This document shows, piece by piece, positions 1 to 64,000 of a stretch of 64,000 nucleotides of DNA (within the stretch, counting starts at the first letter, position 1; the number at the start of each line of letters is the position of its first letter). The notes under the pieces are model-generated. The model saw only the letters and a list, made by a program, of their open reading frames with translations. It did no database searches and had not been told where the DNA came from. Where the stretch lies: assembly GCA_016788905.1 (NCBI GenBank), contig JAEURZ010000001.1, positions 118,944 through 182,943 on the forward strand, written 5' to 3'. The position numbers and the translations under genes are program-made. Source of the stretch: Elusimicrobiota bacterium. GTDB lineage: Bacteria; Elusimicrobiota; Elusimicrobia; FEN-1173.

Positions 1-2
1 TC

Positions 3-269
3 GGGCTGGAAGGAGTTTCCGTCAACAGCTCAAACGGTCAGGCCAAGATAAATTGGGCGGAAACGGAAACAGTCGGTTTTGACACCGGCACACCCAACAC
101 CGAAAAATCGTCCCTCATCTTAAAATCTAAAGATGGTCATGAAGTGTGGCTTCCACTCTCGTGGTTACTCCCCGACCACCAAGAAAAAATCCTTTCCTTC
201 ATTAACGCGTCCACGGGAAATCGCTTTCAACTTCCCGAACATTTAGAAGAAATCCCAGCCCCCCAGTAA
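3..269 (+). CDS. C-terminal fragment of an unidentified protein entering from the 5' window edge
   Basis: Frame open from window start to TAA at 267-269. No start codon in the window. No recognisable motif. Confidence 0.3.
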   Translation, partial: GLEGVSVNSSNGQAKINWAETETVGFDTGTPNTEKSSLILKSKDGHEVWLPLSWLLPDHQEKILSFINASTGNRFQLPEHLEEIPAPQ

Positions 270-278
270 TATTCCGTC

Positions 279-662
279 TTAGTTCGAGGTCCGGGATGGG
301 AAAGAATGACCGCGGGCTTCCCTCACCCACAGGATCCCATAGATCACGGACCACAGCACCAACCAACCGCGTATGGCCCAGGCGATCAACGAACCGTGAT
401 TCTCCAGATCAATGATCGGGCTAAGGTGTTCCAAAAACCCCCGTTGATACCCCACGCTGGGATCATAATGACTGCGCAATAGATTTTCAACAACGGTTAA
501 CGGACAATAAAAACTCCACAACACCACGGCCACAAACAAAAGAGCCAGATGAGTCCCCCGCCAGAACGGTCTTCGCCACCCCCACAAAGGTCCCAACAAC
601 ATAAACAGCACACACAGGGCGTGAATGAAAGCAACGAAATCTGCGGTAAGTTTCCAGAACAC
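279..662 (-). CDS. small polytopic membrane protein, function unknown
   Basis: 127-aa ORF with 3-4 Trp-rich hydrophobic helices. Family not recognised with confidence. Confidence 0.5.
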   Translation of the reverse strand: MFWKLTADFVAFIHALCVLFMLLGPLWGWRRPFWRGTHLALLFVAVVLWSFYCPLTVVENLLRSHYDPSVGYQRGFLEHLSPIIDLENHGSLIAWAIRGWLVLWSVIYGILWVREARGHSFPSRTSN

Positions 663-784
663 GAGACCCCTCCGAAATGAATCAAACCTTCCTGTTCAGA
701 GCATAGGGTCTTTTGAGAACGAATTCAAGCCTGAAGAACCGGTTTTCAATCCTTCGAACAGGAGAGGGAAACACCCCATGGCGT

Positions 785-1513
785 TTATCCCCATCTTCCG
801 GTCTCCCAGATTAATATTTCAGCCCCCGGGACACCCCCCACAACCTTTTGTTGATCCATATCCATGAGACGAACCGAATCTCCCTGGGCAAGCGTTCCGG
901 CGTTTTCCAAATGGACTTCCCCCTTCGCGACAAACAGGTGGGAAAATTTAGCTTCTGGGACTAAAACACCTTTCCCTGGGGAGAGGCGTGCCGCCCAGAG
1001 AGTCGCTCCTTTTTGGCGAATGGCGATGGCGCCTTTGGGATTTCCTGACGCCACCGGGACCAGCCCTCCCCCAGCGAGGTCCCGAGAAATGTCCAGTTGC
1101 TCGTAGGAAGGTTGAATTTTCCGCGTATCCGGTGGCACCCACATTTGAATAAGCCGCACGGGTTTAGTGGAACTGGGATTCATTTCCGAATGCCAAATTC
1201 CTGTGCCTGCGCTTATCCGCTGGGCCAAACCAGGGGTGATCACCCCCTGGTTTCCTTCCGAGTCCCGGTGTTCGATTTCCCCTTCCAAAACCCAGGTCAC
1301 AATTTCCATGTCCTGGTGCGGATGGGTCATAAACCCGGTACCTGGCAGAATGATGTCATCGTTGGATACCAAGAGAAGTCCGTGATGGGTGTTGTCGGGA
1401 CTGTAATGGGACCCAAAACTAAAACTGTGCCAAGAATCCAGCCAATCCATCCGGGTGTGAAACCGGTCTTTGGCTCGGCGAATGGATACGTTAGAATCCG
1501 TTTGGGTTTTCAT
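785..1513 (-). CDS. pirin family protein (cupin, quercetin 2,3-dioxygenase-like)
   Basis: 242 aa with the typical pirin N-terminal cupin motifs (HPHQDMEIVTWVLEGE..H.DS.GN.G.I..G..Q.ISAG.GI.HSE.N) and a C-terminal cupin. Confidence 0.85.
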   Translation of the reverse strand: MKTQTDSNVSIRRAKDRFHTRMDWLDSWHSFSFGSHYSPDNTHHGLLLVSNDDIILPGTGFMTHPHQDMEIVTWVLEGEIEHRDSEGNQGVITPGLAQRISAGTGIWHSEMNPSSTKPVRLIQMWVPPDTRKIQPSYEQLDISRDLAGGGLVPVASGNPKGAIAIRQKGATLWAARLSPGKGVLVPEAKFSHLFVAKGEVHLENAGTLAQGDSVRLMDMDQQKVVGGVPGAEILIWETGRWG

Positions 1514-1863
1514 AGACCCCTCCCAATTTATCCAACGTTCTTTTTACCAGTAAGTTCCCCCTGCCAGCCGGTGGGGAACCTAAAGAAAGGGCCAGATTTA
1601 CCATGAAACATGAGCGATATCTACTCAAATAGCATGATTGACATTGAGGGCAACTGATTGAAGTAGGGGGAATCAGGGGAACCAGTGCAATAACACCTTA
1701 CCTTTTAATCCGATTTGGCCTAAAGGATCATCATCCTGTCGCAAAGCTCCCGGCACATGGGGAGGCAGAGCCGCTAATAAGAGCCGAAAAAATAGGTTTT
1801 TTACGAACAGAAAAGTGCGGGTCGCAGCGGGAACTATGGACGGAATTTTTGGGAAGGGACTAT

Positions 1864-2382
1864 TCAATTAAAATTCCATGTGGCATGCTTAACCCCAATT
1901 GCCAAAACGATGAGGGCCCAGACCAAAAACACCAGGGCGGTTCTCGATAATAATCGTGATTTATTAAATGGACCAAAGCGCCAGGCAACCCCATACGTCC
2001 CTGATAGTAAAATAAGTCCAACAGTAAGACGCCCCTCGCAATGTCGAAAACATTGAAACATTGAGAATTGCCTCCAAAGAAGAAGTGCCCCCATCAAGAG
2101 CCCCAGACTCATGACCACACGTAATGCCGGCTTGATCCATGACGGGTCCCATCGGACAAAAAGTATCGATTGAAAGAGCAACCCGGCAGCGAAGACTGGG
2201 ATGATCCAATGATGATGGAACTTGTTCAGGAAATAAGGAACGGTTCCTAGAAATAAAATCATGTTCGTAATTAAAACAGCCAGTCCTGGGATCACTTCTT
2301 TCCCTCGTTCTTGCAAGAGCCCTCCCCAAAGCGAAAACAATTCAATGGCGTTCTGAAGTGGAGGATACTGTATTCGGGACAA
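1864..2382 (-). CDS. hypothetical integral membrane protein
   Basis: 172-aa ORF with 4-5 predicted TM helices. No recognisable family. Confidence 0.5.
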   Translation of the reverse strand: MSRIQYPPLQNAIELFSLWGGLLQERGKEVIPGLAVLITNMILFLGTVPYFLNKFHHHWIIPVFAAGLLFQSILFVRWDPSWIKPALRVVMSLGLLMGALLLWRQFSMFQCFRHCEGRLTVGLILLSGTYGVAWRFGPFNKSRLLSRTALVFLVWALIVLAIGVKHATWNFN

Positions 2383-2582
2383 GGTTCACCATCTTTCCTC
2401 TCTGCCCGTGCGTGAGCCGCCACAGGGTGCCCGTGTAAAAGAATTCCCACGTAGGGAGAGTTTTTCTTTTCCCGTGCGGGGAGTCCTTGCGTATAAAATT
2501 TCCGATGGGGTTAACAAATTTCTTGGCCATGGGTTTGCCCTCCTGACTGGTTAGACGCCCGAAACTGAAAAAAGTTCCCCCC

Positions 2583-2638
2583 TTGACAAAAAATGGAAGT
2601 CGACATACAATGTGAGTGATTAATCACTAGCAAGGAGA
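2583..2638 (+). promoter_or_regulatory. sigma-70 promoter (TTGACA-N17-TACAAT), a perfect 14-bp palindromic operator (AGTGATTAATCACT, 2615-2628) and an RBS for the TetR gene
   Basis: TTGACA at 2583-2588, 17-nt spacer, TACAAT at 2606-2611. The palindrome sits at the +1 region. AGGAG at 2633-2637 lies 6 nt before the ATG at 2643. Confidence 0.6.
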
Positions 2639-2642
2639 AAAA

Positions 2643-3227
2643 ATGCACTTCATTGTGGAACAGTCTAAAGTTAAAACCATTTTGCCCAAGGTCATGCGGG
2701 CCGCTGTTCGCTTGTTTGTCGAAAAGGGAATTGATGGAACAACGACGAAAGACATCGCGTCCAAAAGCGGTGTTTCGGAAGGGGCTCTTTACCGACACTT
2801 TAAAAGTAAAGAGGACCTGGCCTACCATATTTTCGCCACACATGTGAATGAGTTCTCACATGAGTTGACAGCGCTTATTAACCGAGAATTGCCCGGCCGA
2901 GCCCAATTGGGCGCCTTTGTAGCGACCGCTTTTAAGACCTATGAAGAAGAAAGGGATTTGTTCACCTACCTTATCCTCTCAGAGCACAGGGAATTGGATA
3001 AATTCCCCTCCACGTTTAAACATCCAGGGCACGTGGTGGTGGACCTCATTAAAGATGGCCAAACCGCCAAAGCCTTTCGACCCATGGACCCCTTTATCGG
3101 GGGGTCTTTGATCCTGGGGGGAATCATTCGGATTTGTGTGGTTCGTTACCGTCAAGCAATTGGCCATGATTTACGCAAAGAGACAGAACCCGTCACGGAG
3201 TCCCTATGGCGCGCCCTAAAAAACTAA
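2643..3227 (+). CDS. TetR/AcrR family transcriptional regulator
   Basis: N-terminal TetR HTH signature (GTTTKDIASKSGVSEGALYRHFKSKEDL). 194 aa. Probably autoregulated through the palindrome overlapping its promoter. Confidence 0.85.
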   Translation: MHFIVEQSKVKTILPKVMRAAVRLFVEKGIDGTTTKDIASKSGVSEGALYRHFKSKEDLAYHIFATHVNEFSHELTALINRELPGRAQLGAFVATAFKTYEEERDLFTYLILSEHRELDKFPSTFKHPGHVVVDLIKDGQTAKAFRPMDPFIGGSLILGGIIRICVVRYRQAIGHDLRKETEPVTESLWRALKN

Positions 3228-3934
3228 AGAAGAACTTGGAATCCGTGATTCTAATCCACGGGATTCTCAACCGGCCCTTTATTATGACATTCATAAAAAA
3301 AAGCCTTGAAAACGAAGGATTTAGGGTCTACAACTGGGGATATAAAAGCCGGGAGAAAAATATTGAAGAATACGCTGCGAAATTGAAAACATTCATACAA
3401 AACCAAGACTTTCCTGGGCCAATTCATTTTGTCGGATTTTCCCTTGGAGCCATTATTGCTCGGACCTACTTATCAAAACATCTCCCCTCTCCGGGGAGTC
3501 GGTTGGTCCAGATTGCACCACCAAATCACGGATCCCCATGGATCGATACGTTGTTTCGATTCAGACTATTCCGGTGGATTTATGGCGACAAAGCTATTCT
3601 TCAACTCAGAACGGATAGCTCCTTCTTGAAATCCCTTGGTGTGCCACGATGTCCATTCGGGATCATCGCCGGCAGCAAAAAATGGGGAAAAAGCGATGAC
3701 CCTATTTCACCCAAAGACAATGACGGGTCCGTGCCCCTCACCAGCACCCAGCTGCCAGGAGCAACGGATTTCATTCGAATTAAATCCCAGCATACGTTGC
3801 TTCTCTTCCGAAAATCAACGGTTAAGAACATCATTTTATTTTTAAAAACCGGGTTCTTCCTGCACCCCAACGTAAACCCATCGGGGAACACCCCGATCCC
3901 CGAAAAAACTGAAACAAAAGGAGAACAGCCATGA
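3206..3934 (+). CDS. alpha/beta hydrolase fold protein (lipase/esterase-like)
   Basis: GxSxG nucleophile elbow (VGFSLGA) and a hydrolase-like HG..N oxyanion region. Overlaps the TetR stop by 22 nt and the next gene by ATGA. Confidence 0.7.
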   Translation: MARPKKLKKNLESVILIHGILNRPFIMTFIKKSLENEGFRVYNWGYKSREKNIEEYAAKLKTFIQNQDFPGPIHFVGFSLGAIIARTYLSKHLPSPGSRLVQIAPPNHGSPWIDTLFRFRLFRWIYGDKAILQLRTDSSFLKSLGVPRCPFGIIAGSKKWGKSDDPISPKDNDGSVPLTSTQLPGATDFIRIKSQHTLLLFRKSTVKNIILFLKTGFFLHPNVNPSGNTPIPEKTETKGEQP

Positions 3935-4404
3935 TTGGATTGGGCGGACTTTGGCTTTTAATTGTGGGAGTCATCTTACTGACACCCCTCTTGGCTCTGT
4001 TGGCCTTCATTCGTGTGGGGACAGTTCAAAAAAGGCTGAACATTCTTGAACGGGAATTCGAAAAACTTCGGCACCGAGACCCCCTCCCACCGCCACCGAA
4101 ACCCTTGGAAATTCCAATACCTCCCCCCCGAGAACCACTCCCTCCGAGCGATCCCTTCACCGGAATATCCCTTAACATTCCACCGGAAAAACCACGGGAC
4201 CCGGAAAAAAAGGTCGCCATCGAACCAACAACACCCCCCCTGCCCGCCCGACCGTGGTTCAAGCCCCCCCCTCTTCCGGAGAAATACCGACCCTGGATTG
4301 GGACCGATTTACGGGAGTTAAACTTTTTAGCTGGATTGGTGGGTTTGCTCTTTTTATGGGCGCTGCCTTTTTCGTCAAATACAGTATCGACCACAGTTGG
4401 GTGA
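3931..4404 (+). CDS. N-terminal fragment (TM helix, coiled segment, Pro-rich linker) of a DUF2339-like membrane protein. The reading frame is lost in the 4176-4300 interval.
   Basis: Hydrophobic N-terminal helix then a PPPKP-rich linker. The frame runs into the next ORF, which carries the DUF2339-type motif in another frame. Confidence 0.5.
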   Translation: MIGLGGLWLLIVGVILLTPLLALLAFIRVGTVQKRLNILEREFEKLRHRDPLPPPPKPLEIPIPPPREPLPPSDPFTGISLNIPPEKPRDPEKKVAIEPTTPPLPARPWFKPPPLPEKYRPWIGTDLRELNFLAGLVGLLFLWALPFSSNTVSTTVG

Positions 4405-6926
4405 GCCCGCTCATGCGGGTCATGGCCGGCTTCGTCGCTGGCACGGGGGCCCTCCTGGCGGGGATCCATACGCACAAACGCGGGTATTCTGTGACGGGGC
4501 AAACCTTGGGCGCTGCGGGATGCGCCATTCTTTACGCCAACACGTTTGCCGCCCACGCTCTTTATGGCCTTCTCAACGCTGAATCCGCCTTCGCTTTTAT
4601 GACGCTCGTGACAGCGGTGGCCTTCCTTTTGGCCATCCGGATGGACTCCCCGTATGTGGCGATCTTGGGGCTCCTCGGAGGATTCTTGACCCCGCCCCTG
4701 TTTTCAACTGGGGTGGACCAAGCCCTGGGGCTGTTCAGTTACGTGACCCTCCTCGACGTGGGGTTGGTGTTGGTGGCTCTCCGAAAACGATGGATGTATT
4801 TGATCTCCGCCGCAGCCCTGGGGACCGTCCTCATGCAAACAGGGTGGGCCCAGCAGTTTTTTGAAGCTTCCAAAATGACCACCGCGGCCAGTATTGTTCT
4901 TTGGTTCGCCGGCCTCTTTGCCGTGGCACGCCGGATGTCGGAAAAAACCGATCCCAACGATTCCCATTCTCTTCATTCAGCGGGGCTTCTGTCTCTGGTC
5001 GCGGTCGTGGGGATGGGATTCTTCGCGCTCAAAAATACGGCGGTGGCCGTCCAGCCCACCGTTCCATTTTCCGTCTTGATCCTGAGCAACATCCTTTTGG
5101 CGGGATTGGCCCTTCGCCACGAAAAGTTCCAAGGCTACCATGTCCTGGCGGGAGGGATCTCGTTTTTCAGTCTGATGATGTGGACGAACCAGTTCTTGTC
5201 CCCCGCGCTCCTGCCGCACGCTCTCCTGGTCATCCTTCTTCTCGGCGGGTGGCACGGCGCGTTCGCCGTGATCCTCCATCGTCGAGGTGGATCGTCCACC
5301 GCTGTGGCCCTGGGCCAGATCTACCCGGTGATCCTCCTGATTCCCGTCCTCCTCACGTTGACCCGGCAAACAGCTTCTCCCGTGTTTCTTTGGCCTGTGG
5401 CGTTTCTCTTGAACGGCGTCACCATTTTGGCCGCCCTGACCACAGGATTTTTCTGGGCCCTGCTGGGCGCCCTAGGCCTCAGCCTCCTCACCGCGTCTCT
5501 CTGGATGGGCCGTCTTTCCTCGGGGGACTTACCAAGCCTCCTTCTGGTGATCGGCGGAATAGCGGCTCTGTTTTTTGGGGCCGGACTGTGGTTCCTGAAA
5601 AGGAACGAAAGAACAAACCAAGAAGGATCTCCAAAGGAACAAAAAGCTTGGGCGCTCCCACCAGAATTGGCGGACACCCTTCCCGCTTTGGGATGCCTTC
5701 TGCCTTTCTTGCTCCTGGGGCAAGCGGCTGTCCATCTCAAACTGACCAATCCAGCTCCTGTTTTCGGGGTGGGCGCTCTCTTAATCCTTTTGCTCCTCAG
5801 CCTTGCGATTCGGCGCGGCGCACGGACAGGGATCCTGGTCCCCATGGGTCTGATCAGTATGGCCCTGCTTCAATTCGTCTGGCATAGAGAACTCTTTTCT
5901 CTCAGCGATCCGTGGGTCGTGTTGCCTTGGTACACAGGAACGTTGGCTGTCTTTTTAGCTTTACCTTTTCTTTCCAAATCGTTTGGGGCCCTGTTCGAAT
6001 CCTGGATGACCTCCGCCGCCGCAGGCCCCATCCTTTTCTTCTTTCTATACAAAACCTATTCCACCCTTTTCGGAACGAACACCCTAGGGGCCTTGCCAGC
6101 CGGATTGGCCGTCCTTTACTCCCTCTCTTTGTGGGAAATCATTCGCCATCCCTCGGAGAGCCTTCCTCGAAAACAAACCCTTCTGGCCGCGTTCGGGGGC
6201 GTCACCCTCTTCTTTATCAGCCTTATTTTTCCCCTCCAATTCGATCGGGAGTGGATTACTCTGGGATGGGCCCTGGAAGGGATGGCCCTGGTGTGGCTTT
6301 TCGGTCGGGTCCCTCACCCCGGACTGAAAGTGTGGGGAGGGACATTGCTCACCATCGCCTTTGTGCGGTTGGCCGCCAACCCCACCGTTTTCGCCTACCA
6401 TCCTCGTACGGGAACACCTTTCTTCAACTGGTATCTGTATGCGTATGGCGTTACAACGGTGTGCCTGTTGCTCGCGGCCCGCTTTTGGCAAACCTCGGCT
6501 GCGGAGAAGGGGGCGTCTTCGGACGAAACAAGGCCCGAAATTTCCTTCCGGTCAGGATTGAACGCCATGGGGATTGTCCTTCTATTCTTGCTCATGAACA
6601 TTCAAATCGCCGATTGGTTTAGCACCGGGACCACCCTCACCTTTAACCTGCGGGGCTCCCTCACGCAAGACATGAGCTATACCTTGGGATGGGGTCTCTT
6701 CGGCCTTGCCCTTTTAGTGGTCGGCCTTTGGAAAGACTCCCTCGGCGCGCGTCGCGCGAGTTTTGCCTTGCTCGCTGTCACGATTGGGAAACTCTTTCTC
6801 CACGATGTGTGGCGACTGACCCTTCTGTATCGCGCGGCAGCTTTTGTTGGGCTGGCGGTGGTTCTCATTCTTTCCTCTTTCCTTTATCAACGGTTCCTTC
6901 GGGGCCGGGAGGAGAAGAAACCATGA
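4254..6926 (+). CDS. DUF2339-like large polytopic membrane protein, main body (frameshifted relative to the N-terminal fragment)
   Basis: About 890 aa with more than 20 hydrophobic helices. An N-proximal ...WIGGFALFMGAAFFVKYSIDHSW... motif is typical of the DUF2339 family. The GTG at 4254 is only the ORF-finder start, and frame 0 is open back to 4176. Confidence 0.75.
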   Translation: MVQAPPSSGEIPTLDWDRFTGVKLFSWIGGFALFMGAAFFVKYSIDHSWVSPLMRVMAGFVAGTGALLAGIHTHKRGYSVTGQTLGAAGCAILYANTFAAHALYGLLNAESAFAFMTLVTAVAFLLAIRMDSPYVAILGLLGGFLTPPLFSTGVDQALGLFSYVTLLDVGLVLVALRKRWMYLISAAALGTVLMQTGWAQQFFEASKMTTAASIVLWFAGLFAVARRMSEKTDPNDSHSLHSAGLLSLVAVVGMGFFALKNTAVAVQPTVPFSVLILSNILLAGLALRHEKFQGYHVLAGGISFFSLMMWTNQFLSPALLPHALLVILLLGGWHGAFAVILHRRGGSSTAVALGQIYPVILLIPVLLTLTRQTASPVFLWPVAFLLNGVTILAALTTGFFWALLGALGLSLLTASLWMGRLSSGDLPSLLLVIGGIAALFFGAGLWFLKRNERTNQEGSPKEQKAWALPPELADTLPALGCLLPFLLLGQAAVHLKLTNPAPVFGVGALLILLLLSLAIRRGARTGILVPMGLISMALLQFVWHRELFSLSDPWVVLPWYTGTLAVFLALPFLSKSFGALFESWMTSAAAGPILFFFLYKTYSTLFGTNTLGALPAGLAVLYSLSLWEIIRHPSESLPRKQTLLAAFGGVTLFFISLIFPLQFDREWITLGWALEGMALVWLFGRVPHPGLKVWGGTLLTIAFVRLAANPTVFAYHPRTGTPFFNWYLYAYGVTTVCLLLAARFWQTSAAEKGASSDETRPEISFRSGLNAMGIVLLFLLMNIQIADWFSTGTTLTFNLRGSLTQDMSYTLGWGLFGLALLVVGLWKDSLGARRASFALLAVTIGKLFLHDVWRLTLLYRAAAFVGLAVVLILSSFLYQRFLRGREEKKP

Positions 6927-8926
6927 ACAGGCCCCTTGGCGCACTCTTGATTTCGATCGCCCTCGCGTCCCTCCCTCTTTGGGCCCTTTCGAATCCGGAC
7001 GAATGGTCCCATCATCAACCCCTCACCGTGGCTCAGCCCGGAATGGTGCGATGGGCCGTCCCACCGGAAACTTTAAATCATGCCGCTCCCGATCGCCAGG
7101 ACCTCCGGCTGTTCGATCCCCACCATCAAGAAGTGCCCTACCTTCTGGATGAACCTCGTCGAGAAGAAGAAAAATGGTCGAAAGGGGATAATTTTAAATC
7201 GGAGATCGAGGACACACAAACCGTTCTTCGTTTTTCTTTGATTCCAGGCTCAGTCGTCAACGCGGTCTCTCTGGCGGGACCGGTCGGCCCCTTTCTGAAA
7301 GGGGTTCAGGTGGAAGCCCAGGTTTCCGGTGCCTGGAAAACTTTGGCCCGGAACCAGGTTCTTTTTCGCGAAACCCCTGGAGTGGAGAACCTGACCATTG
7401 AATTTCCATCCGTGAGAGCGACGTCGTTCATCATCAAGATCGATGATAAAAAATCGCCGGCTGTCCCCTGGACTCGGGCCGCTGTCCGTCTCCTTGGCCG
7501 ACCCGCGGAAGGGGCCCAAACGGTCCCCCTCCGCTTCCTTGGGAGAGAAGAAGGGCCCACCGAAACCCGCCTGCGCCTCGAGCTTCCGGGGAGGAACATA
7601 TTCATTGAAGACCTCTCTGTGGAAAGCCAGAGTCCTCTTTTTCAACGATCCGTTTCCCTGCGCGTGCGGGGGGTGCGAACCGACGGGGACTTCCCGGGCC
7701 AAGCCATTAAAGAATGGCCTCTAGCGGCAGGAACCTTCTACCGCGTGGCTTTAGAAGGGTTTGAAAACACAAAAAAAACCGATCTTCGTGTCGGCCACCT
7801 CGTTCGAGCCCGCGAAGTGGTCCTGGTGATCCAAAACAATGGGAATCCCCCCATCCCCATTGACACCGTTCACGCGACGGTCCTTCCGACCTATCTCATT
7901 TTCCGTGGGTCAGCCCCTGGGACATATCGTCTCGCCCTTGGGAACCCCCGGGCGGCCGCACCGATTTATGACTTAGTCAGCCTTAAGCCTGAATTGATTA
8001 AAGGGCCCTTTCAATCCGCGGGATCTGGTCCTTTGGAACCCAACCCCACGTTTCAAACTATCGACATTCTTCCTGAATTGCCGGAATGGGGAGCTTCCCT
8101 GGATGTTTCCCCCTGGGCTCGGAGGTCTCCCGTCTCCGTTTCCAAATCCGGGTTCCATCGGGTAGAGTTGACTCCAACTCTATTAGCCGTCGCGGACCCG
8201 AGCGGGCGGGATCTCCGTCTTATTCGGGAAGGAAAACAGATTCCCTTTCTCTTGGACCGCACTCCCGTTTGGCGTTCCACAGTCCCGACAGTTAAACCGC
8301 TCGAAGAGGAAAATGGAAAGAGTCGCTGGGAACTCCTTTTGCCCCAGAACCGGATGCCGGTCGGGGCGATCGAATGTTTCGTCAAGGAAACGATTTTTCA
8401 GAGAAAGGTAACGGTGTATGAAACCAAGGCCGACCCTCGTGGCCAATCACAAAAGGCGATTCTGGCTCAGACCGAATGGGGTCGCACAGCGAACGAGGGG
8501 ACCGGGCGGCGTTTCCTATTTATTCAGGGCGGCCCGATGGGTGACCGATTGGTCATTGAAGTGGACAACGGGGACAATGCCCCCCTCACCCTGAATGGAT
8601 TTAAAATTCATTACCAAACTTTTGGGATCGTCTTCAAAACGGACCCCGGCTCACCCCTCTGGCTTTACTATGGGAACCCTCAAGCCAACTGGCCCCGCTA
8701 TGACCTCTCCGTGGTATCCCAGAACGTATTGACCGCCGACCGCGAGGAGGCCTCCCTGGGTGAAGAGGAACGCTTAAGGGGCCTTCCGTGGAGCACGGAG
8801 AAACGAAACAGCGCGCATAAAATAGGGTTTTGGTTCCTCTTGGGATTCGTGGCCATCATTCTTTTATGGGTGCTTCGCTCCCTGTTGCCCACCAACGAAT
8901 CCAAACCCAGTCCGCCTCGTCACTAA
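6923..8926 (+). CDS. DUF3999-like exported protein with a C-terminal membrane anchor
   Basis: ATG at 6923 overlaps the upstream stop (ATGA), and GGAGG lies 11 nt upstream. There is a signal peptide (LLISIALASLPLWALS). A DLRLFD...VPY motif near the N-terminus resembles DUF3999. A C-terminal TM helix is present. The earlier in-frame ATG at 6689 is rejected because it overlaps the upstream gene. Confidence 0.65.
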   Translation: MNRPLGALLISIALASLPLWALSNPDEWSHHQPLTVAQPGMVRWAVPPETLNHAAPDRQDLRLFDPHHQEVPYLLDEPRREEEKWSKGDNFKSEIEDTQTVLRFSLIPGSVVNAVSLAGPVGPFLKGVQVEAQVSGAWKTLARNQVLFRETPGVENLTIEFPSVRATSFIIKIDDKKSPAVPWTRAAVRLLGRPAEGAQTVPLRFLGREEGPTETRLRLELPGRNIFIEDLSVESQSPLFQRSVSLRVRGVRTDGDFPGQAIKEWPLAAGTFYRVALEGFENTKKTDLRVGHLVRAREVVLVIQNNGNPPIPIDTVHATVLPTYLIFRGSAPGTYRLALGNPRAAAPIYDLVSLKPELIKGPFQSAGSGPLEPNPTFQTIDILPELPEWGASLDVSPWARRSPVSVSKSGFHRVELTPTLLAVADPSGRDLRLIREGKQIPFLLDRTPVWRSTVPTVKPLEEENGKSRWELLLPQNRMPVGAIECFVKETIFQRKVTVYETKADPRGQSQKAILAQTEWGRTANEGTGRRFLFIQGGPMGDRLVIEVDNGDNAPLTLNGFKIHYQTFGIVFKTDPGSPLWLYYGNPQANWPRYDLSVVSQNVLTADREEASLGEEERLRGLPWSTEKRNSAHKIGFWFLLGFVAIILLWVLRSLLPTNESKPSPPRH

Positions 8927-9080
8927 GAAATGTCGGTGGGGAAATCATCCTTTATCTGCACCCATACGATTCCGGGGTGGATTACCATTGGATTTTTGGG
9001 GGCCTGTTTTTCAGAACGACCTCACGGCCCCCCTTTGAAGGCATAACGTCTTCTCTATAAACGGATGATATAATTCTCCT

Positions 9081-10883
9081 ATGGGTCTCTCGCGGTTGCG
9101 CCTTTTTTCGGGATTACGGTTTAAGATGGTGGGAGCTTTCGTTGGTGTTCTGATTCCTGCTTTTTTGGTCACTGGTTATTTAACTTTCGACCAGACCTCC
9201 CGTGCCCTTAAACGTCAAAAGCAAGAAGACGAGCTGGTGATCGCAAAAAATATCGCGGCTCAGGTGGAAGAAGTTTTAACCAAAGCGCGGAAAACGGTGG
9301 AGACCACAGCCGAACTCCCAGAAATCAAAAACAATGATCCGGAAGGACGCCTCGCGGCCTTGACCCTTGTGATTAAAGTCACCGAGTTGCTGGACGGGCT
9401 GATCCTCTGGGACTTGAATGGCCGGGCTCTCCTCACCGACGCCGCGGAACCAGACACCCAACGGCTTTTTCCCAACTCAGCCCTCGACCTTTTTGTTCGC
9501 CCGTGCTTAGGCTCGGAGGGCACTGTTGTTTCCGATGTTTATCGTTCTGAGACGGGGGAACCCGCGGTGGGAATTAGCGCCCCCATTCGTGTGGAGGGGC
9601 ACCCGGTAGGAGTGTTAACCGCAGGAGTTTTGCTTAACAACCATTCGCTGGGGGGCATAGAAGAAATTCGAATTGGGAAATCCGGATACGCCTATCTCGT
9701 GGATGCTTTGGGGCAGATTATCGCTCATCCTCAACAGAACCGTCTTTTTGAAGACATCCGACAAAACCCCCCTGTTCAAGAGTTGGCCAAAAAAAGAGGA
9801 CCGGGGGTGACGGACTTCATTAACGCGGAAGGCATCCGCGTCGTGGCCGCCCACGCTCCAGTGGCCGGAACGGGATGGGGTGTTGTGGTTCGCCAACCGG
9901 CCTCCGAATCCTACGTGTACGTCAAAAAAATGTTTTCAGTATTGGGCCTCATCTTCATTCTCATCCTGTGTCTTTCCGTGGTGGCGGGCGTGTTGTTGGC
10001 TTGGCTCCTCACTCGCCCCCTTGCCGACTTGGCGGAAGGTGTCCGTCGCGTAACGTCCGGAAATTTGGGGACCACCGTCCCTGTCACCACCCAGGACGAA
10101 TTGGGCGCTTTAGGAAAAGCGTTCAATGAAATGACCGCACGCCTCCGGCGCATGATCGAGGAAGCCGCCACCGCAGAGAAACGTTTGGCCCATAATGAAA
10201 AGCTAGCCGCCGTGGGACAACTGGCCGCCGGGGTGGCCCACGAAATCAACAATCCGCTCACCGTGATCTCTGGATTTGCCGAACACCTGAAAGACAACGC
10301 ACCCCTCACCGGAAAGAACCGGGCGCATCTGGAAGACATACTTCGAGAAACAGAGCGGTGTCAGAGTTTGGTGGCCAATCTTTTAGGCTTTGCCCGGCAA
10401 GCTCCACCCCACACGTCTCTGGTGGACGTGGAATCTTTGGTGGACGAAACCATTGCCCTTGTTTTGCCCCAAGCGAACCCGATCGGAGTGGGATTCGCCA
10501 TACAGGTGAAGACCCAGCTGCCTCCCCTCAACCTCGACCGTGATCAAATGAAACAAGTTCTCCTTAACATTTTGTTTAATGCCTGCCAGGCCATGCCACG
10601 GGGAGGCCAGGTGACGATCACATTCGACAGCAACGAGGCAGAAGCCATCGTGGAGATCAGGGACACGGGGCCAGGGATCCCTCCGGAATCCTTACATAAA
10701 ATATTTACCCCCTTTTTCACCACAAAGGAAAATGGAACCGGATTGGGACTCGCGCTCAGCTACGCGTTCGTTGAACGTCACGGAGGAAGCCTGCGGGCTG
10801 AAAACCCCCTCTCCGGTGGTGCCTGTTTCACGATTCGACTCCCTCTTCCACTCAAGGAGGATTCCCCTGTCCCCACCCCATGA
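9081..10883 (+). CDS. sensor histidine kinase with a periplasmic Cache-like domain, HAMP, HisKA and HATPase
   Basis: Two TM helices flank a periplasmic domain of about 270 aa. A HAMP-like segment follows TM2. H-box HEINNPLTVISGFAE. N-, G1- and G2-boxes (NLLFNACQAM, RDTGPGIP, GTGLGLALS). Confidence 0.9.
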   Translation: MGLSRLRLFSGLRFKMVGAFVGVLIPAFLVTGYLTFDQTSRALKRQKQEDELVIAKNIAAQVEEVLTKARKTVETTAELPEIKNNDPEGRLAALTLVIKVTELLDGLILWDLNGRALLTDAAEPDTQRLFPNSALDLFVRPCLGSEGTVVSDVYRSETGEPAVGISAPIRVEGHPVGVLTAGVLLNNHSLGGIEEIRIGKSGYAYLVDALGQIIAHPQQNRLFEDIRQNPPVQELAKKRGPGVTDFINAEGIRVVAAHAPVAGTGWGVVVRQPASESYVYVKKMFSVLGLIFILILCLSVVAGVLLAWLLTRPLADLAEGVRRVTSGNLGTTVPVTTQDELGALGKAFNEMTARLRRMIEEAATAEKRLAHNEKLAAVGQLAAGVAHEINNPLTVISGFAEHLKDNAPLTGKNRAHLEDILRETERCQSLVANLLGFARQAPPHTSLVDVESLVDETIALVLPQANPIGVGFAIQVKTQLPPLNLDRDQMKQVLLNILFNACQAMPRGGQVTITFDSNEAEAIVEIRDTGPGIPPESLHKIFTPFFTTKENGTGLGLALSYAFVERHGGSLRAENPLSGGACFTIRLPLPLKEDSPVPTP

Positions 10884-10890
10884 AAGCGTC

Positions 10891-12240
10891 ATGGTCGTTG
10901 ATGATGAACCCGGCATGGGACGCCTGCTTTCCACCGTTCTAGAAGACGCGGGGTACCGTGTTCGCGTTTACCAAGAACCGATCAAAGCCTTGGCGGATTT
11001 CAATCGCAACCCCGTCGATGTTGTGCTGACCGATGTTCGAATGCCTAAAGTGGATGGGGTCGGCGTTTTGGAAGCGATCAAAAACCGTTCCCCCGAAACC
11101 CCAGTCATTCTCATGACCGCTTTTGGAACATTGGACATGGCGGTGAGCGCCATGAAAAAAGGGGCCGCGGATTATGTGACCAAACCTTTTAAAAATGAGG
11201 AAATTCGATCTGTGTTGGGAAGTGTTCTGGAAAAGCAACGGTTACGTGAAGAAAACCATCGTTTGCGTCATGCCCTGGCGGGGCGAGAGGGTTTAGATCT
11301 TTGGGTGGGAGCGAGCGGGACCATGAAACGTGTTCATGAAATCATTTGCCAATTAGCGAAATCGGACACCACCGTTCTCCTGTTTGGCGAAAGCGGAACG
11401 GGAAAAGAATTGGCCGCCCGGGCCCTTCACCGCAACAGCGCCCGCGCTGAGCATCCGTTCCAAGCCATCCACTGCGGAGCTCTTCCTGAAACGCTTCTTG
11501 AATCTGAACTGTTTGGCCACGTGAAGGGCGCTTTTACAGACGCCACAAAAGACCGGGCGGGCCTGCTTGATCAGGCGGAAGGGGGAACGGTGTTTTTAGA
11601 CGAAGTGGGTGAAATGCCCCCCCCCATGCAAGTCAAGCTTCTTCGGTTTCTCCAAGAGAGAGAAGTCCGCCCCTTAGGGGGAGCGAAGCCCCATCGCGTC
11701 GATGTGAGGGTGATCGCGGCGACCAACAAAGATCTCCGTACGGAAATGGCGGAAGGGCGCTTTCGGGAAGATCTTTTTTACCGACTGGCCGTTGTCCCCA
11801 TCACGCTCCCCCCTCTTCGAGAACGGCGTGAAGATATCCCGATCCTCGTTAATTTTTTCTTGGAACGGATCGCCCTTCGGACCGGCACGTCCAAACACCA
11901 GTTCACTCCGGAGGCGATGGACGGCCTGGTGTCATCCCCATGGCCTGGAAATGTTCGAGAATTGGAAAATACTGTGGAGAGAGCCGTCGCCATGGCCCAA
12001 GGCGAACACCTCAGTTTTGAAAAGCAGGAAAACGTCACCCGCTCGCCTCCCCCCTTTCCCCCATCGAAGATTTACCGGGAAGCCAAACGGCAGATTCTTG
12101 ACCGATTTGAACAGGAATTTATCTCCACCCTCCTTCGTGAGACCTCGGGAAACATTTCCCAGGCCGCCGAAATAGCCGGCATGGATCGTAAAAATTTTCA
12201 AGACTTACTAAAGAGACATAACATCCCCCGATCCGTTTAA
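10891..12240 (+). CDS. sigma-54-dependent response regulator (NtrC/ZraR/AtoC family)
   Basis: Receiver domain (VVDDE..., D at LTDVRMP). AAA+ sigma-54 activator motifs (GESGTGKELAARALH, GAFTDA, ESELFGH). C-terminal Fis-type HTH. The ATG at 10891 lies 8 nt past the kinase stop. Confidence 0.9.
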   Translation: MVVDDEPGMGRLLSTVLEDAGYRVRVYQEPIKALADFNRNPVDVVLTDVRMPKVDGVGVLEAIKNRSPETPVILMTAFGTLDMAVSAMKKGAADYVTKPFKNEEIRSVLGSVLEKQRLREENHRLRHALAGREGLDLWVGASGTMKRVHEIICQLAKSDTTVLLFGESGTGKELAARALHRNSARAEHPFQAIHCGALPETLLESELFGHVKGAFTDATKDRAGLLDQAEGGTVFLDEVGEMPPPMQVKLLRFLQEREVRPLGGAKPHRVDVRVIAATNKDLRTEMAEGRFREDLFYRLAVVPITLPPLRERREDIPILVNFFLERIALRTGTSKHQFTPEAMDGLVSSPWPGNVRELENTVERAVAMAQGEHLSFEKQENVTRSPPPFPPSKIYREAKRQILDRFEQEFISTLLRETSGNISQAAEIAGMDRKNFQDLLKRHNIPRSV

Positions 12241-12388
12241 AACGAAAATCTCATCCAGCATCCCCTTTTCGGCCATACGCTCGAGGGTCTGATCGGTTTG
12301 TTGGGGTATTTTTACCCCACATCGCGGTAAGAGTACCCCCATTTTCCACGAAATTCCTCATTATTCTTCTTTAATTCGTATTTTATTC

Positions 12389-12405
12389 TTGGCCAGAGAG
12401 TTGCC
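12389..12405 (+). promoter_or_regulatory. candidate sigma-54 (-24/-12) promoter TGGCC-N6-TTGCC
   Basis: GG at 12391-12392 and GC at 12403-12404 have the exact consensus spacing (TGGCACG-N4-TTGC). The site lies 13 nt upstream of the ATG at 12419 and directly downstream of a sigma-54 activator gene. The leader would be very short. Confidence 0.35.
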
Positions 12406-12418
12406 ATGAGTAAAAGAT

Positions 12419-14323
12419 ATGAAGTTTGGACTGATATTAAGCCTGGCCGGATTCATCCTTCCCTCTTCAGGGAAAACATGTGTGGATGCGATCCCCTCCC
12501 CCACCACCCCCTCCGAACTTAAAAGCCGGGTTGAGGCTTTGCAGGATTGTTTAAAAAACGGCAAGAAGGGAGAAGGGATTGAATCAAAGTTAGCCTGGTC
12601 TTATTTCCAAAACTACGACCTCGAAAATGCCGAACGTCTTTTTAAATTGCTTTCCCGAGACCCCCTGTTTTCTCCCCGGGACGCGGTGGGGTACTCTCTT
12701 ACTTTATGGGAACTGGGAAACGGGGAAGATGCTCTCCGTTGGGCCGTTCGAGGAGCCACAGGCCCCTGGAAAGCCATGTCCCATTTCGTTGAGGGACGCG
12801 CCCTCGAATCAATAGGACGATCCACAGAAGCGATGACGGCGTATGGCCGGGTTCTGGAAGCCGACCCGCTTTTTGCCGAAGTCCGCCCCTACCGGGCACG
12901 GCTTCGCGAGAACACGGGGGCCATAGACGACGCTTGGCGGGATTATGACCGTATTCTTTCGGTTGATCCACGCAACGCCTTCGCTGGAACCGCCAAGGAG
13001 AAGCTGACGGCGCGGTTAACGAAACCCCCCTCCGAAATGGTCCCACGTCGCAAAGTGTTGGATCACCGCGCGGTCATCGCACCCCCTCCCGCCAACTCCG
13101 GACCGATTCTCCGCGTCGGGTTGGGGACCGACGGACGGGGACAAAGCGTCATTCTTGCCAGTGTCACTCTCCAGTGCGCGGGATCTTTTCGTTGGGTGGA
13201 TGAAGAAGGAAATGTCCTCGCCAAGGGCGGAGCCCAAGAACCGTGGCGTGTGATTTTCTCCGAGAACGGGGTCCTCCTGGAGGGACCCGATCAACAAAAA
13301 ACGCTCAAGAAGGGGTTTGTCTCATTCCAGCCGGACCAACGGGATCAGACCATTATTCTTAGGGACCTTTCCATCGCGGTCGGTTTTTCCTGGTCCGGAT
13401 TTGCCGATCGAGAGGTTCGCGGCACAGTGGAAATCCGACCTGGGGCCGCGGGGTTCCATGTGATCAATTGTCTCCCCATGGAATCGTATCTCTACGGCGT
13501 GGTGCCGGCTGAAATGCCGGCTCGATTCCCTTTGGAGGCGTTAAAAGCCCAAGCGGTTCTCGCCCGTTCGTATGCCTTTTTTCAAAGGGATGTCCGGAAA
13601 CCGCACCGATCCCACGGGTACGATATCTGTGACGAACAACATTGCCAAGTGTATGGGGGAGTGCCCCTTGAACAAGCCCGGACCACCGCCGCGGTGGATG
13701 CCACGCAAGGGGACTCTTTGATTTATAAGGGCCACCCCGTGCACGGGGTGTATTCCAGCAACTGCGGAGGACACAGTCAAACGGGATCGGAAATCGGGTG
13801 GGGCTCCGTTCCTTACTGGACCGGAACCCCCGACCGCAGAGAAAAGGACGACACCGCTGCGAACCAAAATAATTTTTATTGCGGTCCTTCGATCTATACG
13901 GAAGGCGTAAAATCCGAGTGGGTCAGGTTTTCTCTCGCTGAGGACGTGGCCGAAAGAGCCCAGAGATTGAAAGACATTGGGGACCTTAAAACCGTGAAGG
14001 TGACCGCCCGCGGTCCCAGCGGTCGAGTCACCGAGTTGACGATCGAGGGGACCAAAAACCTATTGGTTTTAAAGAAAGAATCGGATATTCGGAGACTATT
14101 GGGGATGGCTTCTCTGCGAAGTACATTATTCACCCTTGAACCCCTATTCAAAAGCGATCGCGTGTTTTCATTCCTTATTCACGGGCAAGGGTGGGGGCAC
14201 GGCGTGGGGTTCTGTCAATCCGGCGGAGCCGGTCGGGCCCTCGCCGGACAATCCTTCACTGAAATTTTGACACACTATTTTCCAGAAGCGCAAATCATTA
14301 AAACAGAAAGGAGAAAAACATGA
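12419..14323 (+). CDS. TPR-repeat / SpoIID-LytB domain protein (putative peptidoglycan-remodelling factor)
   Basis: Signal peptide, an N-terminal TPR region, and a C-terminal SpoIID/LytB domain with the hallmark GWGHGVGFCQSGGAG motif. Confidence 0.8.
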   Translation: MKFGLILSLAGFILPSSGKTCVDAIPSPTTPSELKSRVEALQDCLKNGKKGEGIESKLAWSYFQNYDLENAERLFKLLSRDPLFSPRDAVGYSLTLWELGNGEDALRWAVRGATGPWKAMSHFVEGRALESIGRSTEAMTAYGRVLEADPLFAEVRPYRARLRENTGAIDDAWRDYDRILSVDPRNAFAGTAKEKLTARLTKPPSEMVPRRKVLDHRAVIAPPPANSGPILRVGLGTDGRGQSVILASVTLQCAGSFRWVDEEGNVLAKGGAQEPWRVIFSENGVLLEGPDQQKTLKKGFVSFQPDQRDQTIILRDLSIAVGFSWSGFADREVRGTVEIRPGAAGFHVINCLPMESYLYGVVPAEMPARFPLEALKAQAVLARSYAFFQRDVRKPHRSHGYDICDEQHCQVYGGVPLEQARTTAAVDATQGDSLIYKGHPVHGVYSSNCGGHSQTGSEIGWGSVPYWTGTPDRREKDDTAANQNNFYCGPSIYTEGVKSEWVRFSLAEDVAERAQRLKDIGDLKTVKVTARGPSGRVTELTIEGTKNLLVLKKESDIRRLLGMASLRSTLFTLEPLFKSDRVFSFLIHGQGWGHGVGFCQSGGAGRALAGQSFTEILTHYFPEAQIIKTERRKT

Positions 14324-14694
14324 AATACCAATGGATGGGAATTCTCGCTATGACCGGGTTTGCCCTGGTGGGTTGTGAAGGGGGAAAACAAGCGGCTGTC
14401 CTGGCCATGGATGAGGCACGGTTAAATATTGCCGCTGCAGAAAAAGCCGGGGCGGAACGTTTTGCCGTCAAATCTCTGAGCCAAGCCAAGAGTTACATAA
14501 ACACGGCGGATCAAAAGTTTTCAAAAAAAGAATACGGGACCGCTAAAGAAATCGCGGCCCAGGCCAATTCCGAGGCTCTCAGTGCTTCCGTTGAAGCCAA
14601 AGAAAACGCCATTCGAGCCGCCGCAGCGGCTAAGAAATCAACGGCCCCTAAAAAGACACCTGTAAAACCAATCCAAAATCAAAAACGAAAATAG
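14320..14694 (+). CDS. lipoprotein (DUF4398-like), coiled-coil/Ala-Lys-rich
   Basis: Lipobox LVGC at residues 17-20. Low-complexity A/K-rich helical protein. ATGA overlap with the upstream gene. This type is typically found upstream of ompA-like genes (from memory). Confidence 0.55.
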   Translation: MKYQWMGILAMTGFALVGCEGGKQAAVLAMDEARLNIAAAEKAGAERFAVKSLSQAKSYINTADQKFSKKEYGTAKEIAAQANSEALSASVEAKENAIRAAAAAKKSTAPKKTPVKPIQNQKRK

Positions 14695-14709
14695 GAGAGT
14701 CCATAACCC

Positions 14710-15270
14710 ATGAAAACATTCCTGACCGTTCTCTTTGGTGTGATTATTTCTGTAGGGTGTTCAACACGTCGAGCCCCTCAACTGGACACGGATCAGACGC
14801 TTTCCTCCAATCAAGATGATTCAAGGGAGACAGCGTCTGCAAAAGAAGTTCCGAGTCTTTCGGTCGGAACGGAATGGGCATCCGTTCCCAACCTCGAACC
14901 TGCCTATTTCGTCACCGACCGGGCAGACCTCACCGAATCCGCGCGATTGGCCTTGAAACGGAACGGGGTGGTTCTCAAGATCCTCTCTAAAGAAGTGCCT
15001 GGTCTTGAAGTGCTTGTTGAGGGGCATTGTGATGAGCGGGCCACACTTGAATACAACATGGCGTTAGGGGAACGAAGAGCGAATGCCGTAAAAAAATATT
15101 ATGAGACTCTGGGCATTCCAAAGAAGGTCCTTTCCACTGTTTCCTACGGGGAGGAAAAACCCGCTTGTTCTCGTTCCGAAGAAAGCTGCTGGCACTTGAA
15201 TCGACGCGCCGTTACAGTTGTCAGAGCCAAAAATAGTATTCGAATTCCTCTTCACAAATTCGTAATGTAA
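14710..15270 (+). CDS. OmpA-family / peptidoglycan-associated lipoprotein (Pal-like)
   Basis: Lipobox (SVGC). C-terminal OmpA domain (LVEGHCDERATLEYNMALGERRANAVKKYY...VSYGEEKP...NRRAV). Confidence 0.85.
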   Translation: MKTFLTVLFGVIISVGCSTRRAPQLDTDQTLSSNQDDSRETASAKEVPSLSVGTEWASVPNLEPAYFVTDRADLTESARLALKRNGVVLKILSKEVPGLEVLVEGHCDERATLEYNMALGERRANAVKKYYETLGIPKKVLSTVSYGEEKPACSRSEESCWHLNRRAVTVVRAKNSIRIPLHKFVM

Positions 15271-15276
15271 AGTTGG

Positions 15277-15333
15277 GATCATCGATAGCGATGATCTCTC
15301 CCAGAAACCCCAGAAACAATCCGGGTTCTGGGG
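15277..15333 (+). terminator. two tandem stem-loops after pal (possible terminator)
   Basis: GATCATCG-ATAG-CGATGATC at 15277-15296 and CCCCAGAA-N10-TTCTGGGG at 15308-15333. There is no strong U-tract, so this is a weak call. Confidence 0.3.
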
Positions 15334-15442
15334 ATCACGCGTGTTCTCTGAGAGAGGAAGAAACCGGAAGGAGGTGGGCCTCCGAAATTGAACCCAGAAG
15401 ACAGTCGCAAGACGAGTCCTTCAGGTTAGAGGTGTTAACAAG

Positions 15443-16048
15443 ATGTTTGAATCGTTTGTCAAAGGGTGTTGCGCGGGACTCCTATTTAGTTTACCAGCCG
15501 GTCCGGCGGGGATCTTGGTGCTTCGGTCTTGGATCCGCCATGGTCAGCGCGGAGGCCTCCTGGCGACCGCAGGGATGGCCTTTGCGGAGGGGCTGGTTGC
15601 GGGGGTGGCCGCGTGGGGATTGCATGTGGCCTCCCCAGCGCTTCGGGACACCTCAGGATTTCTGCATGGGGTCGCGGGAGTTCTTCTTGTGGTGACAGGA
15701 ATTGGATTCTTGTTTTTTGAGAAAGACGAAAAACGACTGGGACATGGGGAGCGTCCCACCTGGAGGTTCATATGGCCGGCTGGTCTTGTTTTAACGAACC
15801 CAGGCCTCTGGGCCGCTTATGGTTCTTTGCTCTTGGCCATGAAAACAAGAACCCCCACAATGACGGAAGCCTTGGCCACGGGAGCCGGAGCCGGATTTGG
15901 AGTTATACTTTTTTGGGGCGCCCTGGGATCAAGTGTTCAACATTGGAAAAGGAAAAAGAAATTCAATGAAGCCCACGTGACCCTTGTGGCCGACCGAGCC
16001 ACCGGCTATTTATTGATTGCTCTCGGTTTGGTTGAACTGTGGTTATGA
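15443..16048 (+). CDS. LysE/RhtB-family amino-acid exporter
   Basis: 201 aa with six TM helices. The N-terminal PAGPAGILVL....G...G.....G..FAEG pattern is typical of the LysE family. Confidence 0.6.
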   Translation: MFESFVKGCCAGLLFSLPAGPAGILVLRSWIRHGQRGGLLATAGMAFAEGLVAGVAAWGLHVASPALRDTSGFLHGVAGVLLVVTGIGFLFFEKDEKRLGHGERPTWRFIWPAGLVLTNPGLWAAYGSLLLAMKTRTPTMTEALATGAGAGFGVILFWGALGSSVQHWKRKKKFNEAHVTLVADRATGYLLIALGLVELWL

Positions 16049-16678
16049 GGGGTTCGGCAAATCGAAGAAATCGACGAGGCCTGTTTCTAGGGAATATTCA
16101 GCCCCCACAACGAGTAAATCTTCTTTAAGGATCAGAGATTCCAGAATCGAGGACCCGTGACGCAATTGATTCACGGACGCGCGGACATTGGCCCGAACCG
16201 ATTCACCCACCAACTTTTCCACCGCAAGCCCCTGCCCGATCAGGGAAGCGACCGATGGGCGAACCCGATCGATGATGGAACGCATGTTGCGGGAATGGAT
16301 ATTGTTGGGATCCTTGAAATCGTCGAGGGTGGCCAAGACCGCTCCGCATTGAGAATGCCCCAGAACCACGACCAACCGCGTTCCAAACCGAGCCGCCGCA
16401 AATTCGACGCTCCCCACCTGGGAAGGGGCCACGATGTTTCCGGCCACTCGGATCACGAAGAGATCGCCCAGTCCCTGATCGAACACCAGCTCGGCCGGAA
16501 CCCGAGAATCCGAACACCCCAAAATAATGGCAAAGGGTTCCTGCCCTGAGGTCAGTGCCGCGCGCCGTTCCGGGGTGAGATACGCTCCCCCTTCTTGGGC
16601 ATTGGACATGAACCGTTTGTTCCCCGAACGCAACCGCTCAAGGGCTTCAAGACCAGAGATCATCGTTTCTCCTTTCAT
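16043..16678 (-). CDS. beta-class carbonic anhydrase
   Basis: CSDSRVP...VIRVAGN zinc-ligand motif and HSQCGAV. 211 aa. Confidence 0.85.
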   Translation of the reverse strand: MKGETMISGLEALERLRSGNKRFMSNAQEGGAYLTPERRAALTSGQEPFAIILGCSDSRVPAELVFDQGLGDLFVIRVAGNIVAPSQVGSVEFAAARFGTRLVVVLGHSQCGAVLATLDDFKDPNNIHSRNMRSIIDRVRPSVASLIGQGLAVEKLVGESVRANVRASVNQLRHGSSILESLILKEDLLVVGAEYSLETGLVDFFDLPNPS

Positions 16679-16685
16679 CTAAAGT

Positions 16686-17492
16686 TCACCGTTTTTCTAG
16701 AAAAAACTGATCCACTCTCTCTAAAACGGAGAAGACTTCTTCTTGATTCTTAAGAATGTACTGGGCCTGAGTCCGACCCAGGGGAGCGACTCGAATTGAA
16801 ATTCCTTTCGATCCCACGACGCGAAACATATCTTCATCGGTAAGATCGTCCCCAATGACGATGGGATACGGATGATTCAAATGGCGGCTTAACAGAAGCA
16901 GGGCCTCCCCTTTGTCCCAACCCACACGGGGAACGGCTTCCCATACTTTATGGCCCTGTCGCCAACGGACAGGGAGAGACTGAGATCGTTTTTGAAATTG
17001 CCCCAATAACCGCAACAACCGAGGGACCAACGCCGCGTCCACCTCACGGTAATGAACCGCCACCCCCAACCGTTTTGGCTCAATGCGGACGCCTTTCACG
17101 CTGGAAAAAGCGCGACGGCAATCTTTCACCAACTTGATCACAACAGGTCGAAGGAGGAGCGCTTCCCGATGGTTAAAAACGAACCCGGGTCCTCGAATTT
17201 CCATCCCATGGCTTCCCCCATAGGTCAGACGGGGCACTCCCACACGCTTGCGAATGTCGTCCAAAGATCGCCCACTGATAACGGCCACATGCAGAGGGGA
17301 ATGACGTTTCAACTTTACCAAGAGTTTGTACATCCGTGGTCTCATCTGCGCCGTATCAGGAACCCGCACAAGGGGAGCCAGTGTACCATCGAAATCAAGC
17401 ACCAGCAATACGTTCTTCTCCCTCGCCAAACAACGGGTCAAAACAGGCCAAGAGAGCTTTTTTTTCACAGGGGCGTCAGTTTTTTTCTTCAT
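16686..17492 (-). CDS. otsB: trehalose-6-phosphate phosphatase (HAD superfamily)
   Basis: HAD motif I LLVLDFDGTLAP and a C-terminal GDDLTDEDMF motif. Adjacent to a GT20 trehalose-phosphate synthase. Confidence 0.8.
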   Translation of the reverse strand: MKKKTDAPVKKKLSWPVLTRCLAREKNVLLVLDFDGTLAPLVRVPDTAQMRPRMYKLLVKLKRHSPLHVAVISGRSLDDIRKRVGVPRLTYGGSHGMEIRGPGFVFNHREALLLRPVVIKLVKDCRRAFSSVKGVRIEPKRLGVAVHYREVDAALVPRLLRLLGQFQKRSQSLPVRWRQGHKVWEAVPRVGWDKGEALLLLSRHLNHPYPIVIGDDLTDEDMFRVVGSKGISIRVAPLGRTQAQYILKNQEEVFSVLERVDQFFLEKR

Positions 17493-18805
17493 GACGGATC
17501 CGTCTTTTCCATCGGTTTCTCTTGAAGGATCTCGTCGTATTGCGCCGCCAACGTCTTATAGAGATGTTGCGCCCCAGACAAACGGGCCGTCATGAAAGCG
17601 GCCAAAGAAGCCAACATGATCGGAATCAGAGAGTCATGGGAACCCGTCATTTCAAAAATAATGACAAAAGCGGTGATGGGGGCTTGAATGGCACCGGAGA
17701 GGAAGGCCGCCATTCCCACCACCGCGCATCCCGCGGGCGGACTGTTGAACCAATGACCCAAGATCGCCCCGAAAGCCGAACCCATAGAAAGGGAAGGCGC
17801 GAAAATCCCCCCCGCGGCTCCCGCCAAATAACTCAAGAGAGTCGCGAGCATCTTGGCAGGGAAAAAAACATAGGTCCAGGATCCAAATTGACCTTGAATA
17901 AGACTTTGAGCCGCCCCGTTTCCAGGGCCCAAGACATCGGGGCCCCCAATCGTCGCCATTAAAAGAACCCCAAAGGAGAGCAGAACGGGGATGGCCATCC
18001 AACCCCACCGCCATTGAATCCCCCGAATCAATTTCGTCCCACGCAACAGCAACGTGGAAAAAAGTGCGCCAGCCCCCCCGCACACCACCCCCACCAAAAG
18101 CGCCATAGGAGCTTTCACTGGAGCCAAGACCGCGGCTTTTCCAAAATAGATGTATTCTCCCGTAAGCGATTTAGCGGCAATGGCGGCACAGATGATCCCG
18201 AGCAAAACGTAATCCTTGATACTTGAAAAATAATCCACTGTTAATTCTTCCACCGCAAAAGTCACTCCCGCCAATGGGGCGTTAAAAGCCGCCGCCAACC
18301 CTGCGGCCCCACCCGCCACCACCGCCGAGCGCATGTCAAAGGGAATTCCGGTGAACCGACGCCCCAGAAGCAGGAGGCCCACAAAGAAACATGTAGCCAC
18401 TTGCACAGTGGGCCCCTCTCGCCCCACCGACGCCCCAGCCAAAACCACAATGTACACCGCTAGAATTTTAATGATCAAGGCCAGGGGAGACACCAAGGGG
18501 AAAATCTTTCTTTCCAAATTTTTGGTGAAATGTTGCGCCGCGAAAATCGCCTGGGGAATTCCGGTTCCAGCGGAGAAGGGAGAAATAAACCGGATCAAAC
18601 AGACGGCCCCGATAAATAGAACCGGGGTGGTAATCCAACACCAAAGGCCGACGCTTCGGTAGTCCAGGCGATGGGTATTCATGAACTCAAAACCCCGCAT
18701 GAACAGATAGCACCCAGCGCCCGTCGCCAGGGCCGCGGTTAAGTAAAGGGCGAGCGTCACCACTTGAACTTTACGTCGCTCAAACACCCGTAACAACGTA
18801 AACAT
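17489..18805 (-). CDS. ClC-family chloride channel / H+-Cl- antiporter
   Basis: GREGP selectivity motif (GASVGREGPTVQ), GIFAPSL and GxxxP motifs. The start is set at ATG 18805 (MFTLL...) rather than 18991, which would overlap otsA by about 180 nt. Confidence 0.8.
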   Translation of the reverse strand: MFTLLRVFERRKVQVVTLALYLTAALATGAGCYLFMRGFEFMNTHRLDYRSVGLWCWITTPVLFIGAVCLIRFISPFSAGTGIPQAIFAAQHFTKNLERKIFPLVSPLALIIKILAVYIVVLAGASVGREGPTVQVATCFFVGLLLLGRRFTGIPFDMRSAVVAGGAAGLAAAFNAPLAGVTFAVEELTVDYFSSIKDYVLLGIICAAIAAKSLTGEYIYFGKAAVLAPVKAPMALLVGVVCGGAGALFSTLLLRGTKLIRGIQWRWGWMAIPVLLSFGVLLMATIGGPDVLGPGNGAAQSLIQGQFGSWTYVFFPAKMLATLLSYLAGAAGGIFAPSLSMGSAFGAILGHWFNSPPAGCAVVGMAAFLSGAIQAPITAFVIIFEMTGSHDSLIPIMLASLAAFMTARLSGAQHLYKTLAAQYDEILQEKPMEKTDPS

Positions 18806-18812
18806 CTTCACG

Positions 18813-21065
18813 TTAACCGCGCGGTCCTTCTTGGGACGTCGACACTTGGGCCAATTCCAAAACCAGGTTACCGGCCCAACGATAAATATTGTTTTCACGA
18901 ACGTTTTCCCGCATTCGGCGCATGCGTTCTCGCCGATCGGCCGGGTCGAGATTGAGCCCCGTGTAAATGGCGTCCGCTGTTTGTTCCACATCGTAGGGAT
19001 TGATTAACAAAGCGTCGCGAAGTTCCCGGGAAGCCCCCGCGAACCGTGACAAAATCAGAACACCATCACTGTCGTCCCGAGCCACCACAAACTCCTTGGC
19101 CACCAGGTTCATCCCATCGTGCAAACTGGTCACCAGACACACATCGGCCCGCTTGTAAAAGGGACGGATTTCAGCCGGGTTGTGGTGCCGTTTTAAGAAG
19201 ACAATGGCTTTCCATGACTTGGCCTTAAACTTTAAATTAATACGGTCCGCTTCCTGGTCCACTTCCGCCAAGAAATCCGCGTAACGCTTAATGTGCGTTC
19301 GGCTGGGGGCCCCCAATTGAACCAACGTAAACCGCCCCTGGTAATCCGGGTATTTCTCCAAGAACCGTTCCACCGCACGAAATCGTTCTAGGATCCCTTT
19401 CGTGTAATCCACACGGTCCACCCCGACCGCCAGAAACTCCGCCTTAACACCGAGCTCTTTAAGAAGCTCTTCTTTCCCAGGGACCGGAGCCCCTTTCTTT
19501 GTTTCCGATGGAAAATCGACGCTAATGGGAAAAGGCTTCACCAGGGTCGAGTGGCCACCTTTGTTGATGGTAAAGCGTTCCCATTCGATACGACATTCCA
19601 GCGTACGGTCAACGGTGTCCAGAAAATTATTGGCGTGGAACTGGGTGTGAAAACCAATAAGATCGGCGCCCAACATTCCATAAAGGATTTCTTTCTGCCA
19701 GGGACAGATCCCAAAAGCTTCCGGGTTCGTCCACGGGATATGCCAGAAAAGACCGATCCGCGCGTCGGGACGTTTGTCCTTGATCAAACGGGGCAAAAGA
19801 GCGAAATGGTAATCTTGAAGAAGAACCAGAGGTTCCGTCATGCCTTCGATTTCTTCCAACACATTGGCGGCAAATTTGGCGTTCACCGCGGTGTATTGCT
19901 CCCAATCGGACGGGCGGAAAATCGGTCGCGCGTGGGCAATGTGACACAGGGGCCAGAGCCCTTCGTTTGAGAAACCGAAATAGTAGCCGTTCTCTTCTTC
20001 TTCTGTCAGGGCCACTCGTTTCAGAGTGTAGTGGGGGTCCTCGGGTGGAACGCGAATACGGTTCTTGTCATCCACCACGTCCCAGTCGGCGTCCCCCGAT
20101 CCGTGGGCAATCCACAATCCGTCCGTGGCACGAAGGACGGGGTCCAAAGCGGCCACCAATCCACCGGCAGGAATAATGCATTCTATTTTTCGGCCCCGAT
20201 GCAAATGCATGTAGGGCTCTCGGTTCGACACCACGATGAGGGGCTTTCCCTGCAGACGGTTTTTCATCACCTCTTTTAGTTTTTCAGGAGTCCAAAGAGC
20301 CTCCGATTGATGGCGCAAGCGAGCCTCTTCTTCGGCGGCGGTTCGGGCCCGATTGAGGTGTTGAGCAAACGTACTCACCTCACGGGCAATGGGAGACAGG
20401 GCGTCTTCTTTGGGGACCGAGAGGTTGGACAAATCTTCACCCGCACGAAGACGTTTCATCCAATCGGCCATTCGAGCGATGGGGCCTTGCACACTCCAGC
20501 GAACCACCAAGAGCGTAATCAACGTGATCAAAGCCATTTGAATAAGGACGCGTAAAAAAGCCCGTTTCCAGATGTTGTTCAAATGCGCGGGAATGTGGGC
20601 CGCCTCCTGAACCAGAAGGATAACCCCCTTGTTGTTCTCCGGGTCGCCCAGAGGGTGACCAAAGACGTGCATGCGCACGCCCGCCAACATCTCAAACGTA
20701 CCGGAAGGTTTGGTGGGGAGGTCCTTGACCCCGTGGGGCCGCTCTTTCAAGGGTTCAGACAAGGCCTTTGACACAGCCAGGACGCTCCCGTCCGCACCAT
20801 AGACCGCCGTTCCCTTCACCCGTTCTCGATTGGAAAATTTCTCGACCAACCGGCCCAAGGCCGGGGAGGATCCCCGGGCCAACAAGGATTCCACGTTGTC
20901 CTGAAGACTCTCGCACAAAAGGAGTGCGCGACGGTCCATTTCGGTTTCCAGGCGGGTTCTCTCTTCGATGACTTGGAAACGGGCAAACAGAGCCGCCACA
21001 CCGGCCACAGCCACCACAAGTGAGACAATCAAACGGAAAGTGATTCGCATTTTAGGGGTCCCCAT
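18813..21065 (-). CDS. otsA: alpha,alpha-trehalose-phosphate synthase (GT20) fused to an N-terminal membrane-anchored sensor/HAMP-like region
   Basis: The C-terminal ~480 aa is a GT20 OtsA domain (VVSNREPYMH..., LWIAHGSGDA, HDGMNLVAKEF). The N-terminal ~270 aa carries two TM helices around an extracytoplasmic segment of about 150 aa, followed by a HAMP-like amphipathic segment. Confidence 0.85.
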   Translation of the reverse strand: MGTPKMRITFRLIVSLVVAVAGVAALFARFQVIEERTRLETEMDRRALLLCESLQDNVESLLARGSSPALGRLVEKFSNRERVKGTAVYGADGSVLAVSKALSEPLKERPHGVKDLPTKPSGTFEMLAGVRMHVFGHPLGDPENNKGVILLVQEAAHIPAHLNNIWKRAFLRVLIQMALITLITLLVVRWSVQGPIARMADWMKRLRAGEDLSNLSVPKEDALSPIAREVSTFAQHLNRARTAAEEEARLRHQSEALWTPEKLKEVMKNRLQGKPLIVVSNREPYMHLHRGRKIECIIPAGGLVAALDPVLRATDGLWIAHGSGDADWDVVDDKNRIRVPPEDPHYTLKRVALTEEEENGYYFGFSNEGLWPLCHIAHARPIFRPSDWEQYTAVNAKFAANVLEEIEGMTEPLVLLQDYHFALLPRLIKDKRPDARIGLFWHIPWTNPEAFGICPWQKEILYGMLGADLIGFHTQFHANNFLDTVDRTLECRIEWERFTINKGGHSTLVKPFPISVDFPSETKKGAPVPGKEELLKELGVKAEFLAVGVDRVDYTKGILERFRAVERFLEKYPDYQGRFTLVQLGAPSRTHIKRYADFLAEVDQEADRINLKFKAKSWKAIVFLKRHHNPAEIRPFYKRADVCLVTSLHDGMNLVAKEFVVARDDSDGVLILSRFAGASRELRDALLINPYDVEQTADAIYTGLNLDPADRRERMRRMRENVRENNIYRWAGNLVLELAQVSTSQEGPRG

Positions 21066-21180
21066 TTTATGTATTCAGCTGACGCGCAGCCGGACCGCAC
21101 TCTTGTCGGGAAGCGGGGAGAAGTCTAAGCCTAATTTTATCGCTTTAGGACGGTCCTGTATACCGGTTCACTTGAAATCC

Positions 21181-23022
21181 CTAAACTTTTTTAAGGAGTT
21201 TTAAAAACCCCGCAAGTTTTGAATCTGAGAAAACCATATGAACCAGCACCCCCCCCGCGGGAATCGGCGTATCGGGCTGGGGAAACACCACCTGTCCCTC
21301 CACCAAAGCGTAAAAAGGCCATGTGATTTTTTTCTCGGCCAGGCTCTCTGGAGATAGGGTGAGGGGCGTGTCCACCGACAATCGTTCCAAAGATAGCCTT
21401 TTTTCCTCTAACTCCTCCCAAATGGAAGGCTGATCATCTGCGGGAGGAGACAGCAAGGGTCTCCCCCACGTCGCATCGTACGCCGTGGAATGGACACTTT
21501 CCCAGGTGTCCCCGCCTCCCCACAACCGATACGTGTTGGCTTTGCCAAGAAATCGGGAAAAGGCCTGACACGACAACACGTTGACCTCATGGTTTGACGT
21601 TAAAGCAACCATTCGCCCAATCCCTTTGAAATCCAAAGATTCCAGTCGGCCCGCGTCGAAACCGCTTCCGAGCGAAGCGGAAAACCCTTCTTTACGGGCC
21701 TTCCGACAAAATTGGGGATTTGTATCCACGAAAACAGAGACCACCCCGTCCTTCAGAAGTTCGGCGGCCAAGAGCCTTCCCAAAGGGTTCGCGCCAACAA
21801 TGACAAGATTCTTGCCGGGCTCCTCACGGACGTTCAACAAACGAGCGGCCCAGGGAGAAACCACCGCGTAAAAGACAATGGTCCCCACAATGACGAAAAA
21901 AGCCGCCGGGAGAAAAAAAGTTGTCCCCGGAATATTATGATCCACCAGGGCCACCGCAAACAAAGAAGCCAACGCCGCCGAAACAATTCCTCGAGGCGCC
22001 AATAACGAAATAAAAACCGTTTCCCGCCAGGGCATCCGGCCTCCCCCCCAGGAACTGGCGAGAACAGAAAGAGGGCGAATCAAAAAAATCATGACAACCA
22101 AGAGAACCCCGGATGGCTTCGCCCACAAAACCAAGTCCCCCACGGGAATTCCGCTGGAGAGAAGGATGAAGAGAACCGAAAGGGAAAAGAGGGTGAGCTG
22201 CCTTCCGAACCGAAGTATTTCTTCCTTCCCCGGGAACGCACTGTTCCCCACATAAATACCCGCCACGGTGGCCACCACCAGCCCTGTTTCAGATAAAATC
22301 ACATCGGAAACTCCAAAGAAAAACAAAACCGCCGCCAGCATAAACAACCCGCCGAACTCGTCCCCTTCAAAACGGAGCAACCGACTCTTGCGCAACGAAC
22401 CCGTGATGACCGCGCCTGCCGCCAGTCCCAGAATCGCCCCCAGAACGAGTCGAGCGGCAAAGAGGCCGAGGCCCCCCACCCACCCCACATGGTTTAAGTG
22501 CAAGAGCTCAAACACCACAACGGCCATGACAACCCCCAGGGGGTCAACCAGAATCCCCTCCCATTTGAGTACGTTATGAAGTTGTTCCCGGACTCGAACA
22601 CGCTGGAGAATAGGGCCCACAACGGTGGGCCCGGTGACAATCATGAGGGCACCGAACAGGACCGCCACCCGCCAGGGAGCCCCGATCAACCCATGAACAG
22701 CCAACGTTACCCCGGCCCAAGTCACCAACACCCCCACGCTTAAAAGGTTGCGAACGATCCCAGAAACCTCTCGGAATTGATCTTTTTTTAAGGACGCCCC
22801 CCCCTCAAAGAGGACCAAGGCGGCCAGGAGGGAAATATAGGTCGAGAGATTGGACCGAAACACTTCGGGTTGGACCAGTCCCGCAAAGTGAGGTCCCAGC
22901 CCAATTCCCGCACACAATAAAAAAAGGATGCTGGGAATACGTGTTCGCTGGGCAATCAGCAGGCAAGCCACACCGCCAACAATCATGAACAGAATAGTGA
23001 GGAGGGGCTGGTGAACCATCAT
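21181..23022 (-). CDS. CPA1-family cation/proton antiporter with C-terminal TrkA-N/TrkA-C regulatory domains (NhaP2/CvrA-like)
   Basis: About 400 aa polytopic Na_H exchanger region. A Rossmann GxGxxG (IVGANPLG) and a TrkA-C-like tail follow. Confidence 0.8.
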   Translation of the reverse strand: MMVHQPLLTILFMIVGGVACLLIAQRTRIPSILFLLCAGIGLGPHFAGLVQPEVFRSNLSTYISLLAALVLFEGGASLKKDQFREVSGIVRNLLSVGVLVTWAGVTLAVHGLIGAPWRVAVLFGALMIVTGPTVVGPILQRVRVREQLHNVLKWEGILVDPLGVVMAVVVFELLHLNHVGWVGGLGLFAARLVLGAILGLAAGAVITGSLRKSRLLRFEGDEFGGLFMLAAVLFFFGVSDVILSETGLVVATVAGIYVGNSAFPGKEEILRFGRQLTLFSLSVLFILLSSGIPVGDLVLWAKPSGVLLVVMIFLIRPLSVLASSWGGGRMPWRETVFISLLAPRGIVSAALASLFAVALVDHNIPGTTFFLPAAFFVIVGTIVFYAVVSPWAARLLNVREEPGKNLVIVGANPLGRLLAAELLKDGVVSVFVDTNPQFCRKARKEGFSASLGSGFDAGRLESLDFKGIGRMVALTSNHEVNVLSCQAFSRFLGKANTYRLWGGGDTWESVHSTAYDATWGRPLLSPPADDQPSIWEELEEKRLSLERLSVDTPLTLSPESLAEKKITWPFYALVEGQVVFPQPDTPIPAGGVLVHMVFSDSKLAGFLKLLKKV

Positions 23023-23099
23023 GGGGATTCTACTTTAGGATTTAGTGGACCCGAATTCCACCCCCGTTTAAACCGGACGGGGTTGAAAAGAAGACGGGG

Positions 23100-24002
23100 T
23101 TAGCGTTTCACGTTCACATCAAGCCCAGGGACAGACAAGACTTCGAATCCCGCCGTGGCAATCCGCAAACGGGTCGGGTTTTTATCGACCTCTTCTAAGA
23201 GACGGCAAAACAATCGATCCTTCGTTGTCCTGCGTCTCCGGTAATCCACGATGTAACGCAGAGTAAATTCTATCCAGTTTTCATCGGCACGCAACGTGAC
23301 GATGGGCGCAATGTCCGTGTCTTCCAACAAATATTTCCTAGAAAGGACCTCCCACGAGGCCCGTGTGCGAGCGGCGTAATCCCCCACCACTTCGTCCGCC
23401 ACGCGGGTCAAGGTTTCTTTGGCAAAAACCCAATCCGAACCATAGCGCACGGGGAAAATAATTTCATCCCAAAGGAACGGAAAATCCGCGGAATAGTTGT
23501 AGACGGGTTCTTTAAATACAAAACTGTTCGCCACCCGCACGATCCGGCCGTTGTATTGGTCCGCGTTCACCCATTGACCTACTTCCATCAGGGTGGTACG
23601 CAAGACCCCGATATCGATCACGTCCCCTTTCGTCCCTCCCAACTGAATGCGGTCCCCTGGACTGTAAAAGTTTCCAAACGAAACCGCGATCCATCCCGCC
23701 ACACTGGCAATGACTTCCTGCAAGGCAAAAGCAATCCCAGCCCCGGCCACCCCAAACGCCACTGTAAATCGGGACAACCGATCACTGAAGATTGCCCCCA
23801 CGATAAAAAAAGCAATCAGATATCCTGTAAAACCTATGATTTTCTTGGCGCGGTAACGAAGTTCCGTGCTTTTAACTCGCCCCCCCACCCAATTCTGTAA
23901 CCCTCGAATAAGCAGAGAGGTCATAATCAATCCGATCCCCACAGCAATCACCTTCCCCAGAGAGGGATCAAAGACCCACTTTTTAACTAAATCCATTGTC
24001 AT
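23100..24002 (-). CDS. MscS-family mechanosensitive channel
   Basis: Three TM helices followed by the MscS beta-domain (GDRIQLGG..GDVIDIGVLRTTL). Confidence 0.8.
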   Translation of the reverse strand: MTMDLVKKWVFDPSLGKVIAVGIGLIMTSLLIRGLQNWVGGRVKSTELRYRAKKIIGFTGYLIAFFIVGAIFSDRLSRFTVAFGVAGAGIAFALQEVIASVAGWIAVSFGNFYSPGDRIQLGGTKGDVIDIGVLRTTLMEVGQWVNADQYNGRIVRVANSFVFKEPVYNYSADFPFLWDEIIFPVRYGSDWVFAKETLTRVADEVVGDYAARTRASWEVLSRKYLLEDTDIAPIVTLRADENWIEFTLRYIVDYRRRRTTKDRLFCRLLEEVDKNPTRLRIATAGFEVLSVPGLDVNVKR

Positions 24003-24062
24003 CGTATCCTCCGAACAAGAAAAGAATGTCTTGAAAAAATGACCTTCGTGTAGGCTTCCCCG

Positions 24063-25112
24063 TCAGGAGGGACCCGTCGAAAATCGATAGGAAATGAGGA
24101 GACTAGCCCCGTAGAGACTTGTGAGGAGAAGGGAAGCAATCCCCACCCGCCAGACGCGATCCCCGCTTCGGGACGCGAGCGCCCCCAAAACGATGGCTTG
24201 CATCACGATGGCAATCCCCGCCATGGCAATGGACGAAAGGGCTTCTCCTGGGGACAAGAGAGAGAGGATTCTTCCGGGGAAATAAAATAAATCAGCGATG
24301 GCTAAGACGGTCAACACAATGGCGTTAGCGCCCAAGATGTTTCCAACGGCAAGGTCAAATTCACGCTTTTTGGCGCACGCCGTAGCGTTGGAAATTTCAG
24401 GTAAACTCGTCACAACGCCCAAGAGGATGGCTCCCGCAAACGTCGCACCAAGACTGTAATGGGAGGCCAATCCTTGTGCCGCAACACCGAGATTGTAGGC
24501 GGACACGAGGATCACTCCCGCTATTCCCGCGTAGACAAAAAAGAGTCCCGTTAACGACATCCGGTTGAACACGGTGGATACATTGACCCTTCGTTCCTCT
24601 CCCGATCCGCCTCGCGCCAGTCTCAAGAGAACAAATTGGCCCAAGGCGAACAAAGCCAGAATCGTGAGGGGCGTCAATCCCACATGCCCCAAACCGAAAC
24701 TCATTCCACCCCCACCCGCCCCGATAGAGAGCCCTGTGACCAGAGTGCCCAGAAGAGCGCATCCTAACAGACCTGTGGCCACGTGATTCGAGGAAACTCG
24801 GCGATAAATAGAATCCACCCCCACCAAATCGACCAACGCAAGGATAAACAGGTTAAAAACGATGCTCCCGAGAATTCCCCCTACGGCCATCCCCGGGGCC
24901 CCCCGGAGAACAACCGTCACGGAAGAAACCAGTTCGGGCAACGTGGTGGCCAGCGACAAGAATACGGCTCCCGACCAGGCACGCCCCAACCCCAGCCGCT
25001 CCCCCAATTCCCCACTCACGCGGCCAATACTAATGCCCGCCGCCACAACAAAGAGCGCTGACAAAACAAATCTCATCCAGAGGAAATCGATGGTTGAGGG
25101 GAGGGTCATCAT
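24063..25112 (-). CDS. Ca2+/Na+(H+) antiporter, CaCA family (YrbG-like)
   Basis: Two alpha-repeat motifs (GAT..ALGSS.PEL.., GNILGANAIVLTVL). 349 aa, about 10 TM helices. Confidence 0.8.
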   Translation of the reverse strand: MMTLPSTIDFLWMRFVLSALFVVAAGISIGRVSGELGERLGLGRAWSGAVFLSLATTLPELVSSVTVVLRGAPGMAVGGILGSIVFNLFILALVDLVGVDSIYRRVSSNHVATGLLGCALLGTLVTGLSIGAGGGGMSFGLGHVGLTPLTILALFALGQFVLLRLARGGSGEERRVNVSTVFNRMSLTGLFFVYAGIAGVILVSAYNLGVAAQGLASHYSLGATFAGAILLGVVTSLPEISNATACAKKREFDLAVGNILGANAIVLTVLAIADLFYFPGRILSLLSPGEALSSIAMAGIAIVMQAIVLGALASRSGDRVWRVGIASLLLTSLYGASLLISYRFSTGPS

Positions 25113-25268
25113 GATTTAGGGAAACAAAAACTTCCGGAGGACCCCATCCATCAGAAATCGGACAGGGAAGCCCCCCAAACTACCGGTGGAAAACTCACGT
25201 GATCTATTCAGTCGATCGCTGTGGGGCATGGCCCATTTTAAGAGTTTGGTCTGGGCACGTCAATTCAG

Positions 25269-26201
25269 TCACTCTTCTATCCGTGAGTTCCATTGGGAAC
25301 CGTTCCTTTTCCAGTAGGGGAGACGTTCGGACTTTTTTAAGAGGCCCTGTTCGCCTTCGCTTGTGGTCCATTTCAGGATCCGGTGTGGAGCAACAGCCTC
25401 CACGTGAAAGGTCCAGGCCGGACCTCCTTCCGTTTCGGCTGTCCAGACTTCGGCGGCAAAAGTGCCGGCGGGAACTTTGATCGATTCGCTCGTTAAACCG
25501 CGGGAGAGCTTGGTGTTTTTCCACACCAGGGGGGTGTGGTTCAACCGGGACGTGACCAAGGAGAGAAGAAGCGGAACGTCACGGGTTTCGCCAGGATTCA
25601 AGCGAGGGTTGGCCCAGCCACGGGCCCAGAGAAAAAGAGCGTCCTCACTGGCTCCCTTTTCCGGAAAAGGGAGCTGGGAATTCCCGTCCGCTTCCCCATC
25701 AAAGTAACTGTGCCACAGCGTGTTCACGGAATCTTTTCGGAACAGGGCTTGCTCATAGACCTGCCCGCACCATTCCTGAGCCGAAAAAGAAATTTTGGCC
25801 GGTGTCCCCGCGGCCTGTTGACCGCGTAATCCTTTTCCCCCAAAGGGTTCCAGCCCCAGAAAAACGCTGGTCATCAAGTTGTAATCGTAAACCCCTGTGG
25901 GGAAATCGCGCACAACGTTAAGCTTCATCACTTGAAACTCGTCAGATTTCGGATTCTTTCCCGGGTCCGCCTTCACCCGCTTCGAATCCGAAAAAGGTTC
26001 CGTCACGAAAATTAAGACGGCCGTTCCTTGACGGAGTTCCCCGTAACGGGGGAACGTGAGCTCATACCCTGACACTTCCGCCTTTCCATCGCCCCAATGG
26101 TCCCAGAAGGTTTTGTCAAAGGGAGCCGCAGGGACCATTGACGCGAGGAACAACGTGGCCCCCAACACCCCACCCCATCGGATCAAGGAAACGTGGGGCA
26201 C
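25269..26201 (-). CDS. hypothetical exported protein
   Basis: Signal peptide (VLGATLFLASMVPAAP). 310 aa. No recognisable family. Confidence 0.5.
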   Translation of the reverse strand: MPHVSLIRWGGVLGATLFLASMVPAAPFDKTFWDHWGDGKAEVSGYELTFPRYGELRQGTAVLIFVTEPFSDSKRVKADPGKNPKSDEFQVMKLNVVRDFPTGVYDYNLMTSVFLGLEPFGGKGLRGQQAAGTPAKISFSAQEWCGQVYEQALFRKDSVNTLWHSYFDGEADGNSQLPFPEKGASEDALFLWARGWANPRLNPGETRDVPLLLSLVTSRLNHTPLVWKNTKLSRGLTSESIKVPAGTFAAEVWTAETEGGPAWTFHVEAVAPHRILKWTTSEGEQGLLKKSERLPYWKRNGSQWNSRIEE

Positions 26202-26203
26202 GC

Positions 26204-26767
26204 TTATTCCCCTGTGATCGTAATCACGCCACAGGCCACACGTCCCCCCGCGTTCCCAACGGGTTGGCTAAAGTCGTCCACCTTCTCATGAACGATCACA
26301 GCCCTCCCGGCCACCGTGGACTTGCCTTGCGACAGAGTAATTTTCGGGAGAACCGTTTTCAATCGAGCGGTACCGTCTGCACCCACCGTTAGGTTCCCCA
26401 TGTCTCCCGCGTGGGCCCGATGGGGCCCGTCTTTCGGGAGATACCCATGGGGAGAACTTTTGGGATTGTAATGGCCCCCAGCGGCTTTCCCGATATCGGC
26501 GCAAAGCCCGAACTGATGGATATGGAAGGCGTGCAACCCGGGGGCCAGTCCCGCTAACGTGGCGGTCACTTCCAACCCTTTTTGCGTGTCTTGAAACGAG
26601 ACGGTCCCCGCAATGGAAGATTCGGCGGCGGTTCCCTTCAGGATCGCCACCCCTTTTTCCGCTAAAACAGCCGATGCCGTTCCAAGGGTTAAAATGACAA
26701 CCAAAACTTTTAATCGGTGGGGACCCCGCCTCATCTGAATTTTCATAGGAAGCTCCTTTCCCTGCAC
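26204..26767 (-). CDS. sodC: periplasmic Cu/Zn superoxide dismutase
   Basis: Signal peptide. Cu/Zn ligands HAFHIHQFGLC, GGHYNP, HAGDMGN and GGRVACGVI. Confidence 0.9.
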   Translation of the reverse strand: MQGKELPMKIQMRRGPHRLKVLVVILTLGTASAVLAEKGVAILKGTAAESSIAGTVSFQDTQKGLEVTATLAGLAPGLHAFHIHQFGLCADIGKAAGGHYNPKSSPHGYLPKDGPHRAHAGDMGNLTVGADGTARLKTVLPKITLSQGKSTVAGRAVIVHEKVDDFSQPVGNAGGRVACGVITITGE

Positions 26768-26806
26768 TCGTTCGATTTGGTAGAACTATAAAATCCTCTT
26801 TCAAGT

Positions 26807-28762
26807 ATGGTAATCTTTTTAACAAGATTCGCGTTAAAAAGTTTCCTGGGAGACCGCCCTCTTTTGAAACAGAGAAAACCCCCTATTCATCAACACTCTC
26901 CGGTGACGCAAGGCCCCTTAAAACCCATCCGATGGATCGCGACTCTTGTGGGGGTCCTCGTCTTTTTTCTGTATGTCAAAACCAGTTCGCTCACATTGAT
27001 TTCCTGTGGTGATTCGGCCGAAATGACCGCCGCGGCCGCCAGTTTTGGTGTCGCCCACGCCCCAGGCTATCCCCTCTTCACCCTGGGTGGGGGTGTTTTT
27101 TCTCTCTTCACTCCACACGCTCCGGCGTGGGGGGTGCATCTCTTTAACGCGTTAAGTGGATCCCTTGCCATCGTTGCCCTGTTCTTCATTCTGACCCTTC
27201 TTACAGGGCAACTTCTTGCCGCTTTCGCGGGAGCCTTAACCTTGGCGTGTTCCTATCACTTTTGGTTATACGCTCACGTTCCAGAGATCACCGCCTTGAA
27301 CGCCTTTTTCTATGGACTCATCGTGTTAAGCGTTCTCAACCTCTCCCCGTCCTTTCAAACCCCTGAAGAGGCCATTAGGACAAACCCTAAAAAGTTGTAC
27401 GGACTCGCCTTCTTTTTGGGCCTCGCTTTTTCTCACCACCACTCCATTGTTTTCATGGTTCCGGGAGTGCTGATCGGGGTGATCGCGTGGGCCAAAAAAA
27501 ACAAAACACCTCTGGGGCCCAAAGCATGGCTCGCGGCCGTGGGATGCCTTTTTATCGGTCTCACCCCCTACCTTTACGTTCCCCTCCGAGCGCACGCCAT
27601 GCCGTACATGAACGCGGGAACCGTAACAACTTTTTCCCGCTTCATTGACCATTTCACACGTCGCGCCTATGGCGTCACGTCCCTCACACCGGAATACACT
27701 CCCTTCAACGAACCGGCGATGGCCTCCGTGTTGGCGTTCTATGGCCAATCCCTCTTAAAAAGTTTTTCTTGGGCGGGAATTGTCTTGGGCCTTTGGGGGT
27801 TTGGCGTCCTTCTTTGGAAGTCTCCCCGGATCTTCCTTATGATCGGCTTGTCGGGATTTTTAGCTGGGCCCTTTTTTCTCGCCTGGGCCGGAATGCCCGC
27901 CACTTCCGTTGTGCTGAAAACCATTTTGGAACGGTTTTTTGTGGCTTCATTTTTATTATTCGCGGTGGGAATTGGGGTTGGGATGGCACAACTTTCTGAA
28001 CACGTTCGAAAAAGTGCCGGGGGAAAAAGGCACCCCAAAACCGCGGCCGCCCTGGTTTTTGTGTTGTTGTTGGTTCTTCCCACCTTCCTTCTGGCCCGAA
28101 ACTTCCGCCGGCTCAACTTTGCCACCTTTGACCTCTGTGAGAGATACGGGCGAGACCTGCTCTTCACTCTCCCTCCCAACGCGGTCCTTTTCGTTAACGG
28201 GGACAATTCACTTTTTACTCTTTGGTATCTCCAACGACTTTCCCGGGTCCGGACCGACATCAAGATTTTAAACGCCAACATCAGTGCCGCCTACGCGGAC
28301 CACATCCGGGTTCACTATCCGGAACTCGGTTTCGGTCCCCAGGGAACCCCCACTCTAAAAAAAGTGATCACAAATAATTACGGGAAGTTTCCCCTCTTCC
28401 TTATTGGGGTGCCGGGGACGGAATTTCAGGAGTTGGGCGTTCTGGGAAATCCCTTCGTTTTACGTCCCAGCGGTTTGGCGTTTGAGATCGCGCAAGACGT
28501 GAATCTCGAGATGGAACCCGAGGGGTTGGATTCCTGGGCGGGAGTACCGCCCGTTCCCGCTGCTTTACGGGAGAATTATTTTGTGGAAGAAATTTTCTAC
28601 CTCTATTCCATTGGCCATTACAACCGGGCCGTGATCCACGCCACCCAAGGGCACTTTCGCGCCTCCTATGACGCATCCCAAATGGCGTTGGATGTGGATC
28701 CCCATTTTGAACTGGCGCGTACCTTGAGAAACCGGATGGCCCAAAAAGTGGGATGGCGCTAG
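26807..28762 (+). CDS. DUF2723/TMEM260-like GT-C-fold membrane protein (protein O-mannosyltransferase-like) with a C-terminal TPR-like region
   Basis: N-proximal DSAEM...GVAHAPGYPLFTL motif and about 10 TM helices, then a soluble C-terminus. The true start may be internal, around 26940. Confidence 0.65.
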   Translation: MVIFLTRFALKSFLGDRPLLKQRKPPIHQHSPVTQGPLKPIRWIATLVGVLVFFLYVKTSSLTLISCGDSAEMTAAAASFGVAHAPGYPLFTLGGGVFSLFTPHAPAWGVHLFNALSGSLAIVALFFILTLLTGQLLAAFAGALTLACSYHFWLYAHVPEITALNAFFYGLIVLSVLNLSPSFQTPEEAIRTNPKKLYGLAFFLGLAFSHHHSIVFMVPGVLIGVIAWAKKNKTPLGPKAWLAAVGCLFIGLTPYLYVPLRAHAMPYMNAGTVTTFSRFIDHFTRRAYGVTSLTPEYTPFNEPAMASVLAFYGQSLLKSFSWAGIVLGLWGFGVLLWKSPRIFLMIGLSGFLAGPFFLAWAGMPATSVVLKTILERFFVASFLLFAVGIGVGMAQLSEHVRKSAGGKRHPKTAAALVFVLLLVLPTFLLARNFRRLNFATFDLCERYGRDLLFTLPPNAVLFVNGDNSLFTLWYLQRLSRVRTDIKILNANISAAYADHIRVHYPELGFGPQGTPTLKKVITNNYGKFPLFLIGVPGTEFQELGVLGNPFVLRPSGLAFEIAQDVNLEMEPEGLDSWAGVPPVPAALRENYFVEEIFYLYSIGHYNRAVIHATQGHFRASYDASQMALDVDPHFELARTLRNRMAQKVGWR

Positions 28763-28853
28763 CGCGGTCGCGGGGACTACGGACAAACTTTTTTGGGAAG
28801 GAAAAAGGCCCGATTTTTTTGTCGAATCCCGTGATTCAACTGGGGATTTCGGG

Positions 28854-29537
28854 CTAGAGGATCGGGGTTTGGGCGCGGTGGCGGAGAGTTTTTAAGGCGG
28901 TCGCGGGGTTGGGAGCGGCAAAAATCGCGTTTCCGGCCACGAGAGCATCGGCTCCCGACTGGACGACGATGGGAGCGGTGTCGTTATTGATCCCCCCATC
29001 AACCTCGATCCAAGGCCGCTTTGACCTCTTCACCCCCGCAAATTTATCCTGGAGCCACCGGACTTTGGGCATCATATCCGGCATAAACGATTGACCGCCG
29101 AAGCCCGGTTCGACGGTCATAACCAAGACCAAATCCAATTCGTTCAATAAAGGAGCAATCTTTTGGATGGGCGTTCGAGGGCGCACCGAGATCCCCGCCC
29201 GACACCCGTGGTCCTTGATGAGACGCAGCACGTCCAACGGACGCCGACAGGCTTCCCAATGGATCGTGATGTTCCAAGCACCGGCCTTGGCAAACTCCGG
29301 GATGTATTTTTCCGGATGTTCAATCATGAGATGGACGTCCAGGGGAAGAGCGGTGCATTTCTTTAACCAGTGAACCACCACCGGACCGATGGTCAGGTTC
29401 GGAACAAAATGCCCATCCATCACGTCCACATGAACCCAATCCGCCCCCGCCTTTTCCACTCGACGAATTTCCTCGCCCAACCGCGCGAAATCAGCGGACA
29501 GGATGGATGGCGCGATCACCAGAGGGTGGGGGGTCAT
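28854..29537 (-). CDS. rpe: ribulose-phosphate 3-epimerase
   Basis: PSILSADFARLGEEI...HVDVMDGHFVPNLTIGP and a C-terminal GADALVAGNAIF motif. Confidence 0.9.
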   Translation of the reverse strand: MTPHPLVIAPSILSADFARLGEEIRRVEKAGADWVHVDVMDGHFVPNLTIGPVVVHWLKKCTALPLDVHLMIEHPEKYIPEFAKAGAWNITIHWEACRRPLDVLRLIKDHGCRAGISVRPRTPIQKIAPLLNELDLVLVMTVEPGFGGQSFMPDMMPKVRWLQDKFAGVKRSKRPWIEVDGGINNDTAPIVVQSGADALVAGNAIFAAPNPATALKTLRHRAQTPIL

Positions 29538-30577
29538 TGGATTTCGCGCTCCTCCACCAAAACACCGTTGATGAAAATGTGGGCCCGGGCGGCCCCCTGG
29601 GGAGATACGGGAACGTCCACGAGGGTGCCAGACCCCTGAACCGAAGAAAAAACTTCCCTCTCCCCCAGATCGTCCCGTAACAGAACTCGCACTCGAACCG
29701 ATCCGGAACCCGAGGGCAATTGATATCGAACCGATCGAGCCGTCCCGTCTAAGGTTCCCGAAGAAAACGCCACCACAAAAGAAATCGCCGTTTTTTCGGT
29801 CACCGCCGTGTCCGGCGCAGGGAATTGGCGGATCACCACACCCGGGAGGAAAACAGTGGTCATTTCTTCTTTAATTTCAGGAGCAATTTTTCGTTCCTCC
29901 GCCCACTGGCGGGCCTGGGTGATGGATTGATTGACGAAGTCCGGCATGAGCGACATCCCCTCAGGCGGAAGCCCCTTGGACAACTTGAGGTCCACCATGG
30001 CGTTGGGTGGAACAACAGCGCTGGCCAAAGGAGTCTGTTCCATCACCGTGCCGGCCGGATGTTGGCCGGAATAGATTTGAGACACCGCTCCCAATGACAA
30101 GCCGCCCGAACGCAATCGGTTCTGGGCCTCCGTCAACGTCACTCCGATCACGTCGGGAACAAAGACCACTTGCCCCCCCGACGAGAGGGTGACACGAATA
30201 ATTTTTCCTTCTCGCACACGAAGTTCCGCCGGTGGGGCCTGCCGAACAATAGCCCCAGGCGGAGAATTTTCATCGAATTGAACCGCCTCTTTGGACAAGG
30301 CCAATTGGAGAGGGGAAAGAATATCCAACGCCTGTTCCAACGTTTTCCCCGTCAGGTCAGGCACCACCACCACCTTCCTGGAATGCAAAAGCCCGGTCAC
30401 GGCCCACTGGAGCCCCAGAGCCGTGGCCAAAAGTGCCGCCACAAAAAGAGCCGCAAAACCCGTCCATCGGCGCCCACCCCCGCGGGGACCTACCCGTGCC
30501 GTGAGAGCGGCGACGCGAGACGAACCGGCGTTGGCTTTAGACGTTTTATCGGGAATCGGAGAATCGTTCGATGCCAT
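29534..30577 (-). CDS. membrane-anchored PASTA-domain protein without a kinase domain (three PASTA repeats plus a C-terminal beta-rich domain)
   Basis: Short cytoplasmic N-terminus, one TM helix, then three PASTA-like repeats (VVVPDLTGKTLEQA.., VFVPDVIGVTLTEAQ.., LMPDFVNQSITQARQ..). No STK catalytic motifs. Confidence 0.75.
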   Translation of the reverse strand: MASNDSPIPDKTSKANAGSSRVAALTARVGPRGGGRRWTGFAALFVAALLATALGLQWAVTGLLHSRKVVVVPDLTGKTLEQALDILSPLQLALSKEAVQFDENSPPGAIVRQAPPAELRVREGKIIRVTLSSGGQVVFVPDVIGVTLTEAQNRLRSGGLSLGAVSQIYSGQHPAGTVMEQTPLASAVVPPNAMVDLKLSKGLPPEGMSLMPDFVNQSITQARQWAEERKIAPEIKEEMTTVFLPGVVIRQFPAPDTAVTEKTAISFVVAFSSGTLDGTARSVRYQLPSGSGSVRVRVLLRDDLGEREVFSSVQGSGTLVDVPVSPQGAARAHIFINGVLVEEREIQ

Positions 30578-30624
30578 GGAGATATCCTCTTAGAGAATCG
30601 AGTTGGGCAGGAACAACGTCGCCC

Positions 30625-31701
30625 TTATTTCCGTCCGCGTCCTAAGGGGCCCGCTTCCCCCAACTGGCCGCACCCCGCGGCGATGTCAGTGCCTTGAGGT
30701 TTCCGCAACCGAACGAAAAGGCCTCGGCCCGTCAACACCCGAGCAAATTCATGCATGGACAGATCCGTGGGAGCCTCGTAAGGAACCCCCGCCACCGGGT
30801 TGTACGCAATTAAGTTGATCCAGGCTTTTTTGGCCCGAAGAAGATTGGCCAACCGTTGAGCTTCGCGCGTGGAATCGTTGACCCCTTTAATCAGTATATA
30901 TTCAAACGTGACTCGTCCGCGACCTGTTGATCGTTGGTAGTCCCACGCCGCCTTTAAAAGGTCCTTGATGGGCCACGCGGAGGACTTGGGCAATAGTTTT
31001 TTTCGGGTCTCGTCGTCGGCGGCATGGAGACTGATGGCCAGATTCACTTTCGGAGCCAACGTGGCCAGCATCGGAATTTGTGGTACCAATCCCGTGGTGG
31101 AAACCGTCACATGCCGCGCCCCAAAGTTGAGGCCCAACGGGGATCGAAGAATCTGGAGGGCCTGCACGAGGTTCGTGAAATTGGCGAGGGGTTCCCCCAT
31201 GCCCATAAAGAGAAGGCTCGAAATTTTATGCCCAAAGGCTTCTTCCGCCCACAACACTTGCTCCACGATTTCTGAGGCCGCTAAATTTCTTTCGAGAGGA
31301 ACCCGCCCGGAAGCGCAAAAGACACACCCCCAGGCGCAACCGATTTGGCTGGAAAGGCAGAGCGCCGACCGCGCCCCTTCCCCCCCTTTGGCGGGGAGAT
31401 AGACAGACGAAAAACGCTCCACGTCGGCCGTTTCAAAAAAAAGACGCGCGGTTCCATCCTCAGCGGACACATCCCGTCGTTTCAACACCAGAGACCGCAA
31501 ACGAAACTCCGTGTCCCATTTTTCCCGGAGCGCCTGAGGAAGATCACTCATTTCCTCAAAGGTCTTCGCCCGGCGCTCAAAAACCCAGGTATGGACCTGC
31601 CGAACACGGTAGGCTTCCTTCGGTTCCAGGCCCAAGGCCTTGAACCAGTCGTTGAAAGGGATATCGAGAAGTGACCGCCTCGGGGCGGCGGGAGACGTCA
31701 C
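30625..31701 (-). CDS. rlmN: 23S rRNA (A2503-C2)/tRNA methyltransferase, radical SAM RlmN/Cfr family
   Basis: Radical SAM CAWGCVFCASG cluster motif and the overall RlmN architecture. Confidence 0.85.
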   Translation of the reverse strand: MTSPAAPRRSLLDIPFNDWFKALGLEPKEAYRVRQVHTWVFERRAKTFEEMSDLPQALREKWDTEFRLRSLVLKRRDVSAEDGTARLFFETADVERFSSVYLPAKGGEGARSALCLSSQIGCAWGCVFCASGRVPLERNLAASEIVEQVLWAEEAFGHKISSLLFMGMGEPLANFTNLVQALQILRSPLGLNFGARHVTVSTTGLVPQIPMLATLAPKVNLAISLHAADDETRKKLLPKSSAWPIKDLLKAAWDYQRSTGRGRVTFEYILIKGVNDSTREAQRLANLLRAKKAWINLIAYNPVAGVPYEAPTDLSMHEFARVLTGRGLFVRLRKPQGTDIAAGCGQLGEAGPLGRGRK

Positions 31702-31713
31702 AGGAGTTTCAAT

Positions 31714-32610
31714 TTAGAAGGCGCCCGTCGACTGACGGAGGCGGGCGATTCGAACGTCCAGCGGCGGGTGAGTGGCCATCAGAGCCATGAGACCTCCGCG
31801 TTTCCCTGAAATTTTGAAGGCCGCCAAAGAAGGGGCGCGTTTGTCTTCAAGGCCCACCCCACGGCGGAGCCCTTCCAACGCGGCGATCATTTTTTCCCGC
31901 CCCGTCAACCGAGCGCCGCTGGCGTCCGCACGAAACTCCCGGTAACGGGAAAAAGCCGCCACCACCATCATCCCCAAGAAACTGAGCAAGATTTCCAAAA
32001 CGATGGTCACGGTGAATTGGACCATCCGGCGACTCCCTTCTTTCACGTTTTGACTGATGGCGAACGCGATGATGCGGGCGAGAAACATGACGAAAGCGTT
32101 CACCACACCTTGCAGGAGAGTCATGGTCACCATGTCGCCGTTGGCGATGTGACTGACCTCGTGGCCCAAAACACCTTCCACCTGGTTCCGGTCCATCCGT
32201 TCCAAAAGTCCTGAGGAAACGGCCACCAAAGACCGACGCTTGGTGGGCCCGGTGGCAAAAGCGTTAAGTTCGGGACTTTCGTAAATCCCCACTTCAGGCA
32301 TCCCGGGAAGATTGGCGTGCCGAGACAATTGGTGCACCGTTTGGACCAACCACGCCGCGTCTCCCGAAGCCGTGACGGGGTCAATGACTTTCACCTTGAG
32401 AAACATCTTCGCCAAAATGCGGGAAAGACCCAAGGAAATAAAAGCCCCACCCATTCCCCACACCAAACAAAAGATAGCCAAAGATGTCATGTCCAACCCC
32501 TGGGCCGTGATGTAGGGGCGAACACCTAGGACGTTAAGAACAATTGAAATTGTAACGACAACCAAAAGGTTGACCGCCATAAAAAGCATGAAACGTTTCA
32601 TCATCGCCAT
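31714..32610 (-). CDS. htpX: M48-family zinc metalloprotease HtpX
   Basis: HEVSHIANGD zinc motif. N-terminal TM helices. 298 aa. Confidence 0.85.
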   Translation of the reverse strand: MAMMKRFMLFMAVNLLVVVTISIVLNVLGVRPYITAQGLDMTSLAIFCLVWGMGGAFISLGLSRILAKMFLKVKVIDPVTASGDAAWLVQTVHQLSRHANLPGMPEVGIYESPELNAFATGPTKRRSLVAVSSGLLERMDRNQVEGVLGHEVSHIANGDMVTMTLLQGVVNAFVMFLARIIAFAISQNVKEGSRRMVQFTVTIVLEILLSFLGMMVVAAFSRYREFRADASGARLTGREKMIAALEGLRRGVGLEDKRAPSLAAFKISGKRGGLMALMATHPPLDVRIARLRQSTGAF

Positions 32611-32625
32611 TGTGAACTCCTTTGA

Positions 32626-33555
32626 TTATTCTTCAAATCGGTCGCCCACCGCCAGGCGAGCGCCGTTCCAAAAATCAGATGCGTCCATTTCTTTTTTCCC
32701 TTCAGGCTGAACCCGTAACACCCAAAGACTATCGGGGGAACATTTTACCAAAAATCCTCGCCCTTTCTCGACGGCGGTGATCTCCCCGGGTCGACCCGAT
32801 TGTTGAATTTCTGCTTCGGCCCGGCGAATCTTCACCCGTTGGCCTTTCAAAATCCCGAAAGCACCGGGCCACTCGTAGGTTCCGCGAATCAAATTGACGA
32901 TATCAAGAGCGGAACGCTGTCCCCAACGAATTCGACCGTCTTCTTTCGTCAATTGGGGAGCCATTAGGACTTCCCCGGATTGGGGAACAGGGGAACAATC
33001 CCCTTGCTCCAATTTACGCAGGAACTCCTCCATAAGTTCAATCCCCTGCCCCACCAGTTTCTCCCGCAACGTCACGGCATTATCTTTGGCCTCAATGGGC
33101 ATGCGCCCCTGAAGAAAGACAGGCCCCGTGTCCAAACCCTTTTCAATTTGAAAAAGGGAAACACCGGTCTCCGATTCCCCCCGAATCAGGGCCCATTGCA
33201 TGGGGCCAGCTCCCCGGTAGCGGGGCACGAGGGAAAAATGAACGTTCACAAGACCGCGGCGAGGCTCGTTAAAAACGCTAGGCGGAATCAGATGGCCATA
33301 CGCGACAACAATCCCCACATCGGGCGTTTTCCCAAAACTTCCCGCTAGAGAAAAACCCGCCAACTTTTCCGGTTGCTGAACAGGCAAGCCCAGCGCCTCT
33401 GCCGCCCGTTTCACTTCCGTGGGTGCCAGAGCATACCCGCGCCCCGCGGGACGATCTGGGGAGGTCACGACCCCCATCACATGGGAATTTTTCGCTAACC
33501 GTTCCAAAAACGGAACGGCCACATCAGGAGTTCCAAAGAATACGGTGGAGAGCAC
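32626..33555 (-). CDS. fmt: methionyl-tRNA formyltransferase
   Basis: N-terminal formyltransferase fold (LSTVFFGTPD, HFSLVPRYRGAGP) and a C-terminal Fmt domain. Confidence 0.9.
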   Translation of the reverse strand: MLSTVFFGTPDVAVPFLERLAKNSHVMGVVTSPDRPAGRGYALAPTEVKRAAEALGLPVQQPEKLAGFSLAGSFGKTPDVGIVVAYGHLIPPSVFNEPRRGLVNVHFSLVPRYRGAGPMQWALIRGESETGVSLFQIEKGLDTGPVFLQGRMPIEAKDNAVTLREKLVGQGIELMEEFLRKLEQGDCSPVPQSGEVLMAPQLTKEDGRIRWGQRSALDIVNLIRGTYEWPGAFGILKGQRVKIRRAEAEIQQSGRPGEITAVEKGRGFLVKCSPDSLWVLRVQPEGKKEMDASDFWNGARLAVGDRFEE

Positions 33556-33561
33556 GGGGAT

Positions 33562-34098
33562 CTACCAGAGACCGGATTTTTTTCGTGTGCGAATTTCCCA
33601 AAGCGTTTTAACCCGTTGGGCCAGGGACAAATGGTCGATCATTACCACCCCATCCAGATGATCCATTTCGTGTTGAAGGCATCGGGACAAAAGTCCCTCC
33701 GCTTCAATGGTGATGGGCAACCCCTTCTCATTGATGGCTGAAACTTTGACCCAAGCCGCCCGAGGAACCGTCACCTGGATCCCCGGAAAAGAAAGGCACC
33801 CTTCTTCCGACCGAATGCGCCCTTTCCAGACCTCTATCTTTGGGTTGATGAGAGCCAGGGGTTGGCTTTTCCCATCCGGAGCAACGTCCACGACCATGAG
33901 ACGAACAGAGACGCCCACCTGGGGCGCCGCCAATCCAATACCGGGCTCGGCATACATGGTGTTAAACATGACGGGAATTAATCGAAGTACCGCGTCATCA
34001 ATCGTTCCCACAGGTTTAGCCTTTTTGACCAAGACCGGGTTCCCGTATTTCACGATCGGCAGCAACGAGGGAAGATTTTTGGGAATGGCGTGATCCAT
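33562..34098 (-). CDS. def: peptide deformylase
   Basis: The three PDF motifs: GIGLAAPQVG, EGCLSFPG and QHEMDHLDG. Confidence 0.9.
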   Translation of the reverse strand: MDHAIPKNLPSLLPIVKYGNPVLVKKAKPVGTIDDAVLRLIPVMFNTMYAEPGIGLAAPQVGVSVRLMVVDVAPDGKSQPLALINPKIEVWKGRIRSEEGCLSFPGIQVTVPRAAWVKVSAINEKGLPITIEAEGLLSRCLQHEMDHLDGVVMIDHLSLAQRVKTLWEIRTRKKSGLW

Positions 34099-34264
34099 AG
34101 TTTGGACATTATACTAAGTCATCGACGGAATTGACAATATATGACTATTTTAGTAAAGTATAGAAAATTCGGAGTGGAATGGACCGTCCCCAAGAGGGTG
34201 TCCGCAGAGGTCCCCTCCACGAAAAGAGACCCACGGGTCTCACCCTAAGAACAGGAGGATTCCC

Positions 34265-34588
34265 ATGATCACACTGACGGAAACCGCGGCAAAGAAAGTG
34301 AAAGATATTTTTACCGGGGACCCTTCTCTGGCCGGAAAATCCCTCCGGGTGGTGGTGGAGAAGGGGGGGTGCTCCAGTTACCAATACGGGTTTACCTTTG
34401 ACGATAAAAAAGAGGGGGACACGGAATTGGATCAAGCGGGAGTGAAACTTCTCGTGGATCCGCAGACCGCCGGACTGCTCACAGGGTCGGTGGTTGATTA
34501 CAAAGAAGATTTTTCGGGCGGCGGATTCGCCATCTCTAACCCCAACGCGAAATCTTCCTGTGGTTGTGGCAAATCCTTCAACGCCTAA
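34265..34588 (+). CDS. Fe-S cluster insertion/carrier protein, HesB/IscA/ErpA family
   Basis: 107 aa with the ..GGCSG.QY.. and C-terminal CGCGKSF cysteine motifs. Confidence 0.85.
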   Translation: MITLTETAAKKVKDIFTGDPSLAGKSLRVVVEKGGCSSYQYGFTFDDKKEGDTELDQAGVKLLVDPQTAGLLTGSVVDYKEDFSGGGFAISNPNAKSSCGCGKSFNA

Positions 34589-34922
34589 AAAAAATCTTTT
34601 CGAAATCACCGATCGGGCCGCGGCCCGCGCCCAGGTATTGCTCGCCGCCCGGAAACCCCAGGACCGCGCCCTCCGCGTTAAGGTCACGCCGGGCGGGTGT
34701 TCTGGATTCAGCTACAACCTGGACCCCTGGTCCGGACCGGCCCCAGCGGAAGACCATCGGGTGGATCTAGAAAATCTTACGGTTTACGTGGATAAAAAAA
34801 GTCTGCTCTTCCTGGCCGGCACAACCCTGGATTACGAGGACACCGTCTTTTCCCGCCGCTTCATTTTCAAAAACCCCAACGCGTCCACGTCCTGTTCGTG
34901 CGGAGAATCTTTCGCAGTATAA
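34587..34922 (+). CDS. second HesB/IscA-like protein (tandem paralog); start codon unclear
   Basis: HesB motifs (PGGCSGFSY ... C-terminal CSCGESF). The only in-frame ATG (34494) lies 95 nt inside the upstream gene. The homologous region begins around 34590 (KKNLFEITDRAAAR) with no canonical start codon. Confidence 0.6.
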   Translation, partial: KKNLFEITDRAAARAQVLLAARKPQDRALRVKVTPGGCSGFSYNLDPWSGPAPAEDHRVDLENLTVYVDKKSLLFLAGTTLDYEDTVFSRRFIFKNPNASTSCSCGESFAV

Positions 34923-34971
34923 CCCAGGAAATAGCCTCACTTCCAAATATTTCCACCTGCTCAATAAATAG

Positions 34972-35000
34972 TTGAATTAATAACCCTTAACGGGTATAAT
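34972..35000 (+). promoter_or_regulatory. sigma-70 promoter TTGAAT-N17-TATAAT for the hipB operon
   Basis: TTGAAT at 34972-34977, 17-nt spacer, TATAAT at 34995-35000, within an AT-rich 140-bp islet. Confidence 0.5.
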
Positions 35001-35050
35001 TAATAAGGTAATAAACCAAATAACTATTTTTTATTACGACAGATTATTTT

Positions 35051-35068
35051 TATACCCGGAAGGGGATA
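35051..35068 (+). promoter_or_regulatory. HipB-operator-like inverted repeat TATAC-N8-GGATA overlapping the hipB RBS
   Basis: One mismatch to the E. coli hipBA operator consensus TATCC-N8-GGATA. It overlaps the SD of hipB (ATG at 35070). Confidence 0.4.
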
Positions 35069-35069
35069 A

Positions 35070-35282
35070 ATGAAAAACAATATCTCAGAATTTGTGAAGA
35101 AAGAACGCAAGGAGTCGCGCCTGACTCAAATCGACCTGGCGAAAAAAGCTGGCGTGGGGCTACGGTTCCTTCGAGATTTGGAGCAGGGCAAACCCTCCCT
35201 TCGTATGGATACCACCAATAAAGTCCTCGTTCTTTTCGGAAAATGTCTCGGACCAACGGATCTCACGCGCCACGAGAATTGA
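35070..35282 (+). CDS. hipB: HipB-like XRE-family HTH transcriptional regulator / antitoxin component
   Basis: 70 aa with a Cro/C1-type HTH (SRLTQIDLAKKAGVGLRFLRDLEQGK). Immediately upstream of the HipA-derived genes. Confidence 0.8.
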   Translation: MKNNISEFVKKERKESRLTQIDLAKKAGVGLRFLRDLEQGKPSLRMDTTNKVLVLFGKCLGPTDLTRHEN

Positions 35283-35283
35283 C

Positions 35284-35625
35284 GTGATAGACAACGAACA
35301 GCGGGCCGCCGTTTTCGCATTTAACCAAAGGGCCGGTACCCTATCAAAAACGGCCCAGGGTTTTATTTTTGTTTACGAACCAACCTATTTAAAATCCCCG
35401 GAGGCTCACCCCATAAGTTTTTCACTCCCTCTTCGAGAAAAAGCGTATGAATGCCCCCGCCTTTTCTCTTTCTTTGACGGCCTTCTTCCTGAGGGCTGGC
35501 TCTTGGACCTCACGGCCAAAGCGGCCAAAATTGACAAAACCGACAAATTCAGGCTTCTATTGCACACGGGACGGGATCCTGTGGGTGCCGTAAGTGTGCG
35601 CCCGATAACTTACAATGAAAAATAA
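35284..35625 (+). CDS. hipS: HipS-like protein (stand-alone HipA N-terminal subdomain)
   Basis: 113 aa matching the HipA N-terminal (couple_hipA) domain (FFDGLLPEG...GRDPVGAVSV). GTG start 2 nt after the hipB stop. Confidence 0.75.
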   Translation: MIDNEQRAAVFAFNQRAGTLSKTAQGFIFVYEPTYLKSPEAHPISFSLPLREKAYECPRLFSFFDGLLPEGWLLDLTAKAAKIDKTDKFRLLLHTGRDPVGAVSVRPITYNEK

Positions 35626-36547
35626 TTGTCTGTCTTGCCTAAAACCGTCGGATAATAAAACGTACCACCCGAAATGCCTAAAGTCTCTTTTTGGGAAATC
35701 ACGCGTTCCCCTGATCCCCTTCGGCACCGCGGAGGTTCCGGGACAAGCCCTTAAAACGAACATGCGCATGTCCATATCGGGAATTCAAATGAAACTGTCC
35801 GTAAGGATTGATCCGGAAACCTGGAGAGTTGAAACCGTTTCAGAGGGAGGGACTCACATTTTGAAACCCGAACCCGGAACTTTCGCCGAACTCCCCCACA
35901 ATGAAAACCTCTGCATGAATATGGCGTCCACGTTGGGCTTAAATGTTCCACCGCACGGATTATTTGCAATGGCGGACGGGACCTTCTGCTACATCGTGAA
36001 AAGGTTCGATCGTCTGGAAAACGGAAAGAAGTTACCGAAAGAAACATTTTTTCAAATTTCCGGCCAAGAAAACAAATACGCTGGATCCTTGGAGAGCTTG
36101 GGGAAAATCATCCGCCTTCATGCCACCCGAACAGGTCTCGACGCCCTAGATTTTTTTGAGCGCGTTCTCTTCTGTTATTTAATTGGCAACGGCGACATGC
36201 ACCAAAAGAATTGGGCCCTCTTAACAGACCCCCAGAGGGTGATCAAACTGGCCCCTTGCTACGACTTTGTGTCGTCCAAAGTGTATCTCCCGGACGAATC
36301 AGACTCCGCTTTGACAGTCAACGGCAAACACCACGGACTCACACGGAAAGATTTTGAAGTCCTGGCGACATCACTCCGCATCGATCCGAAGGCCTCTCAG
36401 TTTACTTTTAAAAAATTCAGCTCGACGCTTGAAAGGCTCATCACATTCGCCCAGACATCAACGCTCTCCCCCGTCCTTCGCGAAAAACTTATCGGGCTTA
36501 TACAGGAACGCCACCGGCGACTGTTTACGACTTTGAAGGAAGGGTAG
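35615..36547 (+). CDS. hipT: HipT-like Ser/Thr kinase toxin (HipA core kinase domain lacking the N-subdomain)
   Basis: 310 aa with the HipA_C signatures SISGIQMKLSV (Gly-rich loop region) and catalytic GNGDMHQKNWALL. The ATG overlaps the hipS stop (ATGAAAAATAA). Confidence 0.8.
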   Translation: MKNNCLSCLKPSDNKTYHPKCLKSLFGKSRVPLIPFGTAEVPGQALKTNMRMSISGIQMKLSVRIDPETWRVETVSEGGTHILKPEPGTFAELPHNENLCMNMASTLGLNVPPHGLFAMADGTFCYIVKRFDRLENGKKLPKETFFQISGQENKYAGSLESLGKIIRLHATRTGLDALDFFERVLFCYLIGNGDMHQKNWALLTDPQRVIKLAPCYDFVSSKVYLPDESDSALTVNGKHHGLTRKDFEVLATSLRIDPKASQFTFKKFSSTLERLITFAQTSTLSPVLREKLIGLIQERHRRLFTTLKEG

Positions 36548-37628
36548 GGGTGTCTGGGGAAGGACCAATGGACGGCGCGGTGTTGGCGATGGTTGAAAGT
36601 TTGTCTTGAAACCGTTCCAACCGGCGACCAGCGTCGTCGTATTTTGTCTTAGCGTTGGACAGATGGCGCCCCACCAAATCAAAATCTTCGGCAAATCGTG
36701 CCAAATTCTCTCTTAATCGCCCGAGATCTTCCATGATCCGCCGGGCGTTTTCCTCAATTTGGAAACCCCGCAACCCCAGCGCGATCACCTGAAGATATGC
36801 GTAGATACTCCCCGGAGAAACAGGGACAACCCGACGGCGGAGAGCGTATTCCATCAAGGCCCCCTCTTCTCCCTCGTCTTTCACGATGCATTCGTAATAC
36901 ACGTTCTCGGCCGGAATATAGAGAAGCGCAAAATCAAAGGTGCCTTCGTCCGGAAGAATATATTTTGACGCCACCGCGTCCACGTGCCTGCGCAAATCCG
37001 CCCCGAACTTTTTGCGGAGCACCCGCCGTTCTTCATCGGTGGTGGCGTCCAGCATTTTCCGAAAGTTTTCCAGGGGAAACTTTGCGTCGACAGGGACCAA
37101 CCGTCCCCCCAACCGGATCACCGCATCAACTGTTTCGCGTGTTTTAAACGTGTGTTGCAGTTCCACGTTCTGGGCCGGAAGGATTTGCCGCAGCAGATCC
37201 GCAAGAAGGAATTCCCCCAAGCCTCCGCGAAGTTTCGGCGCCTTCAAAATATCCTGAAGACTGGAAATGTCCTTGCCGATCTCAAAGATTCGATCCGACG
37301 CTTGGCCCAGAACCCCCAAGCTTTTTTGAACTTCCCCCACCACTCGGGTGGCACTGTCCAGGCGATCCCCCACAGATTTCTGGCTTTCTTGAACCCGTTG
37401 TCCAACGGTTTCCAACTGGCGATTGACTTCAGCGCCTAAACGCATGAGGCGATCTGTCACAAGATCGGTTTGGGTTTGGGCGGATTCCGCCGACTGGCGG
37501 CGAAGGGCGTCCATTTGCTGTTGAAGAAGAAGGAGAGAGCCCCCAGTGGACTTGGCCCTCCAGACAACCAGCAGGGCGCCCAGAACCCCAAGGATCAGAC
37601 CGATCAAAACAAGGAGGGTCGTATTCAC
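36525..37628 (-). CDS. rmuC: DNA recombination protein RmuC
   Basis: N-terminal TM helix, a long coiled-coil and a RmuC C-terminal domain. Convergent with hipT and overlapping it by 23 nt. Confidence 0.8.
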   Translation of the reverse strand: MNTTLLVLIGLILGVLGALLVVWRAKSTGGSLLLLQQQMDALRRQSAESAQTQTDLVTDRLMRLGAEVNRQLETVGQRVQESQKSVGDRLDSATRVVGEVQKSLGVLGQASDRIFEIGKDISSLQDILKAPKLRGGLGEFLLADLLRQILPAQNVELQHTFKTRETVDAVIRLGGRLVPVDAKFPLENFRKMLDATTDEERRVLRKKFGADLRRHVDAVASKYILPDEGTFDFALLYIPAENVYYECIVKDEGEEGALMEYALRRRVVPVSPGSIYAYLQVIALGLRGFQIEENARRIMEDLGRLRENLARFAEDFDLVGRHLSNAKTKYDDAGRRLERFQDKLSTIANTAPSIGPSPDTPTLPSKS

Positions 37629-37634
37629 AACAGG

Positions 37635-38348
37635 TCAGCGGGGCCGGAAGGAACGAGCGGCGAAGCGGGTTCGAAGCAAGAGAATCCAATCCATCAACCC
37701 GTTCCGTAACCGAACACAGTCGGCGAACACTTTATGATAGAGGACTCGATCCATGTGCCGTCGTGGAAGCCGGGACAGAAGGCTCACACACGCTTCGGCG
37801 CTGATCAACCCCTGCCGACATCGGACAATGTTGCCCTTGGCCCCAAAAGGATCATAGCCCGCCCGATGACCGAGAGCCACGAGGCGAGGAATGGCCCGCG
37901 CCCGATCGTCCGCTTCCGGAAGAATTTTTTGAAACTGTTTGTGGGAGGGACTTTTATACACTTTGGCGAGGATTTTCACGAAACGGACTTCCACCAATTC
38001 CGACATCTGGCGGGAAAATTCTGCCGCTTGCAGGAAGAGGGGCAATCGTTCGGGATCGGCCCCGGGGTGCCAGAAGGGAAGCCCTACCGCCCCGTCCGGA
38101 CCCAAAACCTGATCCAACGCAAAAGGCCGCGGGGGAGACTCGGGATTGTCCGGATCCATTCCAAACTGGTGAAGAACGCGACGAAAAGAAAGGCCCGGGT
38201 CCACGGAAGGGCGTTCCGACGGCCGCCCCACACGACGACGACGGGCGGAGGTCAATCGGTCTTGGGCTTCAAAGAAACGTTCCCAGTCCTCTTCTTCCCA
38301 AGCACGGTCAAAGTTGATGCCATTAAAGTAATCGGGTTCCGGCGCCAT
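37635..38348 (-). CDS. hypothetical protein (Trp/Arg-rich, acidic N-terminus)
   Basis: 237-aa ORF in an operon-like position downstream of yjbQ. No recognisable family. Confidence 0.45.
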   Translation of the reverse strand: MAPEPDYFNGINFDRAWEEEDWERFFEAQDRLTSARRRRVGRPSERPSVDPGLSFRRVLHQFGMDPDNPESPPRPFALDQVLGPDGAVGLPFWHPGADPERLPLFLQAAEFSRQMSELVEVRFVKILAKVYKSPSHKQFQKILPEADDRARAIPRLVALGHRAGYDPFGAKGNIVRCRQGLISAEACVSLLSRLPRRHMDRVLYHKVFADCVRLRNGLMDWILLLRTRFAARSFRPR

Positions 38349-38384
38349 AGGAAACTATTATACCACACTCCGTCGTCGGAGAAA

Positions 38385-38795
38385 TCACTCTCCTAAGATT
38401 TTAACCACCACACGTTTCCGCCGTTGACCGTCAAACTCCATGTAAAAGACCTGTTCCCAGGGGCCTAAATCCAACGTCCCTTTTGTGATCGGCAGGGTCA
38501 CTTGATGGCCTATCAGCGTTCGTTTCAAATGGGCGTCCCCATTGTCTTCGCCGGTCTGGTGGTGGAGATAGTCCCCCGCGGGCGCCAGCTTTTCCAACCA
38601 CACCATCACGTCCTCTTTTAAACCCGGTTCCTCATCGTTCACCCAAATGGCGGAAGTAATGTGCATGGCGGAGACCAAACAAATCCCTTCTTGTACACCA
38701 CTGGATTGAACGTGATCCGCAAGCACGGAAGTGACGTTGATGAGTTCCTTCCGTTTTTTTGTAGTGAACCAAAGATACTCTGTTCGGCTTTTCAT
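38385..38795 (-). CDS. yjbQ: YjbQ/UPF0047 family protein (secondary thiamine-phosphate synthase-like)
   Basis: 136 aa with the conserved ...[20 protein letters not shown]...[17 protein letters not shown]... pattern of UPF0047. Confidence 0.8.
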
Positions 38796-39685
38796 AAGGT
38801 CTCCTTTTCCCCCCCGTGACGAAACCGCCCCGCCACCCAGGCCTTCGCGACCAAAGAGACCAGAGCGCCCATCACCAGAAGAGACGCCACCGCAAAAGCC
38901 GCGGCAAATTGGTAATCGTCGTAAAGGACTTCGATATGGAGGGGCACGGTGTTGGTTCGACCGCGAATGTGGCCGCTGACAACGGAAACGGCCCCAAACT
39001 CACCCACCGCACGGGCGGAGGACAGGATAACCCCGTAGAGAAGGCCCCACTTAATTTTAGGAAGAGTCACCCGCCAAAACATTTGCCAGCCGTTGGCCCC
39101 CAACACATGGGCCGCTTCCTCCTCCTCCGTTCCCTGGGCTTGCATGAGCGGGATTAATTCCCGTGCCACGTAGGGAACGGTCACAAACGTCGTGGCCAAG
39201 AGAATCCCAGGCACCGCAAAGATCACCGAAATCCCGTGGGCGGTGAGCCAGGGGCCCCACCACCCGTGAGCCCCCAATAGGAGAACAAAGATCAAACCAG
39301 CGATCACGGGCGAAATGGAAAAGGGCAGATCAATCACCGTTAGAAAAATGTTTCGGCCCGGAAACCGGAACCGGGCCACGGCCCAGGCAGCGGCCATTCC
39401 GAACACCGTGTTCAGCGGAACCGCCACCCCGGTGGCCAGGAGAGTGAGGAGCACCGCCGAGCGCGCGTCCGGGTTCCACAGGGCGGCCGCGTACACACGA
39501 AATCCCTCAGAGAACGCGTTCACAAAAATAGCGAGGAGCGGAAGAAGAAGAAAGAGACCAAGAAACAGAAAAACGATCGCCAACAAGAACCAACGGGTTC
39601 GGATTGATCCAGGAGTTTCCTCATTCAACGAAGGACCACTGACGGTGGGGATCACGTGGCCGCTCCTTGTCGACGTCGTGTCCAC
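38792..39685 (-). CDS. cysW: sulfate/thiosulfate ABC transporter permease CysW
   Basis: ABC TM permease with the EAA loop region. High similarity pattern to CysW. Follows cysT. Confidence 0.8.
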
Positions 39686-40500
39686 GCTTGAAATGAATTG
39701 ATGGTGAGCAGGAGAGCGAAGGAAAGACCCAACATGACCACCGCCAACGCGGACGCCCCGGCCACGTCATACTGTTCAAGTTTCGTCATGATCAAGAGGG
39801 GAACAATTTCGGTCCGAAGCGGCATGTTCCCCGCAATGAACACCACGCTCCCGTATTCCCCGATCCCCCGGGCAAAAGCCAACGCGAAACCCGTTAGGAG
39901 CGGAGGCACAAGAGGGGGAAGGATCACGCGGCGAAAAATCTGAAACGGACTTGCCCCCAATGTTTTAGCGGCTTCTTCCATGTCCCGGTCCAGATCTTCC
40001 AACACCGGTTGGAGCGTCCTCACCACGAAAGGAAGTCCAATAAAAACGAGGGCAATCACAATGCCTAAGCGCGTGAACGCCACCGGCAATCCTACGAACG
40101 CCAACGGAGCCCCCAGCCAACCGGAGGGGCTGTACAGTTCCGTTAACGTTAGCCCCGCCACCGCCGTTGGCAACGCGAACGGAAGGTCCACGAGACCATC
40201 CACGATTCGTCGCCCTGGAAACCGGTAACGGATGAGCGCCCACGCCACAAGAAACCCAAAAACCCCGTTCAGCGCCGCCGCCGCGGCCGCCGTTCCAAAA
40301 GTAACACGGAACGCCGCTAAAGCCCGGGGCGAAGTGACGATCTGAATAAATTCCAATCCCGACATTTTTCCGGCATTCACCAAAAGAGCGGACAAAGGCA
40401 AAAGGACCAACAGTCCCAGGTAAAATACAGCGTAGCCCAGGGAAAGACCCAATCCAGGCAACGGACTGGACCTTCGCCTTTTTCGGTTAGCGCGGATCAT
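39652..40500 (-). CDS. cysT: sulfate/thiosulfate ABC transporter permease CysT (CysU)
   Basis: [23 protein letters not shown]-terminal signature of CysT. The start is set at ATG 40500 to avoid a 77-nt overlap with sbp. The upstream ATG at 40563 remains possible. Confidence 0.8.
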
Positions 40501-41476
40501 AAATCTGGTCGAAAAGGCCCCCGTCTGAGAAATGGACCCGTTGGGCGGTTTCCCAATCCCCAACGATTTCCTTCACGGTAAAGAGTTCCATGGGGGGAAG
40601 GGGGCTCCGGATGTCTGGACGAGACGGTCGAAAAAAGTGCTGAACCGCGAGCTCTTGGGCAACGTCAGAATAGAGGAATTCCAAATAGGCGGTGGCCAGC
40701 GCCCGGGTGCCCCGTTGGTCAACAACGTGATCCACCACCGCCACGCAAGGTTCCGCTTGAACGCTGAGGGAAGGACGGATGAGCTGAAACCTCTTCTCCC
40801 CAAAATCCCGCTGAATGAACAGTGCTTCGTTTTCCCAGGCGATCAGAACATCGCCCAATCCCCGCCGCACAAAAGACATGGCGGACCCTCGCGCCCCTGA
40901 ATCGAGGAGAGGGACATTGCGATAGAGTTTTCCCACAAACGCCTGAGCGCTCGCTGGGGACTGGTCCCTTTTCAAGGCATAGCCCCAAGCGGCAAGATAG
41001 TTCCACCGGGCGCCACCGGACGTTTTGGGGTTAGGCGTGATCACGGAAATCCCCGGCCGAACGAGGTCCTCCCAGCCGTGAATATTTTTGGGGTTCCCCG
41101 CACGAACAAGAAAGACGACCGTCGATGTGGCGGGAGAACTGTTGTTCGGAAAACGACCCCTCCACTCCGATGAAATTTTTCCAGACCGCGTCACGATCGC
41201 GTCGATATCCGACGCCAAGGCGAGAGTGACCACGTCGGCTTCCAGTCCATCAATGACCGAACGCGCTTGTTTGGCCGACCCCCCATGGGATTGGCGAACA
41301 GAAACAGACTCGCCGGTCTTTTCTTTCCAGTGGGATTGAAACAGTCGCCCGTAATCTTGAAAAAACGTGCGGGTGGCATCATAGGAAACGTTTAAGAGTT
41401 CCGTGGAATCCTTCGAATAAACAGCGGGAACAAACGCCCCACAAAGAAGAGAGACCCCAAAGAGGATTCTTCTCAT
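40487..41476 (-). CDS. sbp: sulfate-binding periplasmic protein (Sbp/CysP)
   Basis: Signal peptide ([21 protein letters not shown]) and the sulfate-binding protein fold pattern. The start is set at ATG 41476. Confidence 0.8.
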
Positions 41477-41531
41477 TGAGGCCGATCCATCCTGGAGAAA
41501 AGGAATCGTCATGAATTCGTCGAGAGCGAAT

Positions 41532-42830
41532 CTAGAAAGCGATTTGTGTCCGAAGGAAGAGGGCGTTTTCCGGAACGCGTCGACCGTTGGGTGCCCCACC
41601 CGAAAAAGACGTGTAGGTATAATTGATCACCGTTTTAAGCAAAGAGTTGGGGTACCAGTTCACCCCGCCGGTCCACGCGCGCGCTTCCCGGGCCGACGTC
41701 GCGGCATCCGCCACGTTCATTTCAAAAGCCGATTCATCCGCCGTAAATCGGCTCACACGCACCGAACACTCCACCGCTCCCCAGGTCCCCCGGGACGGGT
41801 CAAAATTCGTTTTTGGTTTTACCCCCTTATAAGTGGGTTGCTCTCCGGTCAGCACGTAAGAAAGGGCCATTTGCCAGGCCGTATTCGTCAAATGGGTTAT
41901 CCTTTGGGTAGAGGTGTGCTGGACTTCTTGATAGGAGACCACGTACTCCCCTAAAAATCCTAATCCCGCACCATACCAGTACATCTGGGGCGAAATCCGT
42001 TGATGTTTCCCCTGAGCCACCGCGTTCGTGTAACTGAAAAAAGTATTCTGACCTTCGGTTTTGAATCCCGCGGGAAGCGGCGTCCCCTTTTCCCGACCAC
42101 GGGTTTCGGCCACACCCAGCCCCAAATCACGGAGGAGGGAGGAGGAACCTTTCAGGGGCTCGACGAAGAGGCGGGCCGAAACCGTTTTGCCATCCGCGTG
42201 ATCGGCCGCCACACCCGCACCGTCTGGAGCCCCATTGGAAACGCTCACAGCGTAACTCACCCGCCCCTGGGAAAGAACGCCGTGGATTTGAGCCCCTTCG
42301 TCATACCCTGGAACAAGATTGGTGGGAAGGCCTCTCTCCACAAAGGTCAAACGCGTACTGGCCTGAAGATTTTCCAGACCCACTGGCGGCTTGTACCGCC
42401 CCAAACGAAACGTGGCTTCCGGGGAAACAATAAAATCAAAATAGCCATCATCCAAGGAGACAGAACTTCCACCAAAATTCGGTTGGAACCGGGCCTTCAA
42501 AATCCCATACCCATTCATTTCAAACCCCGGCCGCAGACGGCGCAACAAGAAAGTGTCGGTAAAGGATCCCGCCTTATCGGACACATAAAAACGCCCATCC
42601 AGTTGAATATCCCCATAAAATCGAATACCGATGGACCCATCCGGCGATTTCAACGAAAACCCTTCGGCGCCAGCGGTCACGACCGGCTGGTCCGCCCATT
42701 TGTCCTCCAGAGCTTTCTGACGGGCTTCCAGATTGGCCAGTCGGTTTTCCACTTCGGTCGCCGCAGAACACAGGGTCCCTGTCACCACCAACAGCAAACC
42801 CCACCCCCAGACGCTCGCATTCCATTTCAT
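41532..42830 (-). CDS. anion-selective porin, OprO/OprP (phosphate-selective porin O/P) family-like
   Basis: Signal peptide, an N-terminal coiled-coil ([16 protein letters not shown]), then a beta-barrel ending in aromatic-X-F. Confidence 0.6.
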
Positions 42831-42846
42831 AGACCGACTCCTTCGC

Positions 42847-43473
42847 CTAGAGGGAAAAAGAATCCCCGGCCGTTATTTTAAATACACCGCTTTCCGCAAA
42901 AAGATTGGGCCACACCCGTGCGCGTCCGTTTCGTGTTACCCCGTACCGCTGTAAGACCCGAAGGCCTTTTTCTCGGCAGAACTCTTCAAAATCGTAAAGA
43001 CTCAAAAAATGGATGTTGGGGGTGTTGTGCCAACGGTAGGGTAAGGCCGGCGATACGGGCGTCCGCCCGCGAAAAAAAACGTCCACCCGTGCCCGCCAGT
43101 GGCACATGTTCGGAAACCCCACGATGGCCTTTCGCCCGACACGGAGAGCTTCTTTCAAGACAAACTCCACGTTCCGGGTTTCCTGCATGCTGTGGTTCAA
43201 GATCACGTAATCGAAAGAACCATCGGGAAATTGACCAAGCCCCCCCTCAATATCACCGTGCAATACGGTCAACCCCTTTTCCACGCATTCGTAGATGGAA
43301 TCCTCTCTCAACTCAACGCCTTGAGCTTTCACACCGCGTTCCTTTTCCAAGAGGGCCAAGAGGTCCCCCTTTTCACATCCCAAATCCAATACCTTGGCCC
43401 CCGGTTCAACCATCTGAAGAATCGCGTGGTGATCGGGGCGCATGGATCGTTTAACCTCGGGATCCGAATTCAA
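42847..43473 (-). CDS. metW: methionine biosynthesis protein MetW
   Basis: SAM-MTase-like MetW pattern (VLDLGCEKGDLLALL). Overlaps metX by 23 nt. Confidence 0.8.
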   Translation of the reverse strand: MNSDPEVKRSMRPDHHAILQMVEPGAKVLDLGCEKGDLLALLEKERGVKAQGVELREDSIYECVEKGLTVLHGDIEGGLGQFPDGSFDYVILNHSMQETRNVEFVLKEALRVGRKAIVGFPNMCHWRARVDVFFRGRTPVSPALPYRWHNTPNIHFLSLYDFEEFCREKGLRVLQRYGVTRNGRARVWPNLFAESGVFKITAGDSFSL

Positions 43474-44584
43474 AGGTCTTGGCCAAAAAAGGCTTAATCA
43501 GTCGGGCTTGTTCATCATACTCCACCAAAAACGCGTCATGACCGTAAGTGGAATTAATTTCCACGTAGGTCACGTCCCCTTGCCGAGATCGCAATGCGGT
43601 CACAATATCACGGGACTGATAAGAGGGGTAGAGCCAGTCGGATTTGAAGGAAATGACAAGAAACCGAGGGATGGGACCACCGGACCCAAACAGCTTATCA
43701 CCGGAAAGATCGAAATAGTCGATGGCGCGGGTCACATAGAGGTAACTGTTCGCGTCAAACCGTCGAACGAAATGGGCCCCCCGGTGGCGCAAATACCCTT
43801 CCACTTCAAACTCCGCATCAAAGGTGAATTTGAACCCTTCGGCTTTAAGCCGTCGGGAAAATTTCTCTTCCATGGACTGGTCCGACATGTATGTGATGTG
43901 TCCAATCATCCGGGCCACCGCCAGCCCCCGTTCCGGCTGACCGTGCCCATAGTATTCCCCCCCCATCCAGTCCGGGTCCGCCATGATGGCTTGACGCCCC
44001 ACTTCATCGAAGGCGATCTGCTGAGGGGAATGCTTGAGCGTGGTGGCCACCGGGATCACGCTTTTAACCCGTTCCGGATAGCTGGCCGCCCACTGGAGTG
44101 CTTGCATCCCCCCCATGGATCCCCCCGCCACGGAAAGCCAAGCGGGGATCCCTAAGTGGTCCATGAGTCGCCGTTGAGCTTCCACCATATCCCCAATGGT
44201 AATGACCGGAAAGTGAAGGCCGTAGGGCTTCCCGTTTTTTGGATCAAGGGAGCCCGGCCCGGTTGAACCGCGACAGCCTCCGATGACATTTGAACACACG
44301 ATAAAATATTTGTCCGTGTCAAAAGCCTTCCCCGGTCCCACAAGGGGGTCCCACCATCCGGGTTTCGGTTCCCCCTTTTCAAGCCCCGCCACATGGGCAT
44401 CACCCGTTAAAGCATGAAGAAGGAGAATAGCGTTCTCTCGTTTTTCATTCAGCCTCCCATACGTCTGATAAGCCAACGTCACGGGTCCCAATTCCTGTCC
44501 CGACGCCAAAACCATCCGATCAAACGTGAAGGTCCGCGTCTCAACAACACCGAGAGCTGAGGGGGTGGGAATCGCTTGTGTCAT
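43451..44584 (-). CDS. metX: homoserine O-acetyltransferase
   Basis: Alpha/beta hydrolase with the MetX signature (GGSMGGMQALQWA; catalytic Ser-Asp-His context). Confidence 0.85.
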   Translation of the reverse strand: MTQAIPTPSALGVVETRTFTFDRMVLASGQELGPVTLAYQTYGRLNEKRENAILLLHALTGDAHVAGLEKGEPKPGWWDPLVGPGKAFDTDKYFIVCSNVIGGCRGSTGPGSLDPKNGKPYGLHFPVITIGDMVEAQRRLMDHLGIPAWLSVAGGSMGGMQALQWAASYPERVKSVIPVATTLKHSPQQIAFDEVGRQAIMADPDWMGGEYYGHGQPERGLAVARMIGHITYMSDQSMEEKFSRRLKAEGFKFTFDAEFEVEGYLRHRGAHFVRRFDANSYLYVTRAIDYFDLSGDKLFGSGGPIPRFLVISFKSDWLYPSYQSRDIVTALRSRQGDVTYVEINSTYGHDAFLVEYDEQARLIKPFLAKTFEFGSRG

Positions 44585-44665
44585 GGGGCACCTAAACCCA
44601 ATTCTCGCCCGGACAGCCGCCTTGAACCATCTGGGCGGCCAGAAACCAGAAGAGATGGTTTTGAA

Positions 44666-45958
44666 TTACGCCTGTTTTAAAGCCTGATCGATATCCGCCA
44701 AGATATCGTCGATATGTTCAAGTCCCACAGAAAGGCGAACGTAGTCTGGGGTCACCCCAGTGGCCTTCTGCTCTTCCGCAGACAGCTGGGAGTGGGTGGT
44801 CGTGGCCGGGTGAATGGCCAAGGTTTTGGCGTCCCCCACATTGGCCAAATGACTGATCAGTTTTAACCGATCAATAAATTTCCGGCCCGCCTCCAAGCCC
44901 CCCTTAATGCCAAACCCCAAAATAGCGCCGGCACCTTTGGGCAGATATTTTTTAACCCGAACCTGCTCAGGGCTGTCCGCCAACCCCGGGTAATTCACCC
45001 AGTTGACCTTTGGATGCTTCTTCATGAAAGTGGCCACGGCCAGCGCGTTTTCCGCGTGGCGCGGCATACGCAGGTGGAGCGTCTCAAATCCTTGAAGGAG
45101 AAGGAACGCGTTAAACGGGGACAGGGCCATCCCGAGATCCCGGAGAAGTGTGACCCGCGCCTTGATGATGTAAGCAATGTTCCCCATGGGCTTTAGGGCT
45201 TCCACAAAATTAATCCCATGATAAGAGGGATCGGGGTCCGCCATCAGCGGAAATTTCCCGTTCGTCCAATCGAATTTTCCGGAGTCCACGATGAGTCCCC
45301 CAATCGATGTCCCGTGACCACCAATAAACTTCGTGGCGGAATACACGGTAATGTCCACCCCGTGATCAAAAGGACGCAGGAGGTAGGGCGAAACGGTGTT
45401 GTCCAAAATGAAGGGGATTCCCGCCTCATGAGCAATGGCGGATATCCCGGCTAAATCCGCCACGTCCAGTTTCGGGTTGCCAATGGATTCCGCGTAGATG
45501 GCTTTGGTTTTCGGTGTGATGGCTTTTTTGATGCTGTCCAAATCGCCCGATTTTGCGAATTTCACCGTCACGCCAAATTTCGGGAACGTGTAATGGAACA
45601 GGTTATAGGTGCCCCCATACAGGTTGTCGGCCGAAACAATTTCGTCTCCCGATTGAGCGATGTTTAAGAGGGCCAGAGAAATTGCCGATTGCCCACTCGA
45701 CACCCCGAGCGCGCCCACGCCCCCGTCCAACGCCGCGATACGTTTTTCCAACACGTCGGTGGTGGGGTTCATGAGCCGCGTGTAAATGTTCCCGAACTCT
45801 TTAAGACCAAACAGGTTGGCCGCGTGTTCGGTGTTCTTAAACTGATAGCTGGTGGTTTGGTAGATGGGAACCGCGCGGGCCCCTGTGGTGGGATCAGACT
45901 CTTGTCCCCCATGCAGCGCTAATGTTTCAGGTTTCAATTGGTGATCAAACTGTGTCAT
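44666..45958 (-). CDS. metY: O-acetylhomoserine aminocarboxypropyltransferase (O-acetylhomoserine sulfhydrylase), PLP-dependent
   Basis: Cys/Met-metabolism PLP enzyme with [11 protein letters not shown] around the PLP-lysine. 430 aa. Confidence 0.85.
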
Positions 45959-46182
45959 CGTTGAACTCCATTGGGGCGGGAAAAAAAGAAACCCGCGCCG
46001 TAAGTTGCGGTGCGGGCCATCAGAAAATCGTGAGGGACTCGGACCGTTTTAGCACCCTGTTTGACCCATCCCCCTCTCTGAACTGAAAGGGAAGACAGCA
46101 CCGCGCAAAACGCCACACGATGTTACCTCTCGGTAAAAGCCGGCCGGGGCAAGTTGGAAATTAAAGCCTCGCCGTTACACCG

Positions 46183-46212
46183 ATCGTACCATAGCATAAC
46201 CCGCCCTGTCAA
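46183..46212 (-). promoter_or_regulatory. candidate sigma-70 promoter (TTGACA-N18-TACGAT on the minus strand) for metYXW, with a ~215-nt leader
   Basis: -35 at 46207-46212 and -10 at 46183-46188 on the minus strand. The leader ends in a U-rich-loop hairpin just before the metY RBS. Confidence 0.3.
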
Positions 46213-46275
46213 ATTCAAGAAGGGTGTAACGCAAAACACTTTGGGGGAAAGGACCGCGAATAAGAGAGCATCCTT

Positions 46276-47268
46276 TTATTCGTTTAAATTCCGAGGGAGT
46301 CCAGGGGGGAATTTCTTAGGGGTGGGAGGTTTCGTTTCTGGGCCAAACCGAAACGTGAGAGAAAATTGATGGCTGAGCCCCAAATCTCCTAAAGTGACGA
46401 GAGCGTAATCCACATCAAATAAAGCATGGCCAAATCCGATCCCCCCGCTGAACCCACTTAGGGAATCCATTCCTTTGGCCCGGGTGTTGTAGCCCCCTCT
46501 CAAGAACACATCCAGAGATCCATCCAACGGGACATGGTATTCTCCCCCTAGAGCGGAATAGATATCCCCCGCTATTGGGAAAACAATATCCGCCGCGAAA
46601 TTCCACTGGGCGTTGGCCTCAAACCGGACGCCCGCTCGACCTTGCGTGGGAAGAGATTCCGATTTCGATTTGTATTTAATCTCCGGACCCAGATTTGAGA
46701 CCACGGCGGCCAAACGCACCGTTTGATCCATAAGTGGGGGGGAAAGAATTCCGGCATCGCCGGCAAAGGTGGACGCGGTGTCCGAGAGTGAGGAACGGAT
46801 GTATTTTCCCCCCACACCCAAAAACGTGCCGCCAAATTCGCCCGCGTATCCGAAAGACAGGGCCGCGTCGTTGGGGGAAAAGTTTCCTGTGGTGTTGCCT
46901 TCCGTATCAATACGTTCGAGACGGCCCTGAGAAAGGAATTGAGCGCCGACACCAAAAGCCCCCGTGCGACCGACCCGCCGCCCCACTCCAACAAAATCAA
47001 AAAAACTTGACCCCACATAGGAAGAGTGAAACATCGAGACGGTTGGACGAATCAATCGGCGAAGCGCGGCAGGGTTCGATAGGACGGCAGTGGCATCGTC
47101 CACAACCGCCACCTGAGCTCCTCCCATCCCAGCGGAGCGAGCGCTTACATCTAAAGTCAAAAAAGGAAGAGCGGAGGATTTCCCTTCGCTCCATCCAGGA
47201 GAAACCCCATACCCCACTAAAAAAACACACCCAAGGATAACAGGTCGAAAGGGGAGGCCCCCTTTCAT
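46276..47268 (-). CDS. outer-membrane beta-barrel protein, FadL/PorV-like superfamily (tentative)
   Basis: Signal peptide. N-proximal SARSAGMGGA...DDATAVLSNPAAL motif resembling FadL/TodX-type transporters. C-terminal aromatic residue. Confidence 0.5.
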   Translation of the reverse strand: MKGGLPFRPVILGCVFLVGYGVSPGWSEGKSSALPFLTLDVSARSAGMGGAQVAVVDDATAVLSNPAALRRLIRPTVSMFHSSYVGSSFFDFVGVGRRVGRTGAFGVGAQFLSQGRLERIDTEGNTTGNFSPNDAALSFGYAGEFGGTFLGVGGKYIRSSLSDTASTFAGDAGILSPPLMDQTVRLAAVVSNLGPEIKYKSKSESLPTQGRAGVRFEANAQWNFAADIVFPIAGDIYSALGGEYHVPLDGSLDVFLRGGYNTRAKGMDSLSGFSGGIGFGHALFDVDYALVTLGDLGLSHQFSLTFRFGPETKPPTPKKFPPGLPRNLNE

Positions 47269-48374
47269 TTCGTTTTAATCCCGTCCCGGAGAGATCGATC
47301 GATTTTCGCCCCGATGTAATCCCCCCCCCGTCGTGCCCATTTTTCAAGGTTCTTTTTATCTTCGATTTTACCTTCCAAAACTTTGTATAGGATTTGCTGA
47401 ACACTTGAGGCGATGCCCACATGGGGATCCCGAATAGACCCGTTCATGGGGACCACAAAGGAAAGATAGGGGATAGCCATCACATCTTTAAACCGTTTCA
47501 CGGAAAGACCAAGGATTTCTTTCCGTGAAGAAGACACCTCCACTTTCAAATCCGTGATTTGAACCAAATGGCTTGCGGTGAGCCAATCGTCCTTGCACGT
47601 TAATGAGGTTTTCAAATCAACCCGACCATCCGTGACCCGGACATCCCCATTCCCTGTTAAAAACCGCGCCAAAGGATCGATGGGCCAATTTTTAAGGGAA
47701 CATTCCCCGTTCAGGTTGACCCCTGGGCGCACCCGGTCCATCTCCAAACTTACCGAAACCGCACCAGGTAATTCGGATTCGTTTATCCCGTCCACCTTGA
47801 GTTGATAGGCCCCCCCTATCCCCTCGGCCCGCCCCTGTTGGGTCAGGCGGGCCTCCACCTGACGAAGCCCCCAGGAACCGTTCGAATCACGGTTCACCAA
47901 CCGAACTTGCCCATGGGTGATGGAGATTTCAGAAATGGGGAGCCGATGGACCCACACCGGGAACCGCTGAGAAAAATCAGTTAATCCACTCGCGACCCCC
48001 TTGAACGAAAAAGAAAATTCCACCAAGGGATTTTCAAAGTGGAGCGAGCGAACCACCCCACGTCCGGCGAGGAGTTCACGAAAAGGGATGTCCACTTTTA
48101 TTTCAGGAACAGACAACGAGAGCCGTTCTCCTTTCAACCGCAGGTCCGTGAGGCGAAGACGGCCGCGCCACACGTCCACGCGAACCGTTTCAAAAGTGGC
48201 CTCCGGTCGATCAAAAACATAGGTCCGGAGGTAACCCTCAAGACCTGACGAAACCACGCCATTTAAAAACCACAGAAAAACGCCCAGCACTCCCGCGGAG
48301 AAACCCACCCCCAACAGGAGGCCCACCAGCAACCCGACCCGTGTTCCCCCTCGATTCGAACGCGCGCGAATCAT
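47265..48374 (-). CDS. membrane-anchored AsmA-like/DUF748-like protein (tentative)
   Basis: N-terminal TM anchor, then a beta-rich periplasmic domain of about 330 aa. ATGA overlap with the downstream OM protein gene. Confidence 0.4.
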   Translation of the reverse strand: MIRARSNRGGTRVGLLVGLLLGVGFSAGVLGVFLWFLNGVVSSGLEGYLRTYVFDRPEATFETVRVDVWRGRLRLTDLRLKGERLSLSVPEIKVDIPFRELLAGRGVVRSLHFENPLVEFSFSFKGVASGLTDFSQRFPVWVHRLPISEISITHGQVRLVNRDSNGSWGLRQVEARLTQQGRAEGIGGAYQLKVDGINESELPGAVSVSLEMDRVRPGVNLNGECSLKNWPIDPLARFLTGNGDVRVTDGRVDLKTSLTCKDDWLTASHLVQITDLKVEVSSSRKEILGLSVKRFKDVMAIPYLSFVVPMNGSIRDPHVGIASSVQQILYKVLEGKIEDKKNLEKWARRGGDYIGAKIDRSLRDGIKTK

Positions 48375-48379
48375 ACCCG

Positions 48380-49381
48380 TTACGCGGCCGGAGGCGTTTG
48401 AAGGGCGCGCATGTAGTGCGCTCGCTCAAAAGCGGATGGGTCAGGGCAGTTGGTTTGCGAAAGGCTTCCCCGCAGTTGTTTCACGGATTCATACTCATTT
48501 TTCTCCATCCACTCCCGGATTTCCTTTTCGATCAGAGAAAGGTGTTTGATGCCGTGGCGGTAAAGAGACGAAGCGATCATGGTCACGCTGGCCCCCACCA
48601 TGAGCATTTTCAAAGCGTCCCGTCCGGTGTGAATACCGCTTGTCGCGGCGAAATCTGTTTTAATTCGGCTGTGGAGGATCCCAATCCACGTGAGAGGAAG
48701 ACGGGCGGCCTGGGGCGTACTCCAGAGAACTTTCGGCCGGATATCCAGGTTTTCCAAATCCACGTCGGGCTGATAGAACCGGTTGAACAGGACGAGACCA
48801 TCGGCCCCCGCTTCCACAAACCGTTTGGCCATGTTGGCCATATTGGAATAAAAAGGACTGCACTTCACCGCCAAAGGAATATTGACGGCCTTCCGAACGG
48901 TTCGGACAACCTCAATGGCGCTTTCCTCCACCTGGACCCCCGAAGCGTCTGGATCCGTCGGGATAACATAGATGTTTAATTCCAAAGCGTCGGCGCCCGC
49001 TTCTTGTATTTTCTGGGCGTGGTCAATCCATCCCCCCGTGGAACTCCCGTTTAAACTCGCGATGACCGGAATGGAAAGGGCTTTCTTGCTTTTCACAATA
49101 TGTTCCAAATATTCTTCCGGGCCCAACAACGCCGACTCGGAAGCCGGGAAATAGGTCAGGGCTTCGGCAAAACTTTCTGTTCCTTGGGTGGTCCGTTCAA
49201 TAAGCTCTTCTTTGTCCCGACGCAACTGTTCTTCAAATAACGAATGGAGAACAACCGCGGAAGCACCGGCGTCTTCTAATTTTTTTAAATTGTCCAGATC
49301 GTCGGCCAAGGTGGAGGCCGAAGGAACAAGGGGAGATCGAAGTTTCATCCCCAAATAATCAGTCGATAAGTCCACGGGCAT
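48380..49381 (-). CDS. dihydroorotate dehydrogenase-like TIM-barrel flavoprotein (PyrD class 1 family member)
   Basis: DHOD/DHPD-like TIM-barrel motifs (ASLNGS, NPLAVKCSPF..., GADGLVLFNR). Immediately downstream of PFOR. Confidence 0.7.
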   Translation of the reverse strand: MPVDLSTDYLGMKLRSPLVPSASTLADDLDNLKKLEDAGASAVVLHSLFEEQLRRDKEELIERTTQGTESFAEALTYFPASESALLGPEEYLEHIVKSKKALSIPVIASLNGSSTGGWIDHAQKIQEAGADALELNIYVIPTDPDASGVQVEESAIEVVRTVRKAVNIPLAVKCSPFYSNMANMAKRFVEAGADGLVLFNRFYQPDVDLENLDIRPKVLWSTPQAARLPLTWIGILHSRIKTDFAATSGIHTGRDALKMLMVGASVTMIASSLYRHGIKHLSLIEKEIREWMEKNEYESVKQLRGSLSQTNCPDPSAFERAHYMRALQTPPAA

Positions 49382-49394
49382 GACAGGGGCTCCT

Positions 49395-52300
49395 TTAATT
49401 CGTTGGGGGTGGTGTAACGGGAACCCCGCTAGGGGTCACCGCTGGGCCGTTGGATACAGGCCGCGACGCCATGTGCTGATAAAGCGCCCAACGGGATTCC
49501 GCGTCTTCCTGAGAACGACCCCAGAGATCCCGCGCGTGTTCGGGCGCTGTTTTCGTGAGCATTTTAAAGCGATTCTCCCGCATATAAAACTCTTCCATTT
49601 TCATGGCGGCGGGCCGGGAATCGATCACCAAGGGGTTTTGGCCCTCAGTGATTCGACGCGGGTCGTGCCGATAGAGAAGCCATTGGCCGCTCCCGACAGC
49701 TGCTTTTTGGCTGTCCAGCGCCTTGGTCATATTGATCCCGTGAGCAATACAATGACTGTAGGCAATGATCAACGAAGGCCCATCAAACGACTCCGCTTCA
49801 AGGAAGGCCCGGAGCGTCTGTTCGTCCCGCGCCCCCATGGCCACTTCCGCCACATAAATGTTGCGGTAACTCATGGCCATCAAACCTAAATCTTTTTTCG
49901 CCGAAGATTTCCCCCCTGTGGCAAACTTGGCCACCGCAGACCGCGGGGTCGCCTTGGACACCTGTCCTCCCGTGTTGGAATAGACACCTGTGTCCAACAC
50001 GAGGATGTTGACATCCATCCCGCTGGCAAACACATGATCCAACCCCCCAAACCCGATGTCGTAAGCCCAGCCATCCCCCCCCACGATCCACACACTTCGC
50101 CGAACCAGGACATCCGCCAAGTCCATCAATCGGGCCACTTCATTCCCCGGCACATTTTTTAATTTCTCTTTGAGAATTTTGACCCGCTCCCTCTGTTCAT
50201 AAATCCCGGCTTCATCCCGTTGTTTTCCTTCCAACAAACCCATCACCAACTCATCCCCCAAGTGGGAGGAGAGGCGTTTCACCAAATCCCGGGCCATTTC
50301 CATTTGCTGATTCACCGAAAGGCGGAACCCCAGGCCGAATTCGGCGTTATCTTCAAAAAGCGAATTGGACCAGGCGGGACCGCGCCCCTCCTTGTTGGTT
50401 GCCCAGGGGGTGGTGGGCAAATTACCCCCATAAATGGAGGAACATCCCGTGGCGTTGGCGATCAACGCGCGGTCGCCCCATATCTGGGAAAGAAGTTTGA
50501 GGTAAGGCGTTTCCCCGCAACCGGAACAAGCTCCCGAAAATTCAAACAGTGGGGTTTGTATTTGCACTTGATTGATCCGTCCCATCTTCAGTTTCCGTCG
50601 ATCGTATTCCGGAAGGGTGAGGAAAAAATCCCAGTTCTCTTTCTCCGTCGCGCGGAGGGGAGGTTGGGGTTGCATGTTAATGGCTTTCAGTTTGGCTTCC
50701 GACTTGTTGCGCGCGGGACAAATTTCAACACAAAGGGTACAGCCCGTACAGTCCTCAGGAGCGACCTGGAGAACAAATTTCTGACCTTTCCAATCGCGCT
50801 CAATGGCGTCACGGCTTTTGAACGTCGAAGGAGCGCTGGCGATCAACTCGGGTTCGACCACTTTCGAACGGATCACACTGTGAGGACAGATCATCACGCA
50901 CTTGTTGCATTGAATACAGGTGTTCGTATCCCACACAGGGATTTCCAAAGCCAAATTACGTTTTTCATAGGCCGCTGTCCCGAGAGGGAATGTCCCATCG
51001 ATCGACATGGCACTGACCGGCAAAGAATTCCCTTCGTTTCGGATCATGGTGCCGATAATATCCCGAACATAAGCTGGCGCGCCCTCCGCCACGGGAGGAG
51101 GCAATTCTTTCACGCTCGTCACTTGGGAGGGAATTTTCACTTCAAACATATGTTCCAACGCCATGTCCACGGACCGTAAATTCATTTCAACGATATCATC
51201 GCCCTTCTTGCCGTAGGCTTTTTCAATGGAATCCTTAATCTCAGCTATGGCCCTCTCCCGAGGAAGAACATCGGAAATAGCAAAAAAACAAGACTGCATA
51301 ACCGTGTTGATCAAACCGCGCAACCCAGCCTCTTTGGCCACGGCGTAGGCGTCGATTACAAAAAAACGAAGTTTCTTGGAAATGAATTTTTCCTGAAAAA
51401 TCCGAGGGAGTTCGTCCCAAATCTTATCCGGCCCAAAAGCGGTGTTGAGCAATACCGTTCCGCCTGTTTTCATTTGGTCCAAGAGGTCAAACCGTTCCAG
51501 AAACACCGGCTGGTGGATGCCCAAAAAATCCGCTTCAGAAATAAGATACGGCGCGTGAATCGGCTCCGGACCGAAACGCAAGTGAGAAATTGTAATGGAC
51601 CCCGCCTTCTTCGAATCGTAAACAAAGTAGCCCTGGGCATACCCCTCGGTGTTTTCCCCGATAATTTTAATGGAGTTCTTGTTGGCGCTCACGGTCCCAT
51701 CCGAACCCAGCCCATAGAACAGCGCACGCACGCCTTTGGGCGGTTCCGCTGAAAAATGCGGGTCCCACGGAAGACTGGTGTGCCCCACATCGTCATGAAT
51801 TCCAATGGTGAAATGGCTTTTGGGTTTTGCGGCGGAGAGGTTATCGAAAACAGCTTTGGCCATCCCGGGGGTAAAATCTTTGGACGAGAGTCCGTAACGT
51901 CCTCCCACAATGACCGGGGCCCCAATGAAAGGAGAAGTCCCTGCCCCCAACGATTCAAACACGGTGCTGACCACATCCGTAAAAAGCGGTTCCCCAGCGG
52001 ACCCGGGTTCCTTCGTTCGGTCCAACACGGCCATGCGTTTCACTGTTTTGGGCAGGGCCTTTAAGAACGCCGCCCCATCCAACGGCCGATACAGACGAAC
52101 TTTCAGAACCCCCACTTTTTCACCTGAAGCGTTCAATACCTTAGCCGTTTCTTGGGCAGTCTCCGCCCCAGAACCCATTAGGACGATGACACGCTCGGCG
52201 TCCGGTGCCCCCACATAGTCAAACAAGCGATAGTGTCGGCCCGTCAGCTTTGCAAACCGATCCATGATCGACTGCGTGATTCCCGGACAGGCATCGTAGA

Positions 52301-53006
52301 AGGGATTGACGGTCTCTCGCCCTTGAAAATAAACATCCGGGTTCTGGGCGGATCCCCGCATCACGGGTTTTTCTGGCGTGAGCCCCCGGGCGCGATGGGC
52401 GTGAATATCGGCGTCATCAATCAGGGCCCGAAGAGTCTCATCCTCCAGATACGTGACTTTCTGGACTTCGTGCGATGTGCGAAATCCATCAAAAAAATGA
52501 AGGAACGGAATGCGCGATTTAAGTGTCGCGGCTTGAGAAATGGCGGCGAAGTCCATGGCCTCTTGAACAGACGAGGAACACAAGAGGGCCCACCCGGTCT
52601 GGCGAGTGGCCATAACGTCTTGGTGGTCACCAAAAATAGAAAGCGCTTGAGCCGCAAGGGACCGGGCGGCCACATGAAAAACCGCTGGGGTCAGTTCCCC
52701 GGCGATTTTGTACATGTTCGGAACCATCAGGAGTAGACCCTGGCTTGCCGTGAAGGTGGTGGACAGAGATCCCGTTTGCAGGGCCCCGTGAACCGCACCC
52801 GCAACCCCCGCTTCACTCTGCATTTGGTAGACGTAAGGAACGTCTCCCCAAATATTTTTCTTCATCTCATACATCCACGCGTCGGACCATTCCGCCATCG
52901 TGGAGGAAGGGGTGATGGGATAGATCGCAATAACTTCGTTGGTGCGGAACGCCACAGACGCAACGGCTTCGCCGCCATCAATTGTTTTAAATCGCGCTTG
53001 GGACAT
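49395..53006 (-). CDS. nifJ: pyruvate:ferredoxin (flavodoxin) oxidoreductase, single-chain PFOR
   Basis: 1203 aa. Two 4Fe-4S ferredoxin motifs (CIQCNKCVMICP, CTGCTLCVEICP). TPP-binding GGDGWAYDIG. Conserved PFOR domains I to VI in order. Confidence 0.9.
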   Translation of the reverse strand: MSQARFKTIDGGEAVASVAFRTNEVIAIYPITPSSTMAEWSDAWMYEMKKNIWGDVPYVYQMQSEAGVAGAVHGALQTGSLSTTFTASQGLLLMVPNMYKIAGELTPAVFHVAARSLAAQALSIFGDHQDVMATRQTGWALLCSSSVQEAMDFAAISQAATLKSRIPFLHFFDGFRTSHEVQKVTYLEDETLRALIDDADIHAHRARGLTPEKPVMRGSAQNPDVYFQGRETVNPFYDACPGITQSIMDRFAKLTGRHYRLFDYVGAPDAERVIVLMGSGAETAQETAKVLNASGEKVGVLKVRLYRPLDGAAFLKALPKTVKRMAVLDRTKEPGSAGEPLFTDVVSTVFESLGAGTSPFIGAPVIVGGRYGLSSKDFTPGMAKAVFDNLSAAKPKSHFTIGIHDDVGHTSLPWDPHFSAEPPKGVRALFYGLGSDGTVSANKNSIKIIGENTEGYAQGYFVYDSKKAGSITISHLRFGPEPIHAPYLISEADFLGIHQPVFLERFDLLDQMKTGGTVLLNTAFGPDKIWDELPRIFQEKFISKKLRFFVIDAYAVAKEAGLRGLINTVMQSCFFAISDVLPRERAIAEIKDSIEKAYGKKGDDIVEMNLRSVDMALEHMFEVKIPSQVTSVKELPPPVAEGAPAYVRDIIGTMIRNEGNSLPVSAMSIDGTFPLGTAAYEKRNLALEIPVWDTNTCIQCNKCVMICPHSVIRSKVVEPELIASAPSTFKSRDAIERDWKGQKFVLQVAPEDCTGCTLCVEICPARNKSEAKLKAINMQPQPPLRATEKENWDFFLTLPEYDRRKLKMGRINQVQIQTPLFEFSGACSGCGETPYLKLLSQIWGDRALIANATGCSSIYGGNLPTTPWATNKEGRGPAWSNSLFEDNAEFGLGFRLSVNQQMEMARDLVKRLSSHLGDELVMGLLEGKQRDEAGIYEQRERVKILKEKLKNVPGNEVARLMDLADVLVRRSVWIVGGDGWAYDIGFGGLDHVFASGMDVNILVLDTGVYSNTGGQVSKATPRSAVAKFATGGKSSAKKDLGLMAMSYRNIYVAEVAMGARDEQTLRAFLEAESFDGPSLIIAYSHCIAHGINMTKALDSQKAAVGSGQWLLYRHDPRRITEGQNPLVIDSRPAAMKMEEFYMRENRFKMLTKTAPEHARDLWGRSQEDAESRWALYQHMASRPVSNGPAVTPSGVPVTPPPTN

Positions 53007-53436
53007 AGAAAACCTCGGGAGATGGAATCTCGTTCGTGCAACGTCGAATCCCGTGCATTAAAGAAAGGGGCAACGAACGGAAAAGAAACCACTTACTTTC
53101 CCGACGATCATATGAAAAGTGAAGAGGATTGACATCCCCCCACGCCAAAAAAATGCTAAAAAAAAACATGCCCGAAACAGACCTCTCCCCCATAGTACCT
53201 CTCCAGGCCACCTGGGTTAAGCTCCATTACGAGATGAAGGCGATAGTCCCAGGGACAGAGCTCTTGACACGTCTTTGGTCTGGGTCAGTGGAAAACGCGG
53301 TTCTTGTTCGAGGTCACCGTGGCGAAGTTTTTGTCAAACTCCGAAGCGCTCAGCGCCTCTCCTACGGAAAACCGGCGGGAGTGGAATTGAAATTGAAAGT
53401 GGTCTCCTACAAGAGGAGCGAAGGAGAGGATTAGGG

Positions 53437-53988
53437 TTACGTTTTCATTCGGAAATGATTGGAATTCATCACATTAAAATAGGTAAGCTCTGAGTCATTG
53501 TTTTCTTTCATTAGAGCCCGCTGTCCTTCTGAAAAGGGAGTGACTGGGGCCTTCCATAACGGATAAAGGTGTTCTTCTTCCAAACGAACCCGTTTTTCAA
53601 GCAACGCAAACACGCGCTGCGTGTCTTCCGCAAACAGTGGAAAACTCCCATGAATGGCCTTGTCGGATTTCCAGGCTTCCCGATAGTTTCCAAAGGCTCT
53701 CCGCAAATGACCCATTTCAACATAAAAGCGCTCGGCGGTGGTTCGAACTTTTTCGTCCGTTGAGATTAGAGCAGCGGGATAAAACTCCCGGTCCTCCACC
53801 GATAAATGAAGCCCCAGAGAGGCGGCAAGAACATCCAATCTTTGCCCAATATCCGCCGCCAGAGTCTTCGTGGAAACCAATCCCAGGAGTGCTCGAATAT
53901 CCTGAATTTGATCCAACATTTCCGTGTGTTGTTGCGACAACTCTTTTATCTCCACGGATTTATTCCCCCCCACACGAACTGATCTCAT
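53437..53988 (-). CDS. hemerythrin-like (HHE cation-binding) domain protein
   Basis: 183 aa with spaced His/Glu residues typical of hemerythrin-like domains (H..E...H...H..D). Confidence 0.6.
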   Translation of the reverse strand: MRSVRVGGNKSVEIKELSQQHTEMLDQIQDIRALLGLVSTKTLAADIGQRLDVLAASLGLHLSVEDREFYPAALISTDEKVRTTAERFYVEMGHLRRAFGNYREAWKSDKAIHGSFPLFAEDTQRVFALLEKRVRLEEEHLYPLWKAPVTPFSEGQRALMKENNDSELTYFNVMNSNHFRMKT

Positions 53989-54082
53989 AGGTATTATCGG
54001 ATTTTTATCAAATTTCTTTATACAAACAGACGATTTGCGGCTATAATGCCCCTACCGCTATGAACTCTCCTGGAATTTCCCT

Positions 54083-54667
54083 TTGTTAAAAAATGCGATT
54101 TACCTGATCAGCGAAACTCGCCCGGGAAATCTGGTTAATTCCCGGGCTGAAGTGTGCTTCGTTGGACGTTCAAATGTGGGCAAAAGCACCCTGTTAAACG
54201 CGCTCTGCGGAAAGGGGATCGCACGCGTTTCATCCACACCGGGACGGACCCGGATGATCAACGTTTTTTCTGTTGGTGAGGACCGATGGCTGGTGGACTT
54301 ACCGGGCTATGGGTATGCCGAAGTTCCTAAAGGGGAACGGAGAAATTGGGGGGCCATGGTGGAAGGGTACCTTGTCGAACGACCGAACCTGCGCATGGTG
54401 TTTACACTCATTGACGCGAAAGTCGGCCCTACCCCCCTGGACGTCCAAATGCATGAGTGGCTCGTTTCTAAGGGACTACCGTGGCGCGTCGTGGCGACAA
54501 AGATCGACCAAGTCAAAAAATCCATCGCTGGAAACCAACGGCGTCTTGTGGCAAAAACATTTGGCCTTCTACCAGAAGGCATCGCCTGGGTCAGCGCGGC
54601 CAAAGGACTAGGGATTAAAGAACTCAAGGCCGAAGTGACCGGCCTCCTCCTTAAACCTTCGGTTTAG
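54083..54667 (+). CDS. engB: ribosome-biogenesis GTPase EngB (YihA/YsxC)
   Basis: G1 GRSNVGKSTLLNAL, G3 DLPGYG and G4 TKID. Confidence 0.9.
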   Translation: MLKNAIYLISETRPGNLVNSRAEVCFVGRSNVGKSTLLNALCGKGIARVSSTPGRTRMINVFSVGEDRWLVDLPGYGYAEVPKGERRNWGAMVEGYLVERPNLRMVFTLIDAKVGPTPLDVQMHEWLVSKGLPWRVVATKIDQVKKSIAGNQRRLVAKTFGLLPEGIAWVSAAKGLGIKELKAEVTGLLLKPSV

Positions 54668-56018
54668 GAAGTTCTTCCTTGGGTGGGACCGGGGTTTGAA
54701 TGGACCCTAAATAGCCGGGAAGGTCCACCCCCGCCATGGCCGCAACCTCGTGCAACGGGGGAAGCGTTCGGACCAACCCGCTCATGAAGTTTGCAGTGGA
54801 CGATCCCTTCTCCCCCCCCGAATCCCAAACGGTAATTTTGTCGATCTTAATGTTCTTAATCACTTCGGTCTGCAATCGGACAATATCTTCCAATTTTTCC
54901 ACCAAAAGCAACGTGGCCGCGTCTTTCGGACTGTTTTGAGCGCTTCCCACCAAAGCCTTATACCCATCCGCCTTCGACATCAAAACCTTCTGAATACCGG
55001 TGGCCTCGGCGGTCTTCACCGAAACGATGGCGTCGGCTTCTCCCCGAGCGGTGCGCCGGTTTTTCTCGGCAGCGGCTTCCGCATCAATTTCGACCTTACG
55101 TTTTTCAATTTCTCGAGGAACCACCTCTTCCGCTTCCAAACGACGGGTTTCGGCCAGCGCTTTGGCTTTTTGAATTTCAGCCATTGAATTTTGTTTTGCC
55201 ACCTCCCCGCGTCGGCTCGCGTCGGCTTCTTTTTCAGCCAGATCCGCGTTCACTGTAGCGATATTGGCTTTGGCGGTATTTTCCCCCTCCACAGCCTTCG
55301 CGTTAAAAGACGCCACCTGAATCCGTCGTTCCCGCTGGGCGTCGGCTTCACCAATGGCGCCTTTCTTTTCTTGTTCAGCCACATCAATTTTGGCTTGATT
55401 GACTGCGGTGGAAGCGGCCTTTTTCCCAATGCTTTCAATGTAACCCGATTCGTCCGTAATATCCGTAATGTTAACGTTGATCAAGGTCAACCCGATTTTG
55501 CCCAGCTCCATGTCAATGTTTTTTCGAACCGCTTCCATAAAACGTTCCCGGTCTTGGTTGATTTGTTCAATGGTTAAAGACGCTACGGTCAAACGGAGTT
55601 GTCCAAAAATAATTTCCTGCGCCATGGTTTCAATTTCTTGACGCTCCATATTCAATAGGCGGACAGCGGCGTTGGTCATGGATTCCGGGGTCGTGTCAAT
55701 GGCGACGGTGAAAGTACTGGGCACGTTCACCCGGATGTTCTGCATCGAAAGAGCGTTCTTCAAAGGAATATTGATGGTCATCGGGGTTAAGGTCAGGTAG
55801 GTGTAATCCTGAATAAGCGGCCAGACCAAGGCCCCGCCCCCATGAATACAACGCACCGAACGTCCCACACCCACTTTTCCGTAAACCGCCAAGATCATAT
55901 TGGAGGGGCAACGACGATAACGGCTCGCCAAAAAGAGCATGGTGATAAAGAGGAAGGAGGCCAAGAGGGCTCCCCCGACAACAGCAAAATTTATTTCAAG
56001 TGTTTGAAGAAGATACAT
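54651..56018 (-). CDS. flotillin-like SPFH/band-7 protein (YqiK-like)
   Basis: N-terminal TM, SPFH domain, and a long Ala/Glu-rich coiled-coil C-terminus. Confidence 0.8.
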   Translation of the reverse strand: MYLLQTLEINFAVVGGALLASFLFITMLFLASRYRRCPSNMILAVYGKVGVGRSVRCIHGGGALVWPLIQDYTYLTLTPMTINIPLKNALSMQNIRVNVPSTFTVAIDTTPESMTNAAVRLLNMERQEIETMAQEIIFGQLRLTVASLTIEQINQDRERFMEAVRKNIDMELGKIGLTLINVNITDITDESGYIESIGKKAASTAVNQAKIDVAEQEKKGAIGEADAQRERRIQVASFNAKAVEGENTAKANIATVNADLAEKEADASRRGEVAKQNSMAEIQKAKALAETRRLEAEEVVPREIEKRKVEIDAEAAAEKNRRTARGEADAIVSVKTAEATGIQKVLMSKADGYKALVGSAQNSPKDAATLLLVEKLEDIVRLQTEVIKNIKIDKITVWDSGGEKGSSTANFMSGLVRTLPPLHEVAAMAGVDLPGYLGSIQTPVPPKEELPKPKV

Positions 56019-56027
56019 ATCATCCTC

Positions 56028-56648
56028 CTACGGCAATTTTTTAACGGACACGGTCGATCCATCCACCACCCGAACCACGGTCACATTCACGAAAGAATCC
56101 AGATCCACGCGATCTTCAGAAACCGCGGACACAAAGCGTGTGCTGTTGTTGAGAACCAACCGCACCTGTCCACGCCCTTCGGACGGGATCCGCGTATAAA
56201 CAGAGCCGGTCAGTCCAATCGTTTTCTGAACAGAGAACACATCCCCCGAACTGTTGAGGCGCCCCATTAGTTTAAAGAGGGATGCCGTGATAAACATGGC
56301 CACCACACCCGCGGCCAAGGAAATAAAAAAAGACGCTGTGGTGCCGAGACCGAATTGCTTTTCACACGACAGTCCCGCCCATCCAAAAGTCATAAAGAAC
56401 CCCGTGAGCGATTGCAGGGACACAAGTTTGAACGCCATGTCTGTAGCGTCCAAGGTTTGAGAATGGGTCGCCCCTTCCGACCCATGACTCACCTCTCCCA
56501 CTCCACCGCCATCCCCTACGTGATCCAAACCATCGGACTCTCCCCCAAAACCTCCAACCACCATGGCGGCCATGCGAAAGAGGAAAAAGAATGTGCCCGC
56601 CAAAGCAAAAATCCAATAAATCAATTCCGCTCCACGCAATGATCCCAT
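56028..56648 (-). CDS. NfeD-like membrane protein (YqiJ-like) with a C-terminal OB-fold
   Basis: Three to four TM helices, then a beta-rich domain of about 70 aa. Directly upstream of the flotillin gene, which is the canonical pair. Confidence 0.7.
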   Translation of the reverse strand: MGSLRGAELIYWIFALAGTFFFLFRMAAMVVGGFGGESDGLDHVGDGGGVGEVSHGSEGATHSQTLDATDMAFKLVSLQSLTGFFMTFGWAGLSCEKQFGLGTTASFFISLAAGVVAMFITASLFKLMGRLNSSGDVFSVQKTIGLTGSVYTRIPSEGRGQVRLVLNNSTRFVSAVSEDRVDLDSFVNVTVVRVVDGSTVSVKKLP

Positions 56649-56832
56649 GGCTCCCCTCCTCTGACCGAATTACCGTTTTCCCACCCCATCGATGGAAGAA
56701 AATATAGCACAAGATCCCCGAAGGCGCCATGTTTTCTAAAAGTGTCGTCATATGGATTTTACACAGGCGCAACAAGTTCCATACCTCAACCCTTTATAAT
56801 GAATCCAAAAAAGAAACCCGAGAGAAACGATT

Positions 56833-59800
56833 ATGACTCAATTCATCCCATGGACCCTAGGCCGGACCACCTTAGCGGGGGCGATTCTGTTCACACAAGT
56901 TTTCTTTGCCCACCAAGTGGAAGCTCATTTTTGGGCCCAACGAGCCGATGCGGCTCGCCGCCTACGCGGGGAATCCTCGGCTCCATCCGAACAAATGGGA
57001 TGGCTCACGGAAATGACAACGTCCCTCTCAGGGATAGGAACAGTCACGATGGGAAGGACAGGATCCGGATCGGTCCTTTCCAAAAACTCCTTTCCACCCC
57101 CCCTCCGGGACGAAGTGGCGGACCTCGTGACCGCCCTCTTGCCTCATGCCACACTTCGGTCCTATAGAGACGCGGGCCCGGGGACTCCTTTCGTCATCCA
57201 CCTTCAGGACGTCCACGGGCACTTGGATGCCCAACGGAATATTACAAACCTTCTATCGGAAATTGTGACCCGTCGCCCCGGAACACCGATTGCTCTTGAA
57301 GGAGGGGCGGGCCCCATCGCCCTTCCTTCCTTGAACACAGTTTCGGTCCCTGCCATCCGACGGACGGCGGCGTTCTTTTTCAATACGGGGATCATCAGCG
57401 GAGCGGAAGTCGCTGCCCTGACCGCTCCGGTGGGAACTCCCCTCCATGGGGCAGAGAATCCAGAGCTCTACCTGGCCAACGTAGAGGCGGTACAGAAAGC
57501 GGCCCTCCTCCACCAAAAGATGACAGAACGGCTCTCAGCCTGGAGAACCCAAGTGGAAACTAAAGCGGATCAAACGCTGACCCCAGAACTTCGAGCCTTT
57601 AACGACAAAACCCGCCGGTGGGCTTCCGGAACGGAAGGGCTCAGCGACCGTGCCCACTTCCTCTGGACCCGGGCGAACTCCAGAGAACACCCTGAACTCA
57701 AGAAATTCATGGAAGCCGCGCGAACTGAAGAAAAAATAAATTTGATCGCGGTCCAGCAGGATCGACGGGCTCTCTTAACCAACTTGGAAGAACGAATGGC
57801 GAGCTCAGCGGTCTCGGATCTCGCCCACGCGGCGTTGGCCTTCCGAAGTGGGCACCTCCGCCCCGGTGACTTCTACCGAACCCTTCGAAACGCCATACAC
57901 CGGAGTGGTTTGACACTGAACCCTTATCCTCATTTTGAGGCCTATGTGCGTTACGTCATTCTGGCCGATAGTATTCAGCCCGAAATACTTCAAGAGGAAA
58001 TGGAAAGACTGGAATCCTCGCTCTGGAACCGATTGGCCAAAACACCGGAAGAGCACCGCCAGGTCGCTCTGATTCGAGACCTCCGTCTGATGGAGGGGTT
58101 GGCCACTCTGACCTTGACTCCCCAAGACTGGACCCATTACCTCGAACGCTCCGCGGAGCTACACCAACTTCCCCATCGAATGAACGAACCGTCCATGAAC
58201 CATCCCACCTGGATACAGGAACTCACTCCTTTTGAACAGTTTTACACATGTGCCGAAGCACGAAATTCAGCCCTGGCCAAGAACGTGAGCGCCCTCTTTA
58301 CGCGAACCTCTCAAAACCGACCCTTGGTGGTCCTGGTGGCGGGCGGGTTTCACTCCGCCGGATTGGCTCCCATTTTCGCAGCTCAGGGTATTTCCGTCCT
58401 CACCCTATCGCCCAAATTAAGCGAAGCCGGTCACGGAACACCTTTTGATCTTTTCACCCGCGAGCGAACTCCCTTGGAACGTCTTTTCGAATCCCCTCGT
58501 ATCACCCTGTCCCAAACTTTGGCTCTCCAACCCATTGGAGATTCATTACAGACCCGAACCCAATTGATCAAGGAATTGGGCCCACGCCTGGGTCCCCTTT
58601 TGGAAAAAGAGGCGGGGGATAGGGGCTCGAGAGTGCACATTTCCGAAGGGGACCCCGTCCTGTTGACCACCGATTCTGACGGACTGACCACCGATTCAAT
58701 CCGTCAAATCGTTGCTGGAGGGAGTCTTTTAGCCGCCAAGGTGCCCACCTCCCTTCAATCCGGAACCACGGTGGACACCCGGGCAAACGACCCCTCTGTG
58801 TATGTCTATACCAAAAGGATCAATGCCGGAAGAGAGTTTTTACGGAGGGCAACTCTTCTCTTCGTTCAAATGAAGTCCCATATCATTCGAGCATTAGGCG
58901 TTTCTCTGTTATCCGTGTTGCTCCTCCCCTTAACACCAAGTCTTTCGGCCCAAGCGGCCACTTTTTCACAGATGGGGGATCGTATCGAAGTCATGGTTCA
59001 CAAGGGAGAACATTTGTGGGGAGTGGCCCAAAAAATATTAGACGCTCAAGGGGTCCGCGTTACCCTTCAGGCCACGGCCAAAGCAGTTCAGGACCTAGCC
59101 CGTGCCAATGCCGAACAAATACCAAATCCCGATCTCATTTACCCGGGAGTTTCGTATACCGTTCCTTCCCAACTTTTGAATGCGAACACCAGACGAACAC
59201 TCACCGAAAGGGACAGCCCTGGCGCGACAGAAAAAAAGCCTCGAGCGGAGGATCCACCCGAGGAAATCGGACGAATTGTCCCTCAAGGGATGACACCAGA
59301 TCCCGGCCCCCCGGATTCCCAGCCCGAACCACCACGATCCCTCTCACCCGAAAGAGTTCCTGAAATTCCCCCGCAATCAAGTCCGTCAGCCCCCACGGCA
59401 CCCGGATTCGACATCAGTTATTTCTTACTGATCGCAGGGGCCTACGTTTTGCGAGCAACGCGAATCACGCATTCTGCCTTGGGATACAATGCCATGAAAG
59501 ATCGGGCCCATCGATTTCTTTCCTTAACAACCCGGCAGAAAAATGCCTCGCGTCGATTTCTTTCACGGATTCTCCCTCACCACCTGAATCTTCAGCTCGT
59601 GGGGACACTCGGGATCATCACCCTTCTCATTTATTCTTTCCCCACCCTGATCGTGGCCAACGGAGATGCCCTCGGGATTGACCTGGCCAAGCAATGGCCG
59701 GTCGAACTTGTCCTGACCACGGGGGTGGGCATGGCCATCTATTTTATTTGGTGGCGACCGAAAGAGGTGGATTTGAGTCTGGTGGAAAAAACCGATCCCC

Positions 59801-62800
59801 GCCTCATGGAATGGATCTCTGGAATAGAGGAAATGAAAACCGTCGATGACCTGGATCGTTTGGAATCGGATTTTCTCCTTCCCTTATTGAACAATCTCCA
59901 CGCACTCATCCTCAACCATCAAATCACAAGTGCCTCGGTCACCGATCGCGGAACAGTTGAAAAACAAATTGATATCTACCGCTCGATCGCCCGCTTGTCA
60001 CGGGACACGGTCTTCGCTCTGGACCAACGGTTAGACACTCTCCCCCCGTCCACCGGTGGCTCGCGAGAACGTATCACAGATATCCGGGAGAAAATCTTCT
60101 TGTACCAACTTTACGCCCTCAAGGTTTCCCACATTCTCGTTAACGCCAGCGTCGCCCATTGGGCCTTCTCCCATTTTGATAAAAAAACGTCCTGGTTTGA
60201 GCGTTGGGGCGTGGGAGGGCTCCTCCGCACCGTTCGCGGGGTTCGGAGAATGATTGACATTTCCGTCCACGAGTTTAATCGTCAAACCCTTCAAGACAAC
60301 ACCATCGACGGGGATTCTATTTGGGCCAACGCCTCCGGCCTTTCGGTGGCCAGTCTCGGAAACGTATTGGTTCCGGGACTCTATTCAGAAGAGAAAAAAG
60401 CCAGCCTTTCTTCTGTTTTCTCCGTTTTGGTGGAAAAGGCAAAGACAAAAATTCTCCCGGATATCACCGGGAAGGACTTGCACAGGAAAGGGATATCAAC
60501 GCTCCTCGGTCTGTTGGTATGGACCGCCGCCATTTCAATGACATTCACCATTGGACATGCCACGTTGGCCTTTTTAACAGGATTGGGTTTGAACATGGCC
60601 CTTTTTCGTCTCCAAGCAGCGGGAACCCGGCGTGATGCATTTTATCGAAAGGGGCTTGCCGAATGGCACCAATGGAACAAAGATCATCCCCATTCCAACG
60701 GGCGAATACGAAAGGATGAATCGGGCAAGGCTGAGGATCCGTTTCATTTAAACCGCGACTCCATTCGCTCCAATTTCCAGAAAGCGGAGGAGGCCCTGCT
60801 CAGGGAAATTCTTCCCGATGGGGTCCCTTCCGCAGACCTCATCCTCCTGGTCGCCAAAAATGAGTCCGAGCGGGCTTACTACGAAGAGAGGCAGAAGGAC
60901 ACTCAAATTTTTCGACCTGACGTCCCGGTGATCATCCTCTCCATCCCTGAGGGGCGGGGTTCCTTGATGGCCTACGCCACGGCCGCACTCTACCCCTATT
61001 CCGATGACTTTACGCAATTAGTAAATCGTTACCCCCACCTCAAAGACAAGGCCCCGTGGGAACTTCGCATGGGTACAATGGTTTCAAAATCTCCCGAAAC
61101 GGAGGACATGAGACAACTTCTCCGCAACGTCCCCGGACTTTCAAAACATCTTTCCGCCGAAACAGTGGCCAACAGAACGGTCTTTGACCTGGGCATTATG
61201 AACATTTACCGGGCCACCCAAGCCCGTGCCTCCCGCGGGTTGGGAGGGATGGCGCTGCGCTGGTCGGACCGAGCCTATATTGGACCTGTTCGAACCGCCG
61301 AAGGGGATGGAATTACTCTCGACACATTTTGGGCCAACAAGAGAGAAATGGCCCGTTATCATTTCGGTGCTGTCGTTGGAACCCCGGGCAAACCCATCAA
61401 ATTGATCCGCTTGAATGGGATAGAAAACACCTTGCGCGTTTTGAGCTATAAACACCCGGGACGAGTTTATGATTCCACTAACCTGGAATTGGACCAAAAC
61501 CAGGGTTTTTCGGGCGAAGGATTTTACGCTTTGGATGAAGCGGGCAGTTTAGCCCAAAAAAAATTCCTCGCGAGTGTATTGAAACGCTATGGAAAGCTAA
61601 AAACGAAACCCTCGTTAAGCCTTGTGACCAATTACCTGATCCCAGCTCAAATCGCCCAACGCCACCGGGGAACACCAGGAACAATCCCCCAAAAAATCGT
61701 CACTTTTTTTGCCCAAAATGGTTTTTTGAGTAGAGCCTCCTCCACGGATTTAGAACGGTTTAATTTAAAAAACGCGAGGCGGTCCACGGCCTTTGCTAAC
61801 GGGCATGGAACGATTCGCTTGAACGCCAATCCTGTTGAAGGTTATTTTTATGGGGGGGCTTCCTTTCCGGTCAATCCCCAAGAAAATGGGTTTTACCCAC
61901 GAGCATCCGTTCCCGGCCCCGGAGCCCCAGTTCAAGCGGTCAATATATTTCATGCCATGGGAGTGGCCTGGGCCTTCCTGGGTTCCGCCCTGCATCTCTT
62001 GGGCACAGGACGAGGGATCTTCACCGCCTTTTCGGTTCCCATTCTAGCGGTGTGGTTGTTCCTGTCACCGGTCGGATTGATGGCCTCACGGGTGTCCCAG
62101 TCCGGGCGAGCTGGAGCCTCATCTCTTTTGAGGAGTCGCCGAGATCCGAAATTTATAACGAACGAAGCTTGGTCTCGGCCAGAAACGGATTTGAATGAGA
62201 TCACGGCGGCCATGGAAGCGCTGAAAAAGAACCCCGATCCACGGGCAGATCGAAGCCGCCGCGCCTTAGCCCGGCTCGGGTTGACTCTCATCGCCACAGC
62301 CCCTCTTCAAAACAATTTATTGGATGGTCTTGATGTCAACAAAACGCGCCGAATCATGCAACGAACAGCCCCAGGCGCCTGGGCGGAAGATTTCAAAGAA
62401 GAGGGCCAGCCCGGAGCGGCAGGAATGATCCGCCGCATATCCCTGCGGTCCCTGGCCCATCAAATCGCTGAAATTCAGCGGGGGACTTCCCCGGGGAACC
62501 AGAGTCATGCCGCCCAAAGGCAAAGCGCCTTTTTGGCTGGGTTGGCTGACCTCGATCGGGAATCATTGGAAGATTTAAGTGCTTTCTTGAAATTGTTATC
62601 CATCGAAAAACAAGAGGAACCCCTAACGAACGCCGAGTGGGATGCTGCCGTCAGCCGTGGGGAAACTCAACGCAAAACTCTTAGGGAATGGATCCAACCC
62701 ACACCAACGACCGAAACACCAGAATCGACTTTCACTGCACTGCGTGTCACGGAATTAATCCCTGGCGCTTCGGGGACCACCGCGCAAAGGAACACTCTTC

Positions 62801-63213
62801 TCACGGAACTCCGACAACGAGTTTCCAGTCACCGGACTGGTCAGGATGTCCTGGTGATCAACGGAAGTGCCACCCAAGGACGCAACGAGAAAGTCCTCCG
62901 TGAATCACTTGGGGAAAAAGTGAAGGACCCGGCTTTGCTCGACTACCTGACCACCGTTCAAATCGTGGTCATTCCCGAAAATCGGTTTGCTCCTGAACAT
63001 GTGCGGACCCAACTCCCCAAAGAGTTTTCCCGCCTCTCCATGGATCTCTTGACCGTTCACCCCGCCGCCGTGCTTGTTGATCCCCTCCAGACCGGGGGCT
63101 CGGATCGGGTGCTCCTCTTGGAACTCTGGGGGGGGATACTCCACCACGTTGATTTAATCAACGTCGCTCGCCAAGCCATGGAGACAGCTCGAGTCCTCTC
63201 CAGCGCCGCATAG
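56833..63213 (+). CDS. 2126-aa multi-domain membrane protein of unknown function. It has a signal peptide, an N-terminal domain with His motifs (Tiki/TraB/GumN-like?), a LysM-like module, and three TM clusters separating large soluble domains.
   Basis: Uninterrupted 6.4-kb ORF with SD-like AAGAAACCCGAGAGA upstream. Signal peptide (AILFTQVFFAHQVEA). HLQDVHGH at 57195-57230 and VVLVAGGFHSAGL at 58336-58362. LysM-like region around 58984-59170 (GEHLWGVAQKIL...DLIYPGVSYTVP). Pro-rich linker. TM clusters around 59400-59760, 60490-60610 and 61930-62100. Confidence 0.8.
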   Translation: MTQFIPWTLGRTTLAGAILFTQVFFAHQVEAHFWAQRADAARRLRGESSAPSEQMGWLTEMTTSLSGIGTVTMGRTGSGSVLSKNSFPPPLRDEVADLVTALLPHATLRSYRDAGPGTPFVIHLQDVHGHLDAQRNITNLLSEIVTRRPGTPIALEGGAGPIALPSLNTVSVPAIRRTAAFFFNTGIISGAEVAALTAPVGTPLHGAENPELYLANVEAVQKAALLHQKMTERLSAWRTQVETKADQTLTPELRAFNDKTRRWASGTEGLSDRAHFLWTRANSREHPELKKFMEAARTEEKINLIAVQQDRRALLTNLEERMASSAVSDLAHAALAFRSGHLRPGDFYRTLRNAIHRSGLTLNPYPHFEAYVRYVILADSIQPEILQEEMERLESSLWNRLAKTPEEHRQVALIRDLRLMEGLATLTLTPQDWTHYLERSAELHQLPHRMNEPSMNHPTWIQELTPFEQFYTCAEARNSALAKNVSALFTRTSQNRPLVVLVAGGFHSAGLAPIFAAQGISVLTLSPKLSEAGHGTPFDLFTRERTPLERLFESPRITLSQTLALQPIGDSLQTRTQLIKELGPRLGPLLEKEAGDRGSRVHISEGDPVLLTTDSDGLTTDSIRQIVAGGSLLAAKVPTSLQSGTTVDTRANDPSVYVYTKRINAGREFLRRATLLFVQMKSHIIRALGVSLLSVLLLPLTPSLSAQAATFSQMGDRIEVMVHKGEHLWGVAQKILDAQGVRVTLQATAKAVQDLARANAEQIPNPDLIYPGVSYTVPSQLLNANTRRTLTERDSPGATEKKPRAEDPPEEIGRIVPQGMTPDPGPPDSQPEPPRSLSPERVPEIPPQSSPSAPTAPGFDISYFLLIAGAYVLRATRITHSALGYNAMKDRAHRFLSLTTRQKNASRRFLSRILPHHLNLQLVGTLGIITLLIYSFPTLIVANGDALGIDLAKQWPVELVLTTGVGMAIYFIWWRPKEVDLSLVEKTDPRLMEWISGIEEMKTVDDLDRLESDFLLPLLNNLHALILNHQITSASVTDRGTVEKQIDIYRSIARLSRDTVFALDQRLDTLPPSTGGSRERITDIREKIFLYQLYALKVSHILVNASVAHWAFSHFDKKTSWFERWGVGGLLRTVRGVRRMIDISVHEFNRQTLQDNTIDGDSIWANASGLSVASLGNVLVPGLYSEEKKASLSSVFSVLVEKAKTKILPDITGKDLHRKGISTLLGLLVWTAAISMTFTIGHATLAFLTGLGLNMALFRLQAAGTRRDAFYRKGLAEWHQWNKDHPHSNGRIRKDESGKAEDPFHLNRDSIRSNFQKAEEALLREILPDGVPSADLILLVAKNESERAYYEERQKDTQIFRPDVPVIILSIPEGRGSLMAYATAALYPYSDDFTQLVNRYPHLKDKAPWELRMGTMVSKSPETEDMRQLLRNVPGLSKHLSAETVANRTVFDLGIMNIYRATQARASRGLGGMALRWSDRAYIGPVRTAEGDGITLDTFWANKREMARYHFGAVVGTPGKPIKLIRLNGIENTLRVLSYKHPGRVYDSTNLELDQNQGFSGEGFYALDEAGSLAQKKFLASVLKRYGKLKTKPSLSLVTNYLIPAQIAQRHRGTPGTIPQKIVTFFAQNGFLSRASSTDLERFNLKNARRSTAFANGHGTIRLNANPVEGYFYGGASFPVNPQENGFYPRASVPGPGAPVQAVNIFHAMGVAWAFLGSALHLLGTGRGIFTAFSVPILAVWLFLSPVGLMASRVSQSGRAGASSLLRSRRDPKFITNEAWSRPETDLNEITAAMEALKKNPDPRADRSRRALARLGLTLIATAPLQNNLLDGLDVNKTRRIMQRTAPGAWAEDFKEEGQPGAAGMIRRISLRSLAHQIAEIQRGTSPGNQSHAAQRQSAFLAGLADLDRESLEDLSAFLKLLSIEKQEEPLTNAEWDAAVSRGETQRKTLREWIQPTPTTETPESTFTALRVTELIPGASGTTAQRNTLLTELRQRVSSHRTGQDVLVINGSATQGRNEKVLRESLGEKVKDPALLDYLTTVQIVVIPENRFAPEHVRTQLPKEFSRLSMDLLTVHPAAVLVDPLQTGGSDRVLLLELWGGILHHVDLINVARQAMETARVLSSAA

Positions 63214-63767
63214 GAACCCGATAAATTAACGACCTACCCCATTCCTAAAAAGAGTTCCCCCGTTTTCGTGTGGGCGCTAATGACCCGATTTTTCATCGTG
63301 GATGTTCTTTAAAAATTCGCCACGTGTCGAACCTGGACATAAGGTCTTTGGGATGAAAACATAAACCACGCGTTCAAGTCTATACGGCCCACCGGGATTC
63401 CGAACTTCCGGAAAACTGGCCAGTCAACGACCGCCAGTCCCGAGCGGTGAAACAATAAACGCTGGCATGCCTGGCCGATTCAGTCTCTTTTCCAAACGGT
63501 TTGAACAAAGACGATCTCCGCATGGAGACCTTCGGGAAACTCTGAGACTGGAGTTCCCTGTGCTAGCCAAGCCGCTACGATGAGAAATGAAATACCCAGC
63601 TCAAGAGGGAACACCATGGACCTTTTAATATGTTTGCGACCATGGGGCATTGGCCTTGTGATGGGACCGAGGCGGCGATTTCCTAAACTTAGTTGAAATT
63701 TGAACCACGGCTTCACGTTTGCTTTGATGAAGTTGTCGAAAAATCACAAAGCGAAACGGAGGAAGCC

Positions 63768-64000
63768 ATGGCAAAGAATAAGATAGCGGAAATGAAGAAA
63801 GTGGGCAACAGAATGGAAGCTGGCCGGGAGGCGCGGTTGGCGGCGATCCAAGAACTGATTCCAATAGCACTGACAGCGGTGTCTGCTGAACTTCAAAGGG
63901 AAGTATCCGAATTGGCGGGCCCGCGGTATGGCCGAGGAGGAGAGGCGGATCGCTGGGGTTCCAACGGGGGATCCGTTTTCATTGGGGATCAGAAGGTCCG
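63768..64000 (+). mobile_element. N-terminal fragment of a putative DDE transposase (IS element) running off the window end
   Basis: MAKNKIAEMKKVGNRMEAGREARLAAIQELIPIALTAVSAELQREVSELAGPRYGRGG...RWGSNGGSVFIGDQKV resembles a conserved transposase N-terminal region recalled from IS elements. The family is not assignable from memory. Confidence 0.45.

Follow-up and report, generated by a model that had tools for sequence, protein, structure and literature searches.

Among protectants against drying, salt and cold, trehalose is a major one, and its bacterial OtsA/OtsB pathway is generally held to be controlled by transcription or by soluble allosteric effectors. Known OtsA proteins are soluble, with an N-terminus no more than about 15 residues away from the SNR motif. 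HAMP-coupled enzymes, such as the mycobacterial adenylyl cyclase Rv3645 and the Cache/HAMP-GGDEF diguanylate cyclases, combine a transmembrane (TM) and HAMP input, a helical linker and a catalytic domain in one chain; the length of the linker is critical in these enzymes and their outputs are second messengers. WalK-type sensor histidine kinases have an input composed of a TM helix, a single Cache (sCache) domain, a second TM helix and a HAMP domain. For Thermoproteus tenax it has been proposed that trehalose synthesis is linked to osmotic stress; its TPSP protein is a soluble TPS-TPP fusion that is activated through complex formation, and its TPSP-GT-MSC operon is of a type stated to be unique to the Thermoproteales (Zaparty et al., 2013; PMC3634074).

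We analysed a window of 64,000 nucleotides from an Elusimicrobiota bacterium, in which an OtsA-type enzyme is fused to a membrane module. The sensor-OtsA fusion gene lies at 18813..21050 on the minus strand and encodes 745 amino acids plus a stop codon, with ATG 21050 as the probable start. The open frame runs over 18813..21065 (minus strand; 750 amino acids) and has no in-frame stops, in agreement with an earlier sequence-only reading which saw no stop between the membrane part and OtsA; the residue numbers used below are those of this mechanically called ORF, which begins at ATG 21065, 15 nt 5′ of ATG 21050. The downstream ATG is the more likely start because 96 of 120 homologues begin at the position of Met6 and a database protein that is 100% identical to the fusion (P0018) is 745 amino acids long. 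A GGGG run is located some 10–13 nt 5′ of 21050, and no Shine–Dalgarno-like run was seen 5′ of 21065. Promoter and terminator scans gave matches at chance level only and were uninformative.

Over its C-terminal ~475 amino acids the fusion is 30–34% identical to the soluble OtsA/Tps1 proteins (Escherichia coli 1GZ5/1UQT, M. thermoresistibile 5JIJ, Candida 5HUT), with which it shares a GT-B fold, all of the catalytic and substrate motifs and an otsB gene in the same operon. The contrast with ordinary OtsA drawn by the sequence-only reading holds, as the fusion carries ~270 extra N-terminal residues in the form of a two-TM receptor module. How widespread the fusion is, a question raised by the same reading, was surveyed among species-representative genomes, and up to 575 candidate loci from more than 10 phyla were found. 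Roughly 800 representative matches were counted with E between 1e-30 and 1e-10. When an Acidobacteriaceae copy was used as the query in a third homology search, the best 120 matches were all metagenomic. Uncultured bacteria of soil and groundwater commonly carry the fusion. The sensor module and GT20 were colinear in 80/80 species-representative loci and in the same frame in 79 of them, confirming that the two-TM module is joined to OtsA; the same colinear architecture recurs in over 120 protein clusters (59–100% identity), which is well past chance level. Literature searches found no paper on a trehalose-6-phosphate (T6P) synthase or OtsA with a transmembrane, HAMP, Cache or sensor module, and the fusion architecture was in no paper found when HAMP with a glycosyltransferase output and DUF5752 were searched for. 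The fusion class is large and so far undescribed.

The first TM helix (TM1; 20970..21044, minus strand) spans residues ~8–32 and is preceded by the short basic N-terminus MRITFR. It is marked by Kyte–Doolittle 19-residue windows above 1.6, homologues keep its hydrophobicity and it is helical in both AF2 models; the earlier placement at ~10–32 was therefore close to the mark. A second helix (TM2) was also rightly proposed, but at ~185–207, whereas hydropathy places it at residues ~168–192 (20490..20564, minus strand). Because TM2 lies at ~168–192, the segment between the helices (20565..20969, minus strand; residues ~33–167), which the sequence-only reading had also recognised, is ~135 and not ~150 amino acids long. 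In the AF2 models the C-terminal helix of this segment, TM2 and the first HAMP-like helix form one unbroken helix. The segment itself is modelled with a PDC fold, having a long N-terminal helix and a central antiparallel sheet. It is predicted to lie outside the cytoplasm, between the two TM helices, because of its homology to extracellular sensor domains and because the enzyme needs cytoplasmic substrates.

When the family profile was compared with the PDB, chains of the WalK extracellular domain were matched at E = 3e-5. Searches with 29 individual family members gave further matches of the Cache type: SMP_2 was matched by 21/29, and sCache_3_2 (best E = 2.7e-6), dCache_1 and Cache_WalK were also found. 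The window protein itself scored 12–14 bits against SMP_2, under the cutoff of 28.9, and several Acidobacteriota homologues have precomputed matches to PF17203. From these profile matches the extracytoplasmic segment is tentatively assigned as a WalK-like single-Cache/PDC sensor domain, with putative ligand binding. The sensor is ~13% identical to that of WalK and therefore the signal that it senses may differ. The likeness to WalK-type kinases also ends with the input, since the fusion lacks a phosphorelay as well as the PAS, DHp and ATPase domains, and its output is a glycosyltransferase.

Directly after TM2 is a divergent HAMP-like segment (20331..20489, minus strand; residues ~193–245), where the sequence-only reading had correctly located one, consisting of two helices, the first from Pro195 to Gly209 and the second from Glu229, joined by a connector. 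In the HAMP profile search that had been proposed as a check, against Pfam HAMP (PF00672), the window protein scored 13.2–15.5 bits, covering profile positions 2–28 of 53, and this falls below the cutoff of 25; the profile was matched at E<1 by 10 of 29 family members, the best at E = 0.0026. On the other hand, hhalign against six Pfam-verified E. coli HAMP domains (Tap, Tar, Tsr, EnvZ, NarX and CpxA, with boundaries from Pfam) gave E = 6e-5 and a probability of 65% over 46 columns, with the Pro, Gly and Glu positions in register, and the controls gave 0.19 (reversed) and 0.39 (an unrelated segment). The NCBIfam profiles for WalK, MtrB and CreC align across TM2 and the HAMP-like region. No HAMP chain was recovered when the module profile was run against PDB sequences; besides the WalK-type chains this search gave spurious lactate dehydrogenase matches.

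The residues of the HAMP signature are strongly kept and align with their E. coli counterparts: Pro195 is invariant, Gly209 is found in 287/295 sequences and Glu229 in 315/318. The models show a helix from TM2 to ~207, a loop at ~208–223 and a second helix from ~224, and the connector is ~7 residues longer than in the E. coli HAMP domains. Confidence for this region in the monomer AF2 models is low (pLDDT 42–60 for the full-length protein and 54–86 for the module only). Taken by its alignments, the linker after TM2 appears to behave like a divergent HAMP domain.

The HAMP-like segment is followed by a helical linker (20241..20330, minus strand; residues ~246–275; AAEEEARLR...LWTPEKLKE) that is the best-conserved part of the N-terminal module. 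The invariant residues assigned to it are A240, A243, E247, W258, T259 and L263, and comparison with the sister genome showed 0 nonsynonymous and 15 synonymous changes in the linker. Spacing is fixed as well. The helix-2 Glu is 29 residues from the Trp in 315/318 sequences and the Trp is 22 residues from the catalytic SNREP motif in 316/318; the distance from Glu to SNREP is thus 51 residues in ~315/318, and length variation is confined entirely to the HAMP connector. This fixed distance suggests that a putative signal would be coupled rigidly to the enzyme. In joining a receptor input to catalysis through a linker of invariant length the protein resembles the HAMP-coupled enzymes; unlike theirs, its output would be a bulk metabolite, the precursor of a compatible solute, with no downstream signalling step.

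On balance we lean towards a reading in which the fusion is one receptor-type membrane protein with a biosynthetic output, in which an outside signal putatively switches T6P synthesis. The chain would run from a short cytoplasmic N-terminus through TM1, the periplasmic sCache/PDC domain, TM2, the HAMP-like segment and the fixed linker to the cytoplasmic GT20 domain, and the protein is probably dimeric. The sensor domain would be changed by a bound ligand, or by an osmotic cue or one from the envelope, and the change would be relayed through TM2 to the HAMP-like bundle and on to the rigid linker, which would stop a few residues short of the SNR motif and, by homology, its glucose-6-phosphate-binding arginine. 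T6P synthesis may in this way be toggled on or off post-translationally, after which OtsB would finish the synthesis of trehalose. The description of the fusion as a one-component signal-regulated osmolyte synthase, with putative regulation, is a reasonable one to draw from its domains, and it is strengthened by the invariant length of the linker. A role that is purely structural, or one in binding a partner, would also be compatible with a conserved sensor fold.

The genes around the fusion were considered next to these roles. A ClC-family channel/exchanger gene (17489..18805, minus strand; 438 amino acids; Voltage_CLC E = 3e-72) lies between otsA and otsB. Its true start is ATG 18805, 7 nt past the otsA stop codon (the mechanical ORF extends to 18991 and overlaps otsA); in the sister genome a 438-amino-acid ClC is likewise called 7 nt past the fusion gene, and a tblastn self-check on ClC was also run. 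The otsB gene for T6P phosphatase (16686..17492, minus strand; Pfam Trehalose_PPase E = 2e-37) begins with a 4-nt overlap with the ClC stop, and its product scores 149.9 bits against NCBIfam TIGR00685, over the cutoff of 68.05. A beta-class carbonic anhydrase gene (16043..16678, minus strand; Pro_CA E = 4e-36), 7 nt after otsB, closes the apparent operon, and the sister genome has the same order. An NhaP-type Na+/H+ exchanger gene with a TrkA_N domain (21181..23022, minus strand; Na_H_Exchanger E = 1e-41, TrkA_N 1e-10) lies 130 nt upstream of the fusion and is kept in the sister genome, and in the window MscS is encoded two genes upstream of the fusion.

The sequence-only reading had placed the fusion, with otsB and ClC, in an ion-homeostasis block with a bearing on envelope or osmotic sensing. 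The block with otsB and ClC is indeed present, but the ClC/NhaP/carbonic anhydrase arrangement is common only to the 92%-identical sister genome. Across the 80 loci ClC was found in 1/80, NhaP in 1/80, the MscS of the window in 2/80, a Na/Ca exchanger in 3/80 and carbonic anhydrase in 0/80, and these counts rule out a conserved ion-homeostasis block, the sister genome excepted. The ion-homeostasis context is lineage-specific, and the argument from context for a coupling to osmosensing is weak. Conserved partners of the fusion are OtsB, whose gene immediately follows the fusion in about half to two thirds of loci, DUF5752 (43/80) and a TreT-like GT4 glycosyltransferase (46/80). A family of ~460 amino acids that had been taken as a conserved MscS partner was rejected as such, as jackhmmer showed its conserved part to be DUF5752 (in the same 43/80), with MscS in only 8/80.

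The recurrence of DUF5752 and the TreT-like GT4 beside the fusion would suit a module that serves as an anchor or scaffold, tethering and dimerising OtsA at the inner membrane near these partners, or near the membrane that is protected, with no transmembrane signal. There is a precedent for control by a partner in T. tenax, where a neighbouring GT4 activates the TPS domain by complex formation (PMC3634074). The comparison with T. tenax would be an analogy only: there, as in many relatives of the fusion that adjoin a TreT-like GT4 and DUF5752 (and in few cases MscS), GT20 is clustered with GT4, whereas the T. tenax TPSP has no TM/Cache/HAMP module, the TPS and TPP of the window are separate genes and the window has no TreT-like GT4. 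A plain anchor would not need a folded Cache domain of ~135 amino acids under purifying selection (dN/dS 0.08), nor HAMP signature residues and a linker of invariant length over more than 10 phyla. Furthermore, neither TreT-like GT4 nor DUF5752 genes were found in the window or in the sister genome, both of which retain the full module. We therefore regard a role as anchor alone as possible but rather unlikely.

The GT20 (OtsA-type) catalytic domain (18816..20240, minus strand; residues 276–750) bears out the claim that the C-terminal ~480 amino acids are a GT20 OtsA. Residues 276–739 match Pfam PF00982 with 389.8 bits (cutoff 32.5, E = 2e-116) over profile positions 3–472 of 473. In a phmmer search of the PDB the best match was 5jij (E = 4e-75), followed by 1uqt/1gz5 (~1e-67), with the catalytic motifs aligned, and Foldseek gave target-normalised TM-scores of 0.83–0.88 (E ~1e-34) against OtsA and Tps1 structures (5jio, 1uqt, 1gz5), all with the GT-B fold. 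The motifs SNRxP, GGL, LWPL-H, DYH, H-IP, GVDRxDYxKG, PSR and DGMNLVAKE align with those of the solved T6P synthases (OtsA, Tps1), and the catalytic and substrate motifs are invariant across 62 family members. We take these motifs to be the active-site residues of E. coli OtsA, of which the SNR motif presumably supplies the glucose-6-phosphate-binding arginine, by homology. On these alignments the domain is catalytically intact and predicted to be an active T6P synthase.

The scores against the curated NCBIfam models are lower than their equivalog cutoffs (TIGR02400 OtsA, 427 bits, cutoff 564.85; PRK14501 TPS/TPP, 476 bits, cutoff 634), so that the homology is at the level of the family and short of curated equivalog membership. 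With an OtsA score short of the cutoff (427 against 565 bits), T6P as the exact product of the domain is a prediction. The same shortfall, together with a partial match to GgpS (TIGR02398, 281 bits) and the presence at some loci of an LMW phosphatase replacing OtsB, or of no phosphatase seen, would fit an enzyme of unchanged architecture that makes a different sugar phosphate (glucosylglycerol phosphate, for example, or some other NDP-sugar product). That seems improbable: the OtsA and TPS/TPP scores far exceed the GgpS score, every best solved relative is a T6P synthase, the adjacent phosphatase exceeds the T6P phosphatase equivalog cutoff, and TreT-like or TreS-like trehalose genes are near the fusion in many loci.

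Signalling could also run from the inside outwards as in LapD, in which case GT20 would report its occupancy by UDP-glucose, glucose-6-phosphate or T6P to the periplasmic domain by way of the HAMP-like segment, and the periplasmic domain would bind or release an envelope partner. LapD has a degenerate c-di-GMP-binding GGDEF-EAL and a known periplasmic partner, LapG, and the fusion has neither. No conserved periplasmic partner gene adjoins the fusion, the best matches of the sensor are the input sensors of kinases and chemoreceptors, and the kept catalytic motifs, together with the neighbouring OtsB, point to enzyme activity, and not binding, as the output under selection. This direction of signalling is thus very improbable.

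The remaining alternative is an annotation artefact with two products, in which OtsA would start internally (near 20250 in the sequence-only reading; Met267 is at 20267), while what lies before that start would either form a small membrane protein of its own or not be translated. There is an AGAGG run directly 5′ of the Met267 codon (ATG at 20267), and a few database entries give the module alone, at ~290 amino acids (P0007, P0008, P0010). However, the gap between AGAGG and ATG is just 2 nt, and no internal start is conserved, as 91/120 homologues have Val in place of Met267. No stop separates the two parts, and they are in one frame at all but one of the 80 loci. The candidate stand-alone modules were also rejected: the ‘split’ protein L001 is a one-base frameshift within the conserved LxGxPLFVVSNREP motif, L002 is truncated on a contig with fragmented genes and a transposase, and the other short entries are truncated or have out-of-frame Arg/Ala-rich tails. 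Among 60 representative matches reaching beyond the N-terminal module, 52 run on into GT20 and the 8 without GT20 are frameshifted fragments, all with out-of-frame tails. The upstream part has a dN/dS of 0.059 (0.032 for GT20) and is under purifying selection. We conclude that the fusion is a true single ORF and no start-codon artefact; the internal start near 20250, which the sequence-only reading had named as the finding that would overturn it, is not a conserved one, and the two-product reading, already refuted as a conserved feature, has a negligible chance of being right.

More tentatively, we propose for the receptor-type reading a widespread class of receptor-enzymes, in which a periplasmic Cache domain would gate trehalose synthesis via a HAMP-like relay and a 51-residue linker, so that signalling would pass straight into primary metabolism, with neither a kinase nor a second messenger nor transcription in between. 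These proteins would, in most lineages, work with OtsB, DUF5752 and a TreT-like glycosyltransferase, and in Acidobacteriota, Elusimicrobiota, Nitrospirota, Verrucomicrobiota and others they might allow a response to drying, salt or envelope stress within seconds.

If this is true, a biosynthetic glycosyltransferase would join the known outputs of Cache/HAMP input modules, and the fusion would offer a simple system, with a signal going in and a sugar phosphate coming out, for studying the coupling of HAMP domains to enzymes, as well as a possible route to engineered trehalose production under ligand control. That DUF5752 and the TreT-like glycosyltransferase recur as partners gives a first functional handle on DUF5752. 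With a receptor-type OtsA, compatible-solute synthesis would be switched directly, post-translationally and across the membrane. The fusion may let an outside signal directly switch the synthesis of a protective sugar; as it is found in mostly uncultured phyla that dominate soils, peat and groundwater, it could therefore explain fast stress responses there.

The fusion gene (window 18813..21065, minus strand) is an uninterrupted ORF of 750 aa in the ORF listing of the window, so that membrane module and OtsA do share the one frame that the sequence-only reading had given them. Residues are numbered here from ATG 21065 of this mechanical ORF; our alignments of the family (A1, and A2 with 29 diverse N-terminal modules) and our models begin at Met6 (ORF number minus 5). 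In the Kyte-Doolittle profile only residues ~8-32 and ~168-192 are strongly hydrophobic, which bears out the two TM helices proposed earlier; TM2 had been placed some 17 residues off, at 185-207, and the outside segment measures ~135 aa rather than ~150. Over its positions 38-162 the A2 profile matched crystal structures of the WalK extracellular domain (5is1, 4ywz and 7dud; E = 3e-5 to 5e-4). Single A2 members gave weak Pfam matches to SMP_2 (21 of 29), sCache_3_2 (best E 2.7e-6), dCache_1, CHASE8 and Cache_WalK, and a precomputed sCache_3_2 match is present in several Acidobacteriota homologues. From these structure and Cache-type matches, the outside segment is predicted to be a WalK-like single-Cache/PDC sensor domain. 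In P0138 (913 aa), a family member that the representative search returned, the sensor domain is tandemly duplicated ahead of TM2, a double-Cache-like variant of the receptor-OtsA; a dCache_3 match is precomputed for P0041 (810 aa).

A HAMP-like stretch had been placed after TM2, and the sequence quoted for it does follow that helix. Pfam HAMP scored 13-15 bits on this segment against a cutoff of 25, over the first half of the model only, and reached E<1 in 10 of the 29 A2 members. When the TM2-linker region of the family was compared by hhalign with the HAMP domains of six E. coli K-12 proteins, their boundaries confirmed by Pfam, the two aligned over 46 columns with a probability of 65% and E = 6e-5, against 0.19 for a reversed control and 0.39 for an unrelated segment. 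It can be seen from the register that the invariant Pro195 falls on the HAMP Pro, Gly209 on the Gly ending helix 1 and Glu229 on the helix-2 Glu, with a connector 7 residues longer than in the E. coli domains. The NCBIfam WalK, MtrB and CreC profiles also align over TM2 and this region, where pLDDT is low. Since the curated threshold is missed but position, secondary structure and signature residues agree, we describe the segment as divergent HAMP-like, a label that, with models of the monomer only, does not imply a four-helix bundle.

The best-conserved part of the module is the linker, AAEEEARLR...LWTPERLKE. From the invariant Trp258 to SNREP there are exactly 22 residues in 316 of 318 full-length sequences, across all phyla sampled, and in 315 of the 318 the helix-2 Glu precedes Trp258 by exactly 29. 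The helix-1 Pro-to-Gly spacing is 14 (Gly in 287 of 295), and all the length variation in the 318 sequences (19-23 residues) falls within the HAMP connector. The linker ends a few residues ahead of the SNREP Arg, the residue that in E. coli OtsA binds the acceptor phosphate. A helical linker of fixed length is a typical feature of receptors that use HAMP to drive an output domain mechanically, and the invariant length provides the strongest argument, albeit an indirect one, that the module would regulate the enzyme rather than only anchor it. A pure membrane anchor or scaffold, against which the same invariance speaks, is a serious but distinctly less likely alternative. We read the architecture as a WalK-like sCache sensor, a divergent HAMP, an invariant linker and an intact OtsA, and regulation of the synthase by a signal would be its most likely mechanism, at slightly better than even confidence.

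The C-terminal part, taken earlier for a canonical GT20 OtsA, is a complete GT20 domain of OtsA type. Pfam GT20 matches at full length over residues 276-739 (E = 2e-116), and the closest PDB sequences by phmmer are M. thermoresistibile OtsA (E = 4e-75), fungal Tps1 (~1e-70) and E. coli OtsA (~1e-67). In alignments with these, SNRxP, GGL, LWPL-H, DYH, H-IP, GVDRxDYxKG, PSR and DGMNLVAKE are all present, and all eight are invariant in 62 family members; in E. coli OtsA these motifs carry the acceptor-binding, donor-binding and catalytic residues. The full-length model superposes on OtsA/Tps1 structures with target-normalised TM-scores of 0.83-0.88. NCBIfam equivalog cutoffs were missed for OtsA (427 against 565 bits) and TPS/TPP (476 against 634), which leaves some room for a GT20 domain making another product, a question orthogonal to the role of the module. 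However, GgpS scores far lower on the domain (281 bits) and the operon phosphatase, at 149.9 bits, clears the T6PP equivalog cutoff of 68, and we consider another product improbable. Given the motifs, the fold, the low GgpS score and this phosphatase, T6P synthase is the best-supported putative activity. Inside-out signalling through the module seems marginally less probable still than a different product.

A scan of species-representative genomes gave at least 600 matching stretches and 575 confirmed relatives, some of the weaker of which could be ordinary OtsA sharing SNREPYMH; the best 80 all span module residues 1-285. In these best 80 of the 575 (GTDB species-representative genomes), module and GT20 are adjacent and colinear in 80 loci and in a common frame in 79. 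Translation probably begins at ATG 21050, which is more likely than 21065 because the Met6 position is the start in 96 homologues (alignment of 119 full-length homologues) and because P0018, an Elusimicrobia MAG protein 100% identical to the fusion protein, is 745 aa long; a GGGG run lies ~10-13 nt 5' of this ATG. An internal start near 20250, which had been named as a sign of two products, would be Met267 (ATG at 20267); we rejected it, as the AGAGG run before it is spaced by only 2 nt and 91 of 120 homologues have Val at position 267. Nei-Gojobori dN/dS against the 92%-identical sister genome (L088) was 0.059 for the whole module, 0.08 for the sensor domain, 0.033 for TM2 plus the HAMP-like segment and 0.032 for GT20, with 0 nonsynonymous and 15 synonymous changes in the linker, figures that are approximate as dS is high (1.0-1.7) but unambiguous in direction. 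These comparisons argue unambiguously that the entire N-terminal region is translated in the OtsA frame and constrained. That the fusion is an annotation artefact covering two products is scarcely credible: the AGAGG run speaks for it, and the unconserved Met267, the shared frame and the module dN/dS against it.

The module profile, run exhaustively against 1.84 billion representative proteins, gave 320 matches at E<=1e-30 and 1,147 at E<=1e-10. Among the matches listed, 60 reach >40 residues beyond the module; 52 run into GT20, and the remaining 8 are frameshifted fragments whose tails are out of frame and rich in Arg/Ala. The only 'split' locus on a long contig (L001, 6001-8264) has a one-base frameshift within the conserved LxGxPLFVVSNREP motif at the module/GT20 junction, and the stand-alone module at L002 (6001-6882) is truncated just past SNREPYMH and lies on a contig where many genes are fragmented and a DDE transposase occurs. 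We conclude that both apparent stand-alone genes are damaged copies.

Upstream of the fusion gene in the window, and like it on the minus strand, lie genes for a Na/Ca exchanger (25112-24063), MscS (24002-23100) and an NhaP-type exchanger with TrkA_N (23022-21181; 130-nt gap before the fusion gene); the 310-aa ORF just upstream of this block (25269-26201, minus) had no Pfam match at E<0.01. Downstream on the same strand, ClC (438 aa) starts at ATG 18805, 7 nt past the otsA stop, otsB overlaps ClC by 4 nt, and a beta-class carbonic anhydrase (16043-16678) closes the otsA-clc-otsB unit after a 7-nt gap. The mechanical ClC ORF (17489-18991, minus, 500 aa) overlaps the otsA 3' end; ATG 18805, as called in the sister genome, is almost certainly the true start. 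That genome retains NhaP, fusion, ClC, OtsB and carbonic anhydrase, without the MscS and Na/Ca exchanger genes. The sequence-only reading was right about the architecture and about an ion-homeostasis block with otsB and ClC in the window, but its osmotic context does not generalise: in the best 80 of 575 loci we found ClC in 1, NhaP in 1, window-type MscS in 2, the Na/Ca exchanger in 3 and carbonic anhydrase in 0. Outside this lineage, an insertion of ClC between otsA and otsB was seen in 1 of the 80 loci, and the terminal carbonic anhydrase, kept in the sister genome, in 0 of 80. The block is lineage-specific and no evidence about the family; it may be meaningful for this organism.

Across the best 80 of 575 loci three neighbours recur, for the most part downstream of the fusion and in its orientation: OtsB in 45 of 80 (and in 31 of 47 when at least 4 kb of sequence is available in both directions), DUF5752 in 43 and a TreT-like GT4 (TreT_GT1 + Glycos_transf_1) in 46. 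DUF5752 and the GT4 are absent from the window. The order fusion, OtsB, DUF5752, TreT-like GT occurs in 21 loci, and examples of the cluster span phyla (L016:11831-12937, L067:11069-12445, L070:10346-11152; also the P0020 contig and L090). In Thermoproteus tenax, a GT4 activates the synthase via complex formation; the authors of that study suggested that trehalose synthesis is tied to osmotic stress, and stated that other TPS/TPP genes of archaea or bacteria lie in no comparable operon (PMC3634074). A conserved MscS partner was rejected, as the representative chosen was an MscS-DUF5752 fusion and only 8 of the 80 loci have an MscS-family gene in the vicinity. Such fusions to an N-terminal MscS-type channel (MS_channel_2nd + DUF5752, ~458 aa; L067:11069-12445 and ~5 other loci) suggest that DUF5752 can be the cytoplasmic domain of a mechanosensitive channel. 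In the Verrucomicrobiota locus L089 (10285-15176) the genes after the fusion encode a 1,148-aa TreS/maltokinase-like protein and then an MscS-family protein, another arrangement in which a channel and trehalose metabolism come together. A low-molecular-weight phosphatase (LMWPc) gene lies directly 3' of the fusion in 6 loci (e.g. L007:8770-9171 and L090:10268-10669; at least in L090 it takes the usual place of OtsB) and is fused to the synthase C-terminus in P0125 (894 aa); a role as a regulator or as an alternative T6P phosphatase is conceivable.

The best 80 of the 575 relatives come from Elusimicrobiota, Verrucomicrobiota, Acidobacteriota (many), Nitrospirota, Thermodesulfobacteriota, Bacteroidota/Ignavibacteria, Planctomycetota, NC10, Omnitrophota and Eremiobacterota, and in metagenomes of soil and peat an Acidobacteriaceae copy alone accounts for >120 clusters at >=84% identity; the named sources are all MAGs or metagenomes, with no cultured host among them. 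Databases label these proteins plainly 'trehalose-6-phosphate synthase', occasionally adding 'uncharacterized membrane protein affecting hemolysin expression'. Our full-text literature search found no description of a T6P synthase with a transmembrane, Cache or HAMP part and no mention of DUF5752. The receptor plan is common to these proteins and to known modular transmembrane receptors, but the output here would be a biosynthetic glycosyltransferase. Receptor-type OtsA is undescribed in the literature searched, yet it is widespread.

Follow-up and report, generated by a model that had tools for sequence, protein, structure and literature searches.

The three genes at 35070-36547 very probably form a type II toxin-antitoxin operon of the HipBST family, tripartite, intact and fixed in the chromosome, the genome being most likely that of a member of the Elusimicrobiota (Table 1; positions are those of the window, i.e. 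the whole 64-kb stretch of DNA that was analysed). This family was recently defined as a variant of the classic persistence module HipBA (Vang Nielsen 2019; clade III of Gerdes 2021). Experimental precedents exist in E. coli and Legionella (PMC6581861, PMC10627512, PMC9325769, PMC10653801), and the two systems studied in depth disagree on the details of neutralisation and on the target. The present module is an ordinary further member of this family, known since 2019, and as an ordinary chromosomal toxin-antitoxin module it brings no conceptual change. The clade that it represents is large and uncharacterised and comes mostly from Elusimicrobia (629 related proteins were found, of which the best 120 were at 49-100% identity). 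Below, proteins of Legionella pneumophila and of enteropathogenic E. coli O127:H6 are marked (Lp) and (Ec), respectively.

Table 1. Features of the HipBST-type operon and its flanks
Feature	Position	Strand	Description
Predicted sigma-70-type promoter	34972-35000	+	TTGAAT, 17-nt spacer, TATAAT; consensus scan 10/12
Putative HipB operator 1	34979-34999	.	AATAACCCTTAACGGGTATAA; imperfect palindrome; right half-site GGGTATAA overlaps the -10 box
Putative HipB operator 2	35050-35069	.	TTATACCCGGAAGGGGATAA; palindrome TTATxCCC-N4-GGGxATAA; lies over the hipB ribosome-binding site, directly next to the ATG
hipB	35070-35282	+	ATG start, 70 aa; XRE-type helix-turn-helix, predicted autorepressor of the operon
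hipS	35284-35625	+	GTG start, 113 aa; stand-alone homologue of HipA N-subdomain 1, predicted antitoxin
HipS Glu-x-Trp wedge	35488-35502	+	P69-E70-G71-W72-L73; W72 aligns with I65 of HipS(Lp)
hipT	35615-36547	+	ATG start, 310 aa; HipA-type Ser/Thr kinase core without N-subdomain 1, predicted toxin
HipT CxxC-x9-HxxC motif	35627-35677	+	CLSCLKPSDNKTYHPKC, residues 5-21; N-terminal mini-domain, predicted zinc site
HipT Gly-rich (P-) loop	35768-35794	+	M52-S53-I54-S55-G56-I57-Q58-M59-K60; two predicted autophosphorylation serines
HipT RxDR motif	36002-36013	+	R130-F-D132-R133; all four residues invariant in the homologue alignment
HipT catalytic motif	36185-36211	+	G191-N-G-D194-M-H196-Q-K-N199; G191 to H196, K198 and N199 invariant
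HipT Mg2+-binding motif	36257-36268	+	C215-Y216-D217-F218; Y216 and D217 invariant
Convergent hipT/rmuC overlap	36525-36547	.	rmuC = 36525-37628, minus strand; 23-nt overlap also in L085

Organisation and family membership

The coordinates, lengths and start codons of the three co-directional, coupled genes agreed base for base with the initial annotation, and the peptides by which it had recognised HipS and HipT (FFDGLLPEG, GRDPVGAVSV, SISGIQMKLSV and GDMHQKNWALL) were all located. The hipB stop codon (TGA, 35280-35282) is followed by a single spacer base (C, 35283) and by the GTG of hipS at 35284, so that the distance of 2 nt given earlier is right if the count begins at the final base of the TGA (the gap itself is 1 nt). 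Upstream of the conserved region, the hipS frame has no other start codon than this GTG, and the protein is homologous to HipS proteins from its residue 6 on. In both the ORF list and the raw sequence, the hipS stop and the hipT start share the 11 nt described before (ATGAAAAATAA, 35615-35625), with the hipT ATG inside the final 11 nt of hipS. From the ORF coordinates, the 3' end of hipT overlaps the 3' end of the convergent rmuC by 23 nt; no terminator for the operon was found, because the operon ends within rmuC.

HipS matched Couple_hipA (E = 2.6e-26, residues 9-105 of 113) and TIGR03071 (E = 1.2e-27), HipT matched HipA_C (E = 2.1e-43, residues 52-264), and HipB matched HTH_3 (E = 1.8e-6) and TIGR03070 couple_hipB (E = 3.8e-20; 71.6 bits against a cut-off of 71.65, i.e. 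0.05 bits short of it). Judged by these profile scores, the domain assignments of the three proteins lie far beyond chance. HipS aligns to HipA residues 7-105 and HipT, from its residue 9 onward, to HipA from residue 103 onward, and therefore the break falls, as had been supposed, at the boundary of N-subdomain 1 (~103-105 of HipA). The module departs from canonical single-chain HipBA in that an ORF of its own, in a different frame, encodes N-subdomain 1; in all close relatives, too, N-subdomain 1 is separate. The features of the HipBST family that can be tested on sequence (gene order, coupling, domains, split point and motifs) were all found, which supports the proposed family assignment at that level.

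The hipB-hipS-hipT order is common to the module and to the HipBST system of E. coli O127 (PDB 7AB3, 7AB4, 7AB5), to which the initial annotation had matched it; the likeness in organisation stands, but the closest characterised relative is HipBST of Legionella. Among known structures, HipT best matched HipT(Lp) (3.7e-44, 154 bits), followed by the more distant HipT(Ec) (1.7e-25, 93 bits; ~25% identity) and, weakly, by HipA of E. coli K-12 (E ~4e-10, 42 bits). The AlphaFold2 model of HipT (pLDDT 91.6) gave Foldseek TM values of 0.89 to HipT(Lp) (7wcf), 0.84 to HipT(Ec) (7ab4_C) and 0.69 to HipA; in pairwise scores, by both sequence bits and fold TM, HipT is nearer to the characterised HipT kinases than to HipA. 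For HipB, the best solved structure was HipB(Lp) (8ezt, E = 2e-7). For HipS, the best PDB match was HI0666, the HipS of Haemophilus influenzae (7czo, 1.4e-15), narrowly ahead of HipS(Lp) (7vkb_B, 5e-15).

Age of the hipS/hipT split

Comparison of related loci argues that the division into hipS and hipT is ancestral and not a frameshift. In a sample from the genome collection, hipS and hipT were separate at every locus down to 32% identity (40 loci, from Elusimicrobia, Verrucomicrobia, Omnitrophota and others), most of them with hipB and in the gene order found here, and fused forms were first seen at ≤34% identity. The junction between the two genes measured -11, -4, -1, +1 or +4 nt among related loci. 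The sister lineage L085 (HipT 80% identical) has the same split with the same -11 overlap at the same chromosomal site, and this overlap was also found in six loci at 52-56% identity. An identical HipT in the same gene context was present on five independent metagenome contigs, on three of which hipS was fully readable and on two partly. Against L085, dN/dS was 0.12 for hipB, 0.15 for hipS and 0.15 for hipT, which indicates purifying selection.

That the two HipA-derived ORFs might instead be a recently frameshifted, decaying hipA, or an error of sequencing or assembly, would agree with their joint length (113 + 310 aa, about one HipA), with their abutting in different frames, and with the gene callers on public contigs, which often omit hipS or shorten hipT. 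The shortened calls, however, are artefacts of the gene callers, the ORF being open over its whole length. Against this reading also speak the five independent contigs, the overlap of the same length in L085 and the six more distant loci, the dN/dS of both genes, the split state of all relatives down to 32% identity, and the solved HipS and HipT structures, which match the two ORFs end to end. The frameshift-artefact reading is refuted by these comparative data, and the probability that we leave to it is vanishingly small; the earlier statement that the split is unlikely to be a simple frameshift was borne out, no joined gene being found in any close relative.

Genomic setting

Between 34923 and 36547 the GC content was 0.476, and the 147-nt intergenic leader had 0.313, whereas each 10-kb flank had 0.55; the module was among the lowest 2.4% of windows of the same size. 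The AT-rich islet that had been noted thus exists, although the difference is modest; the horizontal acquisition with which it had been called consistent, if it took place, was not recent. L085 carries the module at the same iscA-rmuC site with dS like that of the flanking genes, and the module is therefore regarded as old at this site despite its low GC, so that any horizontal acquisition would, by this comparison, be at most ancient. In a third lineage, L034, an internal deletion has removed the module and left a remnant at this place. The neighbours are fmt, def, two iscA-like genes, rmuC, yjbQ and genes of a sulfate/molybdate-type transporter. An RmuC scan of metagenome contigs (73 loci, with the window neighbours mapped) showed no empty site or insertion scar, and the def/fmt/iscA-rmuC synteny was kept at none of the 73 RmuC loci, in which RmuC identity was ≤60%. 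No integrase or transposase genes adjoin the module, no convincing direct repeats flank it, and the 64-kb window contains no tRNA genes and, at the gathering thresholds of Rfam, no RNA family.

Predicted promoter and putative operators

A TTGACA-like box followed after 17 nt by GGGTATAAT/GGGTATAGT lies at the place of the predicted promoter in related loci. In putative operator 1, 8 of 11 pairs match, and it forms an inverted repeat with operator 2; three of the six matches to the half-site TTATMCCC in the window fall within 34992-35069. The hexamer TATACC/GGTATA was enriched ~104-fold in the 160 nt upstream of hipB of 17 related loci. Operator 1 is kept in the alignment with L085 and L034, operator 2 is nearly identical there, and palindromes like operator 2 occur ~20 nt ahead of the hipB start in L014-L017, L019 and L020. 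The operators of HipB(Lp) are likewise inverted repeats; they overlap the promoter and are situated shortly upstream of the hipB start (PMC10653801). By analogy with HipB(Lp), we infer that HipB binds the TATACC/GGTATA operators. HipB of E. coli K-12 is a helix-turn-helix autorepressor on palindromic operators, as predicted here.

Kinase motifs and the HipS wedge

The catalytic residues of HipT, the lack of which would have spoken against a toxin, are complete: GNGDMHQKN, CYDF and the Gly-rich loop are present and invariant, and S53, G56, Q58, K60, K84, R130, D132, R133, D194, H196, N199 and D217 show no exception in the HipT alignment. The Gly-rich loop serines of HipT(Ec), S57 and S59, stand opposite S53 and S55 in the alignment, so that the dual-serine loop S57-I-S59 corresponds to S53-I-S55 here; D194 aligns with D210 (in GNNDMHLRN), which is catalytic in HipT(Ec), and D217 with D233 (in VYDF), the D233Q variant of which is inactive (PMC10627512). 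The RxDR motif holds the phosphoserine in HipT(Lp) (PMC10627512), whose loop is S-V-Q with one phosphoserine, whereas that of the present HipT is S-I-S; K-12 HipA, which shares the kinase fold and the catalytic motifs, is inactivated by phosphorylation of Ser150.

E70-G-W72 of HipS corresponds to Glu63-x-Trp65 of HipS(Ec), in which W65 is essential for neutralisation (PMC10627512). The equivalence of W72 and W65 comes from the alignment to HipS(Lp), which has Ile65/Met66 where the present HipS has Trp72, together with the statement of Lin et al. that the I65 position of HipS(Lp) is the W65 site of HipS(Ec); the HipS(Ec) structure itself ranked 11th among the matches. In the Elusimicrobia clade EGW is invariant, and it occurs together with Ser-x-Ser loops of HipT. 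The module has both features of the E. coli sub-type, E70-G-W72 in HipS and S53-I-S55 in HipT, and the pair co-varies across clades.

Comparison with characterised systems

HipBST of Legionella pneumophila (Lpg2368-2370; PDB 7VKB, 7VKC, 7WCF, 8EZR, 8EZS, 8EZT) is the best characterised match to the module as a whole, with proteins of 72, 102 and ~312 aa against 70, 113 and 310 aa here. Its genes also overlap tightly, but by 4 bp and not 11 nt, and the identity is only ~31-34%. HipT(Ec) has insertions in loops proposed to bind the target, where the alignment with the present HipT shows gaps, and, compared with the 70-aa HipB, the DNA-binding helix-turn-helix of HipB(Ec), at residues 62-83, is ~45 residues more distant from the N-terminus. 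HI0666 has the PEGW motif in common with the present HipS; its structure is of isolated HipS alone, and the system that it comes from is one of the E. coli-type HipBST group, with HipT toxicity rescued by TrpS. In K-12 HipBA (HipA of 440 aa; PDB 3DNT, 3TPD and others), by contrast, HipA is one chain, HipB serves as the antitoxin and GltX is the target. On sequence grounds, the module mixes both HipBST types, being nearer to Legionella overall and of the E. coli type in its Trp and its Ser-Ile-Ser loop. This combination of a Legionella-like backbone with an E. coli-type Trp wedge and dual-serine loop in one module would make it a useful third reference for what decides mechanism and target.

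Proposed mechanism and role

For the present module we consider that the single promoter would drive hipB-hipS-hipT, and that the 1-nt gap and the 11-nt overlap would couple translation and give a fixed ratio of the three proteins. A HipB dimer would sit on the two TATACCC-N4/5-GGGTATA-type operators (one at the -10 box, the other at the ribosome-binding site) and repress its own operon, and HipT or the HipS-HipT complex probably docks on HipB. HipS is predicted to sit on the N-lobe of HipT with Trp72 of Glu70-Gly-Trp72 inserted beside the Gly-rich loop, and to hold this loop ejected and inactive, which would make HipS, not HipB, the antitoxin. HipT freed of HipS would autophosphorylate Ser53 and/or Ser55, and may stop growth by phosphorylating a translation factor that is essential, an aminoacyl-tRNA synthetase being the most plausible. 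Toxicity of HipT, neutralisation by HipS and DNA binding by HipB are thus presumed for this module from its likeness to the characterised ones; the conserved Trp72 wedge and the purifying selection lend indirect support to toxicity and its neutralisation by HipS. TrpS, mentioned earlier as the target of HipT(Ec), is not assignable to the present kinase, because it was shown for E. coli-type HipT only and the target of HipT(Lp) differs (PMC10653801).

The same biochemistry might serve mainly to defend against phage in the manner of abortive infection, or to stabilise a genomic island, instead of growth control linked to stress or persistence. Phage defence is a role of many type II toxin-antitoxin modules, the GC of the module is low compared with its flanks, and HipT and HipS weakly match the PADLOC phage-defence-candidate families PDC-M03A (8e-11) and its partner PDC-M03B (2e-3). 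However, these matches are confined to the catalytic core in HipT (residues 96-221) and to residues 17-65 of HipS, are far weaker than the matches to HipT, and indicate a distant relationship and not membership of PDC-M03. Moreover, no other defence or mobile-element genes lie beside the module, it is stably inherited at one chromosomal site, and no phage-defence phenotype is reported in the consulted HipBST papers; we regard such a main role as unlikely. A domesticated system, in which HipT is a non-toxic regulatory Ser/Thr kinase with HipS as its regulatory subunit and HipB as a transcription factor, would fit the retention of the module at one site with synonymous divergence like that of its housekeeping neighbours, and HipBST(Lp) is, according to PMC10653801, unusually conserved across Legionella. 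Domestication is nevertheless more improbable still, given that all toxicity-linked residues of HipT are kept, that L034 lost the module by internal deletion, as is typical of dispensable toxin-antitoxin modules, that the dN/dS of the module (0.12-0.15) is above that of the flanking housekeeping genes (0.04-0.11), and that both characterised homologues are growth-inhibitory. A growth-inhibiting HipBST toxin-antitoxin operon remains our preferred interpretation.

A conserved Cys/His motif in the HipT mini-domain

HipT, like HipT(Ec), has an N-terminal mini-domain that HipA lacks, and to which the literature assigns no role. In the present HipT it carries a CxxC-x9-HxxC motif, which was found in 109 of 112 full-length near homologues, with C5, C8, H18 and C21 invariant in 25 of 25 aligned homologues. 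At the aligned ligand positions (C8, H18 and C21), HipT(Lp) and HipT(Ec) have other residues (YSxxGL against YHxxCL in the clade of the present HipT, which is mostly Elusimicrobia and in which the motif is invariant), the Legionella protein having YSQRGL where the present one has YHPKCL and the E. coli protein Ser and Gly at H18 and C21, with C5 and C8 outside the HipT(Ec) alignment, which begins at residue 12; of the four ligands, three or more are substituted in the two structurally solved HipTs. In the AlphaFold2 model, the motif region (pLDDT 85-96) has a beta bridge between residues 4 and 11 and a helix at residues 19-26, with the first ligand pair within the stretch bounded by the beta bridge and the second at the start of the helix. 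In the treble-clef and zinc-knuckle motifs with which this was compared, the first of the two Cys/His pairs sits on a beta-hairpin knuckle and the second where a helix begins, around a bound metal.

The motif is kept in uncharacterised fused HipA-like kinases of ~450 aa from Bdellovibrionota/Oligoflexia and relatives (L030, L033, L037, L039, L042-L044, L046, L047 and L049), the nearest single-chain relatives at 30-34% identity, which may be the 'HipBA(Bu)' type of Lin et al. These have an S-I-S loop (S-V-S in L049) and, in most cases, hipB upstream, and their CxxC...HxxC is placed as it is here, where the HipS-like domain gives way to the kinase core. They differ in that the HipS-like domain is covalently joined and the spacer between the ligand pairs is 5-17 residues; in the present module, the break lies ~5-8 residues ahead of the first Cys of the motif.

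We tentatively read the Cys2-His-Cys motif as a zinc-binding site, with slightly less than even confidence, and as a candidate function for the mini-domain. If zinc is bound, the site would be directly upstream of the Gly-rich loop. It could then link activation of the toxin or release of HipS to metal or redox status, a kind of trigger so far undescribed in Hip kinases; such a site would, in addition, show precisely where hipA was divided, or where hipS and hipT were joined. Zinc or cysteine in a relevant sense was not found in the main HipBST papers (a wider word search was swamped by zinc-finger papers), and no earlier description of the conserved four-residue motif was found.

No Pfam match to HipT residues 1-51 was obtained, and a search with residues 1-52 against 1.84 billion representative proteins gave just nine matches, four of which were N-terminal fragments of HipT or HipT itself. 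The long multi-repeat matches P0121 and P0127 were rejected as FG-GAP/VCBS-like repeat proteins that match spuriously on 'HPRFLADxTGxGRADIVGFG'. A multi-stretch pattern like that of P0121/P0127 was also seen in P0123 and P0128, and P0122 was without a scored stretch. Residues 4-28 of Lpg2370 were earlier likened to the RING ligase FANCL, a likeness that was rejected by Zhen et al.

Identity of the module and position of the split

The module is a genuine, intact HipBST operon of an already known family and no new kind of system. The three co-directional genes were reproduced exactly, coordinates included, as described in the initial annotation, and all of the peptide motifs quoted there were found; the HipBST reading is supported by the genes, domains, PDB matches, catalytic residues and split relatives.

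Features of the hipBST module and its surroundings (genes of the module checked in the ORF listing and in the nucleotide sequence)
Feature	Position	Strand or place	Remarks
fmt, def, two iscA-like genes		upstream of module	housekeeping
Tandem iscA/erpA-like (Fe-S_biosyn) genes (the two iscA-like genes above)	34265-34922	directly upstream of module	
Predicted promoter, TTGAAT-17-TATAAT	34972-35000	leader	promoter-like sequence
Imperfect palindrome AATAACCCTTAACGGGTATAA	34979-34999	leader	right end inside -10 box
Imperfect palindrome TTATACCCGGAAGGGGATAA	35050-35069	leader	covers ribosome-binding site
hipB-like	35070-35282	+	ATG start, 70 aa
hipS-like	35284-35625	+	GTG start, 113 aa
hipT-like	35615-36547	+	ATG start, 310 aa
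Overlap of hipT and rmuC	36525-36547		last 23 nt of hipT
rmuC		downstream of module	convergent; overlaps hipT 3' end by 23 nt
yjbQ, transporter genes		downstream, after rmuC	

The Pfam assignments were HTH_3 for HipB (1.8e-6), Couple_hipA for HipS (2.6e-26, residues 9-105), and HipA_C for HipT (2.1e-43, residues 52-264). With NCBIfam, HipB scored 71.6 bits with couple_hipB (TIGR03070), marginally below the cut-off of 71.65, and HipS scored 96 bits with couple_hipA (TIGR03071). The proteins were compared with all PDB sequences, and the top matches of all three were HipBST components: HipT and HipB matched those of Legionella pneumophila (HipT(Lp), 3.7e-44; HipB(Lp), 2e-7), and HipS matched HI0666 of Haemophilus (1.4e-15), followed by HipS(Lp) (5e-15). 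The E. coli O127 proteins came next (HipT(Ec), 1.7e-25; HipS(Ec), 4e-11), and single-chain HipA ranked last (approximately 4e-10). The likeness to E. coli O127 that had been proposed holds for the HipBST type, but among characterised systems that of Legionella is the nearest. The AlphaFold2 model of HipT, built with 25 homologues (pLDDT 91.6, pTM 0.90), was superposed on HipT(Lp), HipT(Ec) and HipA with TM scores of 0.89, 0.84 and 0.69, respectively. HipS was aligned with residues 7-105 of HipA, and HipT from residue 9 onward with HipA from residue 103 onward; the break therefore lies at the N-subdomain-1 boundary, a point that the initial annotation had proposed for checking.

The catalytic residues, the lack of which the initial annotation had named as a refutation, were all present. 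In an alignment of 25 HipT homologues (51-70% identity), the Gly-rich loop (S53, G56, Q58, K60), K84 (the lysine of ILKP), the RxDR motif (R130, D132, R133), the catalytic motif G191-N-G-D194-M-H196 with K198 and N199, and the Mg2+ motif (Y216, D217) were invariant. In the HMMER alignment to 7AB3/7AB4, S53/S55, D194 and D217 correspond to S57/S59, D210 and D233 of HipT(Ec), the roles of which have been described (PMC10627512).

Split genes and the frameshift alternative

The TGA of hipB (35280-35282) is separated by one base from the GTG of hipS, and no other in-frame start codon precedes the conserved region of HipS, where homology with solved structures of the family sets in at residue 6. 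The hipT ATG falls within the final 11 nt of hipS (ATGAAAAATAA). A good Shine-Dalgarno sequence precedes hipB (GGAAGGGG), and those of hipS and hipT are weak or absent, which fits translational coupling.

The possibility that hipS and hipT are a frameshifted hipA, which the initial annotation had already thought unlikely, was rejected. Identical HipT proteins in the same gene context were found on five contigs (four from Logan, one from JGI); three of these carry hipS in full, and on the other two the contig ends within it. A HipT profile scan of 185,579 species genomes yielded 80 loci, of which all stop-to-stop ORFs were translated and searched with the three window proteins. A separate hipS lay directly upstream of hipT in every locus down to 32% identity (40 loci: Elusimicrobia, Obscuribacter, Omnitrophota, Krumholzibacteriia, Fibrobacteria, Verrucomicrobia/Opitutae, and Phycisphaerales), with the sole exception of a deletion remnant; hipB was also present in most of the 40, and the first single-chain proteins appeared at 34% identity or less. 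The junctions among the relatives were -11, -4, -1, +1 or +4 nt, and the -11 overlap of the window recurred in six loci (52-56% identity). In the sister lineage (L085), whose HipT is 80% identical, the overlap is the same and hipT is open throughout, and the Nei-Gojobori dN/dS between it and the window was 0.12 for hipB, 0.15 for hipS and 0.15 for hipT. Shorter public hipT calls (252 and 261 aa) were start-codon artefacts. In another Elusimicrobia locus (L006), hipB and hipS are uncoupled by an insert of about 313 bp (5357-5669), which is MITE-like, with long terminal inverted repeats (CTAGTGCTCCGACCGGCTCATAACCGGGG ... CCCCGGTTATGAGCCGGTCGGAGCACTAG).

Neutralisation sub-type and target

P69-E70-G71-W72 of HipS aligns with P62-E63-G64-I65 of HipS(Lp), in which I65/M66 occupy the site of W65 of HipS(Ec) (Lin et al.); W65 wedges by the Gly-rich loop, and HipS(Ec) cannot act as antitoxin without it (PMC10627512). 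Among the collected loci, EGW in HipS was paired with Ser/Thr at the third position of the HipT loop (SIS, SLS, AVT, ALT), and EG with V, L, I, A, G, P or S in the Trp position was paired with S-I/V-Q loops, that of Legionella included. The module therefore combines a Legionella-like backbone with the wedge and dual-serine loop shared with E. coli O127. As for the TrpS target named in the initial annotation, TrpS is phosphorylated by HipT(Ec), but this is not transferable to the module; neither TrpS nor GltX rescues cells from HipT(Lp). An aminoacyl-tRNA synthetase would be the default guess here, from family precedent.

Promoter and operators

The leader before hipB is 147 nt long (GC 0.31), and its two palindromes are related to each other; three of the six TTATMCCC matches in the window fall inside one 78-nt stretch of it. 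The same upstream design was found in related Elusimicrobia loci, with, for example, TTGACA-N17-GGGTATAAT, TATACCC-N4-GGGTATA palindromes at distances of approximately 100 nt and 20 nt from the start of hipB, on its upstream side, and CGGGTATA half-sites in arrays. In 17 loci, TATACC/GGTATA occurred 53 times in the 2,655 nt upstream of hipB versus 31 in the other 161,764 nt (approximately 104-fold enrichment). The inverted-repeat operators bound by HipB(Lp) overlap the promoter of its gene and are placed 24 nt ahead of the start codon; HipT(Lp) joins the HipB-DNA complex (PMC10653801). From the leader palindromes, their recurrence and this precedent, we infer with good support that HipB represses its own operon. 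In the Verrucomicrobia clade the palindrome is another one (TTACCGC-N4-GCGGTAA), which would be expected of operators that co-evolve with HipB and suggests that the operator specificity of HipB differs by clade. Two or three copies, about 70 nt apart, lie upstream of hipB in L026-L031, L036, L040 and L058 (Verrucomicrobia/Opitutae HipBST with an S-I-Q HipT loop and HipS without the Trp).

HipT's N-terminal mini-domain

Residues 1-41 of HipT(Ec) form a mini-domain "of unknown significance" (eLife paper). In the module, residues 5-21 (CLSCLKPSDNKTYHPKC) carry C5, C8, H18 and C21, which were invariant in the 25-sequence alignment and kept in 109 of the 112 near homologues of full length; the other three resemble truncated gene calls. 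The stretch was modelled at pLDDT 85-96 with a beta bridge (residues 4/11) and a helix (residues 19-26), a predicted layout that corresponds to a zinc knuckle with ligands carried on a helix. In HipT(Lp), C8, H18 and C21 are replaced by Tyr, Ser and Gly (YSQRGL versus YHPKCL), C5 being outside the alignment; HipT(Ec) has Ser and Gly in place of H18 and C21, and its alignment, beginning at residue 12, leaves C5/C8 uncovered. The Verrucomicrobia S-I-Q clade is without the motif, whereas the nearest fused HipA-like kinases (about 450 aa, Bdellovibrionota/Oligoflexia) keep it, with a spacer of 5-17 residues, after the HipS-like domain and before the core. We predict from sequence and model that the motif binds zinc. 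No discussion of zinc or cysteine was found in the main HipBST papers, and this Cys2-His-Cys motif may be the only new feature of the module. Two long FG-GAP/VCBS-like repeat proteins (P0121, P0127), which came up with HipT residues 1-52 as query through a repeated HPRFLADxTGxGRADIVGFG unit resembling HPKCLKSLFGKSRVPLIPFG, were judged spurious as relatives (compositional similarity).

Genomic setting

The AT-rich islet among housekeeping genes was confirmed: the GC of the module is 0.476 versus 0.55 in the flanks (10 kb on either side), within the lowest 2.4% of same-size windows. This composition supports a foreign origin, in keeping with the earlier proposal of horizontal acquisition, but the module is not recent: L085 has the module at the same site (identity 77-83% for module and 85-94% for flanking proteins), and dS between the two was 0.74-1.03 in the module and 0.58-1.13 in the flanks. 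Acquisition, if read so, should be read as ancient. The named relatives are nearly all Elusimicrobia MAGs, which makes that phylum the most likely source of the window; other Elusimicrobia hipBST copies lie in unrelated gene contexts, and no empty site was found among metagenome contigs searched with RmuC. A third lineage (L034; Elusimicrobiota MAG EBPR_ori4bin.9, JAYRXX010000040.1, 900-1500) has a decayed copy of this locus, an internal-deletion remnant. Both iscA genes (iscA1, iscA2) and the promoter and operators remain; hipB breaks off after roughly 48 codons and runs straight into the final 117 codons of hipT (from GNGDMH), so that hipS and the kinase N-lobe are missing. Downstream, other genes stand in place of rmuC, one of them an IS200/RAYT-like transposase ORF of 332 aa (2054-3052, minus strand).

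No terminator-like site was found between hipT and rmuC; therefore, transcription of each would enter the other. L085 keeps the same 23-nt overlap. It also has, between iscA2 and the hipB promoter, an extra GC-rich, MITE-like insert of about 215 bp (5939-6153) with inverted repeats of 24 nt at its ends (TGGTATCTCTTTAGCGCTCTGAAG / CTTCAGAGGGCTAAAGAGACTCCA); the window is without this insert. The iscA/erpA-like pair is called publicly as 107 and 120 aa with an overlap of 29 nt, which lengthens if the longest ORF of the second gene (142 aa) is taken; a 42-nt repeat encoding the C-terminal Cys motif is common to both 3' ends. Finally, HipT had a weak match, confined to the catalytic core, to the PADLOC phage-defence candidate PDC-M03A (8e-11), and HipS had one to PDC-M03B (2e-3); these two candidates appear to be a distant HipS/HipT-like pair.

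Follow-up and report, generated by a model that had tools for sequence, protein, structure and literature searches.

The open reading frame at 56833..63213 (+) of the window, i.e. of the whole 64,000-nt stretch of DNA analysed here, is a genuine, conserved Elusimicrobiota gene, and it encodes a long membrane protein from a very large unnamed family. It is a complete, single ATG-to-stop frame of 6.4 kb which, translated from the window, encodes 2126 aa and is deposited as a "hypothetical protein" of an Elusimicrobia bacterium MAG (NCBI MBL8022788.1). The hallmarks of the family are an anchor helix with the motif AHAxE(S/A)NFWxERR, a ~470-aa head of Tiki type and a C-terminal helix ending in Ala-COOH, and the body between them is variable. 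We estimate with a probability of about 0.55 that the protein acts as a scaffold in the membrane, is pinned to peptidoglycan and holds a cytoplasmic Tiki-type hydrolase together with alpha/beta domains specific for its subfamily; its predicted class would be that of polytopic inner-membrane proteins.

A preliminary description of this DNA could not assign the product to any characterised family, and this held true: Pfam gave no family for the whole protein at E≤1, the sole match in NCBIfam was a weak SafA/LysM-like one (E 0.0026), and PADLOC anti-phage defence models returned 0 families at E≤0.1. The word "orphan" used there does not fit, since there are full-length collinear orthologues with 37–53% identity and the head is common to more than 7,000 clusters. 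In an hmmsearch with the head profile 10,059 cluster representatives were registered at E≤1e-3 and 7,047 at E≤1e-30, the head starting within the first ~60 residues in all of the best 150 matches. Neither Pfam nor NCBIfam has a model for this large head-bearing family, all members of which that carry an organism name are Elusimicrobiota. Sampled members are 0.6–7.6 kaa long with variable multi-TM bodies, where hexokinase, IMPase, HAD, methyltransferase, GT1/GT4, REC, kinase and isocitrate-lyase-type domains were found in the relatives, and, in the sequences examined, the subfamily of our protein comprises ~10 clusters. The stretch common to the family corresponds to the N-terminal ~580 aa of the query.

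The head (57130..58527 (+), aa ~100–565) is predicted to be cytoplasmic and to adopt the alpha/beta fold of the Tiki/ChaN/TraB/Ere superfamily. Two His motifs, from which a Tiki/TraB relationship had been tentatively suggested, HLQDVHGH (nt 57199–57222 (+), aa 123–130) and VVLVAGGFHSAGL (nt 58327–58365 (+), aa 499–511), are both present and occupy the most conserved positions of the head in family alignments. They were found in 155/163 and 161/163 family proteins, respectively, the latter number being that for GG[FYW]H. The putative active site falls into two halves, HLQD126VH128GHLDAQ ... LE156GG (57199..57306 (+)) and F470-Y-x5-R477-N ... LVAGGFH507SAGL (58240..58365 (+)). Both an alignment of 18 diverse members and a second one of 17 show D126, H128, A133, Q134 and E156 without variation, and in the 18 this also applies to F470, R477, L501, G504, G505 and H507. 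Invariance of D126, H128, E156, R477 and H507 across both alignments (18 + 17 members) persists despite a mean column identity of only 19–34%. An all-helical insertion of ~250 aa (57460..58197 (+), aa 210–455) lies inside the Tiki-like fold.

In RRSP the 2His/2Glu site with its Arg includes His-3902, Glu-3930, Arg-4001 and His-4030 (PMC6254334). The His-to-Glu distance in the head is 28 aa, equal to that between His-3902 and Glu-3930, and the Arg-to-His distance is 30 aa versus 29 in RRSP. In its sequence the head has a constellation of the 2His/2Glu type plus Arg, as defined in PMC6254334, with Asp rather than Glu as the first acidic residue. The AF2 model of the head (pLDDT 73.7) is an alpha/beta structure whose central parallel beta-sheet is flanked by helices, as is typical of the superfamily, and supports the predicted membership of the head in the Tiki/TraB/ChaN/Ere superfamily. 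Pfam profile PF04187 (Cofac_haem_bdg, ChaN proper) matched 6 of the 18 diverse members; the query scored 14.3 bits (E 0.04, aa 448–509 only) and its relative P0012 26.5 bits against a gathering threshold of 27.7, and profile searches of PDB sequences found no Tiki-family chain. Because of these two results the link of the head to the superfamily is drawn from the predicted structure and the motifs, and its likeness to ChaN appears to be one of the superfamily level only.

The head resembles known members of this superfamily (Tiki, TraB, PrgY, GumN, ChaN, Ere, RRSP and HopBA1; the Pfam clan around PF04187, PF01963 and PF05139) in its predicted alpha/beta fold, built on a parallel beta-sheet, and in the order of (D/E)-x-H, Glu, Arg and G-x-x-H, with local spacing near-identical to that of RRSP. 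A predicted location at the membrane, facing the cytoplasm, would be a further trait that it shares with RRSP and mitochondrial TRABD. It differs in that the query has no family-level profile match above threshold, in Asp replacing the first Glu, in the fold being split by the helical insertion, in having a conserved anchor-helix motif of its own in front of it and in being always fused to kilo-residue multi-TM bodies.

The N-terminal hydrophobic helix (aa 12–30) runs into AHQVEAHFWAQRADAARRLR (aa 26–45; together 56866..56967 (+)) and is predicted to be an N-out/C-in anchor. The family consensus around it is VyF.TNvlfAhAaEsNFWaERR; E occupies position −4 in 112/119 family rows and R position +3 in 116/119, the rows having been anchored on W by a pattern that itself constrains +3 and +4. 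The motif gave 92 matches at N-termini of family proteins and 0 internal ones. In the query one K/R precedes the helix and four follow within 15 aa. Since its n-region is positively charged and positions −3/−1 hold small residues, a standard predictor could call the helix a signal peptide, and a cleavable one had indeed been proposed. With its conserved polar motif, the four K/R behind it and a downstream positive-inside pattern that requires a cytoplasmic head, the N-terminus departs from that of Sec-exported proteins with a cleaved signal peptide and is probably a family-specific motif anchor.

Downstream, a signal-anchor-like TM2 with a K/R-rich N-terminal flank and a c-region ...LSAQA|AT (58885..58950 (+), aa 685–706) stands directly N-terminal of a LysM-like module and may export it. 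The preliminary description had missed this strong segment; it had correctly located three other TM clusters, with four, two and three helices, where family-averaged hydropathy and flank charges give three, two and two. These are TM3–TM5 (59419..59775 (+); aa 863–883, 916–942 and 958–981), the TM6–TM7 hairpin (60490..60618 (+), aa 1220–1262) and the TM8–TM9 hairpin (61933..62088 (+), aa 1701–1752). With nine TMs, 29 flanking K/R would be inside and 5 outside. In relatives P0012, P0015 and P0019 the head is joined to a SAM-methyltransferase, GDH+REC or an AprA-like methyltransferase with no hydrophobic segment between; in P0013 two TMs separate it from IMPase/HAD and in P0018 one TM from a Metallophos domain. 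Since charges are so distributed and ATP-, SAM- and NAD-dependent domains are fused to the head in relatives, we infer that the head and all large blocks are cytoplasmic, only the LysM-like module and its stalk (~160 aa) being periplasmic. The assumed alternation of large soluble domains on both membrane faces is at variance with both observations and with orthologue P0007, which lacks the TM8/9 cluster and yet keeps both flanking domains.

The LysM-like module (58984..59172 (+), aa 718–780) and the Pro-rich linker (59221..59412 (+), aa 797–860), both recognised earlier, are therefore predicted to be periplasmic, the latter as a stalk of low conservation that differs in length among orthologues. 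Pfam LysM (PF01476) matched seven of the eight subfamily members at E≤10 (best E 8.2e-5), the query itself being borderline with 20.2 bits, just under the gathering cutoff of 20.9; the module may bind peptidoglycan. A typical LysM domain is a beta-alpha-alpha-beta unit of about 44 aa. The subfamily profile matched LysM chains of PDB with E 0.001–0.006, including SafA LysM 7r1l (E 0.001), LysM 6q40 (E 0.0013) and Kbp. Like the modules of SafA, LytN and Kbp, the query has G-(D/E)-x-L-W-x-(I/V)-A ... N-x-I-x-N-P-(N/D)-x-I-x-P-G-x-x-(Y/L)-x-(I/V)-P, but in a single copy and with an insertion of ~15 additional residues between the two helices.

It seems doubtful that, as proposed before, a cleaved Sec signal peptide delivers the Tiki-like head to the periplasm in an envelope-spanning machine or signalling scaffold of alternating domains. 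The bacterial proteins ChaN, GumN and PrgY, i.e. characterised members of the superfamily, are extracytoplasmic, and the N-terminus does combine 1–5 K/R, ~15–20 hydrophobic residues and then small residues such as A-x-E-A/S. Among long proteins of Omnitrophota, many were called SP+TM by DeepTMHMM (bioRxiv 10.64898/2026.06.07.730766). An exported head would, however, place the K/R-rich flanks of TM2–TM9 outside (about 25 against 5) and the LysM-like module in the cytoplasm. Moreover, 3–6 K/R immediately follow the putative cleavage site, the helix and c-region carry a conserved polar motif absent from generic signal peptides, and in relatives the head is fused to SAM- and NAD-dependent domains with no TM between.

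If the scaffold reading is correct, the body of the subfamily would comprise one TM, the periplasmic LysM-like module on its Pro-rich stalk, three TMs and three cytoplasmic regions with two TM hairpins between them. The first region, soluble block 1 (59782..60486 (+), aa 984–1218), is subfamily-specific, conserved in only ~10 clusters and had no Pfam match; the second, block 2 (60619..61932 (+), aa 1263–1700), has a Rossmann-like alpha/beta core at aa ~1311–1486. The third would combine a helical C-terminal middle region with a low-confidence model (62089..62709 (+), aa 1753–1959) and the alpha/beta tail domain of the family (62710..63210 (+), aa 1960–2126; AF2 pLDDT about 80), which ends in ...ARVLSSAA-COOH. 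No fold could be assigned to either block or to the tail, which leaves the larger part of the protein functionally dark. By iterative HMM the tail domain was found in 43/155 family tails, in 42 of them terminating exactly at the C-terminus, and 42 of the 43 end in Ala; 65 of 119 other members likewise end in Ala, with a helix motif. A tail ending in Ala-COOH appears as a family-wide feature.

The LysM-like module on its stalk would pin such a scaffold to peptidoglycan, and at the cytoplasmic face a hydrolase (peptidase or esterase) would be held beside the subfamily alpha/beta domains. As in Ere enzymes and RRSP, the His-Glu pair of the head may activate water; possible substrates are a protein or an ester close to the membrane and the polypeptide of the head itself.

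In another model, which we regard as unlikely, the head would act in cis as a maturation peptidase and cut a long precursor into modules. The head always comes first, ahead of mosaic bodies of unrelated enzyme modules, its catalytic-type residues are invariant, and an internal signal-peptide-like segment (AQA|A) precedes the LysM-like module. The superfamily, on the other hand, also includes esterases and binding proteins, no cleavage motif was found to recur inside the proteins (the N-terminal one had no internal matches) and orthologue alignments revealed no conserved linker sites. In favour of the model, Tiki and RRSP are endopeptidases (PMC6254334), and C39/S8 domains were proposed to cut giant Omnitrophota proteins in an analogous way (bioRxiv 10.1101/2023.11.21.568195).

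ChaN shows that a Tiki-type fold can act as a non-catalytic ligand binder. A head serving only for ligand binding (e.g. of haem) or assembly, ChaN-like or similar to PMT-C1/C2 and shared by the family for docking or anchoring, is nevertheless quite improbable, since PMT and other inactive members no longer have the 2His/2Glu motif (PMC6254334), while D/H/E/R/H are retained here at such low overall identity. Rather speculatively, the three hallmarks of the family (anchor motif, head and Ala-ended helix) may constitute a dedicated, previously undescribed system by which Elusimicrobiota, and perhaps related phyla, handle mosaic mega-proteins, either as a built-in maturation or quality-control peptidase recognising conserved termini, or through head-to-tail docking into membrane-associated arrays. 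If so, the "giant protein" phenomenon would for the first time have a common molecular feature open to testing.

Long or giant membrane proteins of mosaic build in Omnitrophota have been described as "multi-enzyme metabolic clusters" and Archaeovorins (bioRxiv 10.1101/2023.11.21.568195, 10.64898/2026.06.07.730766). Our family resembles them in being encoded by long single ORFs, in its numerous TM segments and largely "dark" sequence, in enzyme domains tiled in the mosaic bodies of relatives and in the same paradox of predicted export versus cytoplasm-type enzymes (bioRxiv 10.64898/2026.06.07.730766). The giants have at least 10 kaa, many TMs, enzyme Pfams and frequent SecA-DEAD/C39, whereas the query has 2126 aa (sampled relatives 0.6–7.6 kaa), nine TMs, no Pfam enzyme and no SecA-DEAD, C39, S8 or dockerin domains, and named members of its family belong to Elusimicrobiota. 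Neither preprint mentions Tiki/TraB/ChaN or a common head or tail ("chan" occurs once, in a reference list).

In the window the gene is divergent from a Band_7/flotillin operon, and an IS256-type transposase gene starts at 63768, its remainder lying beyond the window end; both neighbours had been noted before, but the neighbouring 206-aa "NfeD" had no Pfam match at E≤0.1. A functional tie to the NfeD-flotillin (SPFH) pair is not borne out: gene neighbourhoods vary between orthologues, neither adjacency nor co-orientation is conserved among the compared loci, the pair was not found at L005 and L006, and at L004 five called genes, one of 58 aa overlapping the ORF start, separate it from the ORF. 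Nothing indicates mobility, since GC, GC3 and codon usage of the ORF are those of its flanks. That mis-assembly fused separate genes into this ORF, or that it is cargo of the IS element, which begins 555 nt downstream and at which other assemblies break, is hardly credible, because the identical protein comes from at least four independent assemblies (contigs of JGI, ENA/NCBI and Logan samples) with 1 nt of difference in ORF DNA, orthologues in other genomes are collinear along the full length with no IS nearby, GC (0.543) and GC3 (0.572) are inside the range of neighbouring genes, and a non-exhaustive look upstream revealed neither a second IS copy nor a flanking repeat. Next to one family member there is an ORF of 17,629 aa.

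A single open reading frame runs from ATG to stop at positions 56833..63213 of the window (+ strand) and encodes a protein of 2126 aa, recorded at NCBI as MBL8022788.1, "hypothetical protein JNK54_00700 [Elusimicrobia bacterium]". An open frame of such length in DNA with ~54% GC cannot have arisen by chance. Contigs of a JGI metagenome, of an ENA/NCBI assembly and of a Logan assembly encode the same protein, and on them DNA of the ORF differs from that of the window by 1 nt. Database search returned three full-length relatives with 50–53% identity and three further ones with 37–41%; a relative of 2582 aa is collinear with the query, but contains insertions. Since the relatives align along the entire query without frame breaks, a fusion artefact is ruled out, and the ORF is a real gene. 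Nor is it the orphan it was initially taken for, as in addition to full-length relatives there are thousands of protein clusters bearing its N-terminal domain. Scanned as a whole, the query matched no Pfam family at E ≤ 1 and nothing in PADLOC, while the sole match in NCBIfam was a weak SafA/LysM-like one at aa 752–779.

Another dozen proteins of 1.7–3.7 kaa resemble the query in the first ~580 residues only, where a domain of ~470 aa (aa ~100–565, hereafter the head) is located. Eighteen diverse N-terminal regions were aligned, and the profile obtained was searched against 1.84 billion cluster representatives, of which 10,059 matched at E ≤ 1e-3 and 7,047 still did so at E ≤ 1e-30. The 150 best matches all have the head starting within the first ~60 residues, and the length of these proteins varies from 576 to 7623 aa (median about 2.1 kaa). 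Wherever the source gives the organism, family members come from metagenome-assembled genomes of Elusimicrobiota. A scan of GTDB genomes with the single query protein gave no match, the A2 patterns found there two loci only, both from Elusimicrobiota, and the third, profile-based homologue search added just two new proteins. Neither Pfam nor NCBIfam covers the head, the N-terminal motif or the Ala-COOH tail of the family. Downstream of the head 17 sampled bodies are mostly dark for Pfam, with scattered GT1/GT4, GT2, ABC1 kinase, TPR, M48, M50 and GH26 domains; other bodies include Pkinase, SAM methyltransferases, IMPase+HAD+hexokinase, GDH+REC, AprA-like methyltransferases or Metallophos, and the sources give some members names such as isocitrate lyase or histidine kinase/CAAX protease. 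The family to which the query belongs is large and undescribed, and its head comes from a known superfamily.

Fourteen positions are invariant in the alignment of 18 heads (D126, H128, A133, Q134, E156, G190, G206, F470, R477, L501, G504, G505, H507 and P527), and a second, independent set of 17 members shows no variation at them either. When the 18 members were scanned singly, six matched Pfam PF04187 (ChaN, Tiki superfamily), with the best E of 6.6e-7; the query itself reaches E 0.04 only (aa 448–509) and falls below the Pfam threshold for the ChaN family proper. The AlphaFold2 model of aa 1–640 (pLDDT 73.7, pTM 0.66, core >80) shows an alpha/beta core, into which a purely helical segment is inserted at aa ~210–455. 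The table of head comparisons, the figures of which are unlabelled, lists ChaN (2g5g, 9.6), two Ere-like "succinoglycan biosynthesis" proteins (2rad, 8.2, and 2qgm, 7.6), a TraB-family subunit (8bqs_DQ, 7.9), RRSP (5w6l, 7.8), HopBA1 (5t09, 7.7) and EreC (6xcq, 6.7). According to the paper on the RRSP structure, what defines the superfamily is a core of parallel beta-sheet plus the 2His/2Glu site, which in RRSP comprises Glu-3900, His-3902, Glu-3930 and His-4030, together with Arg-4001 (PMC6254334). The query has D126-x-H128, the distance from the first His to E156 is 28 residues, identical to that in RRSP, and R477 is separated from H507 by 30 residues versus 29 in RRSP; judging by sequence, the catalytic-type residues of its head are intact. 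The Tiki/TraB fold, tentatively proposed in the preliminary description, was therefore right at the superfamily level. Neither the head nor its insert-free core, used as profiles against PDB sequences, retrieved a Tiki-family chain or any meaningful match, and among the papers searched there was none describing such a domain or linking Tiki/ChaN to Elusimicrobiota or giant proteins. The head forms a new branch of the Tiki/TraB/ChaN/Ere superfamily, very large and with its own insertion and anchor motif.

This anchor motif belongs to the N-terminal helix, with the family-wide consensus ...VyF.TNvlfAhAaEsNFWaERR.Aarr (window 56866–56967 in the query). Rows were anchored on W with a pattern in which positions +3 and +4 are likewise constrained, and 119 of 168 sequences fitted it; among these, E occupies position −4 in 112/119 and R position +3 in 116/119. 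The motif ...TN...AHAxE(S/A)NFWxERR gave 92 N-terminal matches and none internal. The helix superficially resembles a signal peptide and had been described as such, but it is not generic and bears the family motif, and its description as a cleavable signal peptide was not supported. At the opposite end, an iterative HMM seeded with the last 167 aa of the query (window 62710–63210) converged on 43 of 155 family tails, 42 of which end precisely at the protein C-terminus and 42 in Ala; the query terminates in ...ARVLSSAA. Among other family members 65/119 likewise end in Ala, with the terminal helix Φ-x-x-Φ-(A/L)-x-(Q/S/A/N)-A-COOH, and those without the final Ala look like contig-end fragments. 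Every member that seems complete has such a helix closing with Ala-COOH. Weak, position-consistent HMM matches of the tail to the head raised the idea of a degenerate half-Tiki domain, which was rejected at an hhalign probability of 0.3%; search of PDB sequences with the tail profile gave no match. It is possible that the conserved termini serve as a degron, PDZ ligand or secretion-type C-terminal signal, or provide a contact between head and tail.

With an HMM for each block, the full architecture of the query body, i.e. LysM-like module, TM cluster, block 1 (aa 984–1218), block 2 (aa 1263–1700) and C-terminal region in this order, was recovered from only some 10 clusters within the set of sequences analysed, and a separate search with block 2 revealed two fragments of the same subfamily and nothing more. 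The AlphaFold2 model of aa 1262–2126 is poor overall (pLDDT 53), with confident parts at aa ~1311–1486 and ~1961–2111; Foldseek gave no match below E 0.02, and the profile of aa 1262–2126 no meaningful match among PDB sequences. The LysM-like module noticed earlier gained support with a borderline score: when segment aa 708–785 is scanned alone, seven of the eight members of the subfamily match Pfam LysM (E down to 8.2e-5), with 20.2 bits for the query at a cutoff of 20.9, and the profile of the segment matches LysM of SafA (7r1l, E 0.001), LysM protein 6q40 (E 0.0013), Kbp, CVNH-LysM and LytN. The module has an insertion between its two helices. It also occurs in subfamily members P0084, P0032 and P0008, and P0033 carries it as a tandem duplicate (aa 713–874).

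Hydropathy of the single sequence and its average over orthologues predicted nine TM helices: aa 12–30, 685–706 (absent from the preliminary description), 863–883, 916–942, 958–981, 1220–1241, 1243–1262, 1701–1723 and 1727–1752. The second of them has a K/R-rich N-flank and the c-region ...LSAQA|AT. In one topology 8 of 9 helices obey the positive-inside rule, TM8 being neutral with one K/R per flank. This topology places the N-terminus outside, the head inside, the LysM-like module with the Pro-rich stalk (aa 707–862) outside and the remainder, with two hairpins, inside, so that flanking K/R residues number 29 inside versus 5 outside. Relatives support this independently. In three of them the stretch between the head and the enzyme domain, which is SAM-methyltransferase, GDH+REC or AprA-like methyltransferase (P0012, P0015, P0019), nowhere reaches 1.2 on the 19-residue Kyte-Doolittle scale; P0013 has two TMs ahead of IMPase/HAD, and P0018 one ahead of Metallophos. 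Orthologue P0007 lacks the TM8/9 cluster, retaining both flanking domains. Based on the charge counts, domain fusions of relatives and P0007, we infer a cytoplasmic location for the head and for every large block, and the former suggestion of soluble domains alternating on both membrane faces does not agree with the charges and fusions. Most likely, and this is our working model, the protein would be an inner-membrane scaffold tethered to peptidoglycan and presenting a putative Tiki-type hydrolase, along with alpha/beta domains, to the cytoplasm.

That uncultured bacteria possess long multi-TM proteins of mostly dark sequence is recognised, yet unexplained. Mosaic giants of this kind were described in Omnitrophota (bioRxiv 10.1101/2023.11.21.568195, 10.64898/2026.06.07.730766), and recent preprints list such proteins without a unifying element, stating the paradox of cytoplasm-type enzymes predicted outside the cell. 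As whole proteins, family members look like these giants at a reduced scale. In neither Omnitrophota preprint is Tiki, TraB or ChaN mentioned (the sole "chan" is in a reference list) or a shared head or tail described. The query is a compact 2.1-kaa member of a family with >7,000 clusters that share a Tiki-type head with seemingly intact catalytic-type residues, a unique N-terminal motif and the Ala-COOH tail, and the head definition could annotate thousands of hypothetical proteins. The hypothetical topology, with head and enzymes inside and small ectodomains outside, addresses the paradox, and H128, E156, H507 and the terminal Ala offer positions for function-testing point mutants. If the head were merely a generic hydrolase unconnected to the termini, the finding would amount to no more than another branch within an already known superfamily.

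Upstream of the big ORF and divergently from it lies the gene of a 206-aa membrane protein (56028–56648, − strand) for which Pfam has no match at E ≤ 0.1, and next comes a Band_7/flotillin gene; in the NfeD-flotillin pair assumed previously the NfeD label of the 206-aa protein is one of position only. Downstream, a gene for an IS256-type transposase (PF00872) begins at 63768 (+ strand) and is cut at 64000 by the window end; in contig L003 the gene occupies 7100–8338 (412 aa). Two other assemblies of the same genome stop 513 and 585 bp past the big ORF, and the element is therefore probably multi-copy and breaks assemblies. The hint at mobility drawn from this proximity was not borne out: we saw no sign of it, and GC (0.543), GC3 (0.572) and codon usage of the ORF are inside the range of adjoining housekeeping genes. 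The contig of the closest orthologue (L004) keeps the upstream block of PFOR, hemerythrin, EngB GTPase and flotillin (window 49395–53006 (−) to 54651–56018 (−); L004 1–5568), separated from the big ORF by five called genes, one of which (58 aa) overlaps the ORF start. The slightly different place of the ORF beside this block suggests a local rearrangement. Neighbourhoods of other orthologues and family members are unrelated, and six further contexts revealed no conserved neighbour, partner or operon. Immediately 3′ of family member P0009 there is a gene (L006 20723–30380, + strand) with a 17,629-aa product lacking the head domain at its start. P0019, which combines the head with AprA-like methyltransferases, resides (L009 1–28625) in a cluster with PEP mutase/ICL, two CDP-alcohol phosphatidyltransferases, nucleotidyltransferases and aminotransferases, which looks like phosphonate or phospholipid head-group metabolism.
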